Of a DNA stretch of 64,000 nt, positions 1 through 64,000 are shown piece by piece. Both the position numbers and the translations under genes were made by a program. Numbering within the stretch: the stretch's first letter is position 1; the number at the start of each line of letters is the position of its first letter. The stretch is from assembly GCA_965116925.1 (NCBI GenBank), contig OZ220744.1, forward strand, positions 6,016,001-6,080,000. Reading direction: 5' to 3'. A model generated the notes under the pieces. The model saw nothing but the letters and a program-made list of their open reading frames with translations, was not told the DNA's origin and made no database searches. This DNA comes from Candidatus Poribacteria bacterium (GTDB lineage Bacteria > Poribacteria > WGA-4E > PCPOR2b).

Positions 1-71
1 GAGTTTTTTCTTGAAAACTCGGTTTCTGTTTCAGAGTCATAAATACCGTTAAATATACGAGGAGCCTTACA

Positions 72-1100
72 ATGTATAAAGAAAATGGGCAAGAGATTTT
101 TGTTGTTGACGGGCATATGCACTTTTGGGACGCCAACCCGGAAAACTGGCGCAATGAGTATGGCGAAGGTTGGATCCGCTGTTTCTACGATTTTCATACC
201 GCCCTCAGCCCGGAAGAATATGTCTGGTCGTTTGAAAAGTATTGCAAATACGGTGAAGAGACGCTAGTTAACGATCTCTTTTCGGAGGGATACGTCGACG
301 TTGCCATTCTCAACTCAACGTATCTGTACGAGTTTTATAAAAACGGATTTAATACCCACCAACAGAACAACGAGATCAAAGCGAAATATCCCGATCGTTT
401 TATTCTCTGCGGTTCCTTCGATCCCAGAGCGGAGGAGGCCGGACTGGACGCGTTCCGGCAGATGGTAGAGGATTACCCGATTCAGGGACTCAAGCTCTAC
501 ACCGCCGAATGGCGAAACGGCTCGAAAGGCTGGCGACTGAACGATCCGTGGGCTTACAAGTATTTTGAGCTCGCCGAGGAACTTGGGGTTAAAAATATCC
601 ACGTTCACAAGGGACCGACGGTTTATCCTCTGAATCGTGACGCTTTTGATGTTGCTGATGTGGATTATGCCGCCACTGACTTTCCCAATCTCAACTTTAT
701 CATTGAACATATTGGACTGCCACGGTTAGACGATTTCTGCTGGATCGCCACGCAGGAAAAGAACGTCTATGCCGGCATGTCGGTGGCAATGGCGTTCATC
801 CACTCACGCCCGAAATATTTCGCCGAGATCGTTGCTAACCTGCTGTTTTGGTTAGGCGAGGATAAGATGATCTTTGGCAGCGACTATGCGATCTGGACGC
901 CCAAGTGGTTGATTGAGAAGTTTATGGCACTTGAGTTGCCGGACGATATCAAAGAGGAATATGGGGTTGATCTTACACCAGAAGCCAAGCGCAAGGTCTT
1001 GGGTGAAAATGTCGCCGGTCTGTATGGGATTGACCTCTCCGCCCATCGCGAGAAACTGAGCCAAGATGAGATTGGCCTCAAACTTGCCGAGGGCGCATAA
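72..1100 (+). CDS. Amidohydrolase_2 family metal-dependent hydrolase
   Basis: DGHMH metal motif at N-terminus, HKG, EHIG, FGSDY, KVLGEN; GAGGAG RBS upstream. Confidence 0.85.
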   Translation: MYKENGQEIFVVDGHMHFWDANPENWRNEYGEGWIRCFYDFHTALSPEEYVWSFEKYCKYGEETLVNDLFSEGYVDVAILNSTYLYEFYKNGFNTHQQNNEIKAKYPDRFILCGSFDPRAEEAGLDAFRQMVEDYPIQGLKLYTAEWRNGSKGWRLNDPWAYKYFELAEELGVKNIHVHKGPTVYPLNRDAFDVADVDYAATDFPNLNFIIEHIGLPRLDDFCWIATQEKNVYAGMSVAMAFIHSRPKYFAEIVANLLFWLGEDKMIFGSDYAIWTPKWLIEKFMALELPDDIKEEYGVDLTPEAKRKVLGENVAGLYGIDLSAHREKLSQDEIGLKLAEGA

Positions 1101-1160
1101 AACAACACTGGAACTTGGAACCGTGCTATACCAACCCGATCATTACTGTGAGGGCTGCTC

Positions 1161-2270
1161 ATGATCGCTGCACATACTGATGTCGTTGGCAGCTTGCTCC
1201 GCCCATCTGAACTTCTCAGAGCGAGAAGTGAGGTTGCGACAGGCAAAATGACGCAAGCGGCGTTCAAAGCGATCGAAGATCAAGCGGTTGACGAAGCGGT
1301 TGCACTTCAGGAGGCGGTGGGCTTGGAGGTTGTGACCGATGGCGAGATGCGGCGGTTATCCTTCCAGAGCCAAATGACAGAAGCGGTCAGTGGTTTTGGA
1401 GAATATGATCTCGATGCGTTCCTCTGGGGTGATTGGCATGGTGACGAAGGTACGGGGAGTTTGAGCCTAGAACGCCCCAAAAGCTTGGGCGTTGTCGGCA
1501 AACTCACCCGCAAACGGCACCTCTCAACAGAGGAATTTATCTACCTGCGAGCGCGGACGAATCGTATACCGAAGATCACGTTGCCGAGTCCAAGCCTGTG
1601 GACAAACTTCTGGTCGCCAGAATACTCCACCCCCGCCTATCCCACGCTCGACAGTTTTCTTGCGGAGGTCGTTGACATTATGCGGGACGAGGTCGCTGAG
1701 TTAGTCCGGCTAGGTGCAACCTACATTCAACTTGATGCTCCCCATTATCCGTTGTTGCTCGATCCCAAAACGAGAACCTTCTACGAGGGACAAGGTTGGC
1801 GGCTTGATCAGTGGTTAGACCGGGGTATTGAGATGGATAACGCTGTGATTGGTGATTTTCCGGAGGTGACGTTCGGCTTTCATCTCTGACGCGGCAATCA
1901 GGGCAGCCGGTGGTTGGTCGAAGGGGGATACGATCTGATTGCCAAACCGATTTTTCGTGGCATCCGTGCCCAGCGTCTACTACTCGAGTACGACGATGAA
2001 CGCTCCGGTTCGTTTGAACCGTTGCAGGCGATTCCCGATGACAAGGTCGCTGTTTTAGGGTTGGTCACGACGAAAACGCCGCGCCGAGAAACGCCGGAAG
2101 TACTCACTGCGCGTATCAAGGAAGCCAGCCAATTTGTGCCGCTAGAACGGCTTGCCTTGAGCCCGCAGTGTGGTTTTGCTACTTCGGTCCTTGGCAATCG
2201 CATTACGGCAGAAGATCAGAGACGTAAATTGTCGGTGGTTGTTGAGACTGCTAGAACGGTGTGGGACTAA
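1161..2270 (+). CDS. Cobalamin-independent methionine synthase (MetE catalytic-domain-only) family protein, probable selenoprotein (Sec243)
   Basis: ORFs 1161-1889 and 1914-2270 are in the same frame, separated only by TGA 1887-1889; joined protein reads VVGSLLRP, TDGEMRR, YIQLDAP, FHL-U-RGN, LEYD, SPQCGF; 369 aa. Confidence 0.85.
1890..1919 (+). promoter_or_regulatory. Candidate SECIS hairpin after MetE-like UGA
   Basis: 11-nt spacer (1890-1900), then GGGCAGCC-GGT-GGTTGGTC imperfect stem-loop with a G/U loop. Confidence 0.5.
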
Positions 2271-2298
2271 ACTGAAAAATTTTTGAAGGAGGAGCGAC

Positions 2299-2505
2299 AT
2301 GGCACAAACGCCTAAAAACCATCAAACCCGAACCGAATCTATTGGCAAATGGACGGTTCGGATTAGATCTTACCAGCTCGGTGATGCGTATATCTGCACT
2401 GTGGACAATGTAAGCCCCGGTGCTGTCATCGCCCGGTCTACGGCTGCAACCCGTGCTGATGCGGAATCCGAGGCGTTGGAACAGGCGAAAGCCGCGATGG
2501 CATAA
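2299..2505 (+). CDS. Small hypothetical protein (68 aa)
   Basis: Strong AAGGAGGAG RBS; 28 nt after the MetE-like stop; beta-strand then helix pattern. Confidence 0.7.
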   Translation: MAQTPKNHQTRTESIGKWTVRIRSYQLGDAYICTVDNVSPGAVIARSTAATRADAESEALEQAKAAMA

Positions 2506-2597
2506 TTGTGTTATACGAGATTAAAGAAACCGAGTTTTTTCTTGAAAACTCGGTTTCTGATGTATTTGTAGAAGATACGAAAGTTGGGAGCGATAGA

Positions 2598-3659
2598 ATG
2601 AACCTGAATAAATTATCACGAAAACATACCCTCACAAGTCTGGCAAAAACATGTGGGTGAGCGGCGAAAGTCAGTCCAGTTGGACTGGGAGAACTGCTCG
2701 CCAAATTGCCGAAGAAAAACGACCCCAATCTGCTCGTTGGATTTGAAACTAGCGACGACGCGGGCATCTACCGTCTCAACGATGAGATGGCTTTAGTTAC
2801 GACCGCTGATTTCATCACGCCGCCGGTGGATGACCCGTATCTGTTCGGTCAAATTGCTGCCGCCAATTCAATCAGCGATATTTATGCGATGGGCGGAAAA
2901 CCTGTGACCTGTCTGAATTTGGTGGGTTTTCCAGCGGATAAATTGGATCCAGAAATCCTGCACGGAATTGTCGAAGGTGCGCTGAGTAAAATCACTGAAT
3001 CTGGCGCAGTCTTGGCGGGTGGCCATACGACCGATGATGAGGAACCGAAATTTGGGCTGTCGGTCACTGGAATTGTGCATCCGGACAACTATTGGCGGAA
3101 CGTCGGTGCAGAGCCGGGAGATGTCCTGATCTTGACAAAACCGATCGGCAGTGGCGTGATTTTTAACGCCAACCTGAAAAATTGGGTGTCAGACCAAGCG
3201 TTAGACGAATGTATAGGGGCTATCACGACGCTCAATAAGGGGGCGGCGGCGGTTATGGCTGGGTTTGACATCCATGCGGTGACGGACATCACCGGATTCG
3301 GATTGGGAGGTCATGCCTTGGAAATGGCAGAAGGGTCGGACGTGACTTTGGAGATTCGCACCGACGACGTGCCGATTATGCGTGAAGCACTGGAGATGTA
3401 TCAGAAAGGGATGCGGACCGGTGTCAACGCCGCCAATCGAGCGTTGATTGAAGAGTCCACACGTTTTGAAAAATCACTTCCTGCATGGCATGAGGAGATC
3501 TTTGTTGATCCGCAGACCAGCGGTGGACTGTTGATGTCTGTGCCAGCTGCTCAAAGCGAGTCACTGTTGGCGGCTTTACACAATGGTGGTGTGACAGAGG
3601 CACAGATTATCGGAGTTGTGAAGTCTTTTGTCAAACCGAACTATCTTGTTTTTGTATAA
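2598..3659 (+). CDS. selD: Selenophosphate synthetase (SelD/SenC), selenoprotein with Sec21
   Basis: ATG 2598 reads MNLNKLSRKHTLTSLAKTCG-U-AAKVSP (TGA 2658-2660), in frame with ORF 2706-3659; DDAG, TADF, ANSISDIYAMGG, GGHT, TDITGFGL, DPQTSGGLL motifs. Confidence 0.95.
2661..2699 (+). promoter_or_regulatory. SECIS hairpin of selD
   Basis: 11-nt spacer after UGA, then perfect stem CAGTCC-AGTT-GGACTG (2672-2687); lower stem GAGCGG/CTGCTC. Confidence 0.75.
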
Positions 3660-3662
3660 ACC

Positions 3663-4613
3663 ATGAAAATTTGCTTAATTACCCCTGCCCCAACATACTC
3701 CCGAAAAGGTAATCGTGTGACTGCCCTTCGGTGGGCCCGCATCTTACGAGAACTGGGACACCGTGTCGTTATTGCAGAGGAGTATCAGGGAGAGCGATGC
3801 GACGTGCTGGTCGCACTCCATGCCCGGCGCAGCCACGCCTCCATTGTGCATTTCCGCCATAAACACCCAGAGCTGCCCCTTATTCTTGCCTTGACTGGAA
3901 CAGATCTCTACGGCGATATCCATACGGATGCATCAGCCCAAGAATCTCTGGAGATGGCGGATCGCTTCATTCTATTACAGCCCGCAGGCATCGAAGAACT
4001 TTCAGAACGTCTGCGCCACAAAGCGTGGGTAATCTACCAATCGATAACAGCACCGCCGGGGCAATTTGTTCCAAAGAAGAGCGTTTTCGAGTTGTGTGTG
4101 TTGGGGCATCTGCGTCCTGTGAAGGACCCATTTCGTACTGCGATGGCTTCCCGACAACTGCCTCCATCATCCCGAATTCAGGTGGTACATGTTGGGGGGG
4201 CACTCACCGACGACATGAGAGTACAGGCAGACGCTGAAGTCGCCGCCAATCCACGTTACCGCTGGTTGGGAGAACTCCCGCGCTGGCGGGCGCTCCGTGT
4301 TCTCGCACGCAGTCGGGTTCTTGTGCTGACCTCGCAGATGGAGGGAGGGGCAAATGCAGTTTGCGAAGCGATTGCGTGTTCTGTCCCCGTCATCTCATCG
4401 CGGATATCTGGCTCGATCGGTCTTTTAGGGAGGGATTATCCGGGATACTTTCCGGTGGGAGATACACAGGCGTTGACGGACCTACTCACGCGCCTTGAGA
4501 TGGACACCGCATTTTATGATACACTCAAAGCGTGGTGTGAAGGATTAAAGCCGATTGTTGATCCTGACCGTGAACGTCAGAGCTGGAAACGTCTGCTACA
4601 GGATTTGCAATAG
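3663..4613 (+). CDS. senB: Selenosugar synthase SenB-like glycosyltransferase (TIGR04348-type)
   Basis: GNRVTALRW, LHARRS, LTGTDLY, GHLRPVKDP, EGGANAV motifs; starts 3 nt after the selD stop. Confidence 0.85.
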   Translation: MKICLITPAPTYSRKGNRVTALRWARILRELGHRVVIAEEYQGERCDVLVALHARRSHASIVHFRHKHPELPLILALTGTDLYGDIHTDASAQESLEMADRFILLQPAGIEELSERLRHKAWVIYQSITAPPGQFVPKKSVFELCVLGHLRPVKDPFRTAMASRQLPPSSRIQVVHVGGALTDDMRVQADAEVAANPRYRWLGELPRWRALRVLARSRVLVLTSQMEGGANAVCEAIACSVPVISSRISGSIGLLGRDYPGYFPVGDTQALTDLLTRLEMDTAFYDTLKAWCEGLKPIVDPDRERQSWKRLLQDLQ

Positions 4614-4638
4614 CAGTAAAAAGAAGGTGGAGGCAGCT

Positions 4639-5610
4639 ATGAAAAGGGTTGGAGTTGTAGGTGCCGGCGCGTGGGGGACTGCGCTTGCGATCACGGCGGC
4701 GCGGGCAGGTAGTGAAGTCACCCTATGGGCACGAGAGCCGGAGGTTGTGGCGTCTATCAACGGACGGCAAGAAAATGAGATGTTCCTGCCCGGTATCAAG
4801 CTGCCCGACACTGTCCATGCGGTCAACGATTTGGAGGCGATGTTGGCACAGGACGCGCTATTGATGGTGGCACCCGCCCAATATGTGGGGAGCACCTGTG
4901 AGGGTCTGGCTTCAGCCGGTTTAGATGCTTCTCTCCCTATAGTTATCTGCAGCAAGGGGATAGAACAGGACAGCTTGAAGCTAATGAGCGAAGTTGTGGC
5001 GGAGCATTTTTCCAATCCGCTGGCGGTACTGAGCGGACCCACCTTTGCAATTGAAGTGGCAAAGGGGCTGCCTGCTTCGGTTACGCTTGCATGTGGTGAT
5101 TCCGAACTTGGACAAAAACTAGCGCAGTTGGTAGTGCACCCAAAATTCAGTGTCCATCATTCCGACGATGTGATTGGTCCCCAGATCTGTGGTGCTATGA
5201 AAAACGTCATTGCCATCGCTTGCGGTATTGTTGAAGGCAAAGGACTCGGAGAAAGTGCGAAAGCGGCGTTGATCACCGAAGGATTGGCGGAGATAAGCCA
5301 ACTATGCGTTGCGAAGGGCGGCAAAACTGAAACAGCGATGGGGCTATGCGGTCTTGGCGACCTGATTCTGACCTGTAACAGTCACACCTCACGCAATATG
5401 TCTTTAGGCTATGCTTTAGGACAAGGAGAGACGTTAGCGGAGATTTTGAGCGATCGAGTGAGCGTTGCCGAAGGGGTTGCGTCGTCCAACGCTGTGGCAG
5501 GGTTGGCAGCCCAGGTGGGCATTCGGCTGCGGATCTGTGGGATCGTTGACCGGATTGTACGAGGCGATGCAGAGGGCGATCAGATGCTCTCGGCACTTGT
5601 TCAGGAATAA
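4639..5610 (+). CDS. gpsA: NAD(P)H-dependent glycerol-3-phosphate dehydrogenase
   Basis: GAGAWGTA, CSKGIE, LSGPTFA, KNVIAI, GLGDLILTC, SRN; start placed at ATG 4639 after GGAGG. Confidence 0.92.
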   Translation: MKRVGVVGAGAWGTALAITAARAGSEVTLWAREPEVVASINGRQENEMFLPGIKLPDTVHAVNDLEAMLAQDALLMVAPAQYVGSTCEGLASAGLDASLPIVICSKGIEQDSLKLMSEVVAEHFSNPLAVLSGPTFAIEVAKGLPASVTLACGDSELGQKLAQLVVHPKFSVHHSDDVIGPQICGAMKNVIAIACGIVEGKGLGESAKAALITEGLAEISQLCVAKGGKTETAMGLCGLGDLILTCNSHTSRNMSLGYALGQGETLAEILSDRVSVAEGVASSNAVAGLAAQVGIRLRICGIVDRIVRGDAEGDQMLSALVQE

Positions 5611-5614
5611 AAAG

Positions 5615-5917
5615 ATGCAAATACCCCAACCATTGACCCTTGACGAAATTCCCGAAGATGAGCAAGAAGCACTCCTGACAAAGGTTGCCACGGAGATCGT
5701 GAGACGGCGCCTGACCGTGCCTGCGATTTTATTCCTTGAAACTTGTAAACCCATTAACTTTATCGGTAGTCAAATGCTTATTGCACTTAACCCTTTTGTG
5801 ACTTCAATTTTTAATACCGCTGAATACCAGAAATTTGCCCTGATAATCGAAAAGGATGCAAATGTTGAATTACTGACTCAACTCATTGAAAAATTAGACG
5901 GAGAGGAGAAAAAGTAG
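5615..5917 (+). CDS. Hypothetical helical protein (100 aa)
   Basis: ATG 4 nt after the gpsA stop; stop 1 nt before the next start, so tightly operonic. Confidence 0.7.
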   Translation: MQIPQPLTLDEIPEDEQEALLTKVATEIVRRRLTVPAILFLETCKPINFIGSQMLIALNPFVTSIFNTAEYQKFALIIEKDANVELLTQLIEKLDGEEKK

Positions 5918-5918
5918 T

Positions 5919-7727
5919 ATGTCGGACCAGGCACAGGGGATACGCTCGATCCTTGCGACAGATTGTGGCAGCACCACCACGAAAGCCATCTTAATAGAGA
6001 AACGGGGGGACGAATACCATCTTGTGGTTCGTGGGGAGGCGCCGACGACGGTTGAGGCACCGGTGGAGGATGTCACCGCTGGGGTCATCAACGCGGTAAC
6101 GGAGGTCGAGGAGCTCGCTGGACGCAAGCTATTGAAGGACGGGCAGATCATCAAGCCACAGCAGGGAGATAAAGGCACGGATCTGTATATCTCGACGAGT
6201 AGTGCGGGTGGCGGTTTGCAGATGATGGTCGCGGGTGTTGTGCGGAACCTGACCGCTGAGAGTGCGGAACGTGCCGCGTTAGGTGCGGGTGCGATTGTTA
6301 TGGATGTAATCGCATCCAACGACAAGCGACTCCCTCACGAGAAGATTGAACGTATCCGACACCTTCGTCCAGATATGGTGCTTCTTTCCGGCGGCATTGA
6401 TGGTGGGACAACCTCACACGTCGCGGAGTTGGCAGAAATTATTGAGGCAGCAAATCCCAAACCCCGTTTGGGAGTGACTTATGAATTGCCGGTAATCTAT
6501 GCAGGAAACAAAGATGCGAGCGAGGTTGTCGGTGAGCGGCTTGGCGATAAAATGGCGTTAGAGGTGGTTGATAACCTGCGTCCTGTGTTAGAGCGCGAAA
6601 ATCTGATGCCGACCCGTCTGAAGATTCAAGATCAGTTTCTAGAGCATGTCATGGCGCACGCCCCCGGCTACAGAAAATTAATCTCTTGGACCGATGCGCC
6701 GATTATGCCGACGCCCGGTGCTGTCGGCGCGATTATGCAAACAATCGCCGCACAACAGAATATTGAGGTGGTCGGTGTGGACATCGGTGGCGCAACGACG
6801 GATGTGTTCTCTGTCTTCAAAAATCAGGAGGGCGAGGCTATTTTTAACCGCACGGTGAGTGCCAACTTGGGGATGAGCTACAGTATCTCTAACGTCCTTG
6901 CGGAGGCGGGGATGGACAACGTTTTACGGTGGGTGCCCTTTGATATTGATGTTAGTGATCTTGGGAATCGAATCAAGAACAAAATGATACGACCTACGAC
7001 AATTCCACAGGCGTTGGAGGAACTGATTATTGAGGGCGCAATTGCGCGTGAAGCGTTGCGGTTGGCGTTCGATCAGCACAAGCAGCTTGCGGTTGAACTG
7101 CGAGGGGTGCAGCAGCAGCGCACTATCTCCGAAGCGTTCTCTCAATCCGAGACCGGTGCGACACTTGTGGATATGCTCTCGTTGGATCTGATTGTTGGAA
7201 GTGGAGGCGTGCTTTCCCACGCGCCACGCCGGAATCAGGCGATGTTGATGATGATCGACGCATTCCAGCCGGAGGGAGTGACTCACCTCGCTGTTGATAG
7301 CATTTTTATGATGCCTCAGCTTGGTGTGCTCGCTCAGGTCAACGAAGCAGCGGCGACGCAGGTCTTTGAGCGTGATTGTCTCATCCACTTGGGGACCTGC
7401 ATCGCGCCGGTTGGGATTACTAACCCCGGCGATGTAGGTGTCACAATCAGCGGCGATTTGACAGACACCGTACCGTTCGGCGAGTTACGTCTCTATCCGC
7501 TGGGTGTTGAGGAGAAAGCGCGGGTGACAATCCAACCGGAACGTCGTCTCGACATGGGGGCGGGGCGCGGTCAGCCGGTTGAAGCGGAGGTCGAAGGGGG
7601 TGTGGTCGGTTTGGTGGTGGACACACGCGGTCGTCCCCTCGAAGTTTCTAATGCGTCTACTGAGCGTGTTGCCTCCCTCAAGAAATGGTTTGAAGCATTA
7701 GATGTATATCCTGAAAGATTTGTGTGA
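5919..7727 (+). CDS. Glutamate mutase L (GlmL/MutL-like) ASKHA ATPase family protein
   Basis: TDCGSTTTK, SSAGGGL, GGIDGG, MPTPGAV, DIGGATTD, TVSANLGM motifs. Confidence 0.8.
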   Translation: MSDQAQGIRSILATDCGSTTTKAILIEKRGDEYHLVVRGEAPTTVEAPVEDVTAGVINAVTEVEELAGRKLLKDGQIIKPQQGDKGTDLYISTSSAGGGLQMMVAGVVRNLTAESAERAALGAGAIVMDVIASNDKRLPHEKIERIRHLRPDMVLLSGGIDGGTTSHVAELAEIIEAANPKPRLGVTYELPVIYAGNKDASEVVGERLGDKMALEVVDNLRPVLERENLMPTRLKIQDQFLEHVMAHAPGYRKLISWTDAPIMPTPGAVGAIMQTIAAQQNIEVVGVDIGGATTDVFSVFKNQEGEAIFNRTVSANLGMSYSISNVLAEAGMDNVLRWVPFDIDVSDLGNRIKNKMIRPTTIPQALEELIIEGAIAREALRLAFDQHKQLAVELRGVQQQRTISEAFSQSETGATLVDMLSLDLIVGSGGVLSHAPRRNQAMLMMIDAFQPEGVTHLAVDSIFMMPQLGVLAQVNEAAATQVFERDCLIHLGTCIAPVGITNPGDVGVTISGDLTDTVPFGELRLYPLGVEEKARVTIQPERRLDMGAGRGQPVEAEVEGGVVGLVVDTRGRPLEVSNASTERVASLKKWFEALDVYPERFV

Positions 7728-7801
7728 AAAGTTAAGTACAAAACGCTAAGAGAAACCGAGCTTTTGCCAAAAACTCGGTTTCTGTTGAGGAGTCTCTTAT
7801 A

Positions 7802-8689
7802 GTGGCACCGAGGCAGATTAATCTTTTCGATCGCGTCATGAAAATCTTGGGGCGGCATTACGCCGAGTCGTTTCTGAAACTCGCTTTTCCTGATACTGCT
7901 TTCCAACTGGTCGGGACACTGGAGAATGTGGAAATTACCCTGCCAGATCGACGCGCTGATTTTCTCCATAGACTTCAGATTGATGGTGAGGAGTATTTGC
8001 TCCACTTTGAATTTCAACTTCAACACCGAACAGATTATCCCCGCAATGTTTTTACTTTCTCTGGCGGACTGACGGACCAACATCAGAAACCAACAATCAC
8101 TATCGTTTTGTATCTGGAGCGGCGGGAGTCAGACCCACCTAGCGAATATGTCGTTCAAATCGGCGAATGGGTCATCCACCGGTTCACCTATCCGATCATA
8201 AAACTGTGGGATTATACAGACCGTATCCGTTCTGGAGAGTTAAGGGAGTTTGCGCCGTTGCTGATTATGTTGGAGCCAGAGAAGACGGAGGCGGTGCTGC
8301 ATCAAGAGAGGGAACTCATTTTACAGGAAAACCACCCACAGAAACGGGCGGATTCATTGGCAACTGCGGTGATGATTGCATCCCGCTATTTTGAACTTGA
8401 ATGGTTATGGGAATTTTTTGGAGAGGAGGTGGAACAGATGCGCGAATCTGGTTTTATCACCGACTGGATTGAGGATGGTATCCAGCAAGGACTGGAGCAA
8501 GCTCTTCAGCAAGAGAAACAGTTGTTCCTCATCCGATTACTTGTTGCCAAATTCGGGGAGCTCCCTCAGTCCGTAACGGATCAAATTCACAAGATGACTA
8601 CAAAGGAAGAACTAGATCAACTGGGGGTACGCCTCTTGACGGCAGAAAGTCTTGAAGAGATGGGGCTAAACGGCGGACAGTCTCGCTGA
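7802..8689 (+). CDS. Rpn family PD-(D/E)XK nuclease / putative transposase with C-terminal DUF4351-like domain
   Basis: FDRVMK, RRADFL, HFEFQ nuclease motifs; GIQQGLEQ linker; KFGELP...ELDQL C-terminal domain. Confidence 0.8.
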   Translation: MAPRQINLFDRVMKILGRHYAESFLKLAFPDTAFQLVGTLENVEITLPDRRADFLHRLQIDGEEYLLHFEFQLQHRTDYPRNVFTFSGGLTDQHQKPTITIVLYLERRESDPPSEYVVQIGEWVIHRFTYPIIKLWDYTDRIRSGELREFAPLLIMLEPEKTEAVLHQERELILQENHPQKRADSLATAVMIASRYFELEWLWEFFGEEVEQMRESGFITDWIEDGIQQGLEQALQQEKQLFLIRLLVAKFGELPQSVTDQIHKMTTKEELDQLGVRLLTAESLEEMGLNGGQSR

Positions 8690-8710
8690 TGGGGAAGGAA
8701 AACAGAGCAG

Positions 8711-9019
8711 GTGGAACAGATGCGTGAAGCTGATTTTATCGCCGATTGGGTTAAGGAAGACATCCCACAAAGATTTCAATTAGGATTTCAGTTAGGAGTC
8801 CAATTGGGATTCCTGTTGGGATTTGAACAAGGCTTCAAGCAAGGGAAGCGGGATCTTCTAATCCAGCAGCTTATGGCAAAGTTTGGGGAGCTCCCTCAAT
8901 CGGTAACGGATCAAATTCAGGGAATGACCACGAATGAAGAGCTGGATCAGCTAGGAATTCGTCTCTTGACAGCAGAAAGCCTTGAGGAAATAGGGTTGAA
9001 TGGCGGAGCGTCTCGTTGA
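8711..9019 (+). CDS. Stand-alone copy of the Rpn C-terminal (DUF4351-like) domain
   Basis: EQMRE.FI.DW and AKFGELPQSVTDQI..MTT.EELDQLG.RLLTAESLEE.GLNGG.SR nearly identical to the end of the upstream gene. Confidence 0.75.
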   Translation: MEQMREADFIADWVKEDIPQRFQLGFQLGVQLGFLLGFEQGFKQGKRDLLIQQLMAKFGELPQSVTDQIQGMTTNEELDQLGIRLLTAESLEEIGLNGGASR

Positions 9020-9177
9020 GAGGAGAGGGATGGATACACTAATCTGGTTTTATCCCTGATTGGATTGAAACTTTTGGAAGGTTTTGCATAAGGTCATAAT
9101 TCCCTTTTTGTGCCCTATCAACGTATGCCATGGATGCGGATTATAAGGCTATGAACAGACAATCAGAATAGGAGAAA

Positions 9178-10011
9178 TTGACGATGCCCATTATGGATGC
9201 GCTGCCGGATATGAAACGAGAACTCAAATTCTTTCCGGTTGAGAATGAAAATCCCCAAAAACTGACAGCGGAACAGATTCGTCAGTTCAACGAAAAGGGT
9301 TATATCTTTCCGTTAGATGTATTTACAGAAGAAGAGATAACAGCAAACCGAGCGTATTTCGATCGGATTATGGGGATAGCAAAGGCAGCCGGTTTGAACA
9401 GCTATTCGATCAACGGTTGGCATCCCACCTGTCGGGGGATTTACGATCTGGCGTTGGACGACCGCATCCTCGATTATGTGCAGGATCTACTCGGTGAGGA
9501 CCTGATCTGCACGATGACCCACTATTTCTGTAAGGAGCCGGGCGATACGAAACAGGTCACTTGGCACCAAGACGCCTCCTACTGGCCCCTGACCCCTAGC
9601 AAGGTGGTAACAGTTTGGTTGGCAATTGATGATGCAGATGAAGAGAATAGCGCGATGAAGGTTATCCCCGGATCTCATCTAGGCGGACAGATTCCCTTTG
9701 AGCACAGCACAGCGGCGGAAAATAATGTTCTTGGTCAGTCGGTACATCAGGCAGAGGATTATGGAGAGGCACCTGTTGCTTTTGAGATGAAGGCGGGGCA
9801 GGTATCGCTACATACCGATCTGTTGCTACACGGGTCGGATCCGAATAACTCGAATCGTCGGCGTTGCGGTCTCACCCTGCGCTATTTTCCACCGGATGTG
9901 CGCGGGCGGGATCCGAGACACGGTTCAGGCATCATCTGTCGTGGAGGCGACAGCGAGGGCTATTGGCAGCACATTCCAAGACCCGAAGGCGACCAGATCC
10001 GGAGGATATAA
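9178..10011 (+). CDS. Phytanoyl-CoA dioxygenase (PhyH) family Fe(II)/2OG dioxygenase
   Basis: WHQD, VWLAID, IPGSH, LLHGS, RR motifs. Confidence 0.88.
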   Translation: MTMPIMDALPDMKRELKFFPVENENPQKLTAEQIRQFNEKGYIFPLDVFTEEEITANRAYFDRIMGIAKAAGLNSYSINGWHPTCRGIYDLALDDRILDYVQDLLGEDLICTMTHYFCKEPGDTKQVTWHQDASYWPLTPSKVVTVWLAIDDADEENSAMKVIPGSHLGGQIPFEHSTAAENNVLGQSVHQAEDYGEAPVAFEMKAGQVSLHTDLLLHGSDPNNSNRRRCGLTLRYFPPDVRGRDPRHGSGIICRGGDSEGYWQHIPRPEGDQIRRI

Positions 10012-10226
10012 GCTTCAATCAACACAGGACCGCTTCTAAAGGATGTTAGTTGTTGCTAGCTGAAATTAACCGCAGAGACGCAGAGTACACAGAGTTTTTA
10101 AGGGATAGGATTTATGTCAGATTGTAGGGAACGCAGATCTGCGTTCCCTACTCATCTTAGAAAGGAACATAGGTAGGAAGATAGGGCTTGACTAGGTCCT
10201 TGACTCAGATAAACAAGGAGAAAGAT

Positions 10227-11048
10227 ATGCCAGTTTTAAGCGCAGCAGATATAGATTTTTGGGAAGAGAACGGCTACGTTGTTGTTCACGACGCGGTGCC
10301 GCCGGAGAATTGTAAGGCAGCCGAGCGTGCCATCTGGGATTTCCTCGAAATGGATACAGACGATCCAGAGACGTGGTATCCAGACCCGCCGCGCCGCGGC
10401 ATCATGGTCGAGATTTATCAGCATCAAGCGTTATGGAATAATCGCCAATATCCTCGAATCCACCAAGCCTTTTCTGAGATTTGGGATACGGAAAAACTAT
10501 GGGTTAGCTTTGATCGCGGCAGCTTGAACCCACCCGAACGGGATGACTATAAGTTTCCGGGCCCCCACCTACATTGGGATATGTCGTTGGATATGCCGGT
10601 TCGACTCAAGGTGCAGGGGGTATTATACCTGACCGATACACCCGGCAATCAAGGAGCATTCACCTGTATACCGGGATTTCACCATAAACTGGAGGATTGG
10701 CTCAACGATCTGCCCAAAGATGCGGATCCGCGGCAGGTTATTAAGCAGAGAGGTGCCGATGCCGTGCCGGTTGCGGGGAAAGCGGGGGATCTGGTCATCT
10801 GGCACAGTGCCCTGCCACACGGGAGCAGCCCGAACAGCGGCGATCGCCCTCGAATCGTGCAGTATATCACCATGTCGCCGGCACCGGAGGACAATGAGGA
10901 AGGGCGTCAGAAACGGATCGCCGGTTGGCAAGAACGGCTGACAGGGCTGGGCAAGGAGGAGAAGAAGAAGGAACACTTCCAGGGCAAGACAGCGGAATTG
11001 ACGCCGCTCGGACGCAAACTTTTGGGACTAGATTCTTGGGAAGAGTGA
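10227..11048 (+). CDS. PhyH family Fe(II)/2OG dioxygenase
   Basis: ENGYVV, HWD, QGVLYL, PGFH, PHGS; AAGGAG RBS before ATG 10227. Confidence 0.88.
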   Translation: MPVLSAADIDFWEENGYVVVHDAVPPENCKAAERAIWDFLEMDTDDPETWYPDPPRRGIMVEIYQHQALWNNRQYPRIHQAFSEIWDTEKLWVSFDRGSLNPPERDDYKFPGPHLHWDMSLDMPVRLKVQGVLYLTDTPGNQGAFTCIPGFHHKLEDWLNDLPKDADPRQVIKQRGADAVPVAGKAGDLVIWHSALPHGSSPNSGDRPRIVQYITMSPAPEDNEEGRQKRIAGWQERLTGLGKEEKKKEHFQGKTAELTPLGRKLLGLDSWEE

Positions 11049-11183
11049 AAGTACGTATATTGGTTCATTAGTTCATTAATAAACCATGAGCCAATCATTT
11101 TTCACGTTTCACGCATCACGTTTCACTTGTAAACCAGCACCATTAGTTATCCTACTGCAAATCATAATTTATGGAGGCTTATA

Positions 11184-12224
11184 ATGTATAAATGTGCATT
11201 TCTGGGTTGTGGTGGACGGGCGCGTGGTCATGCACACGCCTATCAACATATCGAGCGCGGTGAAATTGTCGCACTGTGTGATATGAACGAGGAGTTGTTG
11301 AATAGTTTCGGTGATGAATTTGGGGTCGAGAAACGGTACACGGACATCCATGAAATGCTGGATAGGGAACGTCCCGACCTGCTGCATATCGTGACTGCGC
11401 CGGTGCTGCGGGGATCGAACGAGTTGATCCGCTACCCGCTGATGAATATCGCATCGGAACACGAAGTGCCTGCCGCGATTGTCGAAAAGCCGATTGCGGT
11501 GATGGGGGAGGATTGGCGTCAACTGAGCGAATTATGCAAGAATACCAAGACCAAATTTGCGGTGAACACGCAGCTTAACTTCCATCCGCCAAATCTGAAA
11601 CTAAAGGCTGATGTCGCCGCTGGGGCAATTGGAGACCTCGATTTTATTGATGCCAGTGCGCGTTCAACGCCGATTGATCAGGGGCCCCATGTGCTGCAAC
11701 TGGTCTCCTCGTACATCGACAATTCGCGTCCGGTCAAAGTTTTCGGTCAAGTTGCAGGGGGCGAGCATCTGGATTCTGCTCAACCATCGCCCGACCATGC
11801 GACAGCGTCGGTCACGTATGCCAACGGGGTTCGGGCGTTGGTCACATTTGGCACAAAAGGCTCGCCCGAAATCAGCGATCATGAATCGGTGTTCCAGCAC
11901 AAACGGGTCCGCGTCTTTGGGAAGCGTGGGTTTGTCCATTGGTGGATGTACGGATGGGAGCGCAACACACCGATGGACGGCTATAGTCGTGGGGAACACG
12001 AGTACGGTGAACAGGATGTCTTGGGGCAGGCGGGTCTCACCGAAGCGATGTTTGATTGGCTTGACGATGACGAAAAGGTGCATCCCACCCACTTGGAACA
12101 GTCGCTTGCAGAGTTTAATACGATTTTGGGTATCTATCACAGTGCATTGACGCACGAGCCTGTTGAACTTCCGTTTGACCCGCCCGATGGGTTGATTGAG
12201 TCTCTCAAAACGTTGTTACTGTAA
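11184..12224 (+). CDS. Gfo/Idh/MocA family oxidoreductase
   Basis: GCGGRA Rossmann motif, VEKP motif. Confidence 0.85.
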   Translation: MYKCAFLGCGGRARGHAHAYQHIERGEIVALCDMNEELLNSFGDEFGVEKRYTDIHEMLDRERPDLLHIVTAPVLRGSNELIRYPLMNIASEHEVPAAIVEKPIAVMGEDWRQLSELCKNTKTKFAVNTQLNFHPPNLKLKADVAAGAIGDLDFIDASARSTPIDQGPHVLQLVSSYIDNSRPVKVFGQVAGGEHLDSAQPSPDHATASVTYANGVRALVTFGTKGSPEISDHESVFQHKRVRVFGKRGFVHWWMYGWERNTPMDGYSRGEHEYGEQDVLGQAGLTEAMFDWLDDDEKVHPTHLEQSLAEFNTILGIYHSALTHEPVELPFDPPDGLIESLKTLLL

Positions 12225-12284
12225 AGTCAACTACTTCCCTTGGACAGTAGGGGTAGGTCTTGTACCTACCCGTAGGTAATGATT

Positions 12285-12384
12285 TAGGACTTGTACAGTT
12301 GGTTCATAAGTCCCCCTGATAAGGGGGATTTAGGGGGTTAAAAATAGAAAATCTCGCGCCGCGTGTTAAATTTGCGTAAGTCCT
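12285..12384. mobile_element. MITE-like element, family B (TAGGACTT...GTAAGTCCT ends)
   Basis: Imperfect terminal inverted repeats; internal CATAAGTCCCCCTGATAAGGGGGATTTAGGGGGTTAAAAAT recurs at ~28536-28575. Confidence 0.55.
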
Positions 12385-12461
12385 GTGATTGTAAGAGGTT
12401 TGTCGTAGGGAATAACGGTCGTTATTCCCTACAGATTTTTGCCTTGAAGGCATAAAGCATA

Positions 12462-12674
12462 ATGACACTTGAATATCCATTTATTACAATCGTATTGCCA
12501 GAGGCAGAAGGCGGCGGATATTTGATTGAATATCCTGATTTACCGGGTTGTATGTCCGATGGAGAGACAATCCAAGAGGCGATAGAGAACGGCAGGGATG
12601 CGGTACGATGTTGGATAGAGACAGCAAGGGTACATGGGGATGAAATTCCCGCACTAGGATCATCAAGTACATGA
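12462..12674 (+). CDS. HicB-like antitoxin domain, solo and short
   Basis: EGGGYLIEYPDLPGCMSDGETIQEAIEN signature; no HicA next to it. Confidence 0.8.
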   Translation: MTLEYPFITIVLPEAEGGGYLIEYPDLPGCMSDGETIQEAIENGRDAVRCWIETARVHGDEIPALGSSST

Positions 12675-12814
12675 GGGGTGTTCATAATTATTGCCCCGAT
12701 AAAATCGGGATTCACATCAATCTGAATCCGGTGCCTGCATCCCAATTTTATCGGGGAGATTCTAGATTGAAGAATTTGTAGAGTTGTCAAGCGTGAAACA
12801 TGAAACAGGCATTT

Positions 12815-12886
12815 AGCCCCAGAGGGGCGACATGTTTATAGCCGGACGATAAGACCCTTCTACCAAGCCCCAAAGGGGCGACATGT
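12815..12886. repeat. Two AGCCCCAGAGGGGCGACATGT-type units
   Basis: Direct repeats at 12815 and 12866; third copy at 62491. Confidence 0.7.
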
Positions 12887-13105
12887 GCCATTTGTCTGAA
12901 TCTGATTAAACCGATAGTGCGGATTGCACGGATTATTGGCTAAATCACAGCGAAGCCGCATTCGAGCGTGTGTGCATTGACCTGCTCCTGACGCACCGAC
13001 GTATGGAAAGGTATTTATGAGCACCCCTCAAGTAAATTATCACTTGCTATTGTTGCGAATTTGTGTATAAGCTGAAACTGTATTAACAGAAATAGGAGGT
13101 TTGGA

Positions 13106-13933
13106 ATGGCGTATAGTAACGTTCCTATTGGAACATCTAACCCCGGTTGCATTGTCATCTTGATTGATCAATCTTGGTCAATGAGCGAAGATTGGGGAAC
13201 CGGAACGAAGTCAGAGCGAGCGTCCCTTGCTGTCAATCGTATCCTTGAGGAACTCGTTATCGCTGGTCGAGCCGGAGATACGATAAAAGATCGGTGTCAC
13301 GTCTCTGTTATTGGCTACGGTGAACGAGTGGAGCCAATCGTTGACGGTATGATATCAGAGGTTGCCTCATCAGTCATTGAATTCAAGAAAATTAAAAAGT
13401 CTATCCCTGACGGGGCGGGTGGGATTGTTGAGGTTGAGGTAGAAATGCCCGTCTGGGTGCAGCCAACGGCGAACAATGGCACCCCAATGCACGAGGCGTT
13501 TGAACGCGCTGCCGAAATTGTGCAACGCTGGTGCGACGATAGACCTGATGGTTTTCCACCAACTGTTATCAACATCACAGATGGTGCCGCCACTCAGCCT
13601 GATTTGACAATAGCTGCTGCAAGAAAAGTCATGAATCTCCGCACGACAGATGGCAACGTTCTGGTCTTCAACATTCACATTGCTTACAATACACACAAAG
13701 TTATTTTCCCAAACAGCACTGACCAATTGGTGAGTGATACCTTGGCAGAATTTCTCTTCAGTCTATCTAGTGTTTTACCAGAACCTTTGCGCGAAATGGC
13801 AAAAGAAGTGGGACTTCCGGCGGATTCCGATGCTCGATGTTTTAGTTATAATGCGGATGAAGTAACGATGATTAAGATCTTGGAGTTTGGTTCTTTGGGT
13901 GTAACAGGGGGAATACTTCCAGTTTCTGTTTGA
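13106..13933 (+). CDS. TerY-like vWA domain protein
   Basis: MIDAS DQSWS, NGTPM, ITDGA; AGGAGG RBS. Confidence 0.85.
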   Translation: MAYSNVPIGTSNPGCIVILIDQSWSMSEDWGTGTKSERASLAVNRILEELVIAGRAGDTIKDRCHVSVIGYGERVEPIVDGMISEVASSVIEFKKIKKSIPDGAGGIVEVEVEMPVWVQPTANNGTPMHEAFERAAEIVQRWCDDRPDGFPPTVINITDGAATQPDLTIAAARKVMNLRTTDGNVLVFNIHIAYNTHKVIFPNSTDQLVSDTLAEFLFSLSSVLPEPLREMAKEVGLPADSDARCFSYNADEVTMIKILEFGSLGVTGGILPVSV

Positions 13934-13937
13934 AGAT

Positions 13938-14846
13938 ATGATTAGATTAACAGCGAGCTCCTTCATTATCCATAAAAAAGCGGAAAGCCCAGATGATTGT
14001 CAGGACGCATGTGCCCAAAATGATGAGAAAGGATGCTATGCCATCGCAGATGGCGCGACTCGCTCCTTTTTTCCAAAGGAGTGGGCAACCCTACTGGTAG
14101 AGCACTTCTGCGAAAGTGCCGATTTGTCTTCAGCGAAAACAGATTGGCGAGACTGGATAGTTCCCATCCAACAAAAATGGTATGATCAGATAGAAGAAAA
14201 GGTAAACGAACGAAACCTGTTCTATCTTACAAATTCGTTCAACGCTCAAGAATCCGCCGTTTCTACTTTTATTGGCATCGAATTCAGTAAAGATAGCGAT
14301 GCGTGGGAGGCTATGATTGTAGGTGATAGTTGTCTCTTTCATAAGAGCGATTCTGAGTTTAAAAGCTACCTGATAGAGAATTCAGCGGACTTTACAAGTC
14401 GTCCCGAAGTTTTCGGTAGTTTTAACAAGGACAACCACTTTGAGCCGAAATTTATCGGCGGTGACACCAAACCCGGCGATACGTTTATTTTGGCAACGGA
14501 TGCGTTAGCGAAATGGATTCTTGAACATAAGGAAATTGAGAAATTAGATGCAGCACTTGATAGACTCAAAGCGGTGAAGACGAAAGAACAATTCTACCAA
14601 TTTGTCCATGAAGCGCGTCATGACGATGTCACCCGCCTTATTAATGACGACGTAACGCTCATGATAATTTCGGTTGAAAAGGCTCAAGAACAGTTGAATG
14701 ATCAAGAGACTGAACAACGTCCATCAGTTGAAGATACCGATCCCCCACTGAATTTGTTGCCAATTCTTTTGTTGACAATGGTTACGGTGTTCTTTGGATT
14801 TGCTGCCTTTTGCTATATATTACTCTATTTTTTTTATCGGGACTAG
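13938..14846 (+). CDS. PP2C-family phosphatase with C-terminal TM helix
   Basis: CQDA, IADGAT, GDS, LATDAL, NDDVT; hydrophobic C-terminus LLPILLLTMVTVFFGFAAFCYILLYFF. Confidence 0.82.
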   Translation: MIRLTASSFIIHKKAESPDDCQDACAQNDEKGCYAIADGATRSFFPKEWATLLVEHFCESADLSSAKTDWRDWIVPIQQKWYDQIEEKVNERNLFYLTNSFNAQESAVSTFIGIEFSKDSDAWEAMIVGDSCLFHKSDSEFKSYLIENSADFTSRPEVFGSFNKDNHFEPKFIGGDTKPGDTFILATDALAKWILEHKEIEKLDAALDRLKAVKTKEQFYQFVHEARHDDVTRLINDDVTLMIISVEKAQEQLNDQETEQRPSVEDTDPPLNLLPILLLTMVTVFFGFAAFCYILLYFFYRD

Positions 14847-14873
14847 CAGAGTACCTAACTTGGAGAGCGAATC

Positions 14874-17195
14874 ATGCTTTGGCCAAGCCGGATTGATTAT
14901 ACACAGGCAGTCGGTGGTTATCCTCATGTCAGCATGTTAGATTCAACACTTAAAGGCGGGAATCCCCGGAGAGGGTCTAACAACTATTTGATAGTTTACT
15001 CCGGCGGCTTTTCGACTGTGTTTCCGATTGAGGTATTATCGAATACCTATGCGCTGCGGTGTTGGATTGCAGATATTGGGGATGCCGAAACTCGGTATAA
15101 AGAGATATCAGACTATCTAAGGCAATGCCGTTTGCCCTACTTTGTTGATTTCGCTTATGTTTCCGAAGGCATTCTGGTGAATGGTATCAGATATCCCATC
15201 ACGCGCATGGAATGGGCAGAGGGGGAAACGCTTTGTGATTTTATTGAGCATAATTTGCAGGATGCTAGGTGCTTGAAAACCGCTGCGACGGAATTCCAAA
15301 AGATGGTTGCAGCCCTCCATACTCACCAAATTTCACATGGAGATCTTCAAGATGGAAATATCTTACTTAAGCGAAACGGCCCTGATATCGAAATCAAGTT
15401 GATAGACTACGATAGTTTGTTCGTTCCGGCGCTTCGTGGACAACCTGATAACATTGTCGGACTTCAAGAATATCAACATCCCCAAAGAATAGCAGGCGGT
15501 GGACAAGCGAGCGAGAAGGTAGACTATTTTTCGGAGTTGGTGATTTATCTTTCCTTACTGAGCCTCGTGGAAAGGCCTGATCTCTGGAGTCAGTTTGGAG
15601 ATCGAACCGAAAAAGGGTTGCTATTCACAGTCGAGGATTTCAAAAATCCAGACCAATCCGACGTTCTCCGAGAACTTGAAAATCTGTCGTCGGCTGTGAA
15701 GCAACTGGCTTCAAAATTAAAAGAATTTTGCAAGCGATCGGTTGACCAATTAGAACCTCTAGAATCGGTATTGCCAAAAACCTCGCCTGCTCAAGTTGCC
15801 TACAATCAAGGAATCGTCTATCTTAATAATAACCAATATAATGAAGCGGTTGTCGAGTTTGAAAAGGCGATAAGTCTTAACCCAAATTATAAAGAGGCGC
15901 ACTATGGGATCGGTCTTGCACACTTTAAGATGGGCAATTCTGGAGAGGCAAAAAGGGCGGTGGAAGAGGCTTTAAGGATTAACTCTCAGTATCAACATGC
16001 TATTCAACTTTTAGGCATTATAGAATCATCTACTTTTGGGACTCCAGTATCACCGTCTACGGGAACATCAGGACAAACTTCTAGAAGTCCAACTTCTCAG
16101 TCCTCTCCGTTGACTGGAGCATCGAGCCCGGGTGGCACCTCAAAACCTCAAAGTTTTACCTCAAATCTCTGGCAGTATACTACTGGTGTTGTAGCTTTTA
16201 TTCTACTGATTTGTATTGGGGCACTTGCAATACAGATTAGAGAAAAAAATGAATATCTCAGTAGCATTGAGATATTGGAAAATGAACAGACCGAGACAAA
16301 CTTGAGACTCATTGCTGCCTCAGACGAAAAAAGGCGGCTTTCCTTTGAAAATCGGCGATTACATAATCAACTGACTGAAAAGGATAAGGAAATTAAAAAT
16401 CAAAGTTCTACAGTCCAGCAACTACAAAGCGAAAAAGAAGAACTTCGCAGCCAAAACCAAGAACTGCGCAATGAGAACACAATGCTACAAAACCAATCGG
16501 AACGTGGTACTACGACTTCTACAGTTCGGGCACTTTCAAATGAAAAGGCGGAGCTTCTCCGTGAAAATCAGAGATTACAGACTCAACTAACTCAACAGGA
16601 GAAGGAAACTAAGGTTCAGATTGCTATAGTCCAGCAACTACAAAGCGAAAAAGAAGAACTTCTTAGCCAAAAACGAAAGTTGCAGAACGAGAATGTAAGG
16701 TTACGGGGGCAATCGGACAAACAGCATTCACCTCTTGATCCTCTCCTTATAGATGACAACAGAGATCACGAGCAGTTCCGTGCGGCCTCTCTCCAAAAGA
16801 TTTATCATAACAGTACTCCCCGAGTAAGATCGGCTGCGATTTCTAAAAATAATCAAGGATACACTGCCTTTGATAGGGGGCAGCACAGCAAAGCAATTGC
16901 TCTGTTCCAAGACGCCAAGGAGAGTGATTTGACAGCTTCAGTAGTCCGCTACAACCTTGGTTCCACTTACTTAGTGATGGAAGAGTATATCAAGGCCAGA
17001 AATTATCTTCAAGAGGCAGTAATTCTTAATCCCAATTTTAAAGAAGCGCACTATAACCTTGCTCTCACTCAGCTTAGGAGAGGTTACCCTCAAGAGACAA
17101 AGAAAGCAGCTCAAGCAGCCTTAAACATTGATAAAAATTATAGACCTGCTGGCCAACTTTTAGACTATATAAATAGGTTGATTGGGGCTGAATAG
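14874..17195 (+). CDS. Ser/Thr kinase-like protein with TPRs, TM helix, coiled coil and C-terminal TPRs
   Basis: SGGFSTV, MEW, HGDLQDGN, IDYD, YQHP; TPR repeats (AYNQG...NPNYKEAHY); TM TGVVAFILLICIGALAI. Confidence 0.82.
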   Translation: MLWPSRIDYTQAVGGYPHVSMLDSTLKGGNPRRGSNNYLIVYSGGFSTVFPIEVLSNTYALRCWIADIGDAETRYKEISDYLRQCRLPYFVDFAYVSEGILVNGIRYPITRMEWAEGETLCDFIEHNLQDARCLKTAATEFQKMVAALHTHQISHGDLQDGNILLKRNGPDIEIKLIDYDSLFVPALRGQPDNIVGLQEYQHPQRIAGGGQASEKVDYFSELVIYLSLLSLVERPDLWSQFGDRTEKGLLFTVEDFKNPDQSDVLRELENLSSAVKQLASKLKEFCKRSVDQLEPLESVLPKTSPAQVAYNQGIVYLNNNQYNEAVVEFEKAISLNPNYKEAHYGIGLAHFKMGNSGEAKRAVEEALRINSQYQHAIQLLGIIESSTFGTPVSPSTGTSGQTSRSPTSQSSPLTGASSPGGTSKPQSFTSNLWQYTTGVVAFILLICIGALAIQIREKNEYLSSIEILENEQTETNLRLIAASDEKRRLSFENRRLHNQLTEKDKEIKNQSSTVQQLQSEKEELRSQNQELRNENTMLQNQSERGTTTSTVRALSNEKAELLRENQRLQTQLTQQEKETKVQIAIVQQLQSEKEELLSQKRKLQNENVRLRGQSDKQHSPLDPLLIDDNRDHEQFRAASLQKIYHNSTPRVRSAAISKNNQGYTAFDRGQHSKAIALFQDAKESDLTASVVRYNLGSTYLVMEEYIKARNYLQEAVILNPNFKEAHYNLALTQLRRGYPQETKKAAQAALNIDKNYRPAGQLLDYINRLIGAE

Positions 17196-17275
17196 CTGAT
17201 TTAGAAAAGGGACTCATTACTTGTTTCTTGTTGAGTTGTGTATACAGTATCATATCTTAATTACGGAGGTATTAA

Positions 17276-18316
17276 ATGGCAGAAAAAACATGTCTAATGA
17301 TTGGCGGCAGCGGCATGGCAGGCGGCTGGATCCGAAACTTTGTCGATAACTTCAGCGATCGGATAAAAATTATTGGATTGGCAGATGTACTGCCGGACGT
17401 ATTACAGGAGCAAGGCGCAGCACTCGGTCTCAGCGAGGATCAGTTGTTCACGGACTTTAACGAGGCATGTGCGACGGTCAAGGCAGACTTCTGCGGCGTT
17501 GCGACACCCCCACCATTCCACAGTCCCGCAGCGATCGCTGCGATGGAGAACGGGATGCCGGTGATCTGCGAAAAGCCGATCGCGGACACGCTCGAAGCGG
17601 CGAAGGCGATGGTGACGACTGCCCAGAAAACCGGGATGCCGTGTGCGATTATCCAGAATTACCGTTATGCACGGAACAAGCAGGAGTTGGTTCGCATTCG
17701 GGAAGAGGGGCGGTTGGGACGGCTTCAGCATATCGTGGGACGATACGCCTGTGACTATCGCCGCTATCAATCGTGGGGTAAGGCGTGGCGGCACGATATG
17801 GATTTCAGTCTACTTTTTGAGGGCTCTGTCCACCACCTCGACATGCTACGCTTCCTCTCCGGCGGCGACTGTGAGACGCTAGTCGGGTTCGGTTGGAATC
17901 CGGAGTGGTCCAGTTTTAAGCACTTTTCGAGTGGGCTGTACCTGATGCAGATGGACAACGGAGTGCATACCTGTTACGAGGGGAATAGCTCTGCTGCGGG
18001 CATCGTCAACTGTTGGCATAATGAACATTATCGCGCGGAGTTTGAGGAGGGGTGTGTCGAAATTGAGGGCGAAGCTCAGGTTACGATTCATCGGGTCGGT
18101 CAGGATCCGGAGATATACGAAGCACCGGAGATACCCCGCTTCGGTCATGAGCATCTGTTCGACGAATTTATCAACTGGATTGATGGCGGAGTGCCTTCTG
18201 CGACGCGAATTGAGGATAACATCAAAAGTTTCGCGCTAGTGATTGCGGCGATGGAGACAAGCGTTGACGGACAATCGAAACAGATTGCAGATTATTTGAA
18301 CGGACTGAATCTTTAG
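17276..18316 (+). CDS. Gfo/Idh/MocA family oxidoreductase
   Basis: GGSGMA, CEKP, QNYRY, HHLD. Confidence 0.87.
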   Translation: MAEKTCLMIGGSGMAGGWIRNFVDNFSDRIKIIGLADVLPDVLQEQGAALGLSEDQLFTDFNEACATVKADFCGVATPPPFHSPAAIAAMENGMPVICEKPIADTLEAAKAMVTTAQKTGMPCAIIQNYRYARNKQELVRIREEGRLGRLQHIVGRYACDYRRYQSWGKAWRHDMDFSLLFEGSVHHLDMLRFLSGGDCETLVGFGWNPEWSSFKHFSSGLYLMQMDNGVHTCYEGNSSAAGIVNCWHNEHYRAEFEEGCVEIEGEAQVTIHRVGQDPEIYEAPEIPRFGHEHLFDEFINWIDGGVPSATRIEDNIKSFALVIAAMETSVDGQSKQIADYLNGLNL

Positions 18317-18526
18317 TCCTTGAGGTATCGGGATCTACCTTCCCTACATTTACCTAATGAATCTCAAACAGTCTTCAAATCAGTCAGGTGTTGAGGCATA
18401 TCCTGTAAATCCTTAAATCCTGAAAATCCTGATTCAGACAATAATCCGCGCAATCTGCGTAATCCGTTTAATCCGCGATTCAGACAATAATTATGAGCAC
18501 CTCTAAAATGGCTAAGGAGAACGAAA

Positions 18527-19729
18527 ATGGCAAATTTAGCAATCAACGGCGGCACACCGGTTCGGACGGAACCGTATCCGTCGTGGCCCAACTTTGATGA
18601 TAATGATCTCAAAACCTTTGAGGAGATCTATCGGAGCGGGGTATGGGGCACCAATGGGTCAAAGGTTCCTGAGTTTGAGGAGCGTTTCGCTCAATTTCAA
18701 GGCACGAAGTATGGTGTCTGCGTGAATAGCGGCACGGCGGCGCTATACGTCGCGCTCAAGGCTGCGGGCGTCGGGCTTGGGGACGAGGTTATCACAACGC
18801 CGTACACCTTCCAAGCGACGGTGGTATCGATTCTGATGGCGAATGGAACGCCGGTGTTTGTGGATACGCTTCCCGACGGTTTTAACATTGACCCATCAAA
18901 AATCGAAGCAGCGATCACACCTAAGACAAAGGTTGTCCTGCCGGTTCATATTGCAGGCTATCCTGCCGATATGGATGGGATTTTAGAAGTTACCGAGCGG
19001 AACAACCTCGTCGTGGTTGAGGATTGTGCCCAAGCACACGGCGCGGAGTGGCGGAACAGAGGGGTCGGCGGTTGGGGGCATCTCGGTTGCTTTAGCTTTC
19101 AATCTTCCAAGAATTTATGTGCGGGCGAAGGGGGTATAGTTCTCACCAACGATCGGAAACTGTATGAACGGGCATGGTCAATTCATAACTGTGGTCGCTC
19201 TCCATCTGAATCTGAATTTGAGACGGAAACGTTCGGCGGAAACTTCCGGCTGACGGAGTGGCAGGGCGGATTGCTGCTATCACGTCTTGGACGCTTGGAT
19301 GGCGAGGTCAACCTTCGCAATGCGAATATGCAATTTTTAGATGCCGGGTTGGGAGAAATCCCCGGCATCAAGGTGGTGCCGCTCGATTCACGCGCAACCC
19401 GCGGCGGCTGTCACGGCTATAAAGCGATTTTCGACCCAGAGGAGTTTGAGGGCATCTCTCGCGAAACGTTCATCAAGGCGATGGGCGCGGAGGGGGTTCC
19501 AATGCGACATTGGTACACGACACCGATGTATCGAGAACCGTTTATGGAATCGGATCTCCTGAGTACGAAGCCAGACTATTCAAACGTCTCCTGTCCAGAG
19601 ACGGAAAAGTTATGCAAAAACGGTCTGGCACTCAGCCAGAGTATTCTGATGGGGACTGAGGAAGATATGGCGGACATCGTCACGGCGGCAACAAAGATCC
19701 GTCGGTATGTAGGCGAATTGAAGTCGTGA
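18527..19729 (+). CDS. DegT/DnrJ/EryC1/StrS PLP-dependent aminotransferase
   Basis: NSGTAAL, PVHIAG, EDCAQAHG, FSFQSSKNL, GEGG. Confidence 0.92.
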   Translation: MANLAINGGTPVRTEPYPSWPNFDDNDLKTFEEIYRSGVWGTNGSKVPEFEERFAQFQGTKYGVCVNSGTAALYVALKAAGVGLGDEVITTPYTFQATVVSILMANGTPVFVDTLPDGFNIDPSKIEAAITPKTKVVLPVHIAGYPADMDGILEVTERNNLVVVEDCAQAHGAEWRNRGVGGWGHLGCFSFQSSKNLCAGEGGIVLTNDRKLYERAWSIHNCGRSPSESEFETETFGGNFRLTEWQGGLLLSRLGRLDGEVNLRNANMQFLDAGLGEIPGIKVVPLDSRATRGGCHGYKAIFDPEEFEGISRETFIKAMGAEGVPMRHWYTTPMYREPFMESDLLSTKPDYSNVSCPETEKLCKNGLALSQSILMGTEEDMADIVTAATKIRRYVGELKS

Positions 19730-19761
19730 ATCCATACGATTAACGGATATCGAGATAGGCA

Positions 19762-20307
19762 ATGCACCAAGAACTCACCTACAAACTCGCTCAATGTTGC
19801 TCACCGGAGGCGGACGAGGGCATCGTCGGGTACTTTAAGGAAGATGGCACGGTTGCTGTCCACCGGTCGGATTGCGCTTCTGTCCAGCGATTGCGCCTTG
19901 AACGGCTCCTTGAAGTGACATGGGATGAAATCCACGCAGCAGAAACGCCATCCGATATAGAAACGGAAGATCCGACATTTGATAAACTTGATGAGATGGA
20001 TTATCTTATCCTGAAGCATCATCAGGAATATGGGTTAGACTATTCGATTGTTGTCTCGGAGATGCTCGGTATACCCCTTGAGGAGATTCAGAAGCACCAT
20101 CGGAAATTACGAGAATTGGGTGGCTTGAAACGTGTGGAGAAGCGGATGATTCAGTACCGCAAGAACATTGTGAAAGGGAAGTGGATCAAACACCGCAATC
20201 ATACCTACTACGAATTGACACCCAAAGGGGATCGGTGGATACGCACGTTTGAGGCGAAAACAGAGGCAGTTTCATCGCAAAATAAGAGCGTGAAACGTGA
20301 TGCGTAA
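19762..20307 (+). CDS. RelA/SpoT-type CC zinc-finger domain fused to a DUF2250-like winged-helix domain
   Basis: LAQCCSP...IVGY...VHRSDC at N-terminus; ILKH...DYS...KHRNHTYYELT at C-terminus. Confidence 0.65.
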   Translation: MHQELTYKLAQCCSPEADEGIVGYFKEDGTVAVHRSDCASVQRLRLERLLEVTWDEIHAAETPSDIETEDPTFDKLDEMDYLILKHHQEYGLDYSIVVSEMLGIPLEEIQKHHRKLRELGGLKRVEKRMIQYRKNIVKGKWIKHRNHTYYELTPKGDRWIRTFEAKTEAVSSQNKSVKRDA

Positions 20308-20486
20308 AACGTGAAAACTATTTGGTTCATTAGTTCATTGATGAAGTTGGGTTGGGAAATCCAACCTACAGAGACGAAAAAAGACAGGGCAGAATGTAAA
20401 GAGAAACCGAGTTTTTTCTTGAAAACTCGGTTTCTGTTGCACGATTTCTTAACATAAGCCAAAGGGAATAGTCTCAGGAGAATGGA

Positions 20487-21857
20487 TTGCAACAAAACGG
20501 AGAAAGTCAGAGTGTAAAGGGAGGGGTAGCGGGCCCCGGTGGCTACCGAGAGGTCTGGTTGTTAGCATATCCGATCGTTATCACGATGCTATCACGCACG
20601 GCGATGATGTTTGTGGATTCGGCGATGGTCGGGCGTCTGGGCGCAACAGAATTAGCAGCTGTCGGACTGGCAGGGATACTGACATGGACGTTATTCTCCT
20701 TTTTTCAAGGATTTCTGGGTAGCGTCAACACCTTCGTCGCACAACGCTATGGGGCAGGAGATCGACGGGGAATCACCGTTGCAGCGTGGCAAGGGCTTTA
20801 TCTCGCACTCGGATCGTATCTCATCATACTGGTGATTAGCCTGTTTACAGTACCGGCGTTTGCCCTGATGAAGCCGTCTCTAGAGGTGCAGCGTCTGGGA
20901 GGTATCTACGCGCAAATTCGGTTATACGGCGGCATCACCGTCTTTATCTCTTTTGGGATGGCGAGTTTTCTGCGGGGCATCGGCGATACGAAAACACCGA
21001 TGCGGATTGAGATTGTCGCAAATCTGGTCAACCTCCTCCTCGACTATCTGCTAATCTTTGGAAAATTTGGGTGTCCCCGGCTTGAGGTCGTTGGTGCTGC
21101 GATTGCCACGTTGATCGCGGGTGTGGTCGCAGTAATCTGCTATTTCGCTGTTTTCCTCTCACGGAAATCGAATCAAGCGTTCCAAACCCGATCTCATTTC
21201 CGAATTGACTTGCGTGAACTCCGTCGTATTCTTCGGATAGGCTTACCGATGGGCGTTCACAATCTGATGGATATGGGAAGCTTTACGGTGTTTGTTGCCC
21301 TTGTTGGTCGAATGGGCGACATCGCGCTTGCAGCGAATAACGCCGGAGTCACTCTGATTTCGACATCGTTTATGCCGCTGTATGGAATTTCTATGGCAGC
21401 AACAACGCTGGTTGGGCATTACATCGGAGCCGGTCAGCTCCATTATGCCCGCCGGAGTGGCTACACGGCGATAAAGTTGGGAGTTGTGTACACCTTTTTC
21501 GTTGCCATTGCGTTTTTTTTAGTACCGGAGTTTCTTATCTCGCTAGTTACACCGGATGCGGAAGTTATTCGTCTCGGAACACGGGTCCTGTTTTTTGCAG
21601 CGCTTTTTCAACTCTCCGACGGGTTTGGCATCTGTGCGTCGGGTGCACTCAAGGGGGCCGGCGATACCTTTTTCACGATGTGTGTTAGCATCGGCTATGC
21701 GTGGCTGCTCTTTCTTCCGCTCGCATATAGTTTAGCATTTTTGTTGGGGTATGGAGTGCCTGGTGCGTGGTGCGGTGCAACAATCTATATCATTTTGGCG
21801 GGTATAACCTATTTTCTCCGTTTTCGCAGCAGCCGGTGGGAGCGTATTCGGATCTAA
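20487..21857 (+). CDS. MATE family efflux transporter
   Basis: LAYP, VDSAMVGRLG, RGIGDTKTPM, GAAIAT; about 12 hydrophobic segments. Confidence 0.9.
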   Translation: MQQNGESQSVKGGVAGPGGYREVWLLAYPIVITMLSRTAMMFVDSAMVGRLGATELAAVGLAGILTWTLFSFFQGFLGSVNTFVAQRYGAGDRRGITVAAWQGLYLALGSYLIILVISLFTVPAFALMKPSLEVQRLGGIYAQIRLYGGITVFISFGMASFLRGIGDTKTPMRIEIVANLVNLLLDYLLIFGKFGCPRLEVVGAAIATLIAGVVAVICYFAVFLSRKSNQAFQTRSHFRIDLRELRRILRIGLPMGVHNLMDMGSFTVFVALVGRMGDIALAANNAGVTLISTSFMPLYGISMAATTLVGHYIGAGQLHYARRSGYTAIKLGVVYTFFVAIAFFLVPEFLISLVTPDAEVIRLGTRVLFFAALFQLSDGFGICASGALKGAGDTFFTMCVSIGYAWLLFLPLAYSLAFLLGYGVPGAWCGATIYIILAGITYFLRFRSSRWERIRI

Positions 21858-22118
21858 GGATTGATCTAAGTGATATGTCTCGACAATGTTACCGCTTTTG
21901 AGTGTATCAATAGGGAAATTACATCTGTTTATTTGGGAGATTGTCAGTCGCTTTCTCCTTGCTGATTCACTTGTTCATGAGTTGATGGGTTCATTTTTTA
22001 CGTTTCACGCATCACGTTTCACGCCAAGGCAGTGCACCAAAGGACTCACAGCAACACAGGGGGTTCAATCGCTTTCACATGCGATTGCTCTCAGTGTATC
22101 AATGGGAGGGACGGACAA

Positions 22119-23321
22119 ATGCTTGGACGACATACGGAATTCAACAAAATTCGACGACGGTCAGCGATACTGGTCGCTCTGATTTTGCACCTAATTATCG
22201 GAATTGTTTACGTCTTAACTCCTCGTAACGAAGTGGTCAGAAATAAGGATCCTATCTGGGTAGAGTGGGTAAAAGAGCCGCCGAGACCTGAAGTGAAAAC
22301 AATCAAAACCAAGCCGCCGCTGAAGATGCAAGCTCGTAAGCCTGACGAGAATCTGGCTCTCAGATCGAAAGAAAAACTCCTTGAATCCTCACGCAACAAA
22401 TTGACAGAGGTTGCCCGCCGCAGCCAACGGATGGTACGCGAGAATCTCGATGTGACGACAGCACCGCTCACTGAGAAGCTGCCAGATACAATGACAGATG
22501 TGGACTTGAAGGAATCTGAAAGGTCAGATATTTCACGACCGGTTTCGCTTCGGACGGACGGCCAGGGCGAGGTGACGGGACGGGTGCGGGTGCGTGGACA
22601 ACGCAGCGGTCTTGATATGGTTGATTCGTTGGGCAGTTCAAAGGATGGGTTGATTGGGGGAGGTGGATCGCCGGGCAGGTTGAAAAAGTTGGGAAAACTA
22701 CCGAAAGACAAATTGGGTATCATTGACTTCATTGAGGAAGCGGAGGGACCCCAACAGGTTGTCTTCTGTCTTGATGTTTCCGCAAGTATGCAGGCGGCTG
22801 GACTCAGAAAACTGGAATTGGCAATCGAGGCGATCAAAGAAGCGTTGTCTTCGCTTGATGAAGATGACTCGTTCAATATCATTACCTTTGCGGCGAGTGC
22901 CAAAATGGGGAAGGGTAAGCTAGCACCGGTAACAGAGAAGAATATCGAAACGGTATCAAAATATCTGGATCGGTTCACGCCCGAACGAATCGCAAATAGT
23001 CAAGGAACGAATCTCCTCGAAGCCATTGAAAAAGCGCTTGAGGTAGATCCATCAATTATTGTGTTGGTCACCGACGGTTTACCCACAACAGGTAATAATG
23101 AAAATATTGAAGTAGATTCGGCAACAATTCTGGAAGCCGTCAAAGCGAAAAATGTTAATAATGCAAGCATCTATATCGTTGCGCTTGAGATAGATCTGAA
23201 GCATTCGCCCGGTGCGGGTCTCCTTATCGATCTGGTTGAACAAAACAGTGGAGAGATAAAAGTCGTCGATTATAAGCAGCTCGTGCAGCTTGCAACGGAG
23301 GACTTGGAAGCGCAGAATTGA
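22119..23321 (+). CDS. Membrane-anchored vWA domain protein
   Basis: N-terminal SAILVALILHL anchor; DVSASM MIDAS, GTNL, VTDG; start placed at ATG 22119. Confidence 0.75.
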   Translation: MLGRHTEFNKIRRRSAILVALILHLIIGIVYVLTPRNEVVRNKDPIWVEWVKEPPRPEVKTIKTKPPLKMQARKPDENLALRSKEKLLESSRNKLTEVARRSQRMVRENLDVTTAPLTEKLPDTMTDVDLKESERSDISRPVSLRTDGQGEVTGRVRVRGQRSGLDMVDSLGSSKDGLIGGGGSPGRLKKLGKLPKDKLGIIDFIEEAEGPQQVVFCLDVSASMQAAGLRKLELAIEAIKEALSSLDEDDSFNIITFAASAKMGKGKLAPVTEKNIETVSKYLDRFTPERIANSQGTNLLEAIEKALEVDPSIIVLVTDGLPTTGNNENIEVDSATILEAVKAKNVNNASIYIVALEIDLKHSPGAGLLIDLVEQNSGEIKVVDYKQLVQLATEDLEAQN

Positions 23322-23476
23322 TGACGGTCTGGGAAAAGTAGTAGGCATACTCCGTATGCCGTAACCCTTGTACAAATAAGGGCCCGTTTCTTAATCCCGA
23401 TTTATCGGGGTTGTCTAGGTTCTGTTGACATTTCATCGCAATCAGATAATCAAGAGGGCACACAAACACATAACCC

Positions 23477-23593
23477 TTCGTAGGGGTTGGGTTTCCCAAC
23501 CCTATGTTCACACATTTCGTAGGGGTTGGGTCTCCCAACCCTTTGTTCACACATTTCGTAGGGGTTGGGTCTCCCAACCCTCTGTTCACACAT
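23477..23593. repeat. 3 x 39-bp tandem repeat containing a GTAG-REP-like hairpin
   Basis: TTCGTAGGGGTTGGGTYTCCCAACCCTNTGTTCACACAT at 23477, 23516 and 23555. Confidence 0.9.
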
Positions 23594-23886
23594 TTAGAGA
23601 TAGCTTCGGATTTCTGTAGGTTGATTTTCCAAAATCGACACCCCTAGCACATCGTGCGCTAGTTTTGGCTCAATCACCCCGGCTTGTCGCACGTCGCTGG
23701 ATATTCTGTCGAGAAATGAATCTCGACCTACAATCTATTCTTGTACCCCGATCTGTTAGATTGTGATACGAGCTTGCAAACTAACAGTTCGCGCTACATT
23801 TGGCAGATTGCCTGGTGATTACAGCGTCTGCTGAATGAGCAGTTTCAAAATGTCAACACGCCCTAGCGACTTGAGTTAAAATGTGG

Positions 23887-23915
23887 TTGACAGTCCATTC
23901 GGGCGTCCATATAAT
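23887..23915 (+). promoter_or_regulatory. Sigma70 consensus promoter
   Basis: TTGACA-17 nt-TATAAT, upstream of the BMP gene. Confidence 0.75.
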
Positions 23916-23978
23916 TTCAATCAATTTAGGTTGGGTAGCGGCCAACGAACGTTATCCTGTACACAGACAATTTTCGTG

Positions 23979-24070
23979 GGCTTATATAAAAAGAAAGTGC
24001 AAAGCGCGAAGAGAAACCGAGTTTTTTCGGCAAAACTTGGTTTCTGCTGCACGATTTCTTTACATGAGCC
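23979..24070. mobile_element. MITE-like palindromic element, family A (near full length)
   Basis: Ends GGCTTATATA/TACATGAGCC; core AGAAACCGAG-loop-CTTGGTTTCT; other copies at 1-30, 2525-2558, 7751-7783, 20402-20460, 28579-28647, 31495-31528, 37551-37663, 58046-58132, 60056-60146. Confidence 0.75.
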
Positions 24071-24099
24071 TTTTCGTGAATTCTACATGAGGTGTTTTT

Positions 24100-25089
24100 A
24101 TGAATAAAAGCAGTTGGATTCTTTTTAGTTTATTGGTGTTGTCCTTTGGATTTACTATCGGCACAGCCGACGCAGCGAAATTCAAGGTTGCCTTATTGAC
24201 CCCTGGTTCAATTAGCGATGCCGGATGGAATGCGTTAGCTTATGAAGGACTCAAGCGTATTGAAAAGGAGCTGGGAGCCGAGGTCAGCCATGTCGAAAGC
24301 AAAGCCCCATCGCAGTGGGAGGAACATTTCCGATTCTATGCAAGCAAGGGATTCGGTCTGGTTTTCGGGCACGGATTTGAGTATCAAGAGGCAGCAAAAT
24401 CTGTCGCGCCCGATTTTCCGGATACGGTGTTTATCACAACCTCCGGAAATACTGTTTTGGATAATGTGGCGTCAATTGTGTTTGAGCTTGAGGAGGTAAC
24501 ATATCTGCTGGGGGTCATTGCCGGCACGATGACCCAAACGGGCAAGATAGGGCTTATCGGTGGTATGAATATCCCACCGATTAACAGCACCTTTCACGCC
24601 CTCGAAGAAGGGGCGAAATCTGTCAATCCAGATATCAAAATATCGACTTCTTACGTCGGAGATTGGGAGAACATCGGGAAAGCGAAAGAGTTGGCGTTAT
24701 CGCAAATTACAGAGGGAGTTGATTTCATCTTCCACAATGCGGATGCTGCCGGTCGTGGGGTTTTTCATGCTGTCGAAGAGAGCCGCAAAGCGGGGAAGGA
24801 CGTTTACGCTTTCGGTTCAAATCTGGATCAGAACGATATTGCTCCCGATGCAATACTTGCGAGTGCTGTCATTGATACCAAAGCCTTTGTATACGCCGCC
24901 GACTTGGTTCAGACGGGCAAATTTGAACCACGAGTGATGTGGATGGGGATGTCGCTGAATGAGACTGTGAAGTTGGTTTATAACCCCAAACTGAAGGATC
25001 GGGTTCCTGAAGATCTCCGCGCCAAAGTTGAGAAAATTCGTCAGGATATTCTCGCCGGTAAGTTTAAGGCACCTCGCGTAAAATTTTAG
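24100..25089 (+). CDS. BMP family ABC transporter substrate-binding protein (nucleoside-type)
   Basis: Signal peptide; SISDAGWN, GHGFEY, YVGDW, FGSNLDQ. Confidence 0.88.
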   Translation: MNKSSWILFSLLVLSFGFTIGTADAAKFKVALLTPGSISDAGWNALAYEGLKRIEKELGAEVSHVESKAPSQWEEHFRFYASKGFGLVFGHGFEYQEAAKSVAPDFPDTVFITTSGNTVLDNVASIVFELEEVTYLLGVIAGTMTQTGKIGLIGGMNIPPINSTFHALEEGAKSVNPDIKISTSYVGDWENIGKAKELALSQITEGVDFIFHNADAAGRGVFHAVEESRKAGKDVYAFGSNLDQNDIAPDAILASAVIDTKAFVYAADLVQTGKFEPRVMWMGMSLNETVKLVYNPKLKDRVPEDLRAKVEKIRQDILAGKFKAPRVKF

Positions 25090-25115
25090 AAGCTGATTCT
25101 GCAATGAGCTGAACT

Positions 25116-26228
25116 ATGAAAATTACCGAAATTGAAGCCTTACATCTGCGCTTGCCTGTTGTTCAAGAGGTCGCCGACGGTACCCAAGACTGTCTCATTG
25201 TGCGGGTGCACACCGACGCCGGACTCACCGGGTTAGGGGAGGTGGTCTCCTGCTCGTATGTCGCCCGGGCGGTTATTGAGGCACCGCGCTCCGCACCTTT
25301 TCGGCATGGGTTGGCTTCCATCGTCAAGGGCATGGACGTGGAGGATATAGACGCCGTGTCACGGGCAATGATCGAAGGCACAGCTTGGTACGGCCCCGGT
25401 GGCGTTACCCGCCAGGCAATGAGTGGGATCGATATGGCACTGTGGGATCTCCGTGGTAAAGCGATGGGGGTGCCCGTCCGTGCGTTACTCAGCGAGACCC
25501 CGGTTGACGCAATACCGTGTTATGCTAGTGTTCTCTGGCCCGACCGTCCAGAGTTGATGGCAGCGTCTGCACAGGAATTCTTGGAACAAGAGTACCGGGC
25601 GGTGAAATATGGTTGGGCACCGATGGGACCAGACCCGGACCTAGACGAGGCGTTGGTTGCCGCCGCACGCGACGCGCTGGGCCCTGAAATAGACCTGATG
25701 GTAGATGCTGGCCGCGCTTGGGATGTAGGAACAGCACTGGAGCGTGTTGAGCGGTTTCAGAAATACAATGTTTTCTGGCTTGAAGAGCCGTTGAACCCTT
25801 ATGACACGGTAGGGTACAAGACCCTCTCCGAATCATCGTCAATACCGATTGCTGCCGGCGAGGCGGTGACGTTAATTGAGGAGTACAAGACCTTGCTCAT
25901 AGATGGCGGAATACAGGTGGTTCAGCCCGATCTGGGGCGAGTTGGAGGTATTACAGGGGGAAAACAGATTGCCACTCTGGCACAAGATACCGGTGCGTGG
26001 GTCGTTCCTCATGCCTTTGGGACCGGTGTCCTACTCGCTGCTTCTGCCCAATGGGCTGCCTCTTCCGAAAAGCCGATGACCGAATTTACGCGCGCGCCGT
26101 CTCCGCTGGCGCAAGACCTAGTTAATCACAGCATGAGTTTCCACGACGGGGAATTGCACCTAACTGATGCCCCGGGGTTGGGCGTGGAATTAGATGCGAA
26201 GGTGGTAGAAGCATATCGGGTGAGCTAG
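25116..26228 (+). CDS. Mandelate racemase/muconate lactonizing enzyme family
   Basis: GIDMALWDL, MVDAG, WLEEP, AGE, QPD, PGLG. Confidence 0.9.
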   Translation: MKITEIEALHLRLPVVQEVADGTQDCLIVRVHTDAGLTGLGEVVSCSYVARAVIEAPRSAPFRHGLASIVKGMDVEDIDAVSRAMIEGTAWYGPGGVTRQAMSGIDMALWDLRGKAMGVPVRALLSETPVDAIPCYASVLWPDRPELMAASAQEFLEQEYRAVKYGWAPMGPDPDLDEALVAAARDALGPEIDLMVDAGRAWDVGTALERVERFQKYNVFWLEEPLNPYDTVGYKTLSESSSIPIAAGEAVTLIEEYKTLLIDGGIQVVQPDLGRVGGITGGKQIATLAQDTGAWVVPHAFGTGVLLAASAQWAASSEKPMTEFTRAPSPLAQDLVNHSMSFHDGELHLTDAPGLGVELDAKVVEAYRVS

Positions 26229-26296
26229 AGCATCGCAGCAGAAGCGATATTTGCGCCGAGCGTTACTCGGACACTAAATAAAAGGAAATTCATCCA

Positions 26297-27838
26297 TTGG
26301 CATCACTCGCACTTGAACTGCACGGCATCACGAAAGCGTTTGGGAACAATCTCGCTGTAGATGGCGTGGACTTCGCATTAGAACAGGGGGAGATTCACAC
26401 TTTACTCGGTGAAAACGGGGCGGGTAAGTCCACGTTGATGAACCTGATCTACGGCTTGTATCAGCCTGATGCTGGGGAGATTCTGATAGACGGGAAATCG
26501 AGCCTTGTCGATTCCCCAAAGACGGCAATTACCTTGGGGTTAGGCATGGTGCATCAGCACTTTATGCTTGTGCCTTCGTTGAGTGTGGCTGAAAATATTG
26601 CCCTCACTTCTGAACGTGGCAAATTCCAGTTTCGGCGAAAAGCAGCAGAGGAGAATGTCCAGCATCTTTCTACCCGTTACGGTTTGTCCATCTCACCACA
26701 GATGAAGGTCTGGGAGCTTTCGGTCGGGCTTCAGCAGCGGGTTGAAATTCTCAAGGCACTTTCAGCGGATGCCCGAATTCTCATCCTTGATGAACCGACC
26801 GCGGTTCTATCCCCACAAGAGATCTCAGAACTGTTCGCCATCCTGCGTCGGCTCAAGTCTGATGGTCATTCCATTATCTTCATTAGTCATAAGTTGAAGG
26901 AGGTAATGGAAATCAGCGATCGGATTACTGTATTACGTAATGGCAGGCGTGTTGCGACGACGGCGGTCGGTGACACCTCTCCTACCCATTTAGCAGAACA
27001 GATGGTCGGGCATGAGTTCCCAGAAATTCAGCGAAGCGCCCAATCCCATGGTCCTCCAATCCTTGAAATCCGCAATTTAACCGTTACAGACCATGATGGT
27101 CGTCGGGTCGTTGATGGTCCCTCATTTGATATTTGCGCCGGTGAAATTGTGGGGATCGCTGGTATTGATGGCAATGGACAGATCGAGATTGCCGAGACGA
27201 TTGTTGGACTCCGCAGGTCTCAGAGCGGTTCTGTCCGTTTTAAGGGGGAAGCAATCACCAACCTTCCGACGAGCAAAAGTCGCCAGTTGGGATATGGCTA
27301 TATCCCCGAAGATCGACAGAACGCCGGACTTATCCTGAGTTTCACGATCGCGGAGAATCTGATTCTCAATGTGCATCGGCTTAAGGGGTATCGGTCAAAA
27401 CTTTTGAAGGATTGGGGGGCGTTTTTAGATCTTAAACGGATTGACGCTGATAGCGAGGAACTCATCCAAAGCTATGATGTGCGGACGACCCACACCCAGG
27501 CACCGGCGGGATCGTTATCTGGGGGAAATCAGCAGAAGGTTGTTATCGCGCGGGAACTCTCGCAGGAGCCAGAACTGTTGATAGCTGTCAATCCGACCCG
27601 CGGGTTAGACATCGGTGCCGCTGACTACACACATCAGCAGTTTTTGGAACAACGTCGGAAGCAACGAGCTGTTTTACTGATTTCGACAGAACTTGACGAG
27701 GTCTTAGCACTGAGTGACCGAATCTTTGTCATGTATAGAGGTGGATTGACTGAGGTGACCGAGTTTCGGGATGACCTATCTAGGATCGGTTTGTTGATGA
27801 CAGGGAATTGGCAAAGTGAATTGGAGCAAGCGAGTTAA
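26297..27838 (+). CDS. ABC transporter ATP-binding protein (double-domain, nucleoside/sugar type)
   Basis: GENGAGKST, HQHF, LDEPT, LSGGNQQK. Confidence 0.92.
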   Translation: MASLALELHGITKAFGNNLAVDGVDFALEQGEIHTLLGENGAGKSTLMNLIYGLYQPDAGEILIDGKSSLVDSPKTAITLGLGMVHQHFMLVPSLSVAENIALTSERGKFQFRRKAAEENVQHLSTRYGLSISPQMKVWELSVGLQQRVEILKALSADARILILDEPTAVLSPQEISELFAILRRLKSDGHSIIFISHKLKEVMEISDRITVLRNGRRVATTAVGDTSPTHLAEQMVGHEFPEIQRSAQSHGPPILEIRNLTVTDHDGRRVVDGPSFDICAGEIVGIAGIDGNGQIEIAETIVGLRRSQSGSVRFKGEAITNLPTSKSRQLGYGYIPEDRQNAGLILSFTIAENLILNVHRLKGYRSKLLKDWGAFLDLKRIDADSEELIQSYDVRTTHTQAPAGSLSGGNQQKVVIARELSQEPELLIAVNPTRGLDIGAADYTHQQFLEQRRKQRAVLLISTELDEVLALSDRIFVMYRGGLTEVTEFRDDLSRIGLLMTGNWQSELEQAS

Positions 27839-27854
27839 TAGGAGAAATACCTAA

Positions 27855-28517
27855 ATGTTGCTAACACAGAAGGTAGCTAGTGAAAACATAGAAATGCGAG
27901 CATTTGGATGGGCGTTACGGTTGACCGCATTTACGATCGGCTATAATTTCTTAGAAGGGACAGTGTCAACCTTGCTAGGATTTCAAGACGAAACGCTCGC
28001 TCTTTTCGGTTTCGGGGTCGATAGCTTTATTGAGGTAATCTCAGCAATCGGTATCGCCCACATGATTACACGCATCCGCCGTTTTCCAGATGTATCAAGG
28101 GATAGATTTGAAATCACGGCGCTGCGTATTACGGGAACCTGTTTTTATCTCCTAACGGTGGGTCTTGTTGTTACCGCAATGCTCAATATCGTTCAAGGTC
28201 ATCAACCTGAAACGACCTTCTGGGGGATTATCATTGCAGTAACTTCAATTATTACGATGTGGATTCTAATCGTTTTGAAGATGAAGGTTGGAAAACAGTT
28301 AGATTCCCAACCTATCATTGCTGATGCGAAGTGCACGAAAGTATGTCTTTATATGTCGTTTGTCCTATTAGCGTCAAGTCTCATCTACGAACTGACGCAC
28401 GTAGGCTACTTAGATAGTATAGCTGCTTTGGGAATTGCCTATTTTTCAGCAAGGGAAGGAAAAGAGGCATTTGAAAAGGCACAAGGTAAAGCCTCATGCT
28501 GTGATTGTGAAGAATAG
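27855..28517 (+). CDS. Cation efflux (CDF-like) membrane protein lacking the C-terminal domain
   Basis: About 6 TM segments; GFGVDSFIE, ADA; C-terminal CCDC. Confidence 0.7.
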   Translation: MLLTQKVASENIEMRAFGWALRLTAFTIGYNFLEGTVSTLLGFQDETLALFGFGVDSFIEVISAIGIAHMITRIRRFPDVSRDRFEITALRITGTCFYLLTVGLVVTAMLNIVQGHQPETTFWGIIIAVTSIITMWILIVLKMKVGKQLDSQPIIADAKCTKVCLYMSFVLLASSLIYELTHVGYLDSIAALGIAYFSAREGKEAFEKAQGKASCCDCEE

Positions 28518-28672
28518 AACTTATGCAGCACGTTCATAAGTCCCCCTGATAAGGGGGATTTAGGGGGTTAAAAATCAAGGTTCATATAAAAAGAGAGCGC
28601 GAAGCTAAACCGAGTTTTTTCTTCAAAACTCGGTTTCTGTTACACGACTGAAGTACGTGGATCCTATCCAGA

Positions 28673-29659
28673 TCAAGCCTCCTTGTCTGTCAGGAATCGA
28701 CGGAACCATTCGACCATCCGCTCAAAGTATTCGGGGAGAAAGCGATGGTTGCCGTTTGGCTGATAGACTTTGAATCGTTCCGGATGTCCCGATAATCCGT
28801 AGGCCGGCTCCACAACCTGAATCAGTTCATCTACTCCCTCGCAGGGCATATCCTCGTCCTGTGTGGGTGCGACCATCATGAATGGACGCGGTGGTATACA
28901 CGCAGCGACAACCTCCGGATGGTCAAAGTAGCGGAGCATGTGCGGGATGAAGAAGTAGGCACTATGGCGTTCGATGTCTCCTTTGTGGATAAGGCTTGCC
29001 ATACGTCCCAGACCACCGCATATTGGCGCACCCGCTCGAATCCACGGTGCAGCTGCCATCGCGTACCACGTCGCATTCCCGCCGAGCGACATACCCGTAA
29101 TCCCGATGTTATCAGAATTGACCGCGTCGCTTGCTGCAAGGATGCGCGCTGCCCTCAGCGTTTCTTCGACAAGGATTCCCATCTGTGGACGACCATAGGG
29201 GGTGAGGAGTTTGCCTTCAAGATTCCACTGTTCTATGCTAGGGCGTCGGGTGACGCTCCCTTTAGGTGAAATCGCTAGTGTTGCGAAGCCACGTCGTGCC
29301 AGTTCACGTGCCCAACCGATCAACATACCGGGTGGGTCTTCCTCCAGAAAAAACTGCTGATATGCAATCTTTTCGGCGGAGCCGCCTGTTCCGGGTACAC
29401 AAACGACACCGGGCAGTTTTTGACTCGACGCCTTGAGCGGGATCATGAGAATCCCCGGAACTGTTTCGCCGAGCGAGTTTGCGTAGGTCAGTTGGGTAAC
29501 GCGGATACCCTCCTCAGCCTGCGTTCCTCCTACCGTGAAATCAACCTTTGTGGGAATCTCGTCCAACCCCAGCAGCTCTAGTAGTTTTGAGCGCACTGCG
29601 TCTTTTGGAACATCTACCGGGAACGCCGGTCGGATGTCCTTTGGAATAACGTTAGACAT
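28673..29659 (-). CDS. Alpha/beta hydrolase (dienelactone hydrolase-like)
   Basis: GMSLGG nucleophile elbow; C-terminal Asp and GNH. Confidence 0.8.
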   Translation of the reverse strand: MSNVIPKDIRPAFPVDVPKDAVRSKLLELLGLDEIPTKVDFTVGGTQAEEGIRVTQLTYANSLGETVPGILMIPLKASSQKLPGVVCVPGTGGSAEKIAYQQFFLEEDPPGMLIGWARELARRGFATLAISPKGSVTRRPSIEQWNLEGKLLTPYGRPQMGILVEETLRAARILAASDAVNSDNIGITGMSLGGNATWYAMAAAPWIRAGAPICGGLGRMASLIHKGDIERHSAYFFIPHMLRYFDHPEVVAACIPPRPFMMVAPTQDEDMPCEGVDELIQVVEPAYGLSGHPERFKVYQPNGNHRFLPEYFERMVEWFRRFLTDKEA

Positions 29660-29676
29660 TCACCCTCTCCGATCTC

Positions 29677-30420
29677 CTACTTCAATCGCAGAATCTCACG
29701 CTGTGCCTCTGACAGAGCATCCATGACATGGTCGCTAAAGACTAAGCTCTGACCACCCCAATCGGGCATGTAGCCAATGCTGTAACAGTAATACAGGGTC
29801 CGGCGTGGACGTTTCGAGGTGTTTACGAACGAGCCGTGTGTCAAAGCTTCGGTGAAGATAATGGCGTCGCCTGCTTTTGCGGGGATGGGTGTCAACACCG
29901 GATTTTCTTCAGGGTGGTTGCCCCAGGGCCTGACAAAGTTGCTCTTGTGCGCCCCCGGAATGACGGCAAAGCAGCCGTCCTCAACATCGCAATCCAGCAA
30001 CGGAAACACAGCTTTGGTCAACGTCGAGACCATTTGACCGTTGCGGCAATGGTACTGACATTTCGGGATGATAGGGGTGCCGTTCATGTGCAGCCCCGTA
30101 TAACCACCACCCCACCGGTAAATTGTGTAGGTATGGTTGAGCCGGTACGGACCGCCGGTCACACCTTCGACAACATCCAATACTTCAGGAAGATCGATCA
30201 ATGGATTGAAAACGGGATCGGCTTCGAGGATATTGGAGATATAGAGTTCCTTTTCTGTCTTTGGTGTGCCGAGGCAGAGCGGCGGCGGATAGTCCTCCGG
30301 CGGCATATCTTCCAAGGGGTTTAATGCCTTGTTGCACGCTTCTACTACAGATTGAGGCACTACATCTTCCAAGACTATGTAGCCTTGCAGGTCAAATAGA
30401 TATTTTTGTTCTTCTGTCAC
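29677..30420 (-). CDS. PhyH family Fe(II)/2OG dioxygenase-like protein with non-canonical HxN
   Basis: FDLQGYIV, IPGAHK, FTEALTHGS, RRTL; LHMNG in place of HxD. Confidence 0.8.
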   Translation of the reverse strand: MTEEQKYLFDLQGYIVLEDVVPQSVVEACNKALNPLEDMPPEDYPPPLCLGTPKTEKELYISNILEADPVFNPLIDLPEVLDVVEGVTGGPYRLNHTYTIYRWGGGYTGLHMNGTPIIPKCQYHCRNGQMVSTLTKAVFPLLDCDVEDGCFAVIPGAHKSNFVRPWGNHPEENPVLTPIPAKAGDAIIFTEALTHGSFVNTSKRPRRTLYYCYSIGYMPDWGGQSLVFSDHVMDALSEAQREILRLK

Positions 30421-30495
30421 TGTCTCCGCCTCCTTAGTTATTGGTTGTTCTGTTTGGAGATTGATTTTGATTTGACAATTTTTTTCCTATGAACG

Positions 30496-31323
30496 CTAGG
30501 GCCACTGCGTTTCAAACGCATCGGTTCCATCACCATATACCAATTTGCCATACGCTTCCCAAAGCGGGAGATTTTGTGAAAGGTGTTCCGCACCCTTCAG
30601 GGCGATTAGGTTCTCCTTCAATTGTGCCGGTGTGGTTGGTGCGGTTAATGCAATGTGGACAGCGGGATGGTGCAGGACGTATTGATAGCAGTCTGCAGCG
30701 GTTGGCACGGTCCCGTCCCAATCTTGATGACCTGTCAGCAGCGATCCCCACCGTGTGCATGTAAATGCAACGACCGGAACGCCAGCGTTAAGTGCTGCAG
30801 GAAGCACCTGTTCTTCCGCGCCTCGATGCGCCATGTTATAGCGGTGCATAAGCACATCAATGCGACCGCTCTCAATGAGCTCTACTGCCATGGGTCGGTT
30901 ATGCGATGTGGCACCGACGTAACGGATGCGCCCCTCTGCTTTCCACCGGTGGAGTTCGTCAAACACACCCCCTGCACCGAGCAGCGTTTCCATGTCATCA
31001 CCAGGAGAGACATACTCTGCGTAGAAGACATCTACTGTGTCCACCTCCAGTTGACGATGCACCTGATCGAGGTAGGAATTCAACGTTTTGAGGTTGCGGG
31101 ATTCGCTTCCCGTTGCCACGACTGTTGACTCTCGATTGTCGCGTAGCACGGATTTCAATTCGTCGATAAGTATGGGATATGACTGATTATAGAAGAAGTA
31201 GTAATTAATACCCGCATCATACGCTGCGGTAACACAGCCTTCCTCCATATTCGGGTTGCCAGCCAGACCGAGTGGCTGTACCGGTTGATTCATCAGGGTT
31301 GTTATCTTGGCGTCTTTTTCCAT
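30496..31323 (-). CDS. Aldo/keto reductase family protein
   Basis: AYDAGINYY, EGRIRYVGATSH, RYN. Confidence 0.8.
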   Translation of the reverse strand: MEKDAKITTLMNQPVQPLGLAGNPNMEEGCVTAAYDAGINYYFFYNQSYPILIDELKSVLRDNRESTVVATGSESRNLKTLNSYLDQVHRQLEVDTVDVFYAEYVSPGDDMETLLGAGGVFDELHRWKAEGRIRYVGATSHNRPMAVELIESGRIDVLMHRYNMAHRGAEEQVLPAALNAGVPVVAFTCTRWGSLLTGHQDWDGTVPTAADCYQYVLHHPAVHIALTAPTTPAQLKENLIALKGAEHLSQNLPLWEAYGKLVYGDGTDAFETQWP

Positions 31324-31374
31324 AGGCTGCTCCCGTGTTTTCTATCTCACAATAGCTTTATATCATACATCTCC

Positions 31375-31402
31375 ATTATATACCTTTGGGATGCTATGTC
31401 AA
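31375..31402 (-). promoter_or_regulatory. Sigma70-like promoter
   Basis: Minus strand TTGACA-16 nt-TATAAT upstream of the aldo/keto reductase. Confidence 0.6.
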
Positions 31403-31542
31403 CCAAAATTTTCTATACATCTACTCGGAGATATGGTAACATGACTCATGCGGGATTGAACGTAGAAAATTAGCGAGTATAGACATGGAGATAGAGAAAC
31501 CGAGTTTTTTTGGCAAAACTCGGTTTCTGTGCCTTGTTCGTA

Positions 31543-33036
31543 TTAAGATGGCAATTCGGAGCGGTCCACCGAACTACTGTCGAGGTCCGAGACATAAAAG
31601 ATCAGCCCAACAAGAAACCAGAAAATCAGCAGTGGTCGTTGGTGAAGAATCTGATCAGCAAGCCCGTAGACAAGGGCAGAAATCAGGAAACCGCTGCCCC
31701 CGATGAACAAGCCAGAGCACCAGAAATCGTCCCTCTTGCGTAAATCAAAAAGCCGACGGAAGATTAGAAAGAGTATTGCTAAAAACAGAATGAGCGATGG
31801 AATCCCCTGTTCAACGGCGATGTGCAGGTAGATGTTATGGGCGTGATACGGTTTGTGATGAATGTCTGCCGGGGCATGTAGTTGGTATTCATAACGAAAC
31901 CTTCCCAAACCGATACCGGTGATAGGATACTTCGCTATCAGTTGGGCGGACGTTCTCCACCATAGGGGACGCTCGCTCATAAAGCCTGATGGGCGTTGGC
32001 GCATGACCTCAAAACGATCTTTGACGGCTTGGGGCATCAAAAAGGGGGATAGGAGCGCGATGACTAGCAATCCCCAGAGCAGTTTCCGCTGAAAGTAGAT
32101 TGCGATATAAATGGTTGCAACGAACACCCCAATCCATGCAGCCCGCGTGAGTGTGAGGGCGAGGTTAGCCCCCATTGTGCACAAGCAGATCCCTAAAACA
32201 GCGATAAGCTTCCAGTTTCGGGGGACGCGCCAACTCGCAACAAAGTAGCCTATCGCTATCGGTAGAACAATTACGAGGTAAGCCCCCAAATCGTTAGGCA
32301 TCTTGAATGTCCCGGCGAGTCGGGGTTCAATCATATAAACTTTGAGTTGCCCCTCGTTTTTTCGGACAGCGTACTTGCGGTCTTGGTTCTTATCCACTAT
32401 CAACCAGTCACCCTGTTTTTTTGAGGGCAAAACAGTCGCATCTTGAGAGAGTCGTCTGCCGTTTTTCTGATAAACTTGCCGCAAATCCTCCGATACCTTA
32501 ACTCCTTCGTTACGGTGGGCTGCGTCGCTGAAATGACTTTCTAACTTCGCTTCCACGTCGAACATATAAGCAGTCCCCATGTGTGTGTCGGTTGCGTAGT
32601 AATATAGACCAAGGAGGGAGGAGAGCCCCCCGGCAAACACAAAGGCGATGATAACGTGACGCCAACGACTACCGAGCCGGCTGTGAACGACTGCATAAAA
32701 CAGTAACACGGCTCGGAGCAATTTCCAGAAATATCCCAGACTGCTTGTCGCTGGATGGGGTGCAAAGAGTGAAGCGATAAGTGCAAGGAGAAGAAAGACA
32801 GCAAGCGGGATATCTAGCGGTGTTTTTTTCCACTCAAATCGACGTTCATGACAGATGCGCCCTACCCACCCAAACAGTACGAGTAACAGGCTTGCGTTCA
32901 ATATTGACGTTGCATAACCGAATGGAAGGACAAGCGCGAAAAGAAGAAAACCAACGTAGATAGCAAGATCAAAACAATCGCTTGGTCGGCGATAGTATTG
33001 GATTGCAATTTGTCGAATTTTGTCTAACATACGCAT
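31543..33036 (-). CDS. O-antigen ligase (WaaL/Wzy_C) family membrane protein
   Basis: RLAGTFKMPN, LTLTRAAW, PITGIG, HAHNIYL...EQG. Confidence 0.85.
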   Translation of the reverse strand: MRMLDKIRQIAIQYYRRPSDCFDLAIYVGFLLFALVLPFGYATSILNASLLLVLFGWVGRICHERRFEWKKTPLDIPLAVFLLLALIASLFAPHPATSSLGYFWKLLRAVLLFYAVVHSRLGSRWRHVIIAFVFAGGLSSLLGLYYYATDTHMGTAYMFDVEAKLESHFSDAAHRNEGVKVSEDLRQVYQKNGRRLSQDATVLPSKKQGDWLIVDKNQDRKYAVRKNEGQLKVYMIEPRLAGTFKMPNDLGAYLVIVLPIAIGYFVASWRVPRNWKLIAVLGICLCTMGANLALTLTRAAWIGVFVATIYIAIYFQRKLLWGLLVIALLSPFLMPQAVKDRFEVMRQRPSGFMSERPLWWRTSAQLIAKYPITGIGLGRFRYEYQLHAPADIHHKPYHAHNIYLHIAVEQGIPSLILFLAILFLIFRRLFDLRKRDDFWCSGLFIGGSGFLISALVYGLADQILHQRPLLIFWFLVGLIFYVSDLDSSSVDRSELPS

Positions 33037-33305
33037 TTTTATTTAGAACTGACCGCCGAGGCGCAGAGGGCACAGAGGAAAATTAGAGGAAGCGAGGGAG
33101 TGAGTATTAGAGGGGGCGAGTATCTTCCACACCTCCACGCCCCCTCGTCTCTACGCTACCTTTCTAAGAAATCTCTGCGTTTCTCCGCGTCTCTGCGGTG
33201 GATTTTAGCTATATTCCCTAATTTATAGTGGTCGTCCGTCCATAAATGTAACATATTAGGTGTCAAAAGAACGAATAAAAACGATTCAACAGCCGGAGGT
33301 ACGTT

Positions 33306-34325
33306 ATGAAGGGATTAAGGTTATTGCCTCTGATTCTTGCTACTGGTTTTCTAGCTTCTGGTGTAGATGCAGAACAGAAGGGAACGATAATTCCCCAATT
33401 ATCCTTTCACTTTGGTGTGAAGCGGAATCCGCCGGGCGATCGTATGCTGCCTCGTGTTTCTCGGCGCATTGTTTTCAATTTAGATGACACCAAAATCATC
33501 TCCAAGTTGGAGGATGGGAGTATAGTGGAGTGGAATTTAGAAACCCGCGAAGAAAAATATATTACTACCACCGAAGACCTATTTTCCTATTCACCGGGTC
33601 AAAATCTGCTCCTCGTCAAAAAAAAGAACGATGATGTTACACTTATCCCTCTAGACACTAATCAGGAAATAGTTCTGACCAGTGGTACATTTGAACACGG
33701 AAGTTTGTCCGCAAACGGGAAATTTGTCGCGTTATCGCGTGGGGATAAGGAGATAGAAATTTGGGAGATAGATCGGAAGCGGCTGCTAAAACACCTGCAC
33801 ACAGTTGAGCCGGTAAGGAACGGCTTAGCAATTTCCCACGATGGTCAGTACGTTGCAGCAGCGGAAGGCACGTACCGAGATGGAGAAGGGCATCGCACAA
33901 ATATTGAGGTGTGGGACATCAAGCAAGATGCCCCGGCGGATTTGATTGATACGGGTATCATCTTGGGTGTGTGGAACCTACATTTTTCTCCTGACAGCTC
34001 AATGCTGGCTGTTGATAGTCAAATAGAGGCGAAGGCGGGGATTCGTGTGTGGGAGAGAAGTACAAAAGAGCAACTATGTCTGATAGACAACTTGGAAGCG
34101 TATTGGGTCCGCGCCCTCACGTTTGCATTAGATGGCAAATACATCGCGCTGGGCGATGAATCAGGAGTGTTAATACTCTCGAATATTAAAGAAGATAGAG
34201 AGGTATTCGCACTGAAAGTCGATACCGGAATTGAATCCCTTGCGTTTTCTCATGATGGGAGATATATGGCAGTTGGACTTTTCGATTCGACGGTTCAAAT
34301 CTGGGAGCTCAAATCCGATCTCTAG
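33306..34325 (+). CDS. Secreted WD40-repeat protein
   Basis: Signal peptide; repeated FS.DG...IW motifs. Confidence 0.8.
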   Translation: MKGLRLLPLILATGFLASGVDAEQKGTIIPQLSFHFGVKRNPPGDRMLPRVSRRIVFNLDDTKIISKLEDGSIVEWNLETREEKYITTTEDLFSYSPGQNLLLVKKKNDDVTLIPLDTNQEIVLTSGTFEHGSLSANGKFVALSRGDKEIEIWEIDRKRLLKHLHTVEPVRNGLAISHDGQYVAAAEGTYRDGEGHRTNIEVWDIKQDAPADLIDTGIILGVWNLHFSPDSSMLAVDSQIEAKAGIRVWERSTKEQLCLIDNLEAYWVRALTFALDGKYIALGDESGVLILSNIKEDREVFALKVDTGIESLAFSHDGRYMAVGLFDSTVQIWELKSDL

Positions 34326-34366
34326 CGTGTTCTATAAATTTTCATGAATTTGGAGGTAAATTTGTT

Positions 34367-34876
34367 ATGGATCCAAAAGGTGATACATCATATACCGATG
34401 CGAAAGGTCGCACCCGTTGGCATCGCAATGACGAAATCGCGAAGAAACTCCAGCAACTTCACGAGATCTTGGTCATCGGCGGCTACGAGGAATCTCATGC
34501 TACACGATATTCACGACTAGCCTACACGATTTCGCGCCATCCAGAATCTATAGAAGCGCTGCATCAAGAAGGACGCTTATCGACAATCTCCGGCGTCGGC
34601 GAAACAATTGCTGAGATTATCGGTGAGTTTATTGAGACAGGCACATGTAACAAGCTGGAGGAATTCGCCGAACACACCCCGAAAACTGTACTGGAGTTGA
34701 CAGCACTTTCCGGAGTCGGTATCAAGACCGCAAAGGCGTTGTACGATGAACTTGGTATTGATAGCCTTGCTGCTCTGGGTCAAGCACTGGATGAAGGTAA
34801 GCTTGAAGGGCGCAAACTCATGACAAAAAAAACGCAGGAGCGGATTCGGCAGCACATCAGCGAAAATCTCAAATAA
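34367..34876 (+). CDS. Helix-hairpin-helix protein equivalent to the PolX N-terminal region
   Basis: NDEIA, ISGVGETIA, LSGVGIKTAKALYDELGIDSL; no polymerase or PHP domain. Confidence 0.75.
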   Translation: MDPKGDTSYTDAKGRTRWHRNDEIAKKLQQLHEILVIGGYEESHATRYSRLAYTISRHPESIEALHQEGRLSTISGVGETIAEIIGEFIETGTCNKLEEFAEHTPKTVLELTALSGVGIKTAKALYDELGIDSLAALGQALDEGKLEGRKLMTKKTQERIRQHISENLK

Positions 34877-34898
34877 CAGCGACAGAGGGGACAAAAAA

Positions 34899-35726
34899 AT
34901 GCAAGGAAAAGATCAATCGTCTCAGCCACCGCCAGAATCTGCCCGCCGACTCACCGGCAAAGTAGCAGCTGTCACCGGTGCAGGTCAGGGGATCGGCAGG
35001 GAAACCGCCTTGCGATTGGCGCGGGAGGGAGCATCGCTCTTTGCTAGCGACATCAAGGAAGATTTGCTAGAGAAGCTGGAGGGTGACCTCAAAGCGACCG
35101 GTGCCACCATCACCACAGGAGTCTTCGATGCCGCCAAAGCGGCGGACGCTGCCCCCTTTGTGCAAGCAGTCATCGGCCAGTACGAACGTATTGATATTAT
35201 GGTCAACAATGCGGGGGGGATACGGACGCAGCCGTTTCCAGATGTTACGGAAGATACGTGGGACTGGACACTCAACCTGAACCTCAAGGGGCCGTATTTT
35301 TACATGCAGGAAGCTGCGAAACCGATGATAGCGCAGAAAAGCGGCACGATTATCAACATTGCCTCGGTGGCTGGAATCGCTGGGGGAATGACCTACTCGC
35401 CACCTTATGCGGCGAGCAAGGCAGCAATCATTAACCTCACCAAGGTGGCTGCCGCCAACCTCGCGGAGCACGGAGTTACGGTCAACGCTGTCGCGCCCGG
35501 CATTGTAGAAACCGCTTTTAACTGGACGCTTGATGACCTGATAGGGGTTCAGCAGATGGGGCTGTCCCCCGGCGAGTTTATGGAGCGTCGCCGTGATTCT
35601 ATACCACTTGGTCGGCTGCAGCAGCCGCAAAACATTGCCAATGTTGTGGCTTTTCTGGCAGGTCCTGATGCTTCCGAGATGACGGGTGAGACGGTTGTCG
35701 TTTCCGGTGGGTTAGTGACACGATGA
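34899..35726 (+). CDS. Short-chain dehydrogenase/reductase
   Basis: TGAGQGIG, NNAG, YAASK. Confidence 0.92.
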   Translation: MQGKDQSSQPPPESARRLTGKVAAVTGAGQGIGRETALRLAREGASLFASDIKEDLLEKLEGDLKATGATITTGVFDAAKAADAAPFVQAVIGQYERIDIMVNNAGGIRTQPFPDVTEDTWDWTLNLNLKGPYFYMQEAAKPMIAQKSGTIINIASVAGIAGGMTYSPPYAASKAAIINLTKVAAANLAEHGVTVNAVAPGIVETAFNWTLDDLIGVQQMGLSPGEFMERRRDSIPLGRLQQPQNIANVVAFLAGPDASEMTGETVVVSGGLVTR

Positions 35727-35744
35727 TCACCTAAAGGAGAAACC

Positions 35745-37502
35745 ATGATCAAAGAATCAGTATTATCAAAACCGCAGTATCAGACAGTTCATGAAAAGAA
35801 TCAAGAAGTTACCATGCGGGACGGCACGGTTCTTCGTGCTAATATCACCCGTCCGAATGTGGAGGGCAAGTTCCCCGTACTCATAGAGCGCACGCCATAC
35901 AATAAGGAGGGTGGATCTGAAAATGGGGTGGGATCGCCCCAATTCTTCGCACAGAGGGGGTATGCTGTCATTATCCAAGACGTGCGCGGCAGGTTCGCTT
36001 CTGACGGTGAATTTTATCCGTTTCGGGACGATGGTGCGGGCATAAACCGCGATGGCTATGACACCGTTGAGTGGGCGGCGGCGCAACCGTGGTCTGACGG
36101 CAATGTAGGGACGATTGGCGGTTCTTATTCTGGAGCCACTCAGTACAGAAACGCACTCAGTCGTCCACCCCACTTACGGGCGATGTTTGTCCGTGAATCC
36201 TCCGCGGACTACTATCAGGAGTGGGTGTATCGAAGCGGTGCGTTTGAGCTCGCGTTCAACATGGCTTGGGCGCATGGAGTGACGTTGACCAATCTTGCAC
36301 ATCTCGCAGAGGGGGAGGAATTTAATCGACAAAAGGGTAGACTCGAAAGGGTTAAGGAAGAGATGGATAGCTGGTATGCACGACTTCCGATCTACCCATG
36401 CCCGTTCTTTGAGGGGTTGAGCGATTGGTTCAACGAGTGGCTTCAACACCCAACGGATGATGGGTACTGGGACGCTTTCAATATGGACAAATTTCACGAT
36501 CAGATGGAAACGCCCATGTACCACCTAGGGGGCTGGTTTGACATCTTCTTGGCGGGAACATTCAAACACTACATGGGTATCAAGGGACGTGGCCGTACAG
36601 AGAAAGCGCGCCAGAGCCAAAAACTGATTGTTGGACCTTGGGTGCACGGTCCTGGGGCTATCAACACCCAATTTGCTGGCGAGTTCGATTTCGGTGTTGG
36701 TGCGGCTAAGGATTTCAACGAATTACGGCTCCCTTGGTTCGATTACTGGCTCAAAGGTATTGACACAGGGATTATGGATACACCGCCGGTACGCATTTTC
36801 GTGATGGGACGTAATGAGTGGCGTGATGAATCTAATTGGCCCCTGCCCGACACGCAGTACACAAACTATTATCTGCACGGTGGACAGAGTAGCTCTATCA
36901 AATCATTGAACGATGGAACACTGTCGCCAACGCCCCCTGAAGGGAGTGAAAATCCGGACAGTTTTGTATACGATCCACTCCAGCCCGTCCCGACCCAAGG
37001 CGGCAACACATTAAATATACCCGGCGGCGTTTATGACCAACGCGAGGTTGAGCAACTATGTCTTACCTTTACGACTGAGCCACTAGCGGAAGAGCTCGAT
37101 GTCACGGGGCCTGTGAAGGCGGTGATATATGGACTGTCTTCTGCGCCGGATACCGATTGGGTTGTGCGGCTCACCGATGTGCATCCGGATGGCTACTCGC
37201 GGCTACTGTGTGACGGCCTCCTCCGAGCTCGATACAGGGATTCTTTTGAGCAGCCTGAGTTGTTGGATATTGGTAAGGTATACAGATATGAGATTGATAT
37301 GTGGGCGACGAGCAACGTTTTCCTACCGGGACATCGGGTGCGTGTGTCGGTCACAAGTAGTTGTTTCCCTCGGTTTGACCGTAATCTCAACACCGGTGGA
37401 TCCATTCACAACGAGGCTGCTGGACAGGTTGCTATTAACACAGTCATGCACGATGAAATGAGACCATCTCATATTGTGCTGCCTGTAATTAAACGAAATT
37501 GA
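35745..37502 (+). CDS. CocE/NonD family serine hydrolase
   Basis: RTPY, QDVRGRF, GGSY, GGWFD, GPWVH, PRFDRN. Confidence 0.9.
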   Translation: MIKESVLSKPQYQTVHEKNQEVTMRDGTVLRANITRPNVEGKFPVLIERTPYNKEGGSENGVGSPQFFAQRGYAVIIQDVRGRFASDGEFYPFRDDGAGINRDGYDTVEWAAAQPWSDGNVGTIGGSYSGATQYRNALSRPPHLRAMFVRESSADYYQEWVYRSGAFELAFNMAWAHGVTLTNLAHLAEGEEFNRQKGRLERVKEEMDSWYARLPIYPCPFFEGLSDWFNEWLQHPTDDGYWDAFNMDKFHDQMETPMYHLGGWFDIFLAGTFKHYMGIKGRGRTEKARQSQKLIVGPWVHGPGAINTQFAGEFDFGVGAAKDFNELRLPWFDYWLKGIDTGIMDTPPVRIFVMGRNEWRDESNWPLPDTQYTNYYLHGGQSSSIKSLNDGTLSPTPPEGSENPDSFVYDPLQPVPTQGGNTLNIPGGVYDQREVEQLCLTFTTEPLAEELDVTGPVKAVIYGLSSAPDTDWVVRLTDVHPDGYSRLLCDGLLRARYRDSFEQPELLDIGKVYRYEIDMWATSNVFLPGHRVRVSVTSSCFPRFDRNLNTGGSIHNEAAGQVAINTVMHDEMRPSHIVLPVIKRN

Positions 37503-37709
37503 AAAGGATTTTGTTGTTGCTGTTGGCGTGGAGGGGCGGGAATTATCTTTGGCTCATGTAAAAAGGAAGTGCAAAATACCGAAAAAAAACGTAGGCGGGG
37601 CATCTTGCCCCGCCTATCCGTGCCAAAACTTAGTTTCTGTTGCACACTTTCTTAGCATGAGCCTTATCTTTTTTCTGGCGAAGCAGGCAGCGATAAATAG
37701 GTTAATTGC

Positions 37710-38861
37710 TCAATCCTCACGAAGGTCTTGAGGGCGTGTCAACTCGTCTGTCAATGCTTCAATAGACTGGCTCAGTACGAGATCTTCTTTCAGTAGCGTT
37801 TCGATTCGTTGGCAGCTTCGCACGACTGTTGATCGACTTTGCCCAAACCCTTGATGGATCTCTTTCAACGAGAGGGCGGTCAACTGACGGGTAAGATACA
37901 TTCCGACTTGTCGAGGGAGTACAAACCGTCTTCCTCGTTTTCGAGAACATAGCTCTGATAAAGTGAGATGGAAATACCTAGCAACAGTTTCCTGAATATG
38001 TTCTAGCGTGATTGTGTCGGGCGCGGGTCGATCCGGGGTTTTATTCTCTAGCACATGATGAGCTGCCTGAAGGGTCAGTGGCGATCCCAAGCGTACCTCT
38101 GCCATTAATCGGTTGAGTGCCCCTTCCAGTTGACGAATGTGCTGTGTCAGATGTTTTGCCAAATAACGGAGCACTTTCAAAGGCACGGGTCCAGAGTCGC
38201 GTTCTTTTAATTTCTGCTTCAGAATTGAAACCCGCAGATCAAATTCCGGCGCACAAATTTCGACGGTATGCCGCTGCGCGAGACTATCGGACGAGTCCCA
38301 AAACTCCTTCAGGAATTGCGGCAAACGATCACAGGTGCATACAAGCTGCTGACCTCGTTCATTTAAGCCGTTAAGTAGATGGAAAAACTCTTCCTGAATT
38401 TTTTGTTCTGGTGATAAAAATTGAATATCGTCAATTAGCAACAGATCTACATGCTTATACTGTTGCCGCAATGCGGCAGCTTTCTGAGGGGTAGCCATGG
38501 ACTGAAGCCATTCACGCATAAATCTCTCTGCTGAAGAGCAGTACACTGTCCGATTCAGATGCCCCTGACGGAATTGGTTCCCAATCGCATGCAACAAATG
38601 AGTTTTACCGAGTCCGACCCCCCCATGTATAATTAATACTCCCTCCATCTCGCCAACCTTATTCATCATACTTTTCGCTGCATCAGACGCTTCTTGATTG
38701 CTTTGCCCAACGACAAACCGGTCAAAGGTCAACGCCGGATTCAGTCCTGAATTGGCAGGTAGACGCGGGGCTGAAGTTGGTATACAAGTTGGTAGTTCGG
38801 ATGGCTTTGATACTAACGGCTGCGGAGAGCGATCATCGCTGTCGCCATTCGAGTGGTTCAT
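37710..38861 (-). CDS. DnaA-like paralog (AAA+ domain plus domain IV, no domain I)
   Basis: TFDRFVVG, GGVGLGKTHLL, LLIDDIQF, QEEFFH, RQLEGAL, PRQVGMYL. Confidence 0.82.
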   Translation of the reverse strand: MNHSNGDSDDRSPQPLVSKPSELPTCIPTSAPRLPANSGLNPALTFDRFVVGQSNQEASDAAKSMMNKVGEMEGVLIIHGGVGLGKTHLLHAIGNQFRQGHLNRTVYCSSAERFMREWLQSMATPQKAAALRQQYKHVDLLLIDDIQFLSPEQKIQEEFFHLLNGLNERGQQLVCTCDRLPQFLKEFWDSSDSLAQRHTVEICAPEFDLRVSILKQKLKERDSGPVPLKVLRYLAKHLTQHIRQLEGALNRLMAEVRLGSPLTLQAAHHVLENKTPDRPAPDTITLEHIQETVARYFHLTLSELCSRKRGRRFVLPRQVGMYLTRQLTALSLKEIHQGFGQSRSTVVRSCQRIETLLKEDLVLSQSIEALTDELTRPQDLRED

Positions 38862-39124
38862 TGCTATTGTCCTACGATTGGAGGTTGAATATTTCTACTG
38901 ATACTAAATCTACATCTAAATGTTACGAAGGCACCTAGGTAGGGGGCGACTGAAATCGCTCGTTCTTTGTAATCTGTAACATCATAGTTGAGGGCTTGTA
39001 TGGGGTCTTGTCGTCCTCTGTCGCAATAGGGATGAGGAGGCAATTCAGGTAGGACTATAGTCTATCAAAAAATCGACATGAGATCAAGCCTTTTTTTCGA
39101 TTTTTTACAACATTTTTTTACTTT

Positions 39125-40021
39125 TCAGAAATATCCCATGTCCTTCAATTTTCGTTCGTCGCGTCGCCAATCTGCTTTGACGGACACGCGCAAATCCAGA
39201 AATACGGTTGTGTCCAAAAACTGCTCGATTTCTGCGCGGGCGAGCTGACCGATCCTTTTGATTGTTTTACCGCCTTTTCCCACTAGGATCCCTTTTTGCG
39301 ATTGTCGTTCGACATAAAGCATCGCACTGATATAGATCTTTCCATTTGGACGTTCCTTGAACTCTTCAACCATGACGCTAGAGGCGTAAGGAATCTCCTG
39401 ACTGGTTCTGAGGAAAATCTTTTCCCGTATTGTTTCCGAGACAAAGAAGCGTTCCGGCAGGTCACTGAGTTGGTCGGGCGGGAAGTAGGGAGGTCCTTCG
39501 GGAAGGTGTTTGAGAATGGACTCGTGCAGTTCAGATACGCCGTTGCCCGTTGTTGCAGAGATTGGGATGAGTTCAAGAAAAGGGAACTTTTCCTGATAGC
39601 TGGCAATAATCGGTAAAAGTGAGGGATTGGGTATGAGGTCAATTTTGTTAATTACGAGTATGACTTGCTGCGCTGCCTTTTTGAATTCAACAAGGATCTT
39701 TTCCTCAATGCCGGAGTTTAGTCGGCTCACATCGATCATATAAAGCACAAGATCTGCGTCTGTGATTGCGGTATATGCAGCTTTGACCATCTGTTCCTGC
39801 AAGCGATATTTGGGGGTAAGCACGCCGGGCGTATCTAGGAAGATAATTTGATGCGAATCCGTTGTGAGAATCCCTGTGATCCGGTTGCGTGTCGTCTGCG
39901 GCTTCGGTGTGACAATTGCGAGCTTCTCCCCCATCAGCGCATTCAGCAGGGTTGATTTGCCGACATTCGGTTCACCGATGATGCTAACGTATCCGGATTT
40001 GAATAGGTCTTGCTCTTGCAT
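39125..40021 (-). CDS. era: GTPase Era
   Basis: GEPNVGKST, QTTR, DTPG, NKID, QEIPY, KH domain; start placed at ATG 40021. Confidence 0.95.
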   Translation of the reverse strand: MQEQDLFKSGYVSIIGEPNVGKSTLLNALMGEKLAIVTPKPQTTRNRITGILTTDSHQIIFLDTPGVLTPKYRLQEQMVKAAYTAITDADLVLYMIDVSRLNSGIEEKILVEFKKAAQQVILVINKIDLIPNPSLLPIIASYQEKFPFLELIPISATTGNGVSELHESILKHLPEGPPYFPPDQLSDLPERFFVSETIREKIFLRTSQEIPYASSVMVEEFKERPNGKIYISAMLYVERQSQKGILVGKGGKTIKRIGQLARAEIEQFLDTTVFLDLRVSVKADWRRDERKLKDMGYF

Positions 40022-40051
40022 TTGCGGGTTCCATAGCGGACTTGATGGCAT

Positions 40052-40081
40052 AAAAAAAGCGATGCTTTGACATCGCCTTTT
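40052..40081 (-). terminator. Intrinsic terminator
   Basis: Minus strand GCGATG-TCAAAG-CATCGC followed by T7. Confidence 0.65.
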
Positions 40082-40141
40082 GGCTGATTCAGATGAAATT
40101 CACTTTGCCACGAATAAGAACGAACGCTTCTCTTCTTGCAT

Positions 40142-40501
40142 TTAGGGAGGGCTCTTATCCCTTCGTGATTCGTGGTGGGATAGGTGGTCGATGTGGTTCT
40201 GGTTTAACTGGCGCATTTCACTTCTAAGGTCACGGATTTCCGCTTGCATATCTGTAAGTCGTTGATTCACTTCAGTAAACCGATGATTCATTTCAGTAAA
40301 CCGATGATTCACTTCCTCGGATTGCTTGTCGATCCGATCTTCTAGCCGTTCGATCGCATGAACGAATGTCTCGCTTTGCTTTTGCAGCTGTTCCGTGTTC
40401 GCTTTCAGTCGCGCTGACACGGCGATGGCTTGTCCTATTATCGTTGCCAATGCTAGTGCTGCCACAATCAGATGTGACGGCGACCATGCTGAAAAGTCCA
40501 T
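40142..40501 (-). CDS. Small TM plus coiled-coil protein with heptad repeats
   Basis: N-terminal hydrophobic helix; EVNHRFT/EMNHRFT/EVNQRLT 21-bp repeats. Confidence 0.7.
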   Translation of the reverse strand: MDFSAWSPSHLIVAALALATIIGQAIAVSARLKANTEQLQKQSETFVHAIERLEDRIDKQSEEVNHRFTEMNHRFTEVNQRLTDMQAEIRDLRSEMRQLNQNHIDHLSHHESRRDKSPP

Positions 40502-40529
40502 TTCAATCTCCTGTGTTCAAATGGTCATA

Positions 40530-41366
40530 TTATACCCCGGTTGCGAACAAATCCAAAACAGGCTCCTCTTCTGTTTTCTGAATTAGATATTTTCCTGATT
40601 CAATACGGTCGCGTGCAAATTTATAATATGCAGGAACGATCTCAAACCCTATGTAATGTCTTCCCTTCATTTTGCTCACTACAGCAACTTGTCCAGACCC
40701 TAAAAATGGATCTAAAACAACATCCCCTTTTTGGCTGGAATAATCTAGAATTTTCTCAATGAGTTCAGCTGGCAATTTAGTTGGCGTTTTGACTGCACCT
40801 TGCCAATATTCTCTCTTAATTTCCCAGACATCTTCTTTGTCTTTATAGTGTGCAGAGCTACCGTTTTCAGTCTTGGCATCCTTATCAAATCGGCGATAGG
40901 GATAAAACTTCCGCTTCCTATCGTTTTTGCACAAAAAAAGACAGTGATAGTGAGAGGTTACATACTTACGCTTGGTAACGACACCAAACTGATATTTCCA
41001 AATCAGGTGATTAACCGTCGTAAGATTGCATTGATCAATAGCGATTAAAAGGTCTTTTAGGTGATTCCAGCCAGAAAAGATATACATGCTGCCAGAATCT
41101 TTTAACACTCGCGTCGCAGCAGAAAGCCATTCAAGTGTGAATGTGGAATAATCGTCTGCTTCAATCTCATTGTAGCCTTGCAGAACTCTATCCCCTGTCC
41201 GGTTGTAGTTATGTCGAGTGGCTTTGAACTCGATGGCAAAAGGGGGATCCGTTATGATAAGATCCACACACTCATCCGGCATTTCGGACATCAACTTAAT
41301 ACAGTCTCCTTGTCTGATAGTATCAATGTACTCAGGACAATATGTATTTGCTTGATCTTGTGCCAT
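40530..41366 (-). CDS. Beta-class N4-C/N6-A DNA methyltransferase, orphan
   Basis: DPPF (motif IV) precedes PTKLP and DPFLGSG (motif I). Confidence 0.88.
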   Translation of the reverse strand: MAQDQANTYCPEYIDTIRQGDCIKLMSEMPDECVDLIITDPPFAIEFKATRHNYNRTGDRVLQGYNEIEADDYSTFTLEWLSAATRVLKDSGSMYIFSGWNHLKDLLIAIDQCNLTTVNHLIWKYQFGVVTKRKYVTSHYHCLFLCKNDRKRKFYPYRRFDKDAKTENGSSAHYKDKEDVWEIKREYWQGAVKTPTKLPAELIEKILDYSSQKGDVVLDPFLGSGQVAVVSKMKGRHYIGFEIVPAYYKFARDRIESGKYLIQKTEEEPVLDLFATGV

Positions 41367-41454
41367 ACATCTTCCTTTTAGAAAATGTCCGATAAGCCGT
41401 CTTAACGTTCAATACAAGTCCATCTACCCACCTACGTTTTTTTTTATCTCTGTC

Positions 41455-42915
41455 TCACTCTCGCCTTAACCGGATGCGCTGCGGTCGTGAAACCGGGCGG
41501 GGTTGTTGGCTTAACCGCTTCAGTAGGTCCTCGACTTCTGCATCGTAAGTGTCGAAGGGATCCTTCATCTCAAAGGGTTCTTCATGCGAAAAATAGATCT
41601 GGTTCCAATCAATGATACACGGCAGGCGGTGTTGGGATAGATAACGCATTACATAGGAGCGGGCTTTTGCCCTTGTATTTTCGGGAGCATTCCGGATAGC
41701 TGCCTCAATCTGTTCGTCCGTCGTAACCCGTCTCACATGTCCTTCGCGCTCAAGTTCGTAAAACAGTCCCTTCTCGCGGTTAAGATGGTGGTACTCAAGA
41801 TCAAGACTCTCGATCCACGGGTCGTCCCACGCCAACCCCTCCTCCTCCATAAAAGCCTCAAGCAGCCACTTCTTCGTTACCCAATCGACGCGATCGATTA
41901 AAAGTTCCGGATCCGCTTCCAAGTCGTCCAAGACCGATTCCCACTCGGTTAGAACCCAATCTGTGTCTTCATCTCTGCCCTTCAGGACTTTCTGTGCGAG
42001 ATCGAGGTATTCACGTTGTAGGTCTATCGCTGAAATAGTGCCGCCGGATTCCAGTTCGACAATCCACTGGAAGGTCTGATCGCGCGAGACCTCTTTGATC
42101 GCGTGCACTGGATTGAGTAAACTCATATCGCGGGGGCGATGCCCTGCCTCAAGCAGATCAAGTATCAGAGAGGTTGTTCCAACCTTCAAAGCCGCCGCAA
42201 ATTCGGACATGTTAGAATCGCCGACGAGTAGATGGAGCCGTCGATATTTGGTGTAGTCGCCGAGGGGTTCATCTCGTGTATTGATAATTGCACGACTGAA
42301 CTGTATCCACTCGTAAATTTCCGTGACAATGTGATCCGCACGTTGAGAGATTTGGTAGCCAACAAAATCGTCGCGCCGATGGTGGGAATCCCCGAATTCG
42401 AGGATTTCTTCGTGTCCGCCGACGCGGCCCGCACCCGCATAAATCTGGCGTGTGACAAAGAACGGCAGCAGCGTGGGAATCACAACCTTGTAGAAGGGGA
42501 CGTCCCGCCGGAGTTGATAGTTTTCGTGACAACCGAAGGTCGCGCCTGTGAAGTGATCGATGTTGTTTTTGAAGAAGGAGATATCCTCCTTCAACCCAAC
42601 ATCGTCGAGGATGGTGATGATTAGCTGCTCGATGGCTCGGTCGTAAGCGATCAGATCGAAGAGGCTAACACACTCTGGCGTAGCATACTCAAGATGCCCC
42701 ATATCGATGTAGAGCCGCCCACCGTTGAACAGAAAACCACCATTGCCGGGCGGTTCGCCCCAATCTCGGTAGTGCATATCCGACATACCGAGTTTCAACT
42801 CGTGAAAGATATAGTCCCTCACAAGTGCGGCGGTCCCCTCCGAAGAGCCGAGGGAGCCATCCGAGTCAGCCATACATCCAAATTCAGTTTCGATACCAAA
42901 AATACGTCTGCTCAC
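41455..42915 (-). CDS. pafA: Pup/UBact-protein ligase (PafA family)
   Basis: IFGIETEFG, NGGRLYID.GH.EYATPEC, GCHENY, SQRADH, NTRDEP, RRLH, DLEYH. Confidence 0.87.
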   Translation of the reverse strand: MSRRIFGIETEFGCMADSDGSLGSSEGTAALVRDYIFHELKLGMSDMHYRDWGEPPGNGGFLFNGGRLYIDMGHLEYATPECVSLFDLIAYDRAIEQLIITILDDVGLKEDISFFKNNIDHFTGATFGCHENYQLRRDVPFYKVVIPTLLPFFVTRQIYAGAGRVGGHEEILEFGDSHHRRDDFVGYQISQRADHIVTEIYEWIQFSRAIINTRDEPLGDYTKYRRLHLLVGDSNMSEFAAALKVGTTSLILDLLEAGHRPRDMSLLNPVHAIKEVSRDQTFQWIVELESGGTISAIDLQREYLDLAQKVLKGRDEDTDWVLTEWESVLDDLEADPELLIDRVDWVTKKWLLEAFMEEEGLAWDDPWIESLDLEYHHLNREKGLFYELEREGHVRRVTTDEQIEAAIRNAPENTRAKARSYVMRYLSQHRLPCIIDWNQIYFSHEEPFEMKDPFDTYDAEVEDLLKRLSQQPRPVSRPQRIRLRRE

Positions 42916-42957
42916 TGTTTCGCCTCAACGACAAGTTGGGGTTTGTCCGTACTCATA

Positions 42958-43752
42958 TCAGAGCCAATCTGTGATCGCTGCATCAATCTCATCCGAGGTC
43001 AGAATACGAAACTTATTATTGCTTCGGCGCGAAGTTTCCAATACCGCCCCTTCGATTTCTCCTGCTTGCAATTCATCTCGAAGGACCGTGTGCAGTCGCT
43101 CTTTATCTATCGTCAGTTCCGAACCTTCGCTTGTTTCCTCATCTGAATCGGTTTCTGTTTCTTGCACTCCCAGCTCCCAGCCGACCACCCAAGTTTCCAG
43201 AGCTAACTGTAAAGCGGCGGTGAGCGAAGACTCGGACGCATCAGCACCAGATAGATAATTCTGCATCGCCGTTTCAGCTTCGTGGGTGCCAGCGATAACT
43301 TCTCTGTCTTGATTTGATTGCACTGTACCATCGTAGTTCAAGGCGATAAATCCATCCCCTTCACCGCGCGTACCAAGTTCTGCCAACAGCATTTTAATGA
43401 TGTAGGCGGAGCCAAAGATGGCTTCAAAGGATTGTTTGATAGTGGGCCCAAGCACGAAATTTGTCAGACGATGGAGGGTTACATCATCAACTGAGCTCTG
43501 AAAACCTTGTACGGACGCGGTGTCGGTTGCCATCATGCGCAGTCGTTCAACATCGGCACTATGCCCTATTGCTGAGAGCGCAATCCGGTCATGCACCTCA
43601 AAGATTTTACGTTGTCCACGTCCAATGGTCACAAGTAACAGCCCATCATCATATCTTAGCCCGACGACGGGACTCCCGCCGCGAAGTTGGTCTTCGATAT
43701 AGTCGCGGCGGTTATTAACGGCTTCAAGCCACCGATAAGGTTCATCTAGCAT
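42958..43752 (-). CDS. prcA: 20S proteasome alpha subunit
   Basis: GSPVVG, RKIFEVHDRI, GH.AD; position directly after the beta subunit. Confidence 0.85.
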   Translation of the reverse strand: MLDEPYRWLEAVNNRRDYIEDQLRGGSPVVGLRYDDGLLLVTIGRGQRKIFEVHDRIALSAIGHSADVERLRMMATDTASVQGFQSSVDDVTLHRLTNFVLGPTIKQSFEAIFGSAYIIKMLLAELGTRGEGDGFIALNYDGTVQSNQDREVIAGTHEAETAMQNYLSGADASESSLTAALQLALETWVVGWELGVQETETDSDEETSEGSELTIDKERLHTVLRDELQAGEIEGAVLETSRRSNNKFRILTSDEIDAAITDWL

Positions 43753-44551
43753 AAGTTGTTTCTACAGATTCAGCATAAATCTCTTGGAGTCTTTCGACAG
43801 AGAGATCTTGAATTCCGTCCTTTGTGATCGTTTTTACTGTTGGATAGATATTTGATTTCGGGTTATAGCCACTTGTCGCTGAGTCATATTCTGCAGCTGC
43901 ATCGAGTAGGCGCAAAACGGTAACGGTAGCCTCCTGTTCATCCATATCGGCAAGTGGTTTATCGCCCCAACGGTTCTGATATAACAAAATCCCACGGATC
44001 CACACAGAGCCGGATCCGGAGGTCGCAAAATCCGCACTCTCAAAATGTGCACCGAGCGCGTCGTAAAAGAAGATTTTGCCACCGTTTTCATCGTCGTTTT
44101 GCAAATCATAGATGGCATAGATGGGTATCACGCCCCCAATGCCTTGCAGCGTCATGGGCAAATTTTCACGGATTAGGCGGGAGAGTGTGCGCAGCTTGCC
44201 TTCGAGGCTCAACTCTTGAAGTTGGCTTCGGCGGAAATATTGGAACGAATGTTCGAGGACTCGCGCCATTTCATAAGCCATTGCAGGCGATCCTGCGATC
44301 GCAAGAACGGAGTGTTCGTCAATCTGGAGCAACTTTTCCGCGCGATCATACATGACAACATTGCCTGCTGTTGCGCGCCGGTCTCCGCCGATGAGGACAC
44401 CGTCCTTATAGCGCACGGCAAGGACGGTGGTGCCCTCTATGTCCTGAATGGGAGGCGAAGCCCCATTGGCGGCTGTTGCGGGCAGATCCAGTTGAATCTG
44501 GCAATCGTGCGCCTTCAAGAGGTCGAGGAAATCCCCCTTGTGATTTGTCAT
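43742..44551 (-). CDS. prcB: 20S proteasome beta subunit
   Basis: Propeptide then EG/TTVLA (Thr1), GDRRAT, SLEGK, SGSGS, DSATSG. Confidence 0.92.
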   Translation of the reverse strand: MTNHKGDFLDLLKAHDCQIQLDLPATAANGASPPIQDIEGTTVLAVRYKDGVLIGGDRRATAGNVVMYDRAEKLLQIDEHSVLAIAGSPAMAYEMARVLEHSFQYFRRSQLQELSLEGKLRTLSRLIRENLPMTLQGIGGVIPIYAIYDLQNDDENGGKIFFYDALGAHFESADFATSGSGSVWIRGILLYQNRWGDKPLADMDEQEATVTVLRLLDAAAEYDSATSGYNPKSNIYPTVKTITKDGIQDLSVERLQEIYAESVETTYAR

Positions 44552-44554
44552 GGG

Positions 44555-44752
44555 TTACTCACCTGTTCGTTGGCGATAACGCCGGGATTGGTCTTTATCG
44601 ACGCGCCGCATCCGCCGAACCAAATTTCTGGTGTCCGGTCTGGTGACATCCGGACGCTTGGGCCCATCATCGTCCCCACCGTCGCCTGGGCCTACGGGTT
44701 TCACCGGTCTTTGAATCCGATCGCGTAGATAAATCAAATGCTGTGCTGTCAT
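44555..44752 (-). CDS. ubact: Ubiquitin-like protein UBact (Pup analog)
   Basis: 65 aa, Gly/Asp/Pro-rich, ends YRQRTGE (R[ST]G[EQ] signature); between dop and prcB; AGAGGAGG RBS. Confidence 0.9.
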   Translation of the reverse strand: MTAQHLIYLRDRIQRPVKPVGPGDGGDDDGPKRPDVTRPDTRNLVRRMRRVDKDQSRRYRQRTGE

Positions 44753-44788
44753 CGTAATAACCTCCTATAAAGAAATAGATTTAGGTGC

Positions 44789-46309
44789 TCACTTGCTAAA
44801 TTCTAAATTTTCAACTAACGCTTCAACCGACTGTGCCTGATCGAGGATGCGATTGTATTTTTCTGCCATCTCTGCATCCGCGAGTTGATTCATACTCACT
44901 GAGACGGTTTTTTTACCCTTTGTATTAAAGGTGACGTTATCCCATTGGATTGATTTAACTTGTGGACGGAATTTGTCCAATGATTTGCCTCGAAAATATG
45001 CGCGTGTATCAGCGGGTGGATTATGGATAGCGTTTTCAATCTGCCTATCGGTAACGAGGCGCCGCATCAATCCACCTGTTTCAAGCTCATAATATAACCC
45101 CGCTTCTTGATCGATGTTGTGATATTCAAGGTCGAGGCTCTGTAACCACGGGTCATCCCATGTAAGTCGCTCTTCGTCGATGAACGTTTCCAGCAGCCAC
45201 TTCTTGGCGACCCAATCCAATCGGTCTGTGAGATCCATCGGGTCCTTTTCGAGCCCGTTGAGAATAGATTCCCATTCGGTGAGGACCCAATCGGTATCAC
45301 CACTTTGTGGGTCGAGGTACTTTTGGGCTAACGCGAGATATTCTCGCTGCAAATCAATTGCAGAAATGCTCTTACCGTTGGCTAATTTGAATTGCCACTG
45401 ATAAGTCTGGTCGCGGGAGATTTCTTTAATCGTGTGGAGTGGGTCTTGCAAGGTAAACCAACCGGGTACGCGTTTCTGTTCAATAAGATCGATAACGAGT
45501 GCGGTTGTGCCGATCTTGAGTGCCGTTGCATACTCTGACATATTAGCGTCACCGACGATACCGTGTAGCCGGCGGTATTTTGCTGGATCCGCGTGGGGTT
45601 CATCGCGCGTATTCACAATTGGGCGGTTGTGCATGGTATCAACGCTGACTTCGACATGGAAGAAATCGGATCGTTGTGCGATTTGGAAAAAACCGGCGGA
45701 GGTCAATCCTGATTCGGTCTCGATTCCCACCTTCCCCGCCCCGGCAAAAATCTGTCGTGTCACAAAAAATGGCATGATACTCGCCTTGAGGTCATCAAAG
45801 GGGATAGCCCGTGACATTAGGTAGTTGTCATGGCAGCCGTAACTGTGTCCATGAAAGTCAGTGTTGTTTTTGTACAACAGGACACGTTTGCCCAATTTTT
45901 CGCTTCGCCTGACCGCACATTGCTGCAGTATCCGTTCTCCTGCTTTATCGTGGGCGACCAATTGAAAAAGGCTGCGACATTCTGGAGTGGAATATTCGGG
46001 ATGAGCATGGTCGTTGTATAAACGGGCACCATTGGTCAAAATCAGATCGCTTTTGATTTCGACGAAGGACAGATTTCGCTGCCGATCGGCTTCCTGATGT
46101 GCCCGCTCGTCGGGGTGTTCCTGTAAAGCTTTTGCGCGGAAGCCACGCTCGTCCTGGAACGGATCTTCGCCACTATAATCCCACAGTGGTCGAAAGTCAT
46201 CCTGCCGATAACTCTTAATCAATTCGACAGATTGGTTGACGGGATCAACGTGCTCTTCTGACTCTAGCGTGATTCCATATTCAGTTTCGATTCCAAAAAG
46301 TCTTTGCAT
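44789..46309 (-). CDS. dop: Dop-like deamidase/deconjugase (PafA2 family)
   Basis: GIETEYG, NGARLYNDHAHPEYSTPEC, SYGCHDNY, RPIVNTRDEPHAD. Confidence 0.88.
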   Translation of the reverse strand: MQRLFGIETEYGITLESEEHVDPVNQSVELIKSYRQDDFRPLWDYSGEDPFQDERGFRAKALQEHPDERAHQEADRQRNLSFVEIKSDLILTNGARLYNDHAHPEYSTPECRSLFQLVAHDKAGERILQQCAVRRSEKLGKRVLLYKNNTDFHGHSYGCHDNYLMSRAIPFDDLKASIMPFFVTRQIFAGAGKVGIETESGLTSAGFFQIAQRSDFFHVEVSVDTMHNRPIVNTRDEPHADPAKYRRLHGIVGDANMSEYATALKIGTTALVIDLIEQKRVPGWFTLQDPLHTIKEISRDQTYQWQFKLANGKSISAIDLQREYLALAQKYLDPQSGDTDWVLTEWESILNGLEKDPMDLTDRLDWVAKKWLLETFIDEERLTWDDPWLQSLDLEYHNIDQEAGLYYELETGGLMRRLVTDRQIENAIHNPPADTRAYFRGKSLDKFRPQVKSIQWDNVTFNTKGKKTVSVSMNQLADAEMAEKYNRILDQAQSVEALVENLEFSK

Positions 46310-46321
46310 AAACGCTTCATC

Positions 46322-48073
46322 CTAAATCACGCTGCTCGCAGCTTTTCTACGAGTTGATTTCTCTGGACGGATTGGGGTCACTTTGACGACGTTCTCCGGA
46401 TCGTAATCGAGCAGCTTAAGCCAATCTTCGACGCTGTCTGTCGGGGGGAAGATGTCGTTCTCGCGGTATTCTGCCAATGCACCTTCCAATAGGTCTTCAA
46501 CCCGAATCCCAACCGCGTCCTCGGGGCCTTCTATTGCACGTTTGATTGCGGACTCTTTTGCGCGTTGAACAATGGAATCGACAATAGCACCACTACATAG
46601 ATCGCCACGGTACATAATATCGCGGCGACCACTTCGCAGGGCAACCTCTAAAAATTTGTTGCCTTCATCTCGCTGAAACAGTTCATCGCAGACCTGATCA
46701 ATGAGGTAAGAAACTGCTGCCTCTGCATCGCCCTTGTGGGCATCAAGGATTTCTGGATGGAGTGGTAAATCTGGTGTGAGATAAATGCGGAAAATCGCGT
46801 TCGATGCGTCTTTATCGGGACGGGTGACTTTAATCTTCCGATCAATTCGCCCGGGGCGTAAAATCGCGGGATCAATGAGATCCGGACGGTTCGTTGCAAG
46901 GATGATTACAACATCTTGCAACGATTCGATCCCATCCATTTCAGCGCAGAACATTGGGACGACGGTGTTGGAAATGTTATGGGAACGGAATGAACGGCGC
47001 GTCCCTAAAATCGATTCCGCTTCATCAATGAATACGAAAGGTAGATAACCTTCTTTACTCTTCTCGCGCGCTATCTGGAAGATTTCGCGGACTTTACGTT
47101 CCGACTCACCTAGCCACATATTCAAGATTTCAGGTCCTTTGATGTGCAGGAAACATCCTTCTACCTCGGCCCCTTCCTCTTCGCTCAACCGTTGCGTCAG
47201 ATTGTGCGCTGTCGCCTTCCCGATGAGTGTTTTCCCACACCCCGGAGGACCGTGCAAGAGAAAACCTTTTGGAGGCGCGTATTGGAACTTATCGAAGAGT
47301 TCCGGGTGTAAAATTGGTAATTCGATGGTATCTTTGATGAGTTGAATGGTATCGTCTAGTCCGCCCACTTTCGACCAAGGGAGGTCTGGCACGGCTTCGA
47401 GGTAGTAATCTTGTGCTTCTTGTACTTCTAGGCGTTCTAGTGCGACTTTGGAATTCGGGTCCATACGGATTTCGTCGCCGACTTTCAGCTTTGCGTTAGC
47501 TAAATCGGTGGAGCGTTGTAAAATAATTGATTGCAGTCCGGCTGGTTCGCCGCCAACGCGTAACCGACCATCAGGCATCAAATCAACGATTTTTGCAATC
47601 GATCCGGAGGTGTTATATCCCAACTCACCGACAATAACATAAGCATCATTGAGGAGCACGCTAAAACCGATCTTCAACGCTGCGGCATCCAGTTGTGGGT
47701 CAATATTCGCGTAGTATTCGGATCCACCTATAATAACATGGGCGACCTCCTTTTTCGGGAGGCCCAGCAGCGTCCCGATCCGATTTGCAGGGGAAGTCAA
47801 CTTTTCGATTGTCTCCTGCATTTCAACAATGGCTTCTCTCGCCTCCTGAAAGGTCATTTCGTCTTCCACAATCGCCCGCCGAAGTTGAAACAACAGCGGA
47901 CGCCGGCGATCGTCCTCGTGGGTCGCATAAATGAGCCGATCCACTAACATCAGGGAACGAGGGGTGCCCACCTGATCATCATCGGCTTCAATTTCGTCAT
48001 CAATGTCGTCAAATAGTCGGAAATCGTCTTCTGGTATCGTCTCACGGCGCCTTCTATCGTTCTGGTTGCGCAT
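46322..48073 (-). CDS. arc: Proteasome AAA ATPase (ARC/Mpa)
   Basis: Coiled coil and OB region; GPPGCGKT, KGPEILN, FIDEAES, TNRPDLIDPAILRPGRID; start placed at ATG 48073 after GAGGAGG. Confidence 0.9.
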   Translation of the reverse strand: MRNQNDRRRRETIPEDDFRLFDDIDDEIEADDDQVGTPRSLMLVDRLIYATHEDDRRRPLLFQLRRAIVEDEMTFQEAREAIVEMQETIEKLTSPANRIGTLLGLPKKEVAHVIIGGSEYYANIDPQLDAAALKIGFSVLLNDAYVIVGELGYNTSGSIAKIVDLMPDGRLRVGGEPAGLQSIILQRSTDLANAKLKVGDEIRMDPNSKVALERLEVQEAQDYYLEAVPDLPWSKVGGLDDTIQLIKDTIELPILHPELFDKFQYAPPKGFLLHGPPGCGKTLIGKATAHNLTQRLSEEEGAEVEGCFLHIKGPEILNMWLGESERKVREIFQIAREKSKEGYLPFVFIDEAESILGTRRSFRSHNISNTVVPMFCAEMDGIESLQDVVIILATNRPDLIDPAILRPGRIDRKIKVTRPDKDASNAIFRIYLTPDLPLHPEILDAHKGDAEAAVSYLIDQVCDELFQRDEGNKFLEVALRSGRRDIMYRGDLCSGAIVDSIVQRAKESAIKRAIEGPEDAVGIRVEDLLEGALAEYRENDIFPPTDSVEDWLKLLDYDPENVVKVTPIRPEKSTRRKAASSVI

Positions 48074-48496
48074 TGAACCCTCCTCAAACAGAATAGTCGG
48101 TCGTATTGGATGGTATTTCAGAATTAATTTCTTTTGCCGTTGGAGAAGCACGGGAAAATGTCCCTAAAAGAACGTCCCCAATATTTGAGAGTATTCAGCT
48201 GCTAACACCTTCTTGAATTAACAGGCTTCGTGAGATTGTAACGGTCATTGGAAAGAAAGTTGCATCAGACCGGCTAGAGCCTGAAGACCCAAAGCAGATG
48301 GAGAAATGGGTGAAAAATGGGAAAGTGCTAGCTGGCAAAAGTATGACATCTATCATATAGCTTGTCGTATAAGTGCATTTGTATTCTATCACATCGGTAG
48401 GCAAACATCAACACAAAAAGTAGCAAATCCTCATGAGAGTATTGCCTAGACATCGGAAATTTCTAACAAAAAAGCTGAATCAACTGTGCATAATTA

Positions 48497-48525
48497 TTGC
48501 CTTCCTCTTCTTATTTTGGTATAAT
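48497..48525 (+). promoter_or_regulatory. Sigma70-like promoter with extended -10
   Basis: TTGCCT-17 nt-TATAAT with TGn; upstream of radC. Confidence 0.55.
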
Positions 48526-48676
48526 CTGCCTTACAGTTTTCCATCATTAAGAATAGGTCGTTATTAATTCAAACCTACCGCAAAGACACTAAAGTACACG
48601 GAGAAAAGTGATAAAAGTTTTTTCTTTGCGTTCTCCGCGTTAAATGAACCAATAACCACCTATTGTGTTTTCCATC

Positions 48677-48784
48677 TATAGTGAATTCTAAAAATAAATA
48701 GACACTTTCGCCCCCCATGTTTGGTAGGCGCTGTTTCTAACTGCGCCGATTTGGAGTGTCTCATTAATTCTAAGGTCCACTATA
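48677..48784. mobile_element. MITE-like element, family C (TATAGTG...CACTATA ends)
   Basis: Same terminal and subterminal sequence as the longer copy at 52484-52703. Confidence 0.6.
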
Positions 48785-48825
48785 ATAAGGATGGGATTCT
48801 ACAAAAGATCGCTATTAAGGATGGA

Positions 48826-49539
48826 ATGATGGAAACGACGGAATACCGGCTTCGGCTAAAAGACCTGCCCGAAGATGAACGACCGCTCGAAAGACTTTAC
48901 AAGTACGGTCCGCAGGCACTTAAAACATCAGAACTAATCGCAATTATTATTCGTACCGGAACGGGCACTGCAACAGTGGTTCAGGTCGCAGAGCAGCTGC
49001 TTCAGAAGTACGATGGCAACTTGAAGCGATTGGCAGATAATAGTGAGATACAGATTGCAGAAGGTATCAAAGGGATGGGCACTGTGAAGGTGGGCCAAAT
49101 CAGGGCAGCCTTTGAGTTAGGGCGGCGGATGGCGGCGTTTCTTGAAGAAAAACCGCAGATCGGTTCTCCCAGCGATGTTGTACATGTTGCGCGAATGGTG
49201 ATGCCTTCGATGCGAGATCTGCAACAGGAAGAGCTACATGTTTTTTGCCTTGACACGAAGAACTATGTGACCAAGCAGCGTCGTATCTTCGAGGGAAGCT
49301 TAAATGCGAGCATCATCCATCCCCGTGAAGTCTTTCGGTTCGCGATAGAGGAGGCGGCGGCATCAATCATATTGGTGCATAACCATCCCTCCGGTGATCC
49401 CGCACCAAGTCCAGAGGACATCCATGCGACAAAGCAATTGGTCGAGGCGGGGAAGTTGCTCCAGATTTCTGTGACGGATCACGTTATTATCGGGGACGGA
49501 TGCTATATCAGCATGAAGGAAGAAGGAATAATTTCGTAA
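48826..49539 (+). CDS. radC: RadC (JAB/MPN) family protein
   Basis: ERPLERL, HPREVF, HNHPSG, DHVIIG. Confidence 0.92.
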   Translation: MMETTEYRLRLKDLPEDERPLERLYKYGPQALKTSELIAIIIRTGTGTATVVQVAEQLLQKYDGNLKRLADNSEIQIAEGIKGMGTVKVGQIRAAFELGRRMAAFLEEKPQIGSPSDVVHVARMVMPSMRDLQQEELHVFCLDTKNYVTKQRRIFEGSLNASIIHPREVFRFAIEEAAASIILVHNHPSGDPAPSPEDIHATKQLVEAGKLLQISVTDHVIIGDGCYISMKEEGIIS

Positions 49540-49588
49540 CGCTGTATCACAAGCGTCCACAATTTACGATCAAATAGGAGATTTCAAT

Positions 49589-50800
49589 ATGTCCGAAGAT
49601 AAAGCGTATAAAGTTCGTGCGATTCACTGTAATCACAAAGCCTCCCCGGAGGAGATCTACGAAAGGCTCAAGACGATTACTGCCCCCCTGACACGTTCAT
49701 GGGAGAAGATCGAAAAAGCCCGCAAAATCGGTATCAAGGTGAACATGCAGATGCCTCCGGATAATATCCGTCGCATTGGAGGACGACGGCAGGAGTTGGT
49801 TGATGACGATGTGCTCCGTGCCTCGCTCCGTCTGTTGCGAGAGCGCAGCGACGCACATATCTTCGTGCTTGATACCAGCATGGCACCGGTGGGACAGCGC
49901 CCGGGCGATGATTTTAATACGCGCTCAATCTTCGAGGAATTCGATATCCCTTATATTGAAGCCGGTGACCCGCCCTTTACACAATACAAGGTGCCCGGTG
50001 GTGGTATAATGTTCTCCGAATATCAGCTTTCTGCCTCTATTGGCGAAGCGGATGCCTTTGTGTCCATCGCTAAGATGAAGAACCACGCCTTTATGGGTAT
50101 CACACTGTGTCTCAAAAATCTTTTCGGTTTGCCGCCGATACAGCCCCACGGGCGGGTGAGAACCTACTTTCATCATGTCATCCGGCTTTCATACGTCCTG
50201 CCTGATCTCGGTCTGATTACCCAACCTTGTCTCAATATCATCGACGGTTTGACGGGACAAGCGAGACGGGAGTGGGGCGGGGACGGGCGTATCTGCGATG
50301 CGCTGATTGCCGGGGACCATGTGATTGCCACGGACGCCTGCGGCAGTTACCTGATGGGCACCGCCCCTCGCCTCGATTGGCCCAATCCGCCTTTCCGCCG
50401 CGATCGAAGTCCGGTCGCAGTGGCTGCAGAGCACGGGTTTGGGACCGTGAATCTGGAGGAGATTGACTTTGACATGGGAGAGCTACAACCGCCCCTCGCC
50501 GAGTTTGACTCAGAGAAGATGGACCCCAGTGAAAAAATCGCTAGCCTGCGTCAAACCGCGTGCCATCAGGCGTTGTTTTATCGAGATAACCAAGAACGCT
50601 TAGTAGACCGTCACGCTGGTTCATTTATCTATCTGCAAGATGGGGAAGTCATCTGGAGTGGTCCGCGCCCGGATCAGGCGGGTGCTGTCCATCAACTCAG
50701 CGGTGAGCGTCCGGATCAGGCGGTGTGGCTCAAACTGGTCGATCCGGAGGAAACAGAGGGTGAACGGATGCGCGTATATGAGCGGATTTTGGCAGCGTAG
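49589..50800 (+). CDS. DUF362 domain protein
   Basis: IKVN, AKMKNH, TLCLKNLFG, IIDG, VIATD. Confidence 0.78.
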   Translation: MSEDKAYKVRAIHCNHKASPEEIYERLKTITAPLTRSWEKIEKARKIGIKVNMQMPPDNIRRIGGRRQELVDDDVLRASLRLLRERSDAHIFVLDTSMAPVGQRPGDDFNTRSIFEEFDIPYIEAGDPPFTQYKVPGGGIMFSEYQLSASIGEADAFVSIAKMKNHAFMGITLCLKNLFGLPPIQPHGRVRTYFHHVIRLSYVLPDLGLITQPCLNIIDGLTGQARREWGGDGRICDALIAGDHVIATDACGSYLMGTAPRLDWPNPPFRRDRSPVAVAAEHGFGTVNLEEIDFDMGELQPPLAEFDSEKMDPSEKIASLRQTACHQALFYRDNQERLVDRHAGSFIYLQDGEVIWSGPRPDQAGAVHQLSGERPDQAVWLKLVDPEETEGERMRVYERILAA

Positions 50801-51022
50801 GCACTCTTGGTATGTGTGTAGCTCAGCGTGAGTTGGGTTGAACGGTTAAAAGCGAATCTTTATCAAGGACAATAGAACTTTCGCTTTTTAACAGAACCGT
50901 CTTATAGATGAATACAGTGAAACCCAACCTACGGGTTGGGGTAATAGTGGGTACAGGTTGCCTAACCTGTACGGGGAGCGATTTTTGCCAACAAAGTGCG
51001 TAACTCCTAATTAAGGAACAAT

Positions 51023-52444
51023 ATGTCCCAACAAAAACCCCATGTCCTGCTGCTGATCAACGACGAACATCGTCCTGACGTTTTGCCCGTCGAAGGTGAC
51101 CGGCAGATCCGTACGCCCACGTTGGATCGGTTTATCAATGAAGGGACCTACTTTCGTAATGCGTACACGCCTTCGCCCATCTGTGTACCGGCACGGCAAA
51201 GTTTTATCTCTGGACTCTATCCCCGCAACTGTGGAAGTCTCAACTTCGGCGATCCAATGCCGACCGAGGTCCGAACCATTCCGGGACACCTAGGCAACTA
51301 CGGCTACTACTCTTGTGCAGCGGGAAAGATGCACTTCGTTGGCAAGGATGTGATGCACGGTTGGCGGGAGCGGGTCGGTCGGGACATTGTGGGTGATAAC
51401 GGCTACCCGCATCCAACTGTTGATGATGAACATACTGCCCAATTTGAGCGAGAACCGGGCACCGGTTCAAAACAGAACAAGGTTATCCAAGAGATTCGCG
51501 ACGCCCAGCCCGGAATGGGATATTGGATGCTCCAAGACCAGTACGCGGTAGATGGTGCGTTGCTGTTTCTTGAGGAGTATTTCGTGGATGCCTCCTATGA
51601 CCGATACACCCCGAATCCACTGTGCATGGCGGTGAGTCTGTGGTGTCCGCACTACCCGTATCAGTGTCCGATCGACCTGTTTACCTATTACATGCAGCGT
51701 GTCGAGCCGATTATTGAGGAGCCGAACGATAAATTTGAGTGCAACGACTTCTTCAAGGTTCGATTTGGTGAGGATGTGACGCACCGTCAGGCGCACCGCG
51801 CCACCGCCGCTTACTACGGCATGATTGATTGGATGGATCAGCAATTTGGTCGCGTGGTTGAGAAACTTGAACACCTCAACGTTCTCGACGACTTCATCAT
51901 CGTTTTCCTGTCGGATCACGGTGAGATGCTTGGCACGAAAGGGTTGTGGGAAAAACAGAGCTTCTTTGATGCGTCGGCGCGTGTGCCGTTTTCCATCTGG
52001 TATCCAAAACGATTTGGGCGTGAACCGCAGATTATTGAACAAAATGTGTCCCTAGTAGACCTGTTTCCAACGTTATGTGACTTGGTTGACATCCCTGCTC
52101 CTGACGAACTCGATGGACGTTCACTAGCCCCACTCATTGAAGGACTTGCTGATGACTGGCACAACACGGTCTACAGTGAGCTCTGGCGCGTCCACAATGG
52201 TCCGTCCGTGATGGTCAAACAGGATAACCTGAAGTATTTCCGCTTTGATAACGGTGCCGGTTGGCCCGAGCAGTTGTTCGATTTGTCGAGCGATCCCGAT
52301 GAATGCAACAATCTGATTGATAACCCCGCCTATGCCGAAGCACTTGCGGGATTGCGTGGTAAAGTGGATGATCTACCTCCGCCACGACGCAAGGATGCGG
52401 ACAATCGCTTTATTGACCTGTATCGTCCGATGGATGGGGATTGA
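51023..52444 (+). CDS. Cys-type (FGly) sulfatase, choline-sulfatase-like
   Basis: CVPAR, GKMH, PHYPY, SDHG, WEKQ. Confidence 0.92.
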   Translation: MSQQKPHVLLLINDEHRPDVLPVEGDRQIRTPTLDRFINEGTYFRNAYTPSPICVPARQSFISGLYPRNCGSLNFGDPMPTEVRTIPGHLGNYGYYSCAAGKMHFVGKDVMHGWRERVGRDIVGDNGYPHPTVDDEHTAQFEREPGTGSKQNKVIQEIRDAQPGMGYWMLQDQYAVDGALLFLEEYFVDASYDRYTPNPLCMAVSLWCPHYPYQCPIDLFTYYMQRVEPIIEEPNDKFECNDFFKVRFGEDVTHRQAHRATAAYYGMIDWMDQQFGRVVEKLEHLNVLDDFIIVFLSDHGEMLGTKGLWEKQSFFDASARVPFSIWYPKRFGREPQIIEQNVSLVDLFPTLCDLVDIPAPDELDGRSLAPLIEGLADDWHNTVYSELWRVHNGPSVMVKQDNLKYFRFDNGAGWPEQLFDLSSDPDECNNLIDNPAYAEALAGLRGKVDDLPPPRRKDADNRFIDLYRPMDGD

Positions 52445-52483
52445 TTTTTTTACATTCTTTTTACATTCATCGGATATTGAATT

Positions 52484-52703
52484 TATAGTGAATTCAAAAA
52501 ATAAAGAAACACTTGCGCCCCCCGGTAGGTACGGTTTGATGGAGTTTAAGTATTTAAATCGGTAATCCCTATTTTCCTCGAAACATACGGTAGGCGCGGT
52601 TTTCAACCGCGCCGGCGTCGCTAGCAAATTACCGAACTGTTTTTTTAATTTTCATGTAACCGCACCGGTTTGGCGTGTCTCGTTAATTCTAAAATCTACT
52701 ATA
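52484..52703. mobile_element. MITE-like element, family C, with nested insert
   Basis: Family-C ends plus internal GGTACGGTT...AACCGCACC-bounded segment containing a GTAG-REP hairpin. Confidence 0.55.
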
Positions 52704-52726
52704 ATCGGAGGCGAGAAGGATAACAC

Positions 52727-53152
52727 ATGAAGAAACGAAGTTCCACCCTACAGATGGTTGGCTTCACTGTTGTGCTACTTTTCGCTGTAGGATTACTGTT
52801 GACGGGGCTCGGTGTGTTCGGTGTTCCTGACGCAAACGACTTTCGGGATTGGGATAGCTACTATGAAAAACGCTATGCACTTGACGCGGAATGGGATAAA
52901 TTGTTACGGGAATCCAATAAACTGCATCAGGAGATTGAGCCGTTTATATGCCGTAATTTTGATGATCCTAACAGTTTTATTGAAACACCAGAGGAAAAAG
53001 CGGCTAAGAAGGTGCTAGTAGACAAACTGAAGGTACAACTCGCCAAATTCAAGGCTTTGCAGAGAAAAGCCGATAAATTGGATCGACAATACCCGCCTGA
53101 ACTCGTTTTCAAATACGCAGGCTACCCTAGTACACTGTCAGGCAAATTATGA
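52727..53152 (+). CDS. Hypothetical membrane-anchored helical protein
   Basis: N-terminal hydrophobic helix; AAGGA RBS. Confidence 0.6.
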   Translation: MKKRSSTLQMVGFTVVLLFAVGLLLTGLGVFGVPDANDFRDWDSYYEKRYALDAEWDKLLRESNKLHQEIEPFICRNFDDPNSFIETPEEKAAKKVLVDKLKVQLAKFKALQRKADKLDRQYPPELVFKYAGYPSTLSGKL

Positions 53153-53381
53153 TTGTCTATATGGATTGAGACTCATAATACTTCGTAGGGGTCGGGTCAC
53201 CCGACCCCCTTGTTGATATGCAAAACTTATATGACTGAGTACTAGATATAATCGTTGATGACTGTTAGATATAGCCGCACAATGAGGGGTTTCGCTTGGT
53301 AAGTCTCCGATTTACATCTGCTCACTCCGAATTGTGCTATTACTTGCATATATTTAGCACTAACATATTGAGGTGTAACTT

Positions 53382-54401
53382 ATGTCAAATTATTCAAAAA
53401 CTTATCGTGTGGGACTCGTTGGGAGCGGTGGCATTGCACGGGCGCACGGCACCGCCTGCCAAGCACTCGATGGTGCCGACCTTACCGCTATCTGCGATGT
53501 TTCACAGGACGCGTTAGATCGCTATGGCGAACAGTTTGGTGTCGCCAACCGATACCTCGACTTGGACGATATGCTTGAAGATGCAAACTTGGATATCGCC
53601 ATTCTCTGTAACTGGGGCGCGGTCCACGCTGAGACGGGGATTCAGATTGCGAAGTCGCGGAAGGTGCGAGCCATCCTGTGCGAAAAGCCGTTCACCAATA
53701 ATGCGGCTGAAGCGAGGCAGATGGTCGCTGCGGCGCAAGAGAACGGCATCCTTCTCGCTGAAGCTTTCAAGTTCCGCCATCACCCGATGCACCTCAAAGC
53801 GAAGGAATTGGCAGATGCGGGTGCGATTGGCGATGTGCTGACGATTCGCAGTACGTTCTGTTCGGGTGGCAGCGGTGCCGGTCCTGAAACACGAAAGCCG
53901 GAGAACAACTGGCGTTTCAACAAGGCAAAGGGCGGCGGCAGCGTCTATGACCTCGCCTGTTACTGCATCCATCATGCGCGTTTTATGTTTGGCGCGGATC
54001 CTGTTCGGGTTTTTGCTTCCTCACAGCCGGGTTTAGAGGTTGATGACGCTATGTATATACTGCTTGTCTTTCCGGATGACCGTACAGCGCAGATTTCTGT
54101 TGGGTTCAATTCAGCGACTGCACAGTACGTTGAGGTCTGTGGGAGCGGGGGAATGCTCCGAATCGAAATTGCTTGGAATAACGAGAATCGGTCTGTGGAT
54201 CTGGAACACCGTACCCCTGATGGAACAGAGTTCATCAACTTTGAACCGATCCATCAATTCACGAATCAGCTTGCCCACCTATGCGACTGCCTTGAAACGG
54301 GCCAACCGCATCGAATACCGCCGGAGAACAGCATCAACCAGATGCGGACGATTGATGCCATATTTGAATCGGCGGCGACGGGCAAAGCTGTGGAGATGTA
54401 A
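53382..54401 (+). CDS. Gfo/Idh/MocA family oxidoreductase
   Basis: GSGGIA, CEKP, EAFKFRHHP, GGGSVYD. Confidence 0.9.
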   Translation: MSNYSKTYRVGLVGSGGIARAHGTACQALDGADLTAICDVSQDALDRYGEQFGVANRYLDLDDMLEDANLDIAILCNWGAVHAETGIQIAKSRKVRAILCEKPFTNNAAEARQMVAAAQENGILLAEAFKFRHHPMHLKAKELADAGAIGDVLTIRSTFCSGGSGAGPETRKPENNWRFNKAKGGGSVYDLACYCIHHARFMFGADPVRVFASSQPGLEVDDAMYILLVFPDDRTAQISVGFNSATAQYVEVCGSGGMLRIEIAWNNENRSVDLEHRTPDGTEFINFEPIHQFTNQLAHLCDCLETGQPHRIPPENSINQMRTIDAIFESAATGKAVEM

Positions 54402-54414
54402 GGAGTGTGTAAAG

Positions 54415-55512
54415 ATGGAAGAGACAAAAACGTTTAAGCCGGATAAGAAAAAACAAACACGGCGGGGATTTTCGGTTATCGATTGTGACATACATAACAC
54501 CCTATCTTCAGAGATGGTGTTGTATCCGTATCTCTCTGAGCGTTGGCGGCGGCATCACCAGATGTTGGGCGCACCTGACCGCGTCGGGGGGTATGTTCCG
54601 CGTGGTATGCCCTACGGTGCGCGTTACGACGCTTGGACCCCCTCCGGTCACCGTCCAGGCTCAGATCTAAATTTTCTACGGGAGCAGCTGCTTGATTTGT
54701 GGGACATCGAATACGGCATCCTGAACTGCTTGACACCTGTCTGTGAGATGCCCAATCTGGAGTACGCTGCGGCATTCGCGCGGGCGGTCAACGATTGGCA
54801 GATCGATAATTGGCTGGATCCAGAACCCCGGCTCCGGGCATCAATGATAGTCGCCTGCGACGATGGGGTGTTAGCATCGGAGGAGATAGAGCGACTCGCT
54901 GGAGATTCGAGATTTGTCCAAATACTGCTCCTCGCCCGCACAATGGAACCGTTGGGCAGACGCAAGTACTGGGAGATGTACGAAACTGCCGTGAAGCACG
55001 ACTTACCTATTGGGATTCACTTCACCGGGGTTGGCGTGGGCCCCATTACCGCTGTCGGTAAACCTTCTCACTATATTGAAGATCACGCTGGTATGACGCA
55101 GGCGTTTCAGACGCAGGTGACCAGTCTGGTCTGCGAGGGTGTTTTTGAACATTTTCCGACACTGAAGGTAGCTTTAATTGAGGGCGGGTTTGCTTGGCTG
55201 CCGCCGCTGATGTGGCGGCTTGACCGGGCGTGGAAGAAACTGCGCGATGAGGTGCCTTACCTCAAACGGTTGCCTTCGGAGTACATCCGTGATCATTTCT
55301 GGATGACGACACAGCCGATCGAGGAACCGCCTAAACCGGAATACTTTCAACAGCTGCTTGAGCATATCAACGCGGATGAGAGGTTGATGTTTGCCACGGA
55401 CTATCCGCATTGGGACTTTGATTCTCCCGATCGGACCCTTCCGACAAACCTGTCTCCGGAGTTGAAGCGGAAGATCATGGCAGAAAACGCTCGTGGGTTC
55501 TATCAACTCTAG
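54415..55512 (+). CDS. Amidohydrolase_2 family protein
   Basis: DCDIH, NDW, GIHF, IEGG, FATDYPHWD; start placed at ATG 54415 after AAGGAG. Confidence 0.87.
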   Translation: MEETKTFKPDKKKQTRRGFSVIDCDIHNTLSSEMVLYPYLSERWRRHHQMLGAPDRVGGYVPRGMPYGARYDAWTPSGHRPGSDLNFLREQLLDLWDIEYGILNCLTPVCEMPNLEYAAAFARAVNDWQIDNWLDPEPRLRASMIVACDDGVLASEEIERLAGDSRFVQILLLARTMEPLGRRKYWEMYETAVKHDLPIGIHFTGVGVGPITAVGKPSHYIEDHAGMTQAFQTQVTSLVCEGVFEHFPTLKVALIEGGFAWLPPLMWRLDRAWKKLRDEVPYLKRLPSEYIRDHFWMTTQPIEEPPKPEYFQQLLEHINADERLMFATDYPHWDFDSPDRTLPTNLSPELKRKIMAENARGFYQL

Positions 55513-55532
55513 AAGGGAAATAAAAAATCCTT

Positions 55533-56819
55533 TCATCTCTCATAGCCGGTCAGCTCAACATAACCTTGCCCATCCACTGTTGCATCCTCAATCTGTCCGC
55601 TCACCCGTACAGTCCCCTCCCAATACGTGAAACTCGCCCGAAACTCTTGGTTCGGGATGAGCGGTTCAACCTGAAGGACGATCTTTAACTCTGGAAAGGC
55701 TATTTGCCAGCCGGAGGGATAGGTGACACCGCTTTCCGGACTTGTCCACCGGCGGATAGGGGTTAGCGTAAAATCTTTCGTCCCGATGCGTAGCTGCCGA
55801 CCATCGGGATATGCCAAAGTACCCTCAAACGTCTGTGGGTCGCACGACTGATCTGACCTGCGCAGACAGTACAGCATCAGTGTCACCCCATTTTCCAACT
55901 GTAAGCTGAACCAATCCCACCCGACGAATCCCTCGCCGAGGAAACTGGTGCCGAACTCATGATCCATCCAGCTGACCCCGTTGACAGCTACTGTTTTGCC
56001 ATTGATTATGATCTCACCGCTGGTTTCCAACCCGACGAGACTATAGTAGTAGGACGCATTTCCCGGTTCGGGTCCCTTTTGGCTCAAGCCTCGATCTCCT
56101 TGCAGTATCGGTGGGCGCGTCTGGCGCAAGTTGAGTGATAACCCGATCTGCGGTTCCGTTTCGATAGAATCAGAGGTTGAAGCGACAGACAAGTGCATCA
56201 CACCCTGCTCTGTTTCTGTAGCCGACCAATCCTCCAACCAGACTTTGTAGGTTGGATCTCCCGTTGCTCCCGCCAATCCACCTGCGCCCCGGCTCCTCCG
56301 CTCAAAGCAGAAATATTCATTGTTCGCTGCATCTGTAACGGCAAAATGCGCCATGTAAACTTGGGTCGTGGCGAAATGTGAAGTCCGCTCTGGCATTTGG
56401 GGTGTCAGCGCAAAGCGGAAAAAGGTCAACTGATAACCGAAAGCGTTCCCATTGTCGGTGCGTAGGTTACCGGTATAATACCACCACTCGATTTGATACT
56501 CCGGATGTGCCCCGTGATCGCGTGGAAACTGGAACGTCATCGGCTCCAGCGCACGGGCGAATCGCTCATCGGCTTTGCTGCTCAATGTATCACTGACACT
56601 GGTGGAATTTCGCTGTGCCTCCGCGAAATTGATGCTTACAACTAGCACCATAATTATAACCCACAAATGGAAAATGGAGCGTGGTATGACGGATTTTAAT
56701 TGAATTGATTGCGTCGTCAATTTTGATAAACTCTCAAGGATTTTTGTGTTTACAAAACTAATGAACGGATGTAATATACGCATGTTAGAGATATTTCGAT
56801 CTTCTACAGATTCCTTCAT
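55533..56819 (-). CDS. AttH/CrtC-like lipocalin-fold secreted protein (start uncertain)
   Basis: FPRDHGAHP, EWWYYTG, SYYYS, WMDHE, GWDWF, YWEG, GYVELTGY. Confidence 0.85.
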   Translation of the reverse strand: MKESVEDRNISNMRILHPFISFVNTKILESLSKLTTQSIQLKSVIPRSIFHLWVIIMVLVVSINFAEAQRNSTSVSDTLSSKADERFARALEPMTFQFPRDHGAHPEYQIEWWYYTGNLRTDNGNAFGYQLTFFRFALTPQMPERTSHFATTQVYMAHFAVTDAANNEYFCFERRSRGAGGLAGATGDPTYKVWLEDWSATETEQGVMHLSVASTSDSIETEPQIGLSLNLRQTRPPILQGDRGLSQKGPEPGNASYYYSLVGLETSGEIIINGKTVAVNGVSWMDHEFGTSFLGEGFVGWDWFSLQLENGVTLMLYCLRRSDQSCDPQTFEGTLAYPDGRQLRIGTKDFTLTPIRRWTSPESGVTYPSGWQIAFPELKIVLQVEPLIPNQEFRASFTYWEGTVRVSGQIEDATVDGQGYVELTGYER

Positions 56820-56854
56820 TCACAAACACAATTTGACTGACGAGGAGTAAAAAA

Positions 56855-57475
56855 ATGATCTATGAAATCCGAACCTACAACCTGAAAGTGGGGCAACTTC
56901 AAGAATATTGGGAACGTTTCGGCGAAAAACTACCGGCGCGTCAAGAATTATCAAAACTCGGCGGGCATTGGTACACGGAAGCGGGACCGCTGAATCAGAT
57001 GGTCGCTATTTGGCCCTACGAGAGCCTCGAACAACGAGCTGAAATCCGACGCGCTGCGGAGGCGGGACCGAATCCGATATGGCCCCCCGATACAAGCGAT
57101 TTCATTGTGTCAATGGTATCTGAGATTTTTCTGCCAGCTCCATTTATGACACCTTTGGGCGAAAGAGACATCGGACCTATATATGAGATGCGGATATACA
57201 CCTATCCCGCTGAAGGGATGCCGCAGGTGTTAGACGCGTGGGGCGCGGCCGTTACCGAGCGCGAGAAATTCTCACCGTTGGCGGGCTGTTGGTACTCAGA
57301 ATACGGTGGGCTCAACAACTTTATCCATGTATGGGCGTATAGGAGTTTTGAGGAGCGGCTTCGGATCCGGGCGGAGACACGAGAGCAGGGAGTCTGGCCC
57401 CCCAAAGGCTCTGTGAGACCGATCACACAGGAGAGCAAGATTCTGCTTCCCGCACCTTTTTCGCCGATGCAGTAG
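56855..57475 (+). CDS. NIPSNAP family protein (two domains)
   Basis: Duplicated YE.R.Y...W.Y.S.E.R; ends PFSPMQ. Confidence 0.88.
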   Translation: MIYEIRTYNLKVGQLQEYWERFGEKLPARQELSKLGGHWYTEAGPLNQMVAIWPYESLEQRAEIRRAAEAGPNPIWPPDTSDFIVSMVSEIFLPAPFMTPLGERDIGPIYEMRIYTYPAEGMPQVLDAWGAAVTEREKFSPLAGCWYSEYGGLNNFIHVWAYRSFEERLRIRAETREQGVWPPKGSVRPITQESKILLPAPFSPMQ

Positions 57476-57803
57476 GGGCACCATCAAGGATCCCGACCAT
57501 AAAATGTAATTGTTTGTAACTGTTTGTAATACGATTGGCGAGCATGACGAAACGTTTCATGCTGAAATAGGGACAATTTTCCCATTTGCGCGGGAAAAAT
57601 GGGAAAATTTGATTTTCGCACGGAAAACGTAACCTTTTTAATCTCGCTCATGCGACCTTCATCTGCGAGATCTGCGTCCGCCTCTACTCTTAAAACTGAA
57701 GTGCGTAAGTCCTATACACAATTAACTTGAACTGATGTTTTACGCTTGGGTCAATTCAAATTGTCAAAATCTAACAAAATCTAACACTTTTTACAAAAAT
57801 TCT

Positions 57804-58005
57804 TAGGACTTACGCAGTTGAACGCTCAAAGCCTTGTAGTTCAGCGATTTATCGCTGTTGGACACCGTTCTCAACCTTGGTCTTAGAACGGACCCCCGAT
57901 GAATCAGGCAACTACAGTAAGGTTTTAGGTTTGTAGTAGGGCGATTTATCGTCCGTCCGGACGCGCAATGAACGCGCTACTACAAACTCAAGTGCGTAAC
58001 TCCTA
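57804..58005. mobile_element. MITE-like element, family B
   Basis: TAGGACTTACGCAGTTGA...TCAAGTGCGTAACTCCTA terminal inverted repeats; solo right ends at 50995-51009 and 57700-57714. Confidence 0.65.
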
Positions 58006-58155
58006 GGTTTATTGATGTAGTTAGGCTAGGGAACCTTATTTACGAGGCTCAAAAAAGACGATGCAAAACGCGAATAGAAACCGAGTTTTCAAGAAAAAAC
58101 TCGGTTTCTGTTACACGATTTCTTAACATGAGTGAAAAACTTTTGCTGCGATTTA

Positions 58156-58824
58156 CTAGTGCGAATTCATTCCTGCGGCCTTACAGACCGAATACGGTTG
58201 ACCGCACAGTCAGTCGTAGCAGAGTTGATTCTCTAGGTCCTTGGCAAAAAAGAAATCGAGTCCGTGACCGCAATAGCCCAATTCTGTGTCTGCTCCGGGC
58301 AGCGGAGCGTACAGGTAAAAAGCAGGTTTCAGTTTGGCAAGAATATCGCTGCCAGAAGGCTCTTTTGGAACCTCCACAACCTGTGTTCCGTTTTTCAGGG
58401 ATGATGTCTTTTCTGCGGTAAACCCGATGATTTCGTAGCTGCCAAAGTTCCCACCTTTGAACTTATCGGGAACCTTGATTCGGAATGTTCCCTTCTTTTT
58501 ACCGCTAGTATCCACTTTTAGCCAACCAATGGGACCCAGATATTCAGTTTTCTGATTGACTGTATCGTGCAGCCACGCGAAAATTGCACGGCGCCCCCTA
58601 GGCATCTTTAACCCTTTATAGGTTCCCCGAAATTCGTTTGCTGCTTCATCGTATACGATAGTCCCTTTGGGGCTATTATCGTTCTTAAAATCGTAACCGT
58701 CTATAAGGAATCCACCGTACATCGGTTGAACTTGCTGATCTTTGCTTTCTTGGCTCTGAACTGCCCATGCTATGCAGCAAATCACGGCAGCGAGTACCAG
58801 TAGGAACAACACCTTCAGTTTCAT
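58156..58824 (-). CDS. Secreted hypothetical protein, candidate selenoprotein (CxxU; ends at 58210 if UGA is a stop)
   Basis: Signal peptide; reading through TGA 58212-58210 gives CYD-U-LCGQPYSVCKAAGMNSH then TAG TAA. Confidence 0.6.
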
Positions 58825-59003
58825 TTTATTCTCCTTTGGATTTGAGCAGGCGGACCTTTTCTATGCAGTTTCCGACTGCCTCATTGTTTATGGTGATCAG
58901 TATATTTGATATGAAAAGAAAAATCAAGCCATTTTTGAACGCAAACTGTACTTGTTCCGTCGAATGAATTCTGCTGTTCTCTTTTTGAGAGGAGGCGATA
59001 CCT

Positions 59004-59969
59004 ATGAAAGTCTTACTGAGACAACGTGACCTGTCAGATGAATATATCCAGTTTGCCGCACAGATTGGTGCCGACGGATTTGATATCCATAATGCCGAAA
59101 GTATCCCCGGATTGGTGGAACAGGGCTATCCAGACTTAGAACAACTGACGAAATTAAAAGAGAGAGTCAACGCCGCCGGACTTAGCATCTATCGCGTCGC
59201 GCCCGCCGAACCACAGAAATTTCTGACGGGTCAACCGGGCGGTGAGGAGGAACTTGATAATCTGTGTAAGTCGCTTGAGATTTTCGGTCAAGTCGGGATC
59301 CCTTTTATGTCAATGCCTGTGCATCTAGCGCAGACCCCGGAACATCGAGATGCGAATCCGGGATACCGGGGCGGATATACCAAACCTCTCCGGGGCAATT
59401 ATACGTTCGGTGGATTTGATGTCGAATTAATGAAGCGGAGTATCGCAGAGAAGCCGCTTGAACCGTTTTCTGTTGAAAAGCATTGGGAATGTTGCATCCA
59501 GATGTATCAGCGGCTCGTCCCGCTTGCTGAACAATTCGATGTAAAACTGATTATCCACCCATCGGATCCGCCGTTACCGGAGACCGAATTTTCACCGAAA
59601 CGGTGGGCTGCCATCCTCGACGCTGTGCCAAGCGATCACAGCGGACTGCTCTATTGTATCGGGACCTGCTATGAATCGGGTGTAGACATCTTTGAGAACC
59701 TCCGCCATTTTGGAAAGATAGGGAAAATCTTTCACACCCATTTCCGCAACGTGCAGGGCACGATCCCGAGGGGCGGATATATGGAGGTCGCCCTTGACGA
59801 TGGCGACATGAATATGTTCAAGATACTTCAAACCCTAAAAGAGATTGGGTTTGACGGTGGCTTACAGATCGATCACCTACCTAACTATATTGGCGATGTG
59901 GAGCAGCGGGCAGCTTCAGCCTACGCAGTGGCTTATGTGAAAGCACTGTTGAGAGCACTAGAGGCTTAA
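59004..59969 (+). CDS. Mannonate dehydratase (UxuA) family protein
   Basis: HPSDPP, HFRNVQG, DGDMNM, IDH, AYAVAY. Confidence 0.82.
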   Translation: MKVLLRQRDLSDEYIQFAAQIGADGFDIHNAESIPGLVEQGYPDLEQLTKLKERVNAAGLSIYRVAPAEPQKFLTGQPGGEEELDNLCKSLEIFGQVGIPFMSMPVHLAQTPEHRDANPGYRGGYTKPLRGNYTFGGFDVELMKRSIAEKPLEPFSVEKHWECCIQMYQRLVPLAEQFDVKLIIHPSDPPLPETEFSPKRWAAILDAVPSDHSGLLYCIGTCYESGVDIFENLRHFGKIGKIFHTHFRNVQGTIPRGGYMEVALDDGDMNMFKILQTLKEIGFDGGLQIDHLPNYIGDVEQRAASAYAVAYVKALLRALEA

Positions 59970-60240
59970 CTGTGAAACATGATCACGGATATTACGGATT
60001 AACGGATTGACGCGGAAATTAAGAATAATGTGCACCGAGTCATATATAAAATCTTGGCTCCTGTAAAAAGAAAGTGCAAAGTACGAGGAGAAACCGAGTT
60101 TTTTCTTGAAAACTCGGTTTCTGTTGCACGATTTCTTAACATGAGCGAAAATCTTTACGCATTACGCATCACGTGCCTGTAAACGGAGGTTATAGCATTA
60201 TGTTTACCTATAACCACAACGACACTATAAGGAGTGTTCA

Positions 60241-61248
60241 GTGAATCGACCCCCAGAAACTTTTGTGAGTGTGCAGGAGGACCGCCTCCTCGCTTTTAGT
60301 ACCGCCTGTTTTGAGAAAGCGGGATTGTCCCATGACCACGCAGCGTTAATCAGTCGTCTGCTCGTCAACTCAGACCTTCGTGGGGTGCGGAGCCACGGCA
60401 CACGGACGGTCAACGGTTACTGCAGCGGCTTTGAAAACGGAGATATGAATCCCCAGCCGGATATCCGCCTTGTCCATGAAACGCCGACAGCTGTTGTTCT
60501 GGACGGCGATGGAACGCTCGGCTACCTTCCAATGGTTCGTGCAACTGAGGGAGCAATCGCCAAAGCGAAGGAGGTCGGGTTGGGCATGGGGCTTGTGCGC
60601 CACATCGGGCATTACGGCTCGGCAGGACACTACACGCGAATATGTATGGAGGCGGGTTGTATAGGCTTCTCTGTTCAGGGCTACCAGAATCTGGGCAATG
60701 CCGCTGGCAGCGATCCCAAACCGCAACTCGGCTACTTCGGCAATCCGCCCCTCTGTTTTGCGATCCCCGGTGGTGATGAACCGTCTGTGGTGCTTGACGT
60801 GGCGACCTGTATCATGGCGGACTATCAGCGTGGAGGGGAGTATGATGCACTCCTCTCCCTTATTCCGGCTGCTTTTTTCAAAAGTGTGGGTTATACTGCG
60901 GTCGCGGGTCTCTTGGGCGGTGGATTAACAGGATATACGCTTCCTGACGATGAGGGGGTTAGTGAACGTTGGCCCGGCGGAGCGCGGTTAGGTGGTATGG
61001 TTCTCGCCATCCATGTGGATGCTGTTGTGCCCGAAGCTGTGTTCCGTGCTGAAGCCGATCGGATGGTTCGAGACGTGAGAGAAACATTTGAACCGATGCC
61101 CGGCTATGATCGTGCGCTGCTGCCCGGTGGGATCGAAGTAGAGAGAGTTAAGATGCACCGCCGTGATGGCATCCGCTACGGCGAGATGGAACAGGAGTCA
61201 GCCCGTGAAGTCAGTGAGCGTCTCGGTGTCCCGCTACCGTGGGACTGA
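60241..61248 (+). CDS. Ldh_2 family (malate/L-lactate/ureidoglycolate dehydrogenase-like) oxidoreductase
   Basis: DLRGVRSHG, HYGSAG, GNPP, DVAT, LPGG.E. Confidence 0.85.
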   Translation: MNRPPETFVSVQEDRLLAFSTACFEKAGLSHDHAALISRLLVNSDLRGVRSHGTRTVNGYCSGFENGDMNPQPDIRLVHETPTAVVLDGDGTLGYLPMVRATEGAIAKAKEVGLGMGLVRHIGHYGSAGHYTRICMEAGCIGFSVQGYQNLGNAAGSDPKPQLGYFGNPPLCFAIPGGDEPSVVLDVATCIMADYQRGGEYDALLSLIPAAFFKSVGYTAVAGLLGGGLTGYTLPDDEGVSERWPGGARLGGMVLAIHVDAVVPEAVFRAEADRMVRDVRETFEPMPGYDRALLPGGIEVERVKMHRRDGIRYGEMEQESAREVSERLGVPLPWD

Positions 61249-61462
61249 TGCCGTGAAGACGAGAAAACGGGAGAACGAGAAGGCGAGATGTCCTAGCAAA
61301 AGAATAATTAACGCAAGGACGCAAAGTCGCAAAGACCCCTTTTTTAAGATTTTTCTTGCGTCCTTGCTACCTCGCGCCTTTGCGTTAAAAAAGAGCAGAT
61401 ACCGTTATCCCGTTTTTATGTAGTTGTTGTTAGCGTAAACTATTTAGGAGGAGAAAGAACTT

Positions 61463-62413
61463 ATGGAACCACTTCGGGTTGGATTTATCGGCGCTGGTGG
61501 CTTTGCCAGACATACTATCTATCCGGCGTTGCACCTTGCCCCCGTCGCACTGCAAGCGGTCTGTGATATGGATGAAGCAAAAGCGAAAGATGCCGCGGGC
61601 AAATTTGGTGCGGGACGTTGGTACACAGATCGGCATAAAATGTGGGAGCAGGAAGATCTTGAGGCACTCATCATCAGTATGAGGCCCGACCCGCGTCAAT
61701 CCCTCGTTCGTGAAGCACTAGAAGCAGGCTATCACGTTTTTGTTCCCAAGCCACCTGCCCCATCTTTGGCAGATGCCACTGAACTCGCAGAAACCGCTGA
61801 CCAGAGTGGCAAAACGCTGATGATCAACTTTCAACGACGGTTCAGCTTGGGTGTCGCCCGTGCTAAAGAGATTATGGCGCAGGAGTCCTTTGGTCAACTG
61901 ACACAACTCTTCTGCTCCTTCTGTAGCGGCACCTATCCGACGGTACAATGGTATCTTTTGGATTTTGCTATCCACCATTTCGATCTCGCACAATACATCG
62001 CGGGTCCGGCAAAAGAGATCGCTGTGTTCCACAACGAGGTGGGTGGACAGGGATCTTTTGCAGTCGCAGTGGAATTTGAGAACGGTGCGGTCGGAAACCT
62101 CCAACTGAATAGTCAACGGCTCTGGAGGCGCAACTATGATCGAATAGAAATCACGGGACAGGAGGAGTACATTGTCCTTGATGGGTTGTGGGAAATTGCT
62201 CACTACGCCGACTCCCAGAATGTCTTTACGGACAACTACAGCGACCAACGCAACGGCGAATTGACCGGTGACGGGCATAGCTTGACGGAGTTTGTCAACG
62301 CTATCCGTGAAAACCGTGAGCCGATAGCGAGCATCAACGATTGTTTGAAGTCGATGCGGTTGTATGAAGCGGTTCTGGAAAGGCGCAAGGGAGTTATCAC
62401 GCTGAATGACTGA
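61463..62413 (+). CDS. Gfo/Idh/MocA family oxidoreductase
   Basis: GAGGFA, PKP, NFQRRF, IHHFD. Confidence 0.87.
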   Translation: MEPLRVGFIGAGGFARHTIYPALHLAPVALQAVCDMDEAKAKDAAGKFGAGRWYTDRHKMWEQEDLEALIISMRPDPRQSLVREALEAGYHVFVPKPPAPSLADATELAETADQSGKTLMINFQRRFSLGVARAKEIMAQESFGQLTQLFCSFCSGTYPTVQWYLLDFAIHHFDLAQYIAGPAKEIAVFHNEVGGQGSFAVAVEFENGAVGNLQLNSQRLWRRNYDRIEITGQEEYIVLDGLWEIAHYADSQNVFTDNYSDQRNGELTGDGHSLTEFVNAIRENREPIASINDCLKSMRLYEAVLERRKGVITLND

Positions 62414-62636
62414 TAATTCTCTAAATCACGAATTAACGCAGATTAACGGATTACACGGATAAGACGGAAAAAAGGGGAGGCCCAGCTTGTAGCCCCAGAG
62501 GGGCGAGATGTTTATAGAATGGTTGAATTGCTGAAGAGTGTTCATAATTATTGTCTAAAATCAACCCACCCCTTCGCCCCCATTTCGCTCTGCGTTCTCC
62601 GTGTCTCTGCGGTGGTGTTTTTATTGAGGTGATATA

Positions 62637-63722
62637 ATGAACCATACAATTCTATACAAACGAAAAGGGTTTTACGGTGCCTTTCCTGTCCTAACCCACC
62701 TCCCCGACGGGCGGTTGACGGTCGGCATTCCGGTCGCACCGTTCCATGACCACTATGCGGTCGGTGATTGGTTGGTACTACTGTCGGAGGACGAGGGAGA
62801 AACGTGGCAGGAGACCGACGATCCGACGCTTCCCGACAACTGGCCCGGCACATCACCGCGTGAGATATATGACCGATTTGCCGCCGTGATGCCAGATGGG
62901 ACGTATCTCTGTGCCGGCACAGTGGGCTGGAAAGCGTATCCAGCGGAGCAACAGGCGGAGGTAGAAGCACAGGGGCTATTTGTGCGTCCACACCCAAACG
63001 ACGAAAACGCAATTATGGTAGGCAGCAACAAGGTGTTCGTCCAGCGTTCGACTGACGAGGGGCAGACGTGGGAACGGCAGGAGTGGACTGTGCCCGGCGT
63101 TGAACATCTTACAGCGTTTCCGCGTTCCGCGTGGCTGGCGGACGGAACGATTTTGGTCCCTGTCTACGGTTCCGATCCCGATGCCCGTTGGCGAACCTAC
63201 ATCTGGCGGTCAGGGGATGGCGGAGAGACGTGGCGTTGGTTGGCGATGGGCTCTTATGTAACGGGAGTCGAGGGTAATGAGACGTCGCTTCTTGAGGTTT
63301 CCCCCGGGCGTGTCCTTGCCCATACGCGGACGGAGGGCAGCTACCTGTTGGAGACTTGGTCGGATGACGGTGGACGCACGTGGTCGCAACCGTTACAAAC
63401 ACCTATCTGGGGGTATCCACCGCACCTGTTGAAACTCCGAGATGGACGGATACTGTGCTCATTTGGATATCGACGGGAACCGATGGGGGTGCGTGCGGTC
63501 CTGAGCCACGATGGTGGGGTTACGTGGGATATGGACAACGTCATCGTTCTGCGGGACGACGGTGGGACGCCCAGCGAATTCCGAGCCGATATGGAGCGTG
63601 GGGGTGCTGACATTGGTTATCCGATCTCCACTCAACTGTCCGATGACAGCATTCTGACGACTTATTACATCACGTTGGCGGATGGTATAACACACTCAGT
63701 GGCGACGCGCTGGGAAGTTTAA
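62637..63722 (+). CDS. Sialidase-like BNR/Asp-box beta-propeller protein
   Basis: Five S.D.G.TW Asp-boxes; AFP, GYP. Confidence 0.85.
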   Translation: MNHTILYKRKGFYGAFPVLTHLPDGRLTVGIPVAPFHDHYAVGDWLVLLSEDEGETWQETDDPTLPDNWPGTSPREIYDRFAAVMPDGTYLCAGTVGWKAYPAEQQAEVEAQGLFVRPHPNDENAIMVGSNKVFVQRSTDEGQTWERQEWTVPGVEHLTAFPRSAWLADGTILVPVYGSDPDARWRTYIWRSGDGGETWRWLAMGSYVTGVEGNETSLLEVSPGRVLAHTRTEGSYLLETWSDDGGRTWSQPLQTPIWGYPPHLLKLRDGRILCSFGYRREPMGVRAVLSHDGGVTWDMDNVIVLRDDGGTPSEFRADMERGGADIGYPISTQLSDDSILTTYYITLADGITHSVATRWEV

Positions 63723-63920
63723 TAGATGAGGGAAGACCGGAAAACGAGATGAAATCAACCGCCAAGACGCGGAGAAAAGCGTGGAAGGATGGAAGGGCGG
63801 GAAAGATGGGGTATGGCCCCAATCTTCCAGTCTTCTATCCTTCCATCCTCCATCTGCTCTGTGCCCTCTGTGTCTCTGCGGTGGGTTTTCTCCCGAATTT
63901 GAAGAATGGAGACACTCACC

Positions 63921-64000
63921 ATGTTAATTCAAGAACAGTTACCTTGGACTCAAATGGATGATGAGCATTTGAGCCTATTCAAAGCCATTGGCGTGGACTA
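63921..64000 (+). CDS. 5' part of a CDS, possibly UxuA-like (cut by window edge)
   Basis: GGAG RBS; MLIQEQLPWTQMDDEHLSLFKAIGVD resembles the N-terminus of 59004-59969. Confidence 0.45.
   Translation, partial: MLIQEQLPWTQMDDEHLSLFKAIGVD

Follow-up and report, generated by a model that had tools for sequence, protein, structure and literature searches.

A MetE-like gene with a conserved in-frame UGA, encoding a candidate zinc-site selenoprotein, next to selD and senB in a Candidatus Poribacteria genome

The stretch of DNA analyzed here, 64,000 nucleotides from a Candidatus Poribacteria bacterium (the window), carries close to its 5' end a MetE-like gene interrupted by one TGA, preceded by an amidohydrolase gene and followed by a short open reading frame (orf68), selD and senB (Table 1). 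The open reading frames 1161-1889 and 1914-2270 share a common frame, and their read-through translation gives 369 codons with a terminal TAA at 2268-2270. The TGA at 1887-1889 (codon 243) is the only in-frame stop within the gene and its surroundings read ...VTFGFHL-U-RGNQGSRWL... No further lesion was found in this frame by read-through translation, which bears out an earlier note on the same DNA that had described one frame, a single TGA within GFHL-U-RGN and no other damage. Judged from its sequence, the region 1161-2270 is almost certainly an intact gene for a complete, short methionine-synthase-like selenoprotein.

Table 1. Position, strand and basis of assignment of the features discussed (window coordinates)
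Feature	Position	Strand	Basis
Amidohydrolase_2 gene, immediately 5' of the MetE-like gene	72..1100	+	PF04909, 141.9 bits
MetE-like (Meth_synt_2) single-domain gene, predicted selenoprotein of 369 residues	1161..2270	+	Read-through translation, PF01717, 1YPX, AF2 model
His241 codon, putative zinc ligand	1881..1883	+	Invariant in A1; aligns with His of 1YPX HICRGN
UGA, predicted Sec243, Cys position of the H-x-C zinc motif	1887..1889	+	TGA in orthologues, Cys in homologues
Possible lower stem (1893-1901 with 1934-1942) around the mini-hairpin	1893..1942	+	ViennaRNA; genus-specific
SECIS-like mini-hairpin, stem CAGCC/GGYTG, loop GGT	1904..1916	+	Conservation over about 10 phyla
Glu276 codon (LLLEYDD), putative zinc ligand	1986..1988	+	Invariant in A1
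Cys337 codon (SPQCGF), putative zinc ligand	2169..2171	+	Invariant in A1; aligns with PxCG of MetE chains
orf68, 68 residues, between the MetE-like gene and selD	2299..2505	+	No known family
selD, selenophosphate synthetase, itself a selenoprotein (UGA 2658-2660)	2598..3659	+	TIGR00476, 375 bits (cut-off 125)
senB, selenosugar synthase of selenoneine biosynthesis	3663..4613	+	TIGR04348, 402.6 bits (cut-off 300)

The Amidohydrolase_2 gene is adjacent in 8/9 Poribacteria loci, with 95-98% identity, and its membership of a unit with the MetE-like gene is unproven. The alcohol dehydrogenase, DUF59-like and amidohydrolase genes on the 5' side are syntenic with the MetE-like gene within Poribacteria only. 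On the 3' side, orf68 has no match in Pfam or NCBIfam and is found in the same place, 93-99% identical, in 9/9 Poribacteria loci. It is separated from selD by a terminator-like palindromic repeat (2526-2557), which makes co-transcription of the MetE-like gene with selD-senB doubtful. The start of selD lies 327 nt past the MetE-like stop, close to the 330 nt given by the earlier note, and a strong hairpin (z -2.26) is located 3' of its own UGA. As this is the only selD in the genome, it would also serve as SenC. The senB gene directly after selD had been missed in the earlier note and gives the neighborhood its meaning. SenA (511.8 bits against 420) and EgtD are encoded elsewhere in the genome and, with SenB and SelD in the window, the sen set is complete.

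The MetE-like product scores 59.1 bits with PF01717 (Meth_synt_2; gathering cut-off 21) and aligns over residues 5-368 to 1YPX (E = 1.8e-50), with its HLURGN placed on HICRGN. The AF2 model (pLDDT 86.8) has MetE, 1YPX and 3RPD as its top folds in Foldseek, including 1T7L at E = 1e-18 with TMq = 0.74 and 1YPX with TMt = 0.82, and adopts the (beta-alpha)8 fold of the MetE C-terminal domain. The protein does not belong to canonical two-domain MetE: TIGR01371 gives 39.4 bits (cut-off 929.95) and is matched at model positions 428-601 only, and the 369 residues contain no N-terminal folate-binding domain. The scores for PRK06520 and PRK06233 (237.6 vs 313 and 224.3 vs 576, respectively) are below the NCBIfam cut-offs as well, which places the product on a separate related branch.

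Among 61 related genomes of the order, the TGA is kept in 23/23 orthologues (78-100% identity, four genera), and it is therefore not a chance or assembly feature; its restriction to this assembly, which the earlier note had listed as evidence that would count against its proposal of selenocysteine at a Cys column, is contradicted. The other matches in those 61 genomes show at most 36% identity and contain no stop. Relaxed selection on the 3' half, another such objection, is contradicted by Nei-Gojobori estimates over the orthologues, which give a dN/dS of 0.090 both 5' and 3' of the TGA at a mean dS of 0.8-0.9, and 0.058 across the 20 codons following it. In alignment A1, column 243 is Cys in all 33 sampled full-length homologues of 72-79% identity, and 80 metagenome loci comprise 67 with Cys, 12 with TGA and one with TGG. 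The Sec and Cys forms interleave on the family tree with at least 10 changes, three of which are forced by well-supported branches. A DNA pattern search fetched 80 loci. Chance matches without any MetE-like gene made up 38 of them and were set aside, close to the figure of about 35 that we estimate from the degeneracy of the pattern; the remainder show the TGA form in 42 loci of at least 10 phyla.

The genome itself encodes selA (607 bits), selB (373 bits) and tRNA-Sec (76.6 bits), all above cut-offs and mutually adjacent, contrary to the absence of selA/selB/selC that the earlier note had also considered. In addition, selA is present in 10/10 other genomes with the TGA form and in 60/61 genomes of the order. 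Recoding of TGA as Trp or Gly through a genetic-code change was rejected in view of the complete Sec system and the Cys of the relatives. On these sequence data we regard the TGA at 1887-1889, with high confidence, as a genuine Sec codon.

Two readings would do without selenocysteine. Since a single base separates TGA from TGC or TGT, one could suspect an assembly error or a pseudogene that recently acquired a nonsense mutation. A second in-frame stop is also present in 2/59 TGA-form rows (G005/L126 at an Arg codon and L113 at a Trp codon), possibly reflecting decay in some lineages. Such an accident is hardly compatible with a TGA shared by every orthologue at a dS of about 0.9, with a downstream dN/dS of 0.09 and with 42 loci in about 10 phyla. 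Contigs from four public runs cover the site, two of them being RNA libraries from two studies with one contig over 1161-2554 and another over 1545-1921, and none of the variants listed for these contigs falls at 1887-1889 (176 further rows stand outside that list). The contigs are uninformative on transcription level or translation and argue weakly against an assembly error. We give this reading practically no credence. It is very improbable, too, that the TGA terminates and that a 242-residue N-terminal piece assembles with a 118-residue C-terminal piece started at TTG 1914, as the two entries in the list of open reading frames and the split MetE proteins of some archaea described in PMC7857596 might suggest. 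The eight codons between the TGA and this TTG (RGNQGSRW) are nearly invariant as protein and belong to the 20-codon stretch with the dN/dS of 0.058 given above; the putative TTG start is CTG in 5/23 orthologues and CTN in 44/62 distinct Sec forms, and the break falls exactly at the ligand Cys column in every lineage.

The candidate SECIS element downstream of the UGA is a mini-hairpin of five base pairs (1904-1908 with 1912-1916) with its GGT loop at 1909-1911. The hairpin announced in the earlier note was thus recovered, but not its 11-nt spacer, as the hairpin shared across phyla begins 14 nt past the TGA. Counted from the U of UGA, the GGU loop occupies nt 23-25, and the loop of the selD hairpin of the same genome nt 21-24. 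The element recurs in 61 distinct sequences that represent about 10 phyla, with three of the five stem pairs invariant; the stem changes, all at synonymous sites, are G-C to G-U changes and three compensated double changes at pair 18-30. The covariation score is attained by 120/500 shuffles, with double changes at one pair only, a weak signal attributable to a hairpin that is short and nearly invariant. The middle loop base, the third base of an Arg codon, is G or T in 62/62 Sec forms vs 10/56 Cys forms; the codon is CGG or CGT in all of the former, and CGC in 43/56 of the latter.

Single-sequence folding of 1880-1960 gave no greater stability than shuffled sequences (z +0.86). The 9-bp lower stem of Table 1 is predicted in the window and most congeners and is not preserved in other phyla; it was dropped as a conserved element after those phyla had been aligned. 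Extension of the hairpin by pairs 16-33 and 17-32 was rejected as well: it adds 23 unpaired cells and no double changes, and only the 5-bp core was retained. A search of 1800-2800 against Rfam with E up to 10 returned no SECIS family for the MetE-like gene or for selD, and since the selD element is also missed, the search is uninformative.

Zinc ligation by Sec, the substrate, the methyl donor and the physiological role of the product we infer. The zinc-ligand pattern His-x-Cys, Glu, Cys is present in A1 as the predicted ligands H241, U243 (replacing Cys), E276 and C337, the three unsubstituted positions being intact, as the earlier note had stated. The zinc ligands of E. coli MetE are H641/C643/E665/C726 according to PMC7857596, which names the homocysteine- and zinc-binding residues of that enzyme. 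Given how H-x-C aligns with 1YPX, which ligands E. coli MetE uses and the MetE-like fold of the model, Sec243 is probably a zinc ligand, and the same comparisons support the His/Sec/Cys zinc enzyme suggested in the earlier note. Ser11, Glu62 and Asp192 are invariant in A1 and lie within the motifs GS, GE and QxD, which align with MetE chains. In MetE, these three residues hold the alpha-amino and carboxylate groups of homocysteine (PMC7857596), for which reason homocysteine or selenohomocysteine would be the most likely substrate; by analogy with MetE, an acceptor of homocysteine type is slightly favored. Given the missing N-terminal folate-binding barrel, methyltetrahydrofolate triglutamate is an unlikely donor.

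The TGA form of the gene is associated with selenoneine genes well beyond Poribacteria. An egtD, senA, senB or selD gene lies within 8 kb in 17/42 TGA loci vs 0/65 Cys loci, and in 12/32 vs 0/12 when both flanks are at least 3 kb, the two sets being not strictly comparable since the TGA loci come from the pattern search and the Cys loci from another collection with shorter contigs. Three gene orders occur (with metEU for the TGA form): metEU-orf68-selD-senB, egtD-metEU-senA and senA-senB-metEU-egtD. Where metEU sits inside egtD/senA or senB/egtD, in loci of Methylomirabilota and Planctomycetota, the gaps are 20-85 nt. Within the 61 genomes of the order, the MetE-like gene is found in 23/42 genomes with SenB vs 0/19 without SenB, a split that amounts to a single evolutionary event because the gene there traces to one clade. 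No sen or egtD neighbor is present in 25/42 TGA loci, and SenA was not found in 4/10 further genomes with the TGA form. One TGA locus (L065) adjoins an MttB-family gene, as do some Cys forms; Cys forms stand in contexts unrelated to selenoneine. A Sec form of SenB is present in relatives.

Taken as a whole, we consider it reasonably probable that the locus encodes a Sec-decoded, folate-independent MetE-type zinc methyltransferase that recycles homocysteine in selenoneine loci. The UGA would be decoded by SelB and Sec-tRNA(Sec), guided by the small hairpin with its GGU loop, to give a (beta-alpha)8 enzyme of the MetE catalytic-domain family, in its short 1YPX-type branch. In this enzyme, a catalytic zinc would be held by His241, Sec243, Cys337 and, at rest, Glu276, and, by analogy with MetE, would bind an alpha-amino-acid substrate, presumably homocysteine or selenohomocysteine, through its thiolate or selenolate and activate this group, onto which a methyl would then be moved from a non-folate donor. 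In this organism and at least three other phyla, the gene appears to be built into selenoneine biosynthesis loci. Its most likely role there would be to turn homocysteine back into methionine, the homocysteine arising from the three SAM-dependent methylations carried out by EgtD per hercynine. With a selenolate ligand, the zinc site may catalyze better or withstand oxidation more readily. The assignment to the SAM cycle in selenoneine synthesis is tentative; in the published pathway, SenA, SenB, SenC and EgtD suffice in vitro (10.1101/2022.04.13.486033).

The Sec residue may be real and yet serve another chemistry. One alternative, which we regard as unlikely, assigns the enzyme to a dedicated selenium small-molecule step instead of methionine synthesis: the Zn(His)(Sec)(Cys) site would bind selenoneine, the selenosugar made by SenB, methaneselenol or selenide, and catalyze Se-methylation (for example to Se-methylselenoneine) or a demethylation that feeds selenide to SelD. 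The insertion of the gene between egtD/senA or senB/egtD, and beside selD-senB in Poribacteria, fits this well, as does the confinement of such sites to TGA forms. For MtaA-like Mlps of the UroD/MetE superfamily, an action on methyl-selenium compounds has been put forward (PMC10418091), and a selenolate substrate would be well matched by a ligand as soft as selenolate. Against it, an unmodified amino acid fits the invariant Ser11, Glu62 and Asp192 better than a sugar or trimethyl-betaine would. Moreover, Sec and Cys forms share 72-79% identity and are interleaved on the tree, as for one common substrate, and SenA is missing from some of the genomes with the TGA form. In its most far-reaching form, equally unlikely, the protein would be an unrecognized fourth enzyme of selenoneine-type metabolism, with its zinc center acting on a selenol, be it by methylation of selenoneine or a selenosugar or by recycling of methylated selenium. 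If true, no earlier natural case of selenolate as ligand in a catalytic zinc site would be known and, together with the Sec-containing SelD and the Sec-containing SenB of relatives, the pathway would consist largely of selenoproteins that need the selenium it consumes.

A redox function is quite improbable. Sec243 and Cys337, facing each other in a former zinc site, would then run a selenenylsulfide cycle that reduces either selenoneine diselenide or the intermediate (selenoxide or selenenic acid) remaining after SenA. Most known bacterial selenoproteins do carry Sec in redox motifs (PMC13188914), DTT was included in SenA assay mixtures (10.1101/2022.04.13.486033), which implies the need for a cellular reductant, and the MetE-like gene adjoins senA in some loci. 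His241, Glu276 and Cys337 are nevertheless invariant in Sec and Cys forms alike, which is what a metal site would lead one to expect; the residues that bind homocysteine are retained, and Cys forms also occur in contexts without a selenoneine link.

The selenoprotein form of this MetE-like enzyme family is new relative to the family table of a 2026 review (more than 110 families by its text), in the available part of which the family was not found; this agrees with the remark in the earlier note that MetE falls outside the classical bacterial selenoprotein families. Gene callers end these genes at codon 243, which makes the family invisible in protein databases. If made as predicted, the protein would represent a widespread selenoprotein family, with members in 10 or more phyla and throughout one genus of sponge-associated relatives of Poribacteria. 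In this family, selenium would serve as a ligand of catalytic zinc and not as a redox center, which would provide a natural system for the effects of a selenolate on a Lewis-acid zinc site. That the gene was inserted into selenoneine clusters repeatedly suggests an unstudied accessory step, be it methyl-cycle coupling, Se-methylation or selenium salvage.

Among known systems, the short proteins of the cobalamin-independent methionine synthase II family (Listeria 1YPX; PRK06520 and PRK06233) come closest, with equal length, a single-domain build, the common motif H-x-C-RGN-x-x-S-x-W and the close fold match reported above; they differ in having Cys where the window product would have Sec. To our knowledge, no function has been shown for 1YPX-type proteins. 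MetE (E. coli; T. maritima 1T7L/1XDJ) shares the catalytic (beta-alpha)8 PF01717 domain, the His/Cys/Glu/Cys zinc pattern and the homocysteine-binding Ser, Glu and Asp motifs, but has the folate-binding N-terminal barrel that the window product lacks, and Cys at the predicted Sec ligand. The core methionine synthases MesA-MesD are MetE relatives of one domain in which the residues for zinc and homocysteine are retained; they share less than 30% mutual identity between the four families, take methyl groups from non-folate donors (corrinoid proteins; MesX plus O2) and are not described as selenoproteins in the available text of PMC7857596. The MesD structure 3RPD, also a fold match, aligns to the window product with E = 2.7e-6 and about 20% identity, and MesX (DUF1852) is absent among the neighbors scanned in the window and in one further locus (L055).

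With regard to the published sen cluster (Kayrouz et al., 10.1101/2022.04.13.486033), the window shares senC/selD and senB, and the genome senA and egtD; the MetE-like gene is located within the cluster in other phyla, although it is not a defined member of it as described there. The MetE-like gene also resembles selenoprotein genes with a SECIS inside the reading frame, such as E. coli fdhF and selD, in the position of its UGA at an active-site Cys column with Cys orthologues, in the candidate downstream hairpin with an apical-loop G/U at about nt 22-25, and in its predicted dependence on selABCD. In fdhF, the UGA stands at the active-site Cys and is followed by a hairpin with an apical G/U at about nt 22-25. 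The well-studied metals bound by Sec are Mo/W, as in FdhF, and Ni, as in [NiFeSe] hydrogenase, whereas the metal proposed for the MetE-like product is a catalytic zinc.

Read through the TGA, metEU yields 369 residues with a single internal stop (...VTFGFHL-U-RGNQGSRWL...), and the ORF listing of the window gives the ORFs on its two sides one common frame, which bears out the view of the earlier note that they are a single frame broken by one TGA. Its genome is complete (6.47 Mb). A six-frame search of this genome and 60 relatives, here called the order, found metEU orthologues in 23 genomes (78-100% identity), of which 20, counting the one that holds the window, belong to its genus and the remaining three to three other genera of the same family, one apiece. 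The in-frame TGA is present in 23/23 orthologues (exactly one TGA in 22) and its column is invariant in their codon alignment, while the remaining matches in the 61 genomes are paralogues of at most 36% identity without stops. The Nei-Gojobori dN/dS (mean dS 0.8-0.9) is 0.090 over the 242 codons before the TGA and likewise 0.090 over the 132 columns after it; the 3′ half is not relaxed. At the TTG where a downstream ORF might start, 5 of the 23 orthologues have CTG, and CTN stands at this place in 44 of 62 distinct TGA-form sequences, that is, family members with TGA at column 243. The site is covered by contigs from four public runs, RNA libraries of two studies among them, and no variant of the TGA was found among the variants listed; the public runs containing the stretch are mostly sponge metagenomes. 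Given the conservation of the TGA, the selection, the variable codon at the possible downstream start and the run contigs, an assembly error, a pseudogene and a split gene are each very unlikely. A second in-frame TGA is seen at an Arg codon about residue 130 in L028/L126, from the related genome G005, and in the TGA-form gene L113 at a Trp codon near residue 216, which points to decay of the gene or to sequencing errors in these lineages.

The genome encodes selA (607 bits), selB (373 bits) and tRNA-Sec (76.6 bits), clustered and all above cut-offs. Its only selD is the Sec-containing copy in the window, which starts 327 nt past the metEU TAA (about 330 nt in the earlier note) and likewise contains an in-frame TGA (TCG-U-AAK), with a stable hairpin downstream of it (z -2.26). 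selA was found in 10/10 further TGA-form genomes from other phyla and in just one of 14 well-known control genomes.

A protein search gave at least 8000 candidates similar to the metEU product (E ≤ 1e-20), the best 120 of which are all full-length (361-394 residues, 72-79% identity) and come from many phyla. In the protein alignment A1, with 33 of these 120 hand-picked for long contigs or named sources, the more distant full-length homologues carry Cys at column 243 in 33/33 cases. The best 80 metagenome loci have 67 Cys, 12 TGA and one TGG codon there; the TGG (Trp) lies in contig L201, whose counterpart L200 carries Cys and is identical in all other respects. A DNA pattern for FHL-TGA-RGNQ matched at least 119 stretches in one-genome-per-species contigs, and 42 of the 80 loci retrieved encode a MetE-like protein through the same TGA, with 62-91% identity to the metEU product; the other 38, which have no MetE-like gene, are chance matches. 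By record title, the 42 loci include Chloroflexota (11), Candidatus Poribacteria (9), Acidobacteriota (8), Methylomirabilota (5, including the partial gene L134), Latescibacterota (2) and, with one each, Gemmatimonadota, Bacteroidota, Myxococcota, Tectimicrobiota and Planctomycetota. On a FastTree phylogeny of 124 family rows and three paralogue outgroups, which excluded rows of <330 aligned residues and included only 6 of the 23 close orthologues, TGA and Cys forms are interleaved with at least 10 changes, three of them forced by well-supported branches, and metEU clusters with genes from Candidatus Poribacteria. Conservation, selection, the Sec machinery and the Sec/Cys pair support the earlier proposal that the TGA is a selenocysteine codon.

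Downstream of the UGA (its U being nt 1), AGC CGK TGG YTN folds in 61 distinct sequences into a stem of five base pairs (nt 18-22 with 26-30) around a G-G/U-U loop at nt 23-25. Three of the five pairs never change in this set, pair 20-28 alternates between G-C and G-U, and pair 18-30 is broken twice and, at synonymous sites, has undergone three compensated double changes. The hairpin is unimpressive against shuffling controls because it varies so little, and the single-sequence fold around it is not unusually stable. The Cys forms, encoding the same peptide, are a better control: the middle nucleotide of the loop is the third base of an Arg codon, which is CGG in 54 and CGT in 8 of the 62 TGA forms, whereas the 56 Cys forms use CGC there in 43 cases and CGG or CGT in no more than 10. 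The preceding Ser codon is AGC in 62/62 versus 49/56. These numbers are inflated by kinship, though TGA and Cys forms are intermixed in the phylogeny. In position, the loop agrees with that of the selD hairpin of the same genome (nt 21-24) and with the G23/U24 loop of E. coli fdhF. The metEU hairpin is probably a SECIS.

The TGA form is recurrently tied to selenoneine genes. Directly after selD, and not mentioned in the earlier note, lies senB (TIGR04348, 402.6 bits, cut-off 300), whose product is the selenosugar synthase of selenoneine biosynthesis, and the full route is encoded in the genome, with SelD/SenC and SenB in the window and SenA (NF041186, 511.8 bits against 420) and EgtD (364.5 against 290.9) elsewhere. 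The order metEU-orf68-selD-senB is common to 9/9 Poribacteria loci. Five Methylomirabilota loci (one with a partial gene) and one other bacterial locus share the order egtD-metEU-senA, the genes lying about 70 nt apart where flanking sequence exists; a Planctomycetota locus has senA-senB-metEU-egtD (gaps 20-85 nt), and a Latescibacterota locus has metEU, one gene of no known function and senA-senB. A selenoneine-gene neighbour occurs within 8 kb in 17/42 TGA loci versus 0/65 Cys loci, or 12/32 versus 0/12 with at least 3 kb on each side, the two sets being drawn from different collections. Cys forms lie near MttB-family methyltransferases, enolase-superfamily and ornithine-cyclodeaminase-like genes and MFS or ABC transporters, one of them near an aromatic-amino-acid lyase and a BHMT-like gene. 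Where a TGA form has no sen neighbour, its context varies: one adjoins an MttB gene, and in three Dehalococcoidia loci the three ORFs on one side include a SulP permease. SenA is above cut-off in 6/10 further TGA-form genomes. Within the order, metEU is present in 23/42 SenB-positive and 0/19 SenB-negative genomes, a split that counts as one event because it concerns one clade; selA is present in 60/61.

Locations of the features discussed
Feature	Sequence	Position
ORFs on the two sides of the metEU TGA	window (+)	1161-1889; 1914-2270
metEU TGA	window (+)	1887-1889
orf68	window (+)	2299-2505
Palindromic repeat, 7 copies	window	2526-2557; 20403; 24013; 28606; 31496; 58077; 60090
SenB Cys144 codon	window (+)	about 4092-4094, within 3663-4613
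selA, selB, tRNA-Sec	window's genome	2.374-2.377 Mb
SenA, EgtD genes	window's genome	0.88 Mb
Split MetH module genes	window's genome (G000:C1), outside window	4268978-4281439; 4018247-4019071
Fused betaine ABC transporter	L073; L082; L130	10460-12043; 4008-5612; 2769-4292
SenB gene in two ORFs	L095 (Latescibacterota)	10713-11663

Several further features were noted at these loci. The orf68 product (68 residues, no known family) is 93-99% identical and in the same place in 9/9 Poribacteria loci. Between orf68 and selD lies a 32-nt palindromic repeat, GAAACCGAGTTTT-N6-AAAACTCGGTTTC, which occurs at 155 genomic sites, against none for the reversed control, and has enormous contig depth in sponge-derived runs; it resembles a REP-type or bidirectional terminator element. 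In Methylomirabilota and Planctomycetota loci, a betaine ABC transporter similar to OsmF/ProW, with binding protein and permease fused, is encoded near the egtD-metEU-senA genes and could move hercynine or selenoneine. The SenB of L095 is in two ORFs (model positions 1-124 and 150-309), and the break could be a frameshift, a stop or a Sec codon. An in-frame TGA is also present in senB in 10 of the order's 42 SenB-positive genomes; in 6/6 retrieved loci (L264-L269) it aligns to Cys144 of the window SenB (VFEL-C-VLGHLRPVKDP), a candidate Sec/Cys pair in selenosugar synthase. The available part of the family table of a 2026 review of prokaryotic selenoproteomes (PMC13188914) has no mention of SenB, TIGR04348, glycosyltransferase or selenosugar.

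As to its role, we prefer a reading in which the metEU enzyme would regenerate methionine from homocysteine arising from the methylations of EgtD, with a compound other than folate as the methyl donor. Each hercynine made by EgtD costs three SAM, and these methylations ultimately yield homocysteine. The main rival, in which the enzyme acts on a selenol within the selenoneine pathway itself, appears to us rather unlikely. Identity with canonical MetE was rejected, the N-terminal domain being absent and the TIGR01371 score 39 bits against a cut-off of 930. Three short MetE-like paralogues of the Cys type are also encoded in the genome, which has MetH only as separate genes for the homocysteine-binding, pterin-binding, cobalamin-binding and reactivation modules.

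Literature searches found no description of a MetE-like selenoprotein. The table of the same review, of >110 families by its text, lacks MetE, homocysteine, PF01717, NF005085, PRK06520 and B12 in the part available and has methionine only under MsrA, in agreement with the earlier remark that MetE is not a classical selenoprotein family. The main texts of BSepDB (PMC13326102) and deep-Sep (PMC12013277) have no MetE-like selenoprotein, and NCBIfam of June 2026 has no selenoprotein-specific model matching the product. We regard metEU as a genuine selenoprotein form of a known enzyme family, apparently absent from published lists.

The product matches PF01717 (59.1 bits, cut-off 21) and falls under the cut-offs of the short-form NCBIfam models. 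Among solved structures, Listeria 1YPX comes closest (E 1.8e-50, residues 5-368), with its HICRGN aligned to HLURGN, and the AlphaFold model built on A1 (pLDDT 86.8, pTM 0.89) resembles MetE catalytic domains (1T7L, TMq 0.74), 1YPX (TMt 0.82) and MesD 3RPD. His241, Glu276 and Cys337 are invariant in A1, as are Ser11, Glu62 and Asp192 of the GS, GE and QxD motifs. In the part of PMC7857596 available, E. coli MetE binds zinc through H641, C643, E665 and C726 and homocysteine through S433, E484 and D599. Judged from this residue set and the alignments to MetE chains, Sec243 would be a zinc ligand, placing selenium at the catalytic zinc site, and the acceptor would be homocysteine-like. Compared with MetE chains, the metEU product retains aligned GS, GE and QxD motifs but lacks the N-terminal domain.
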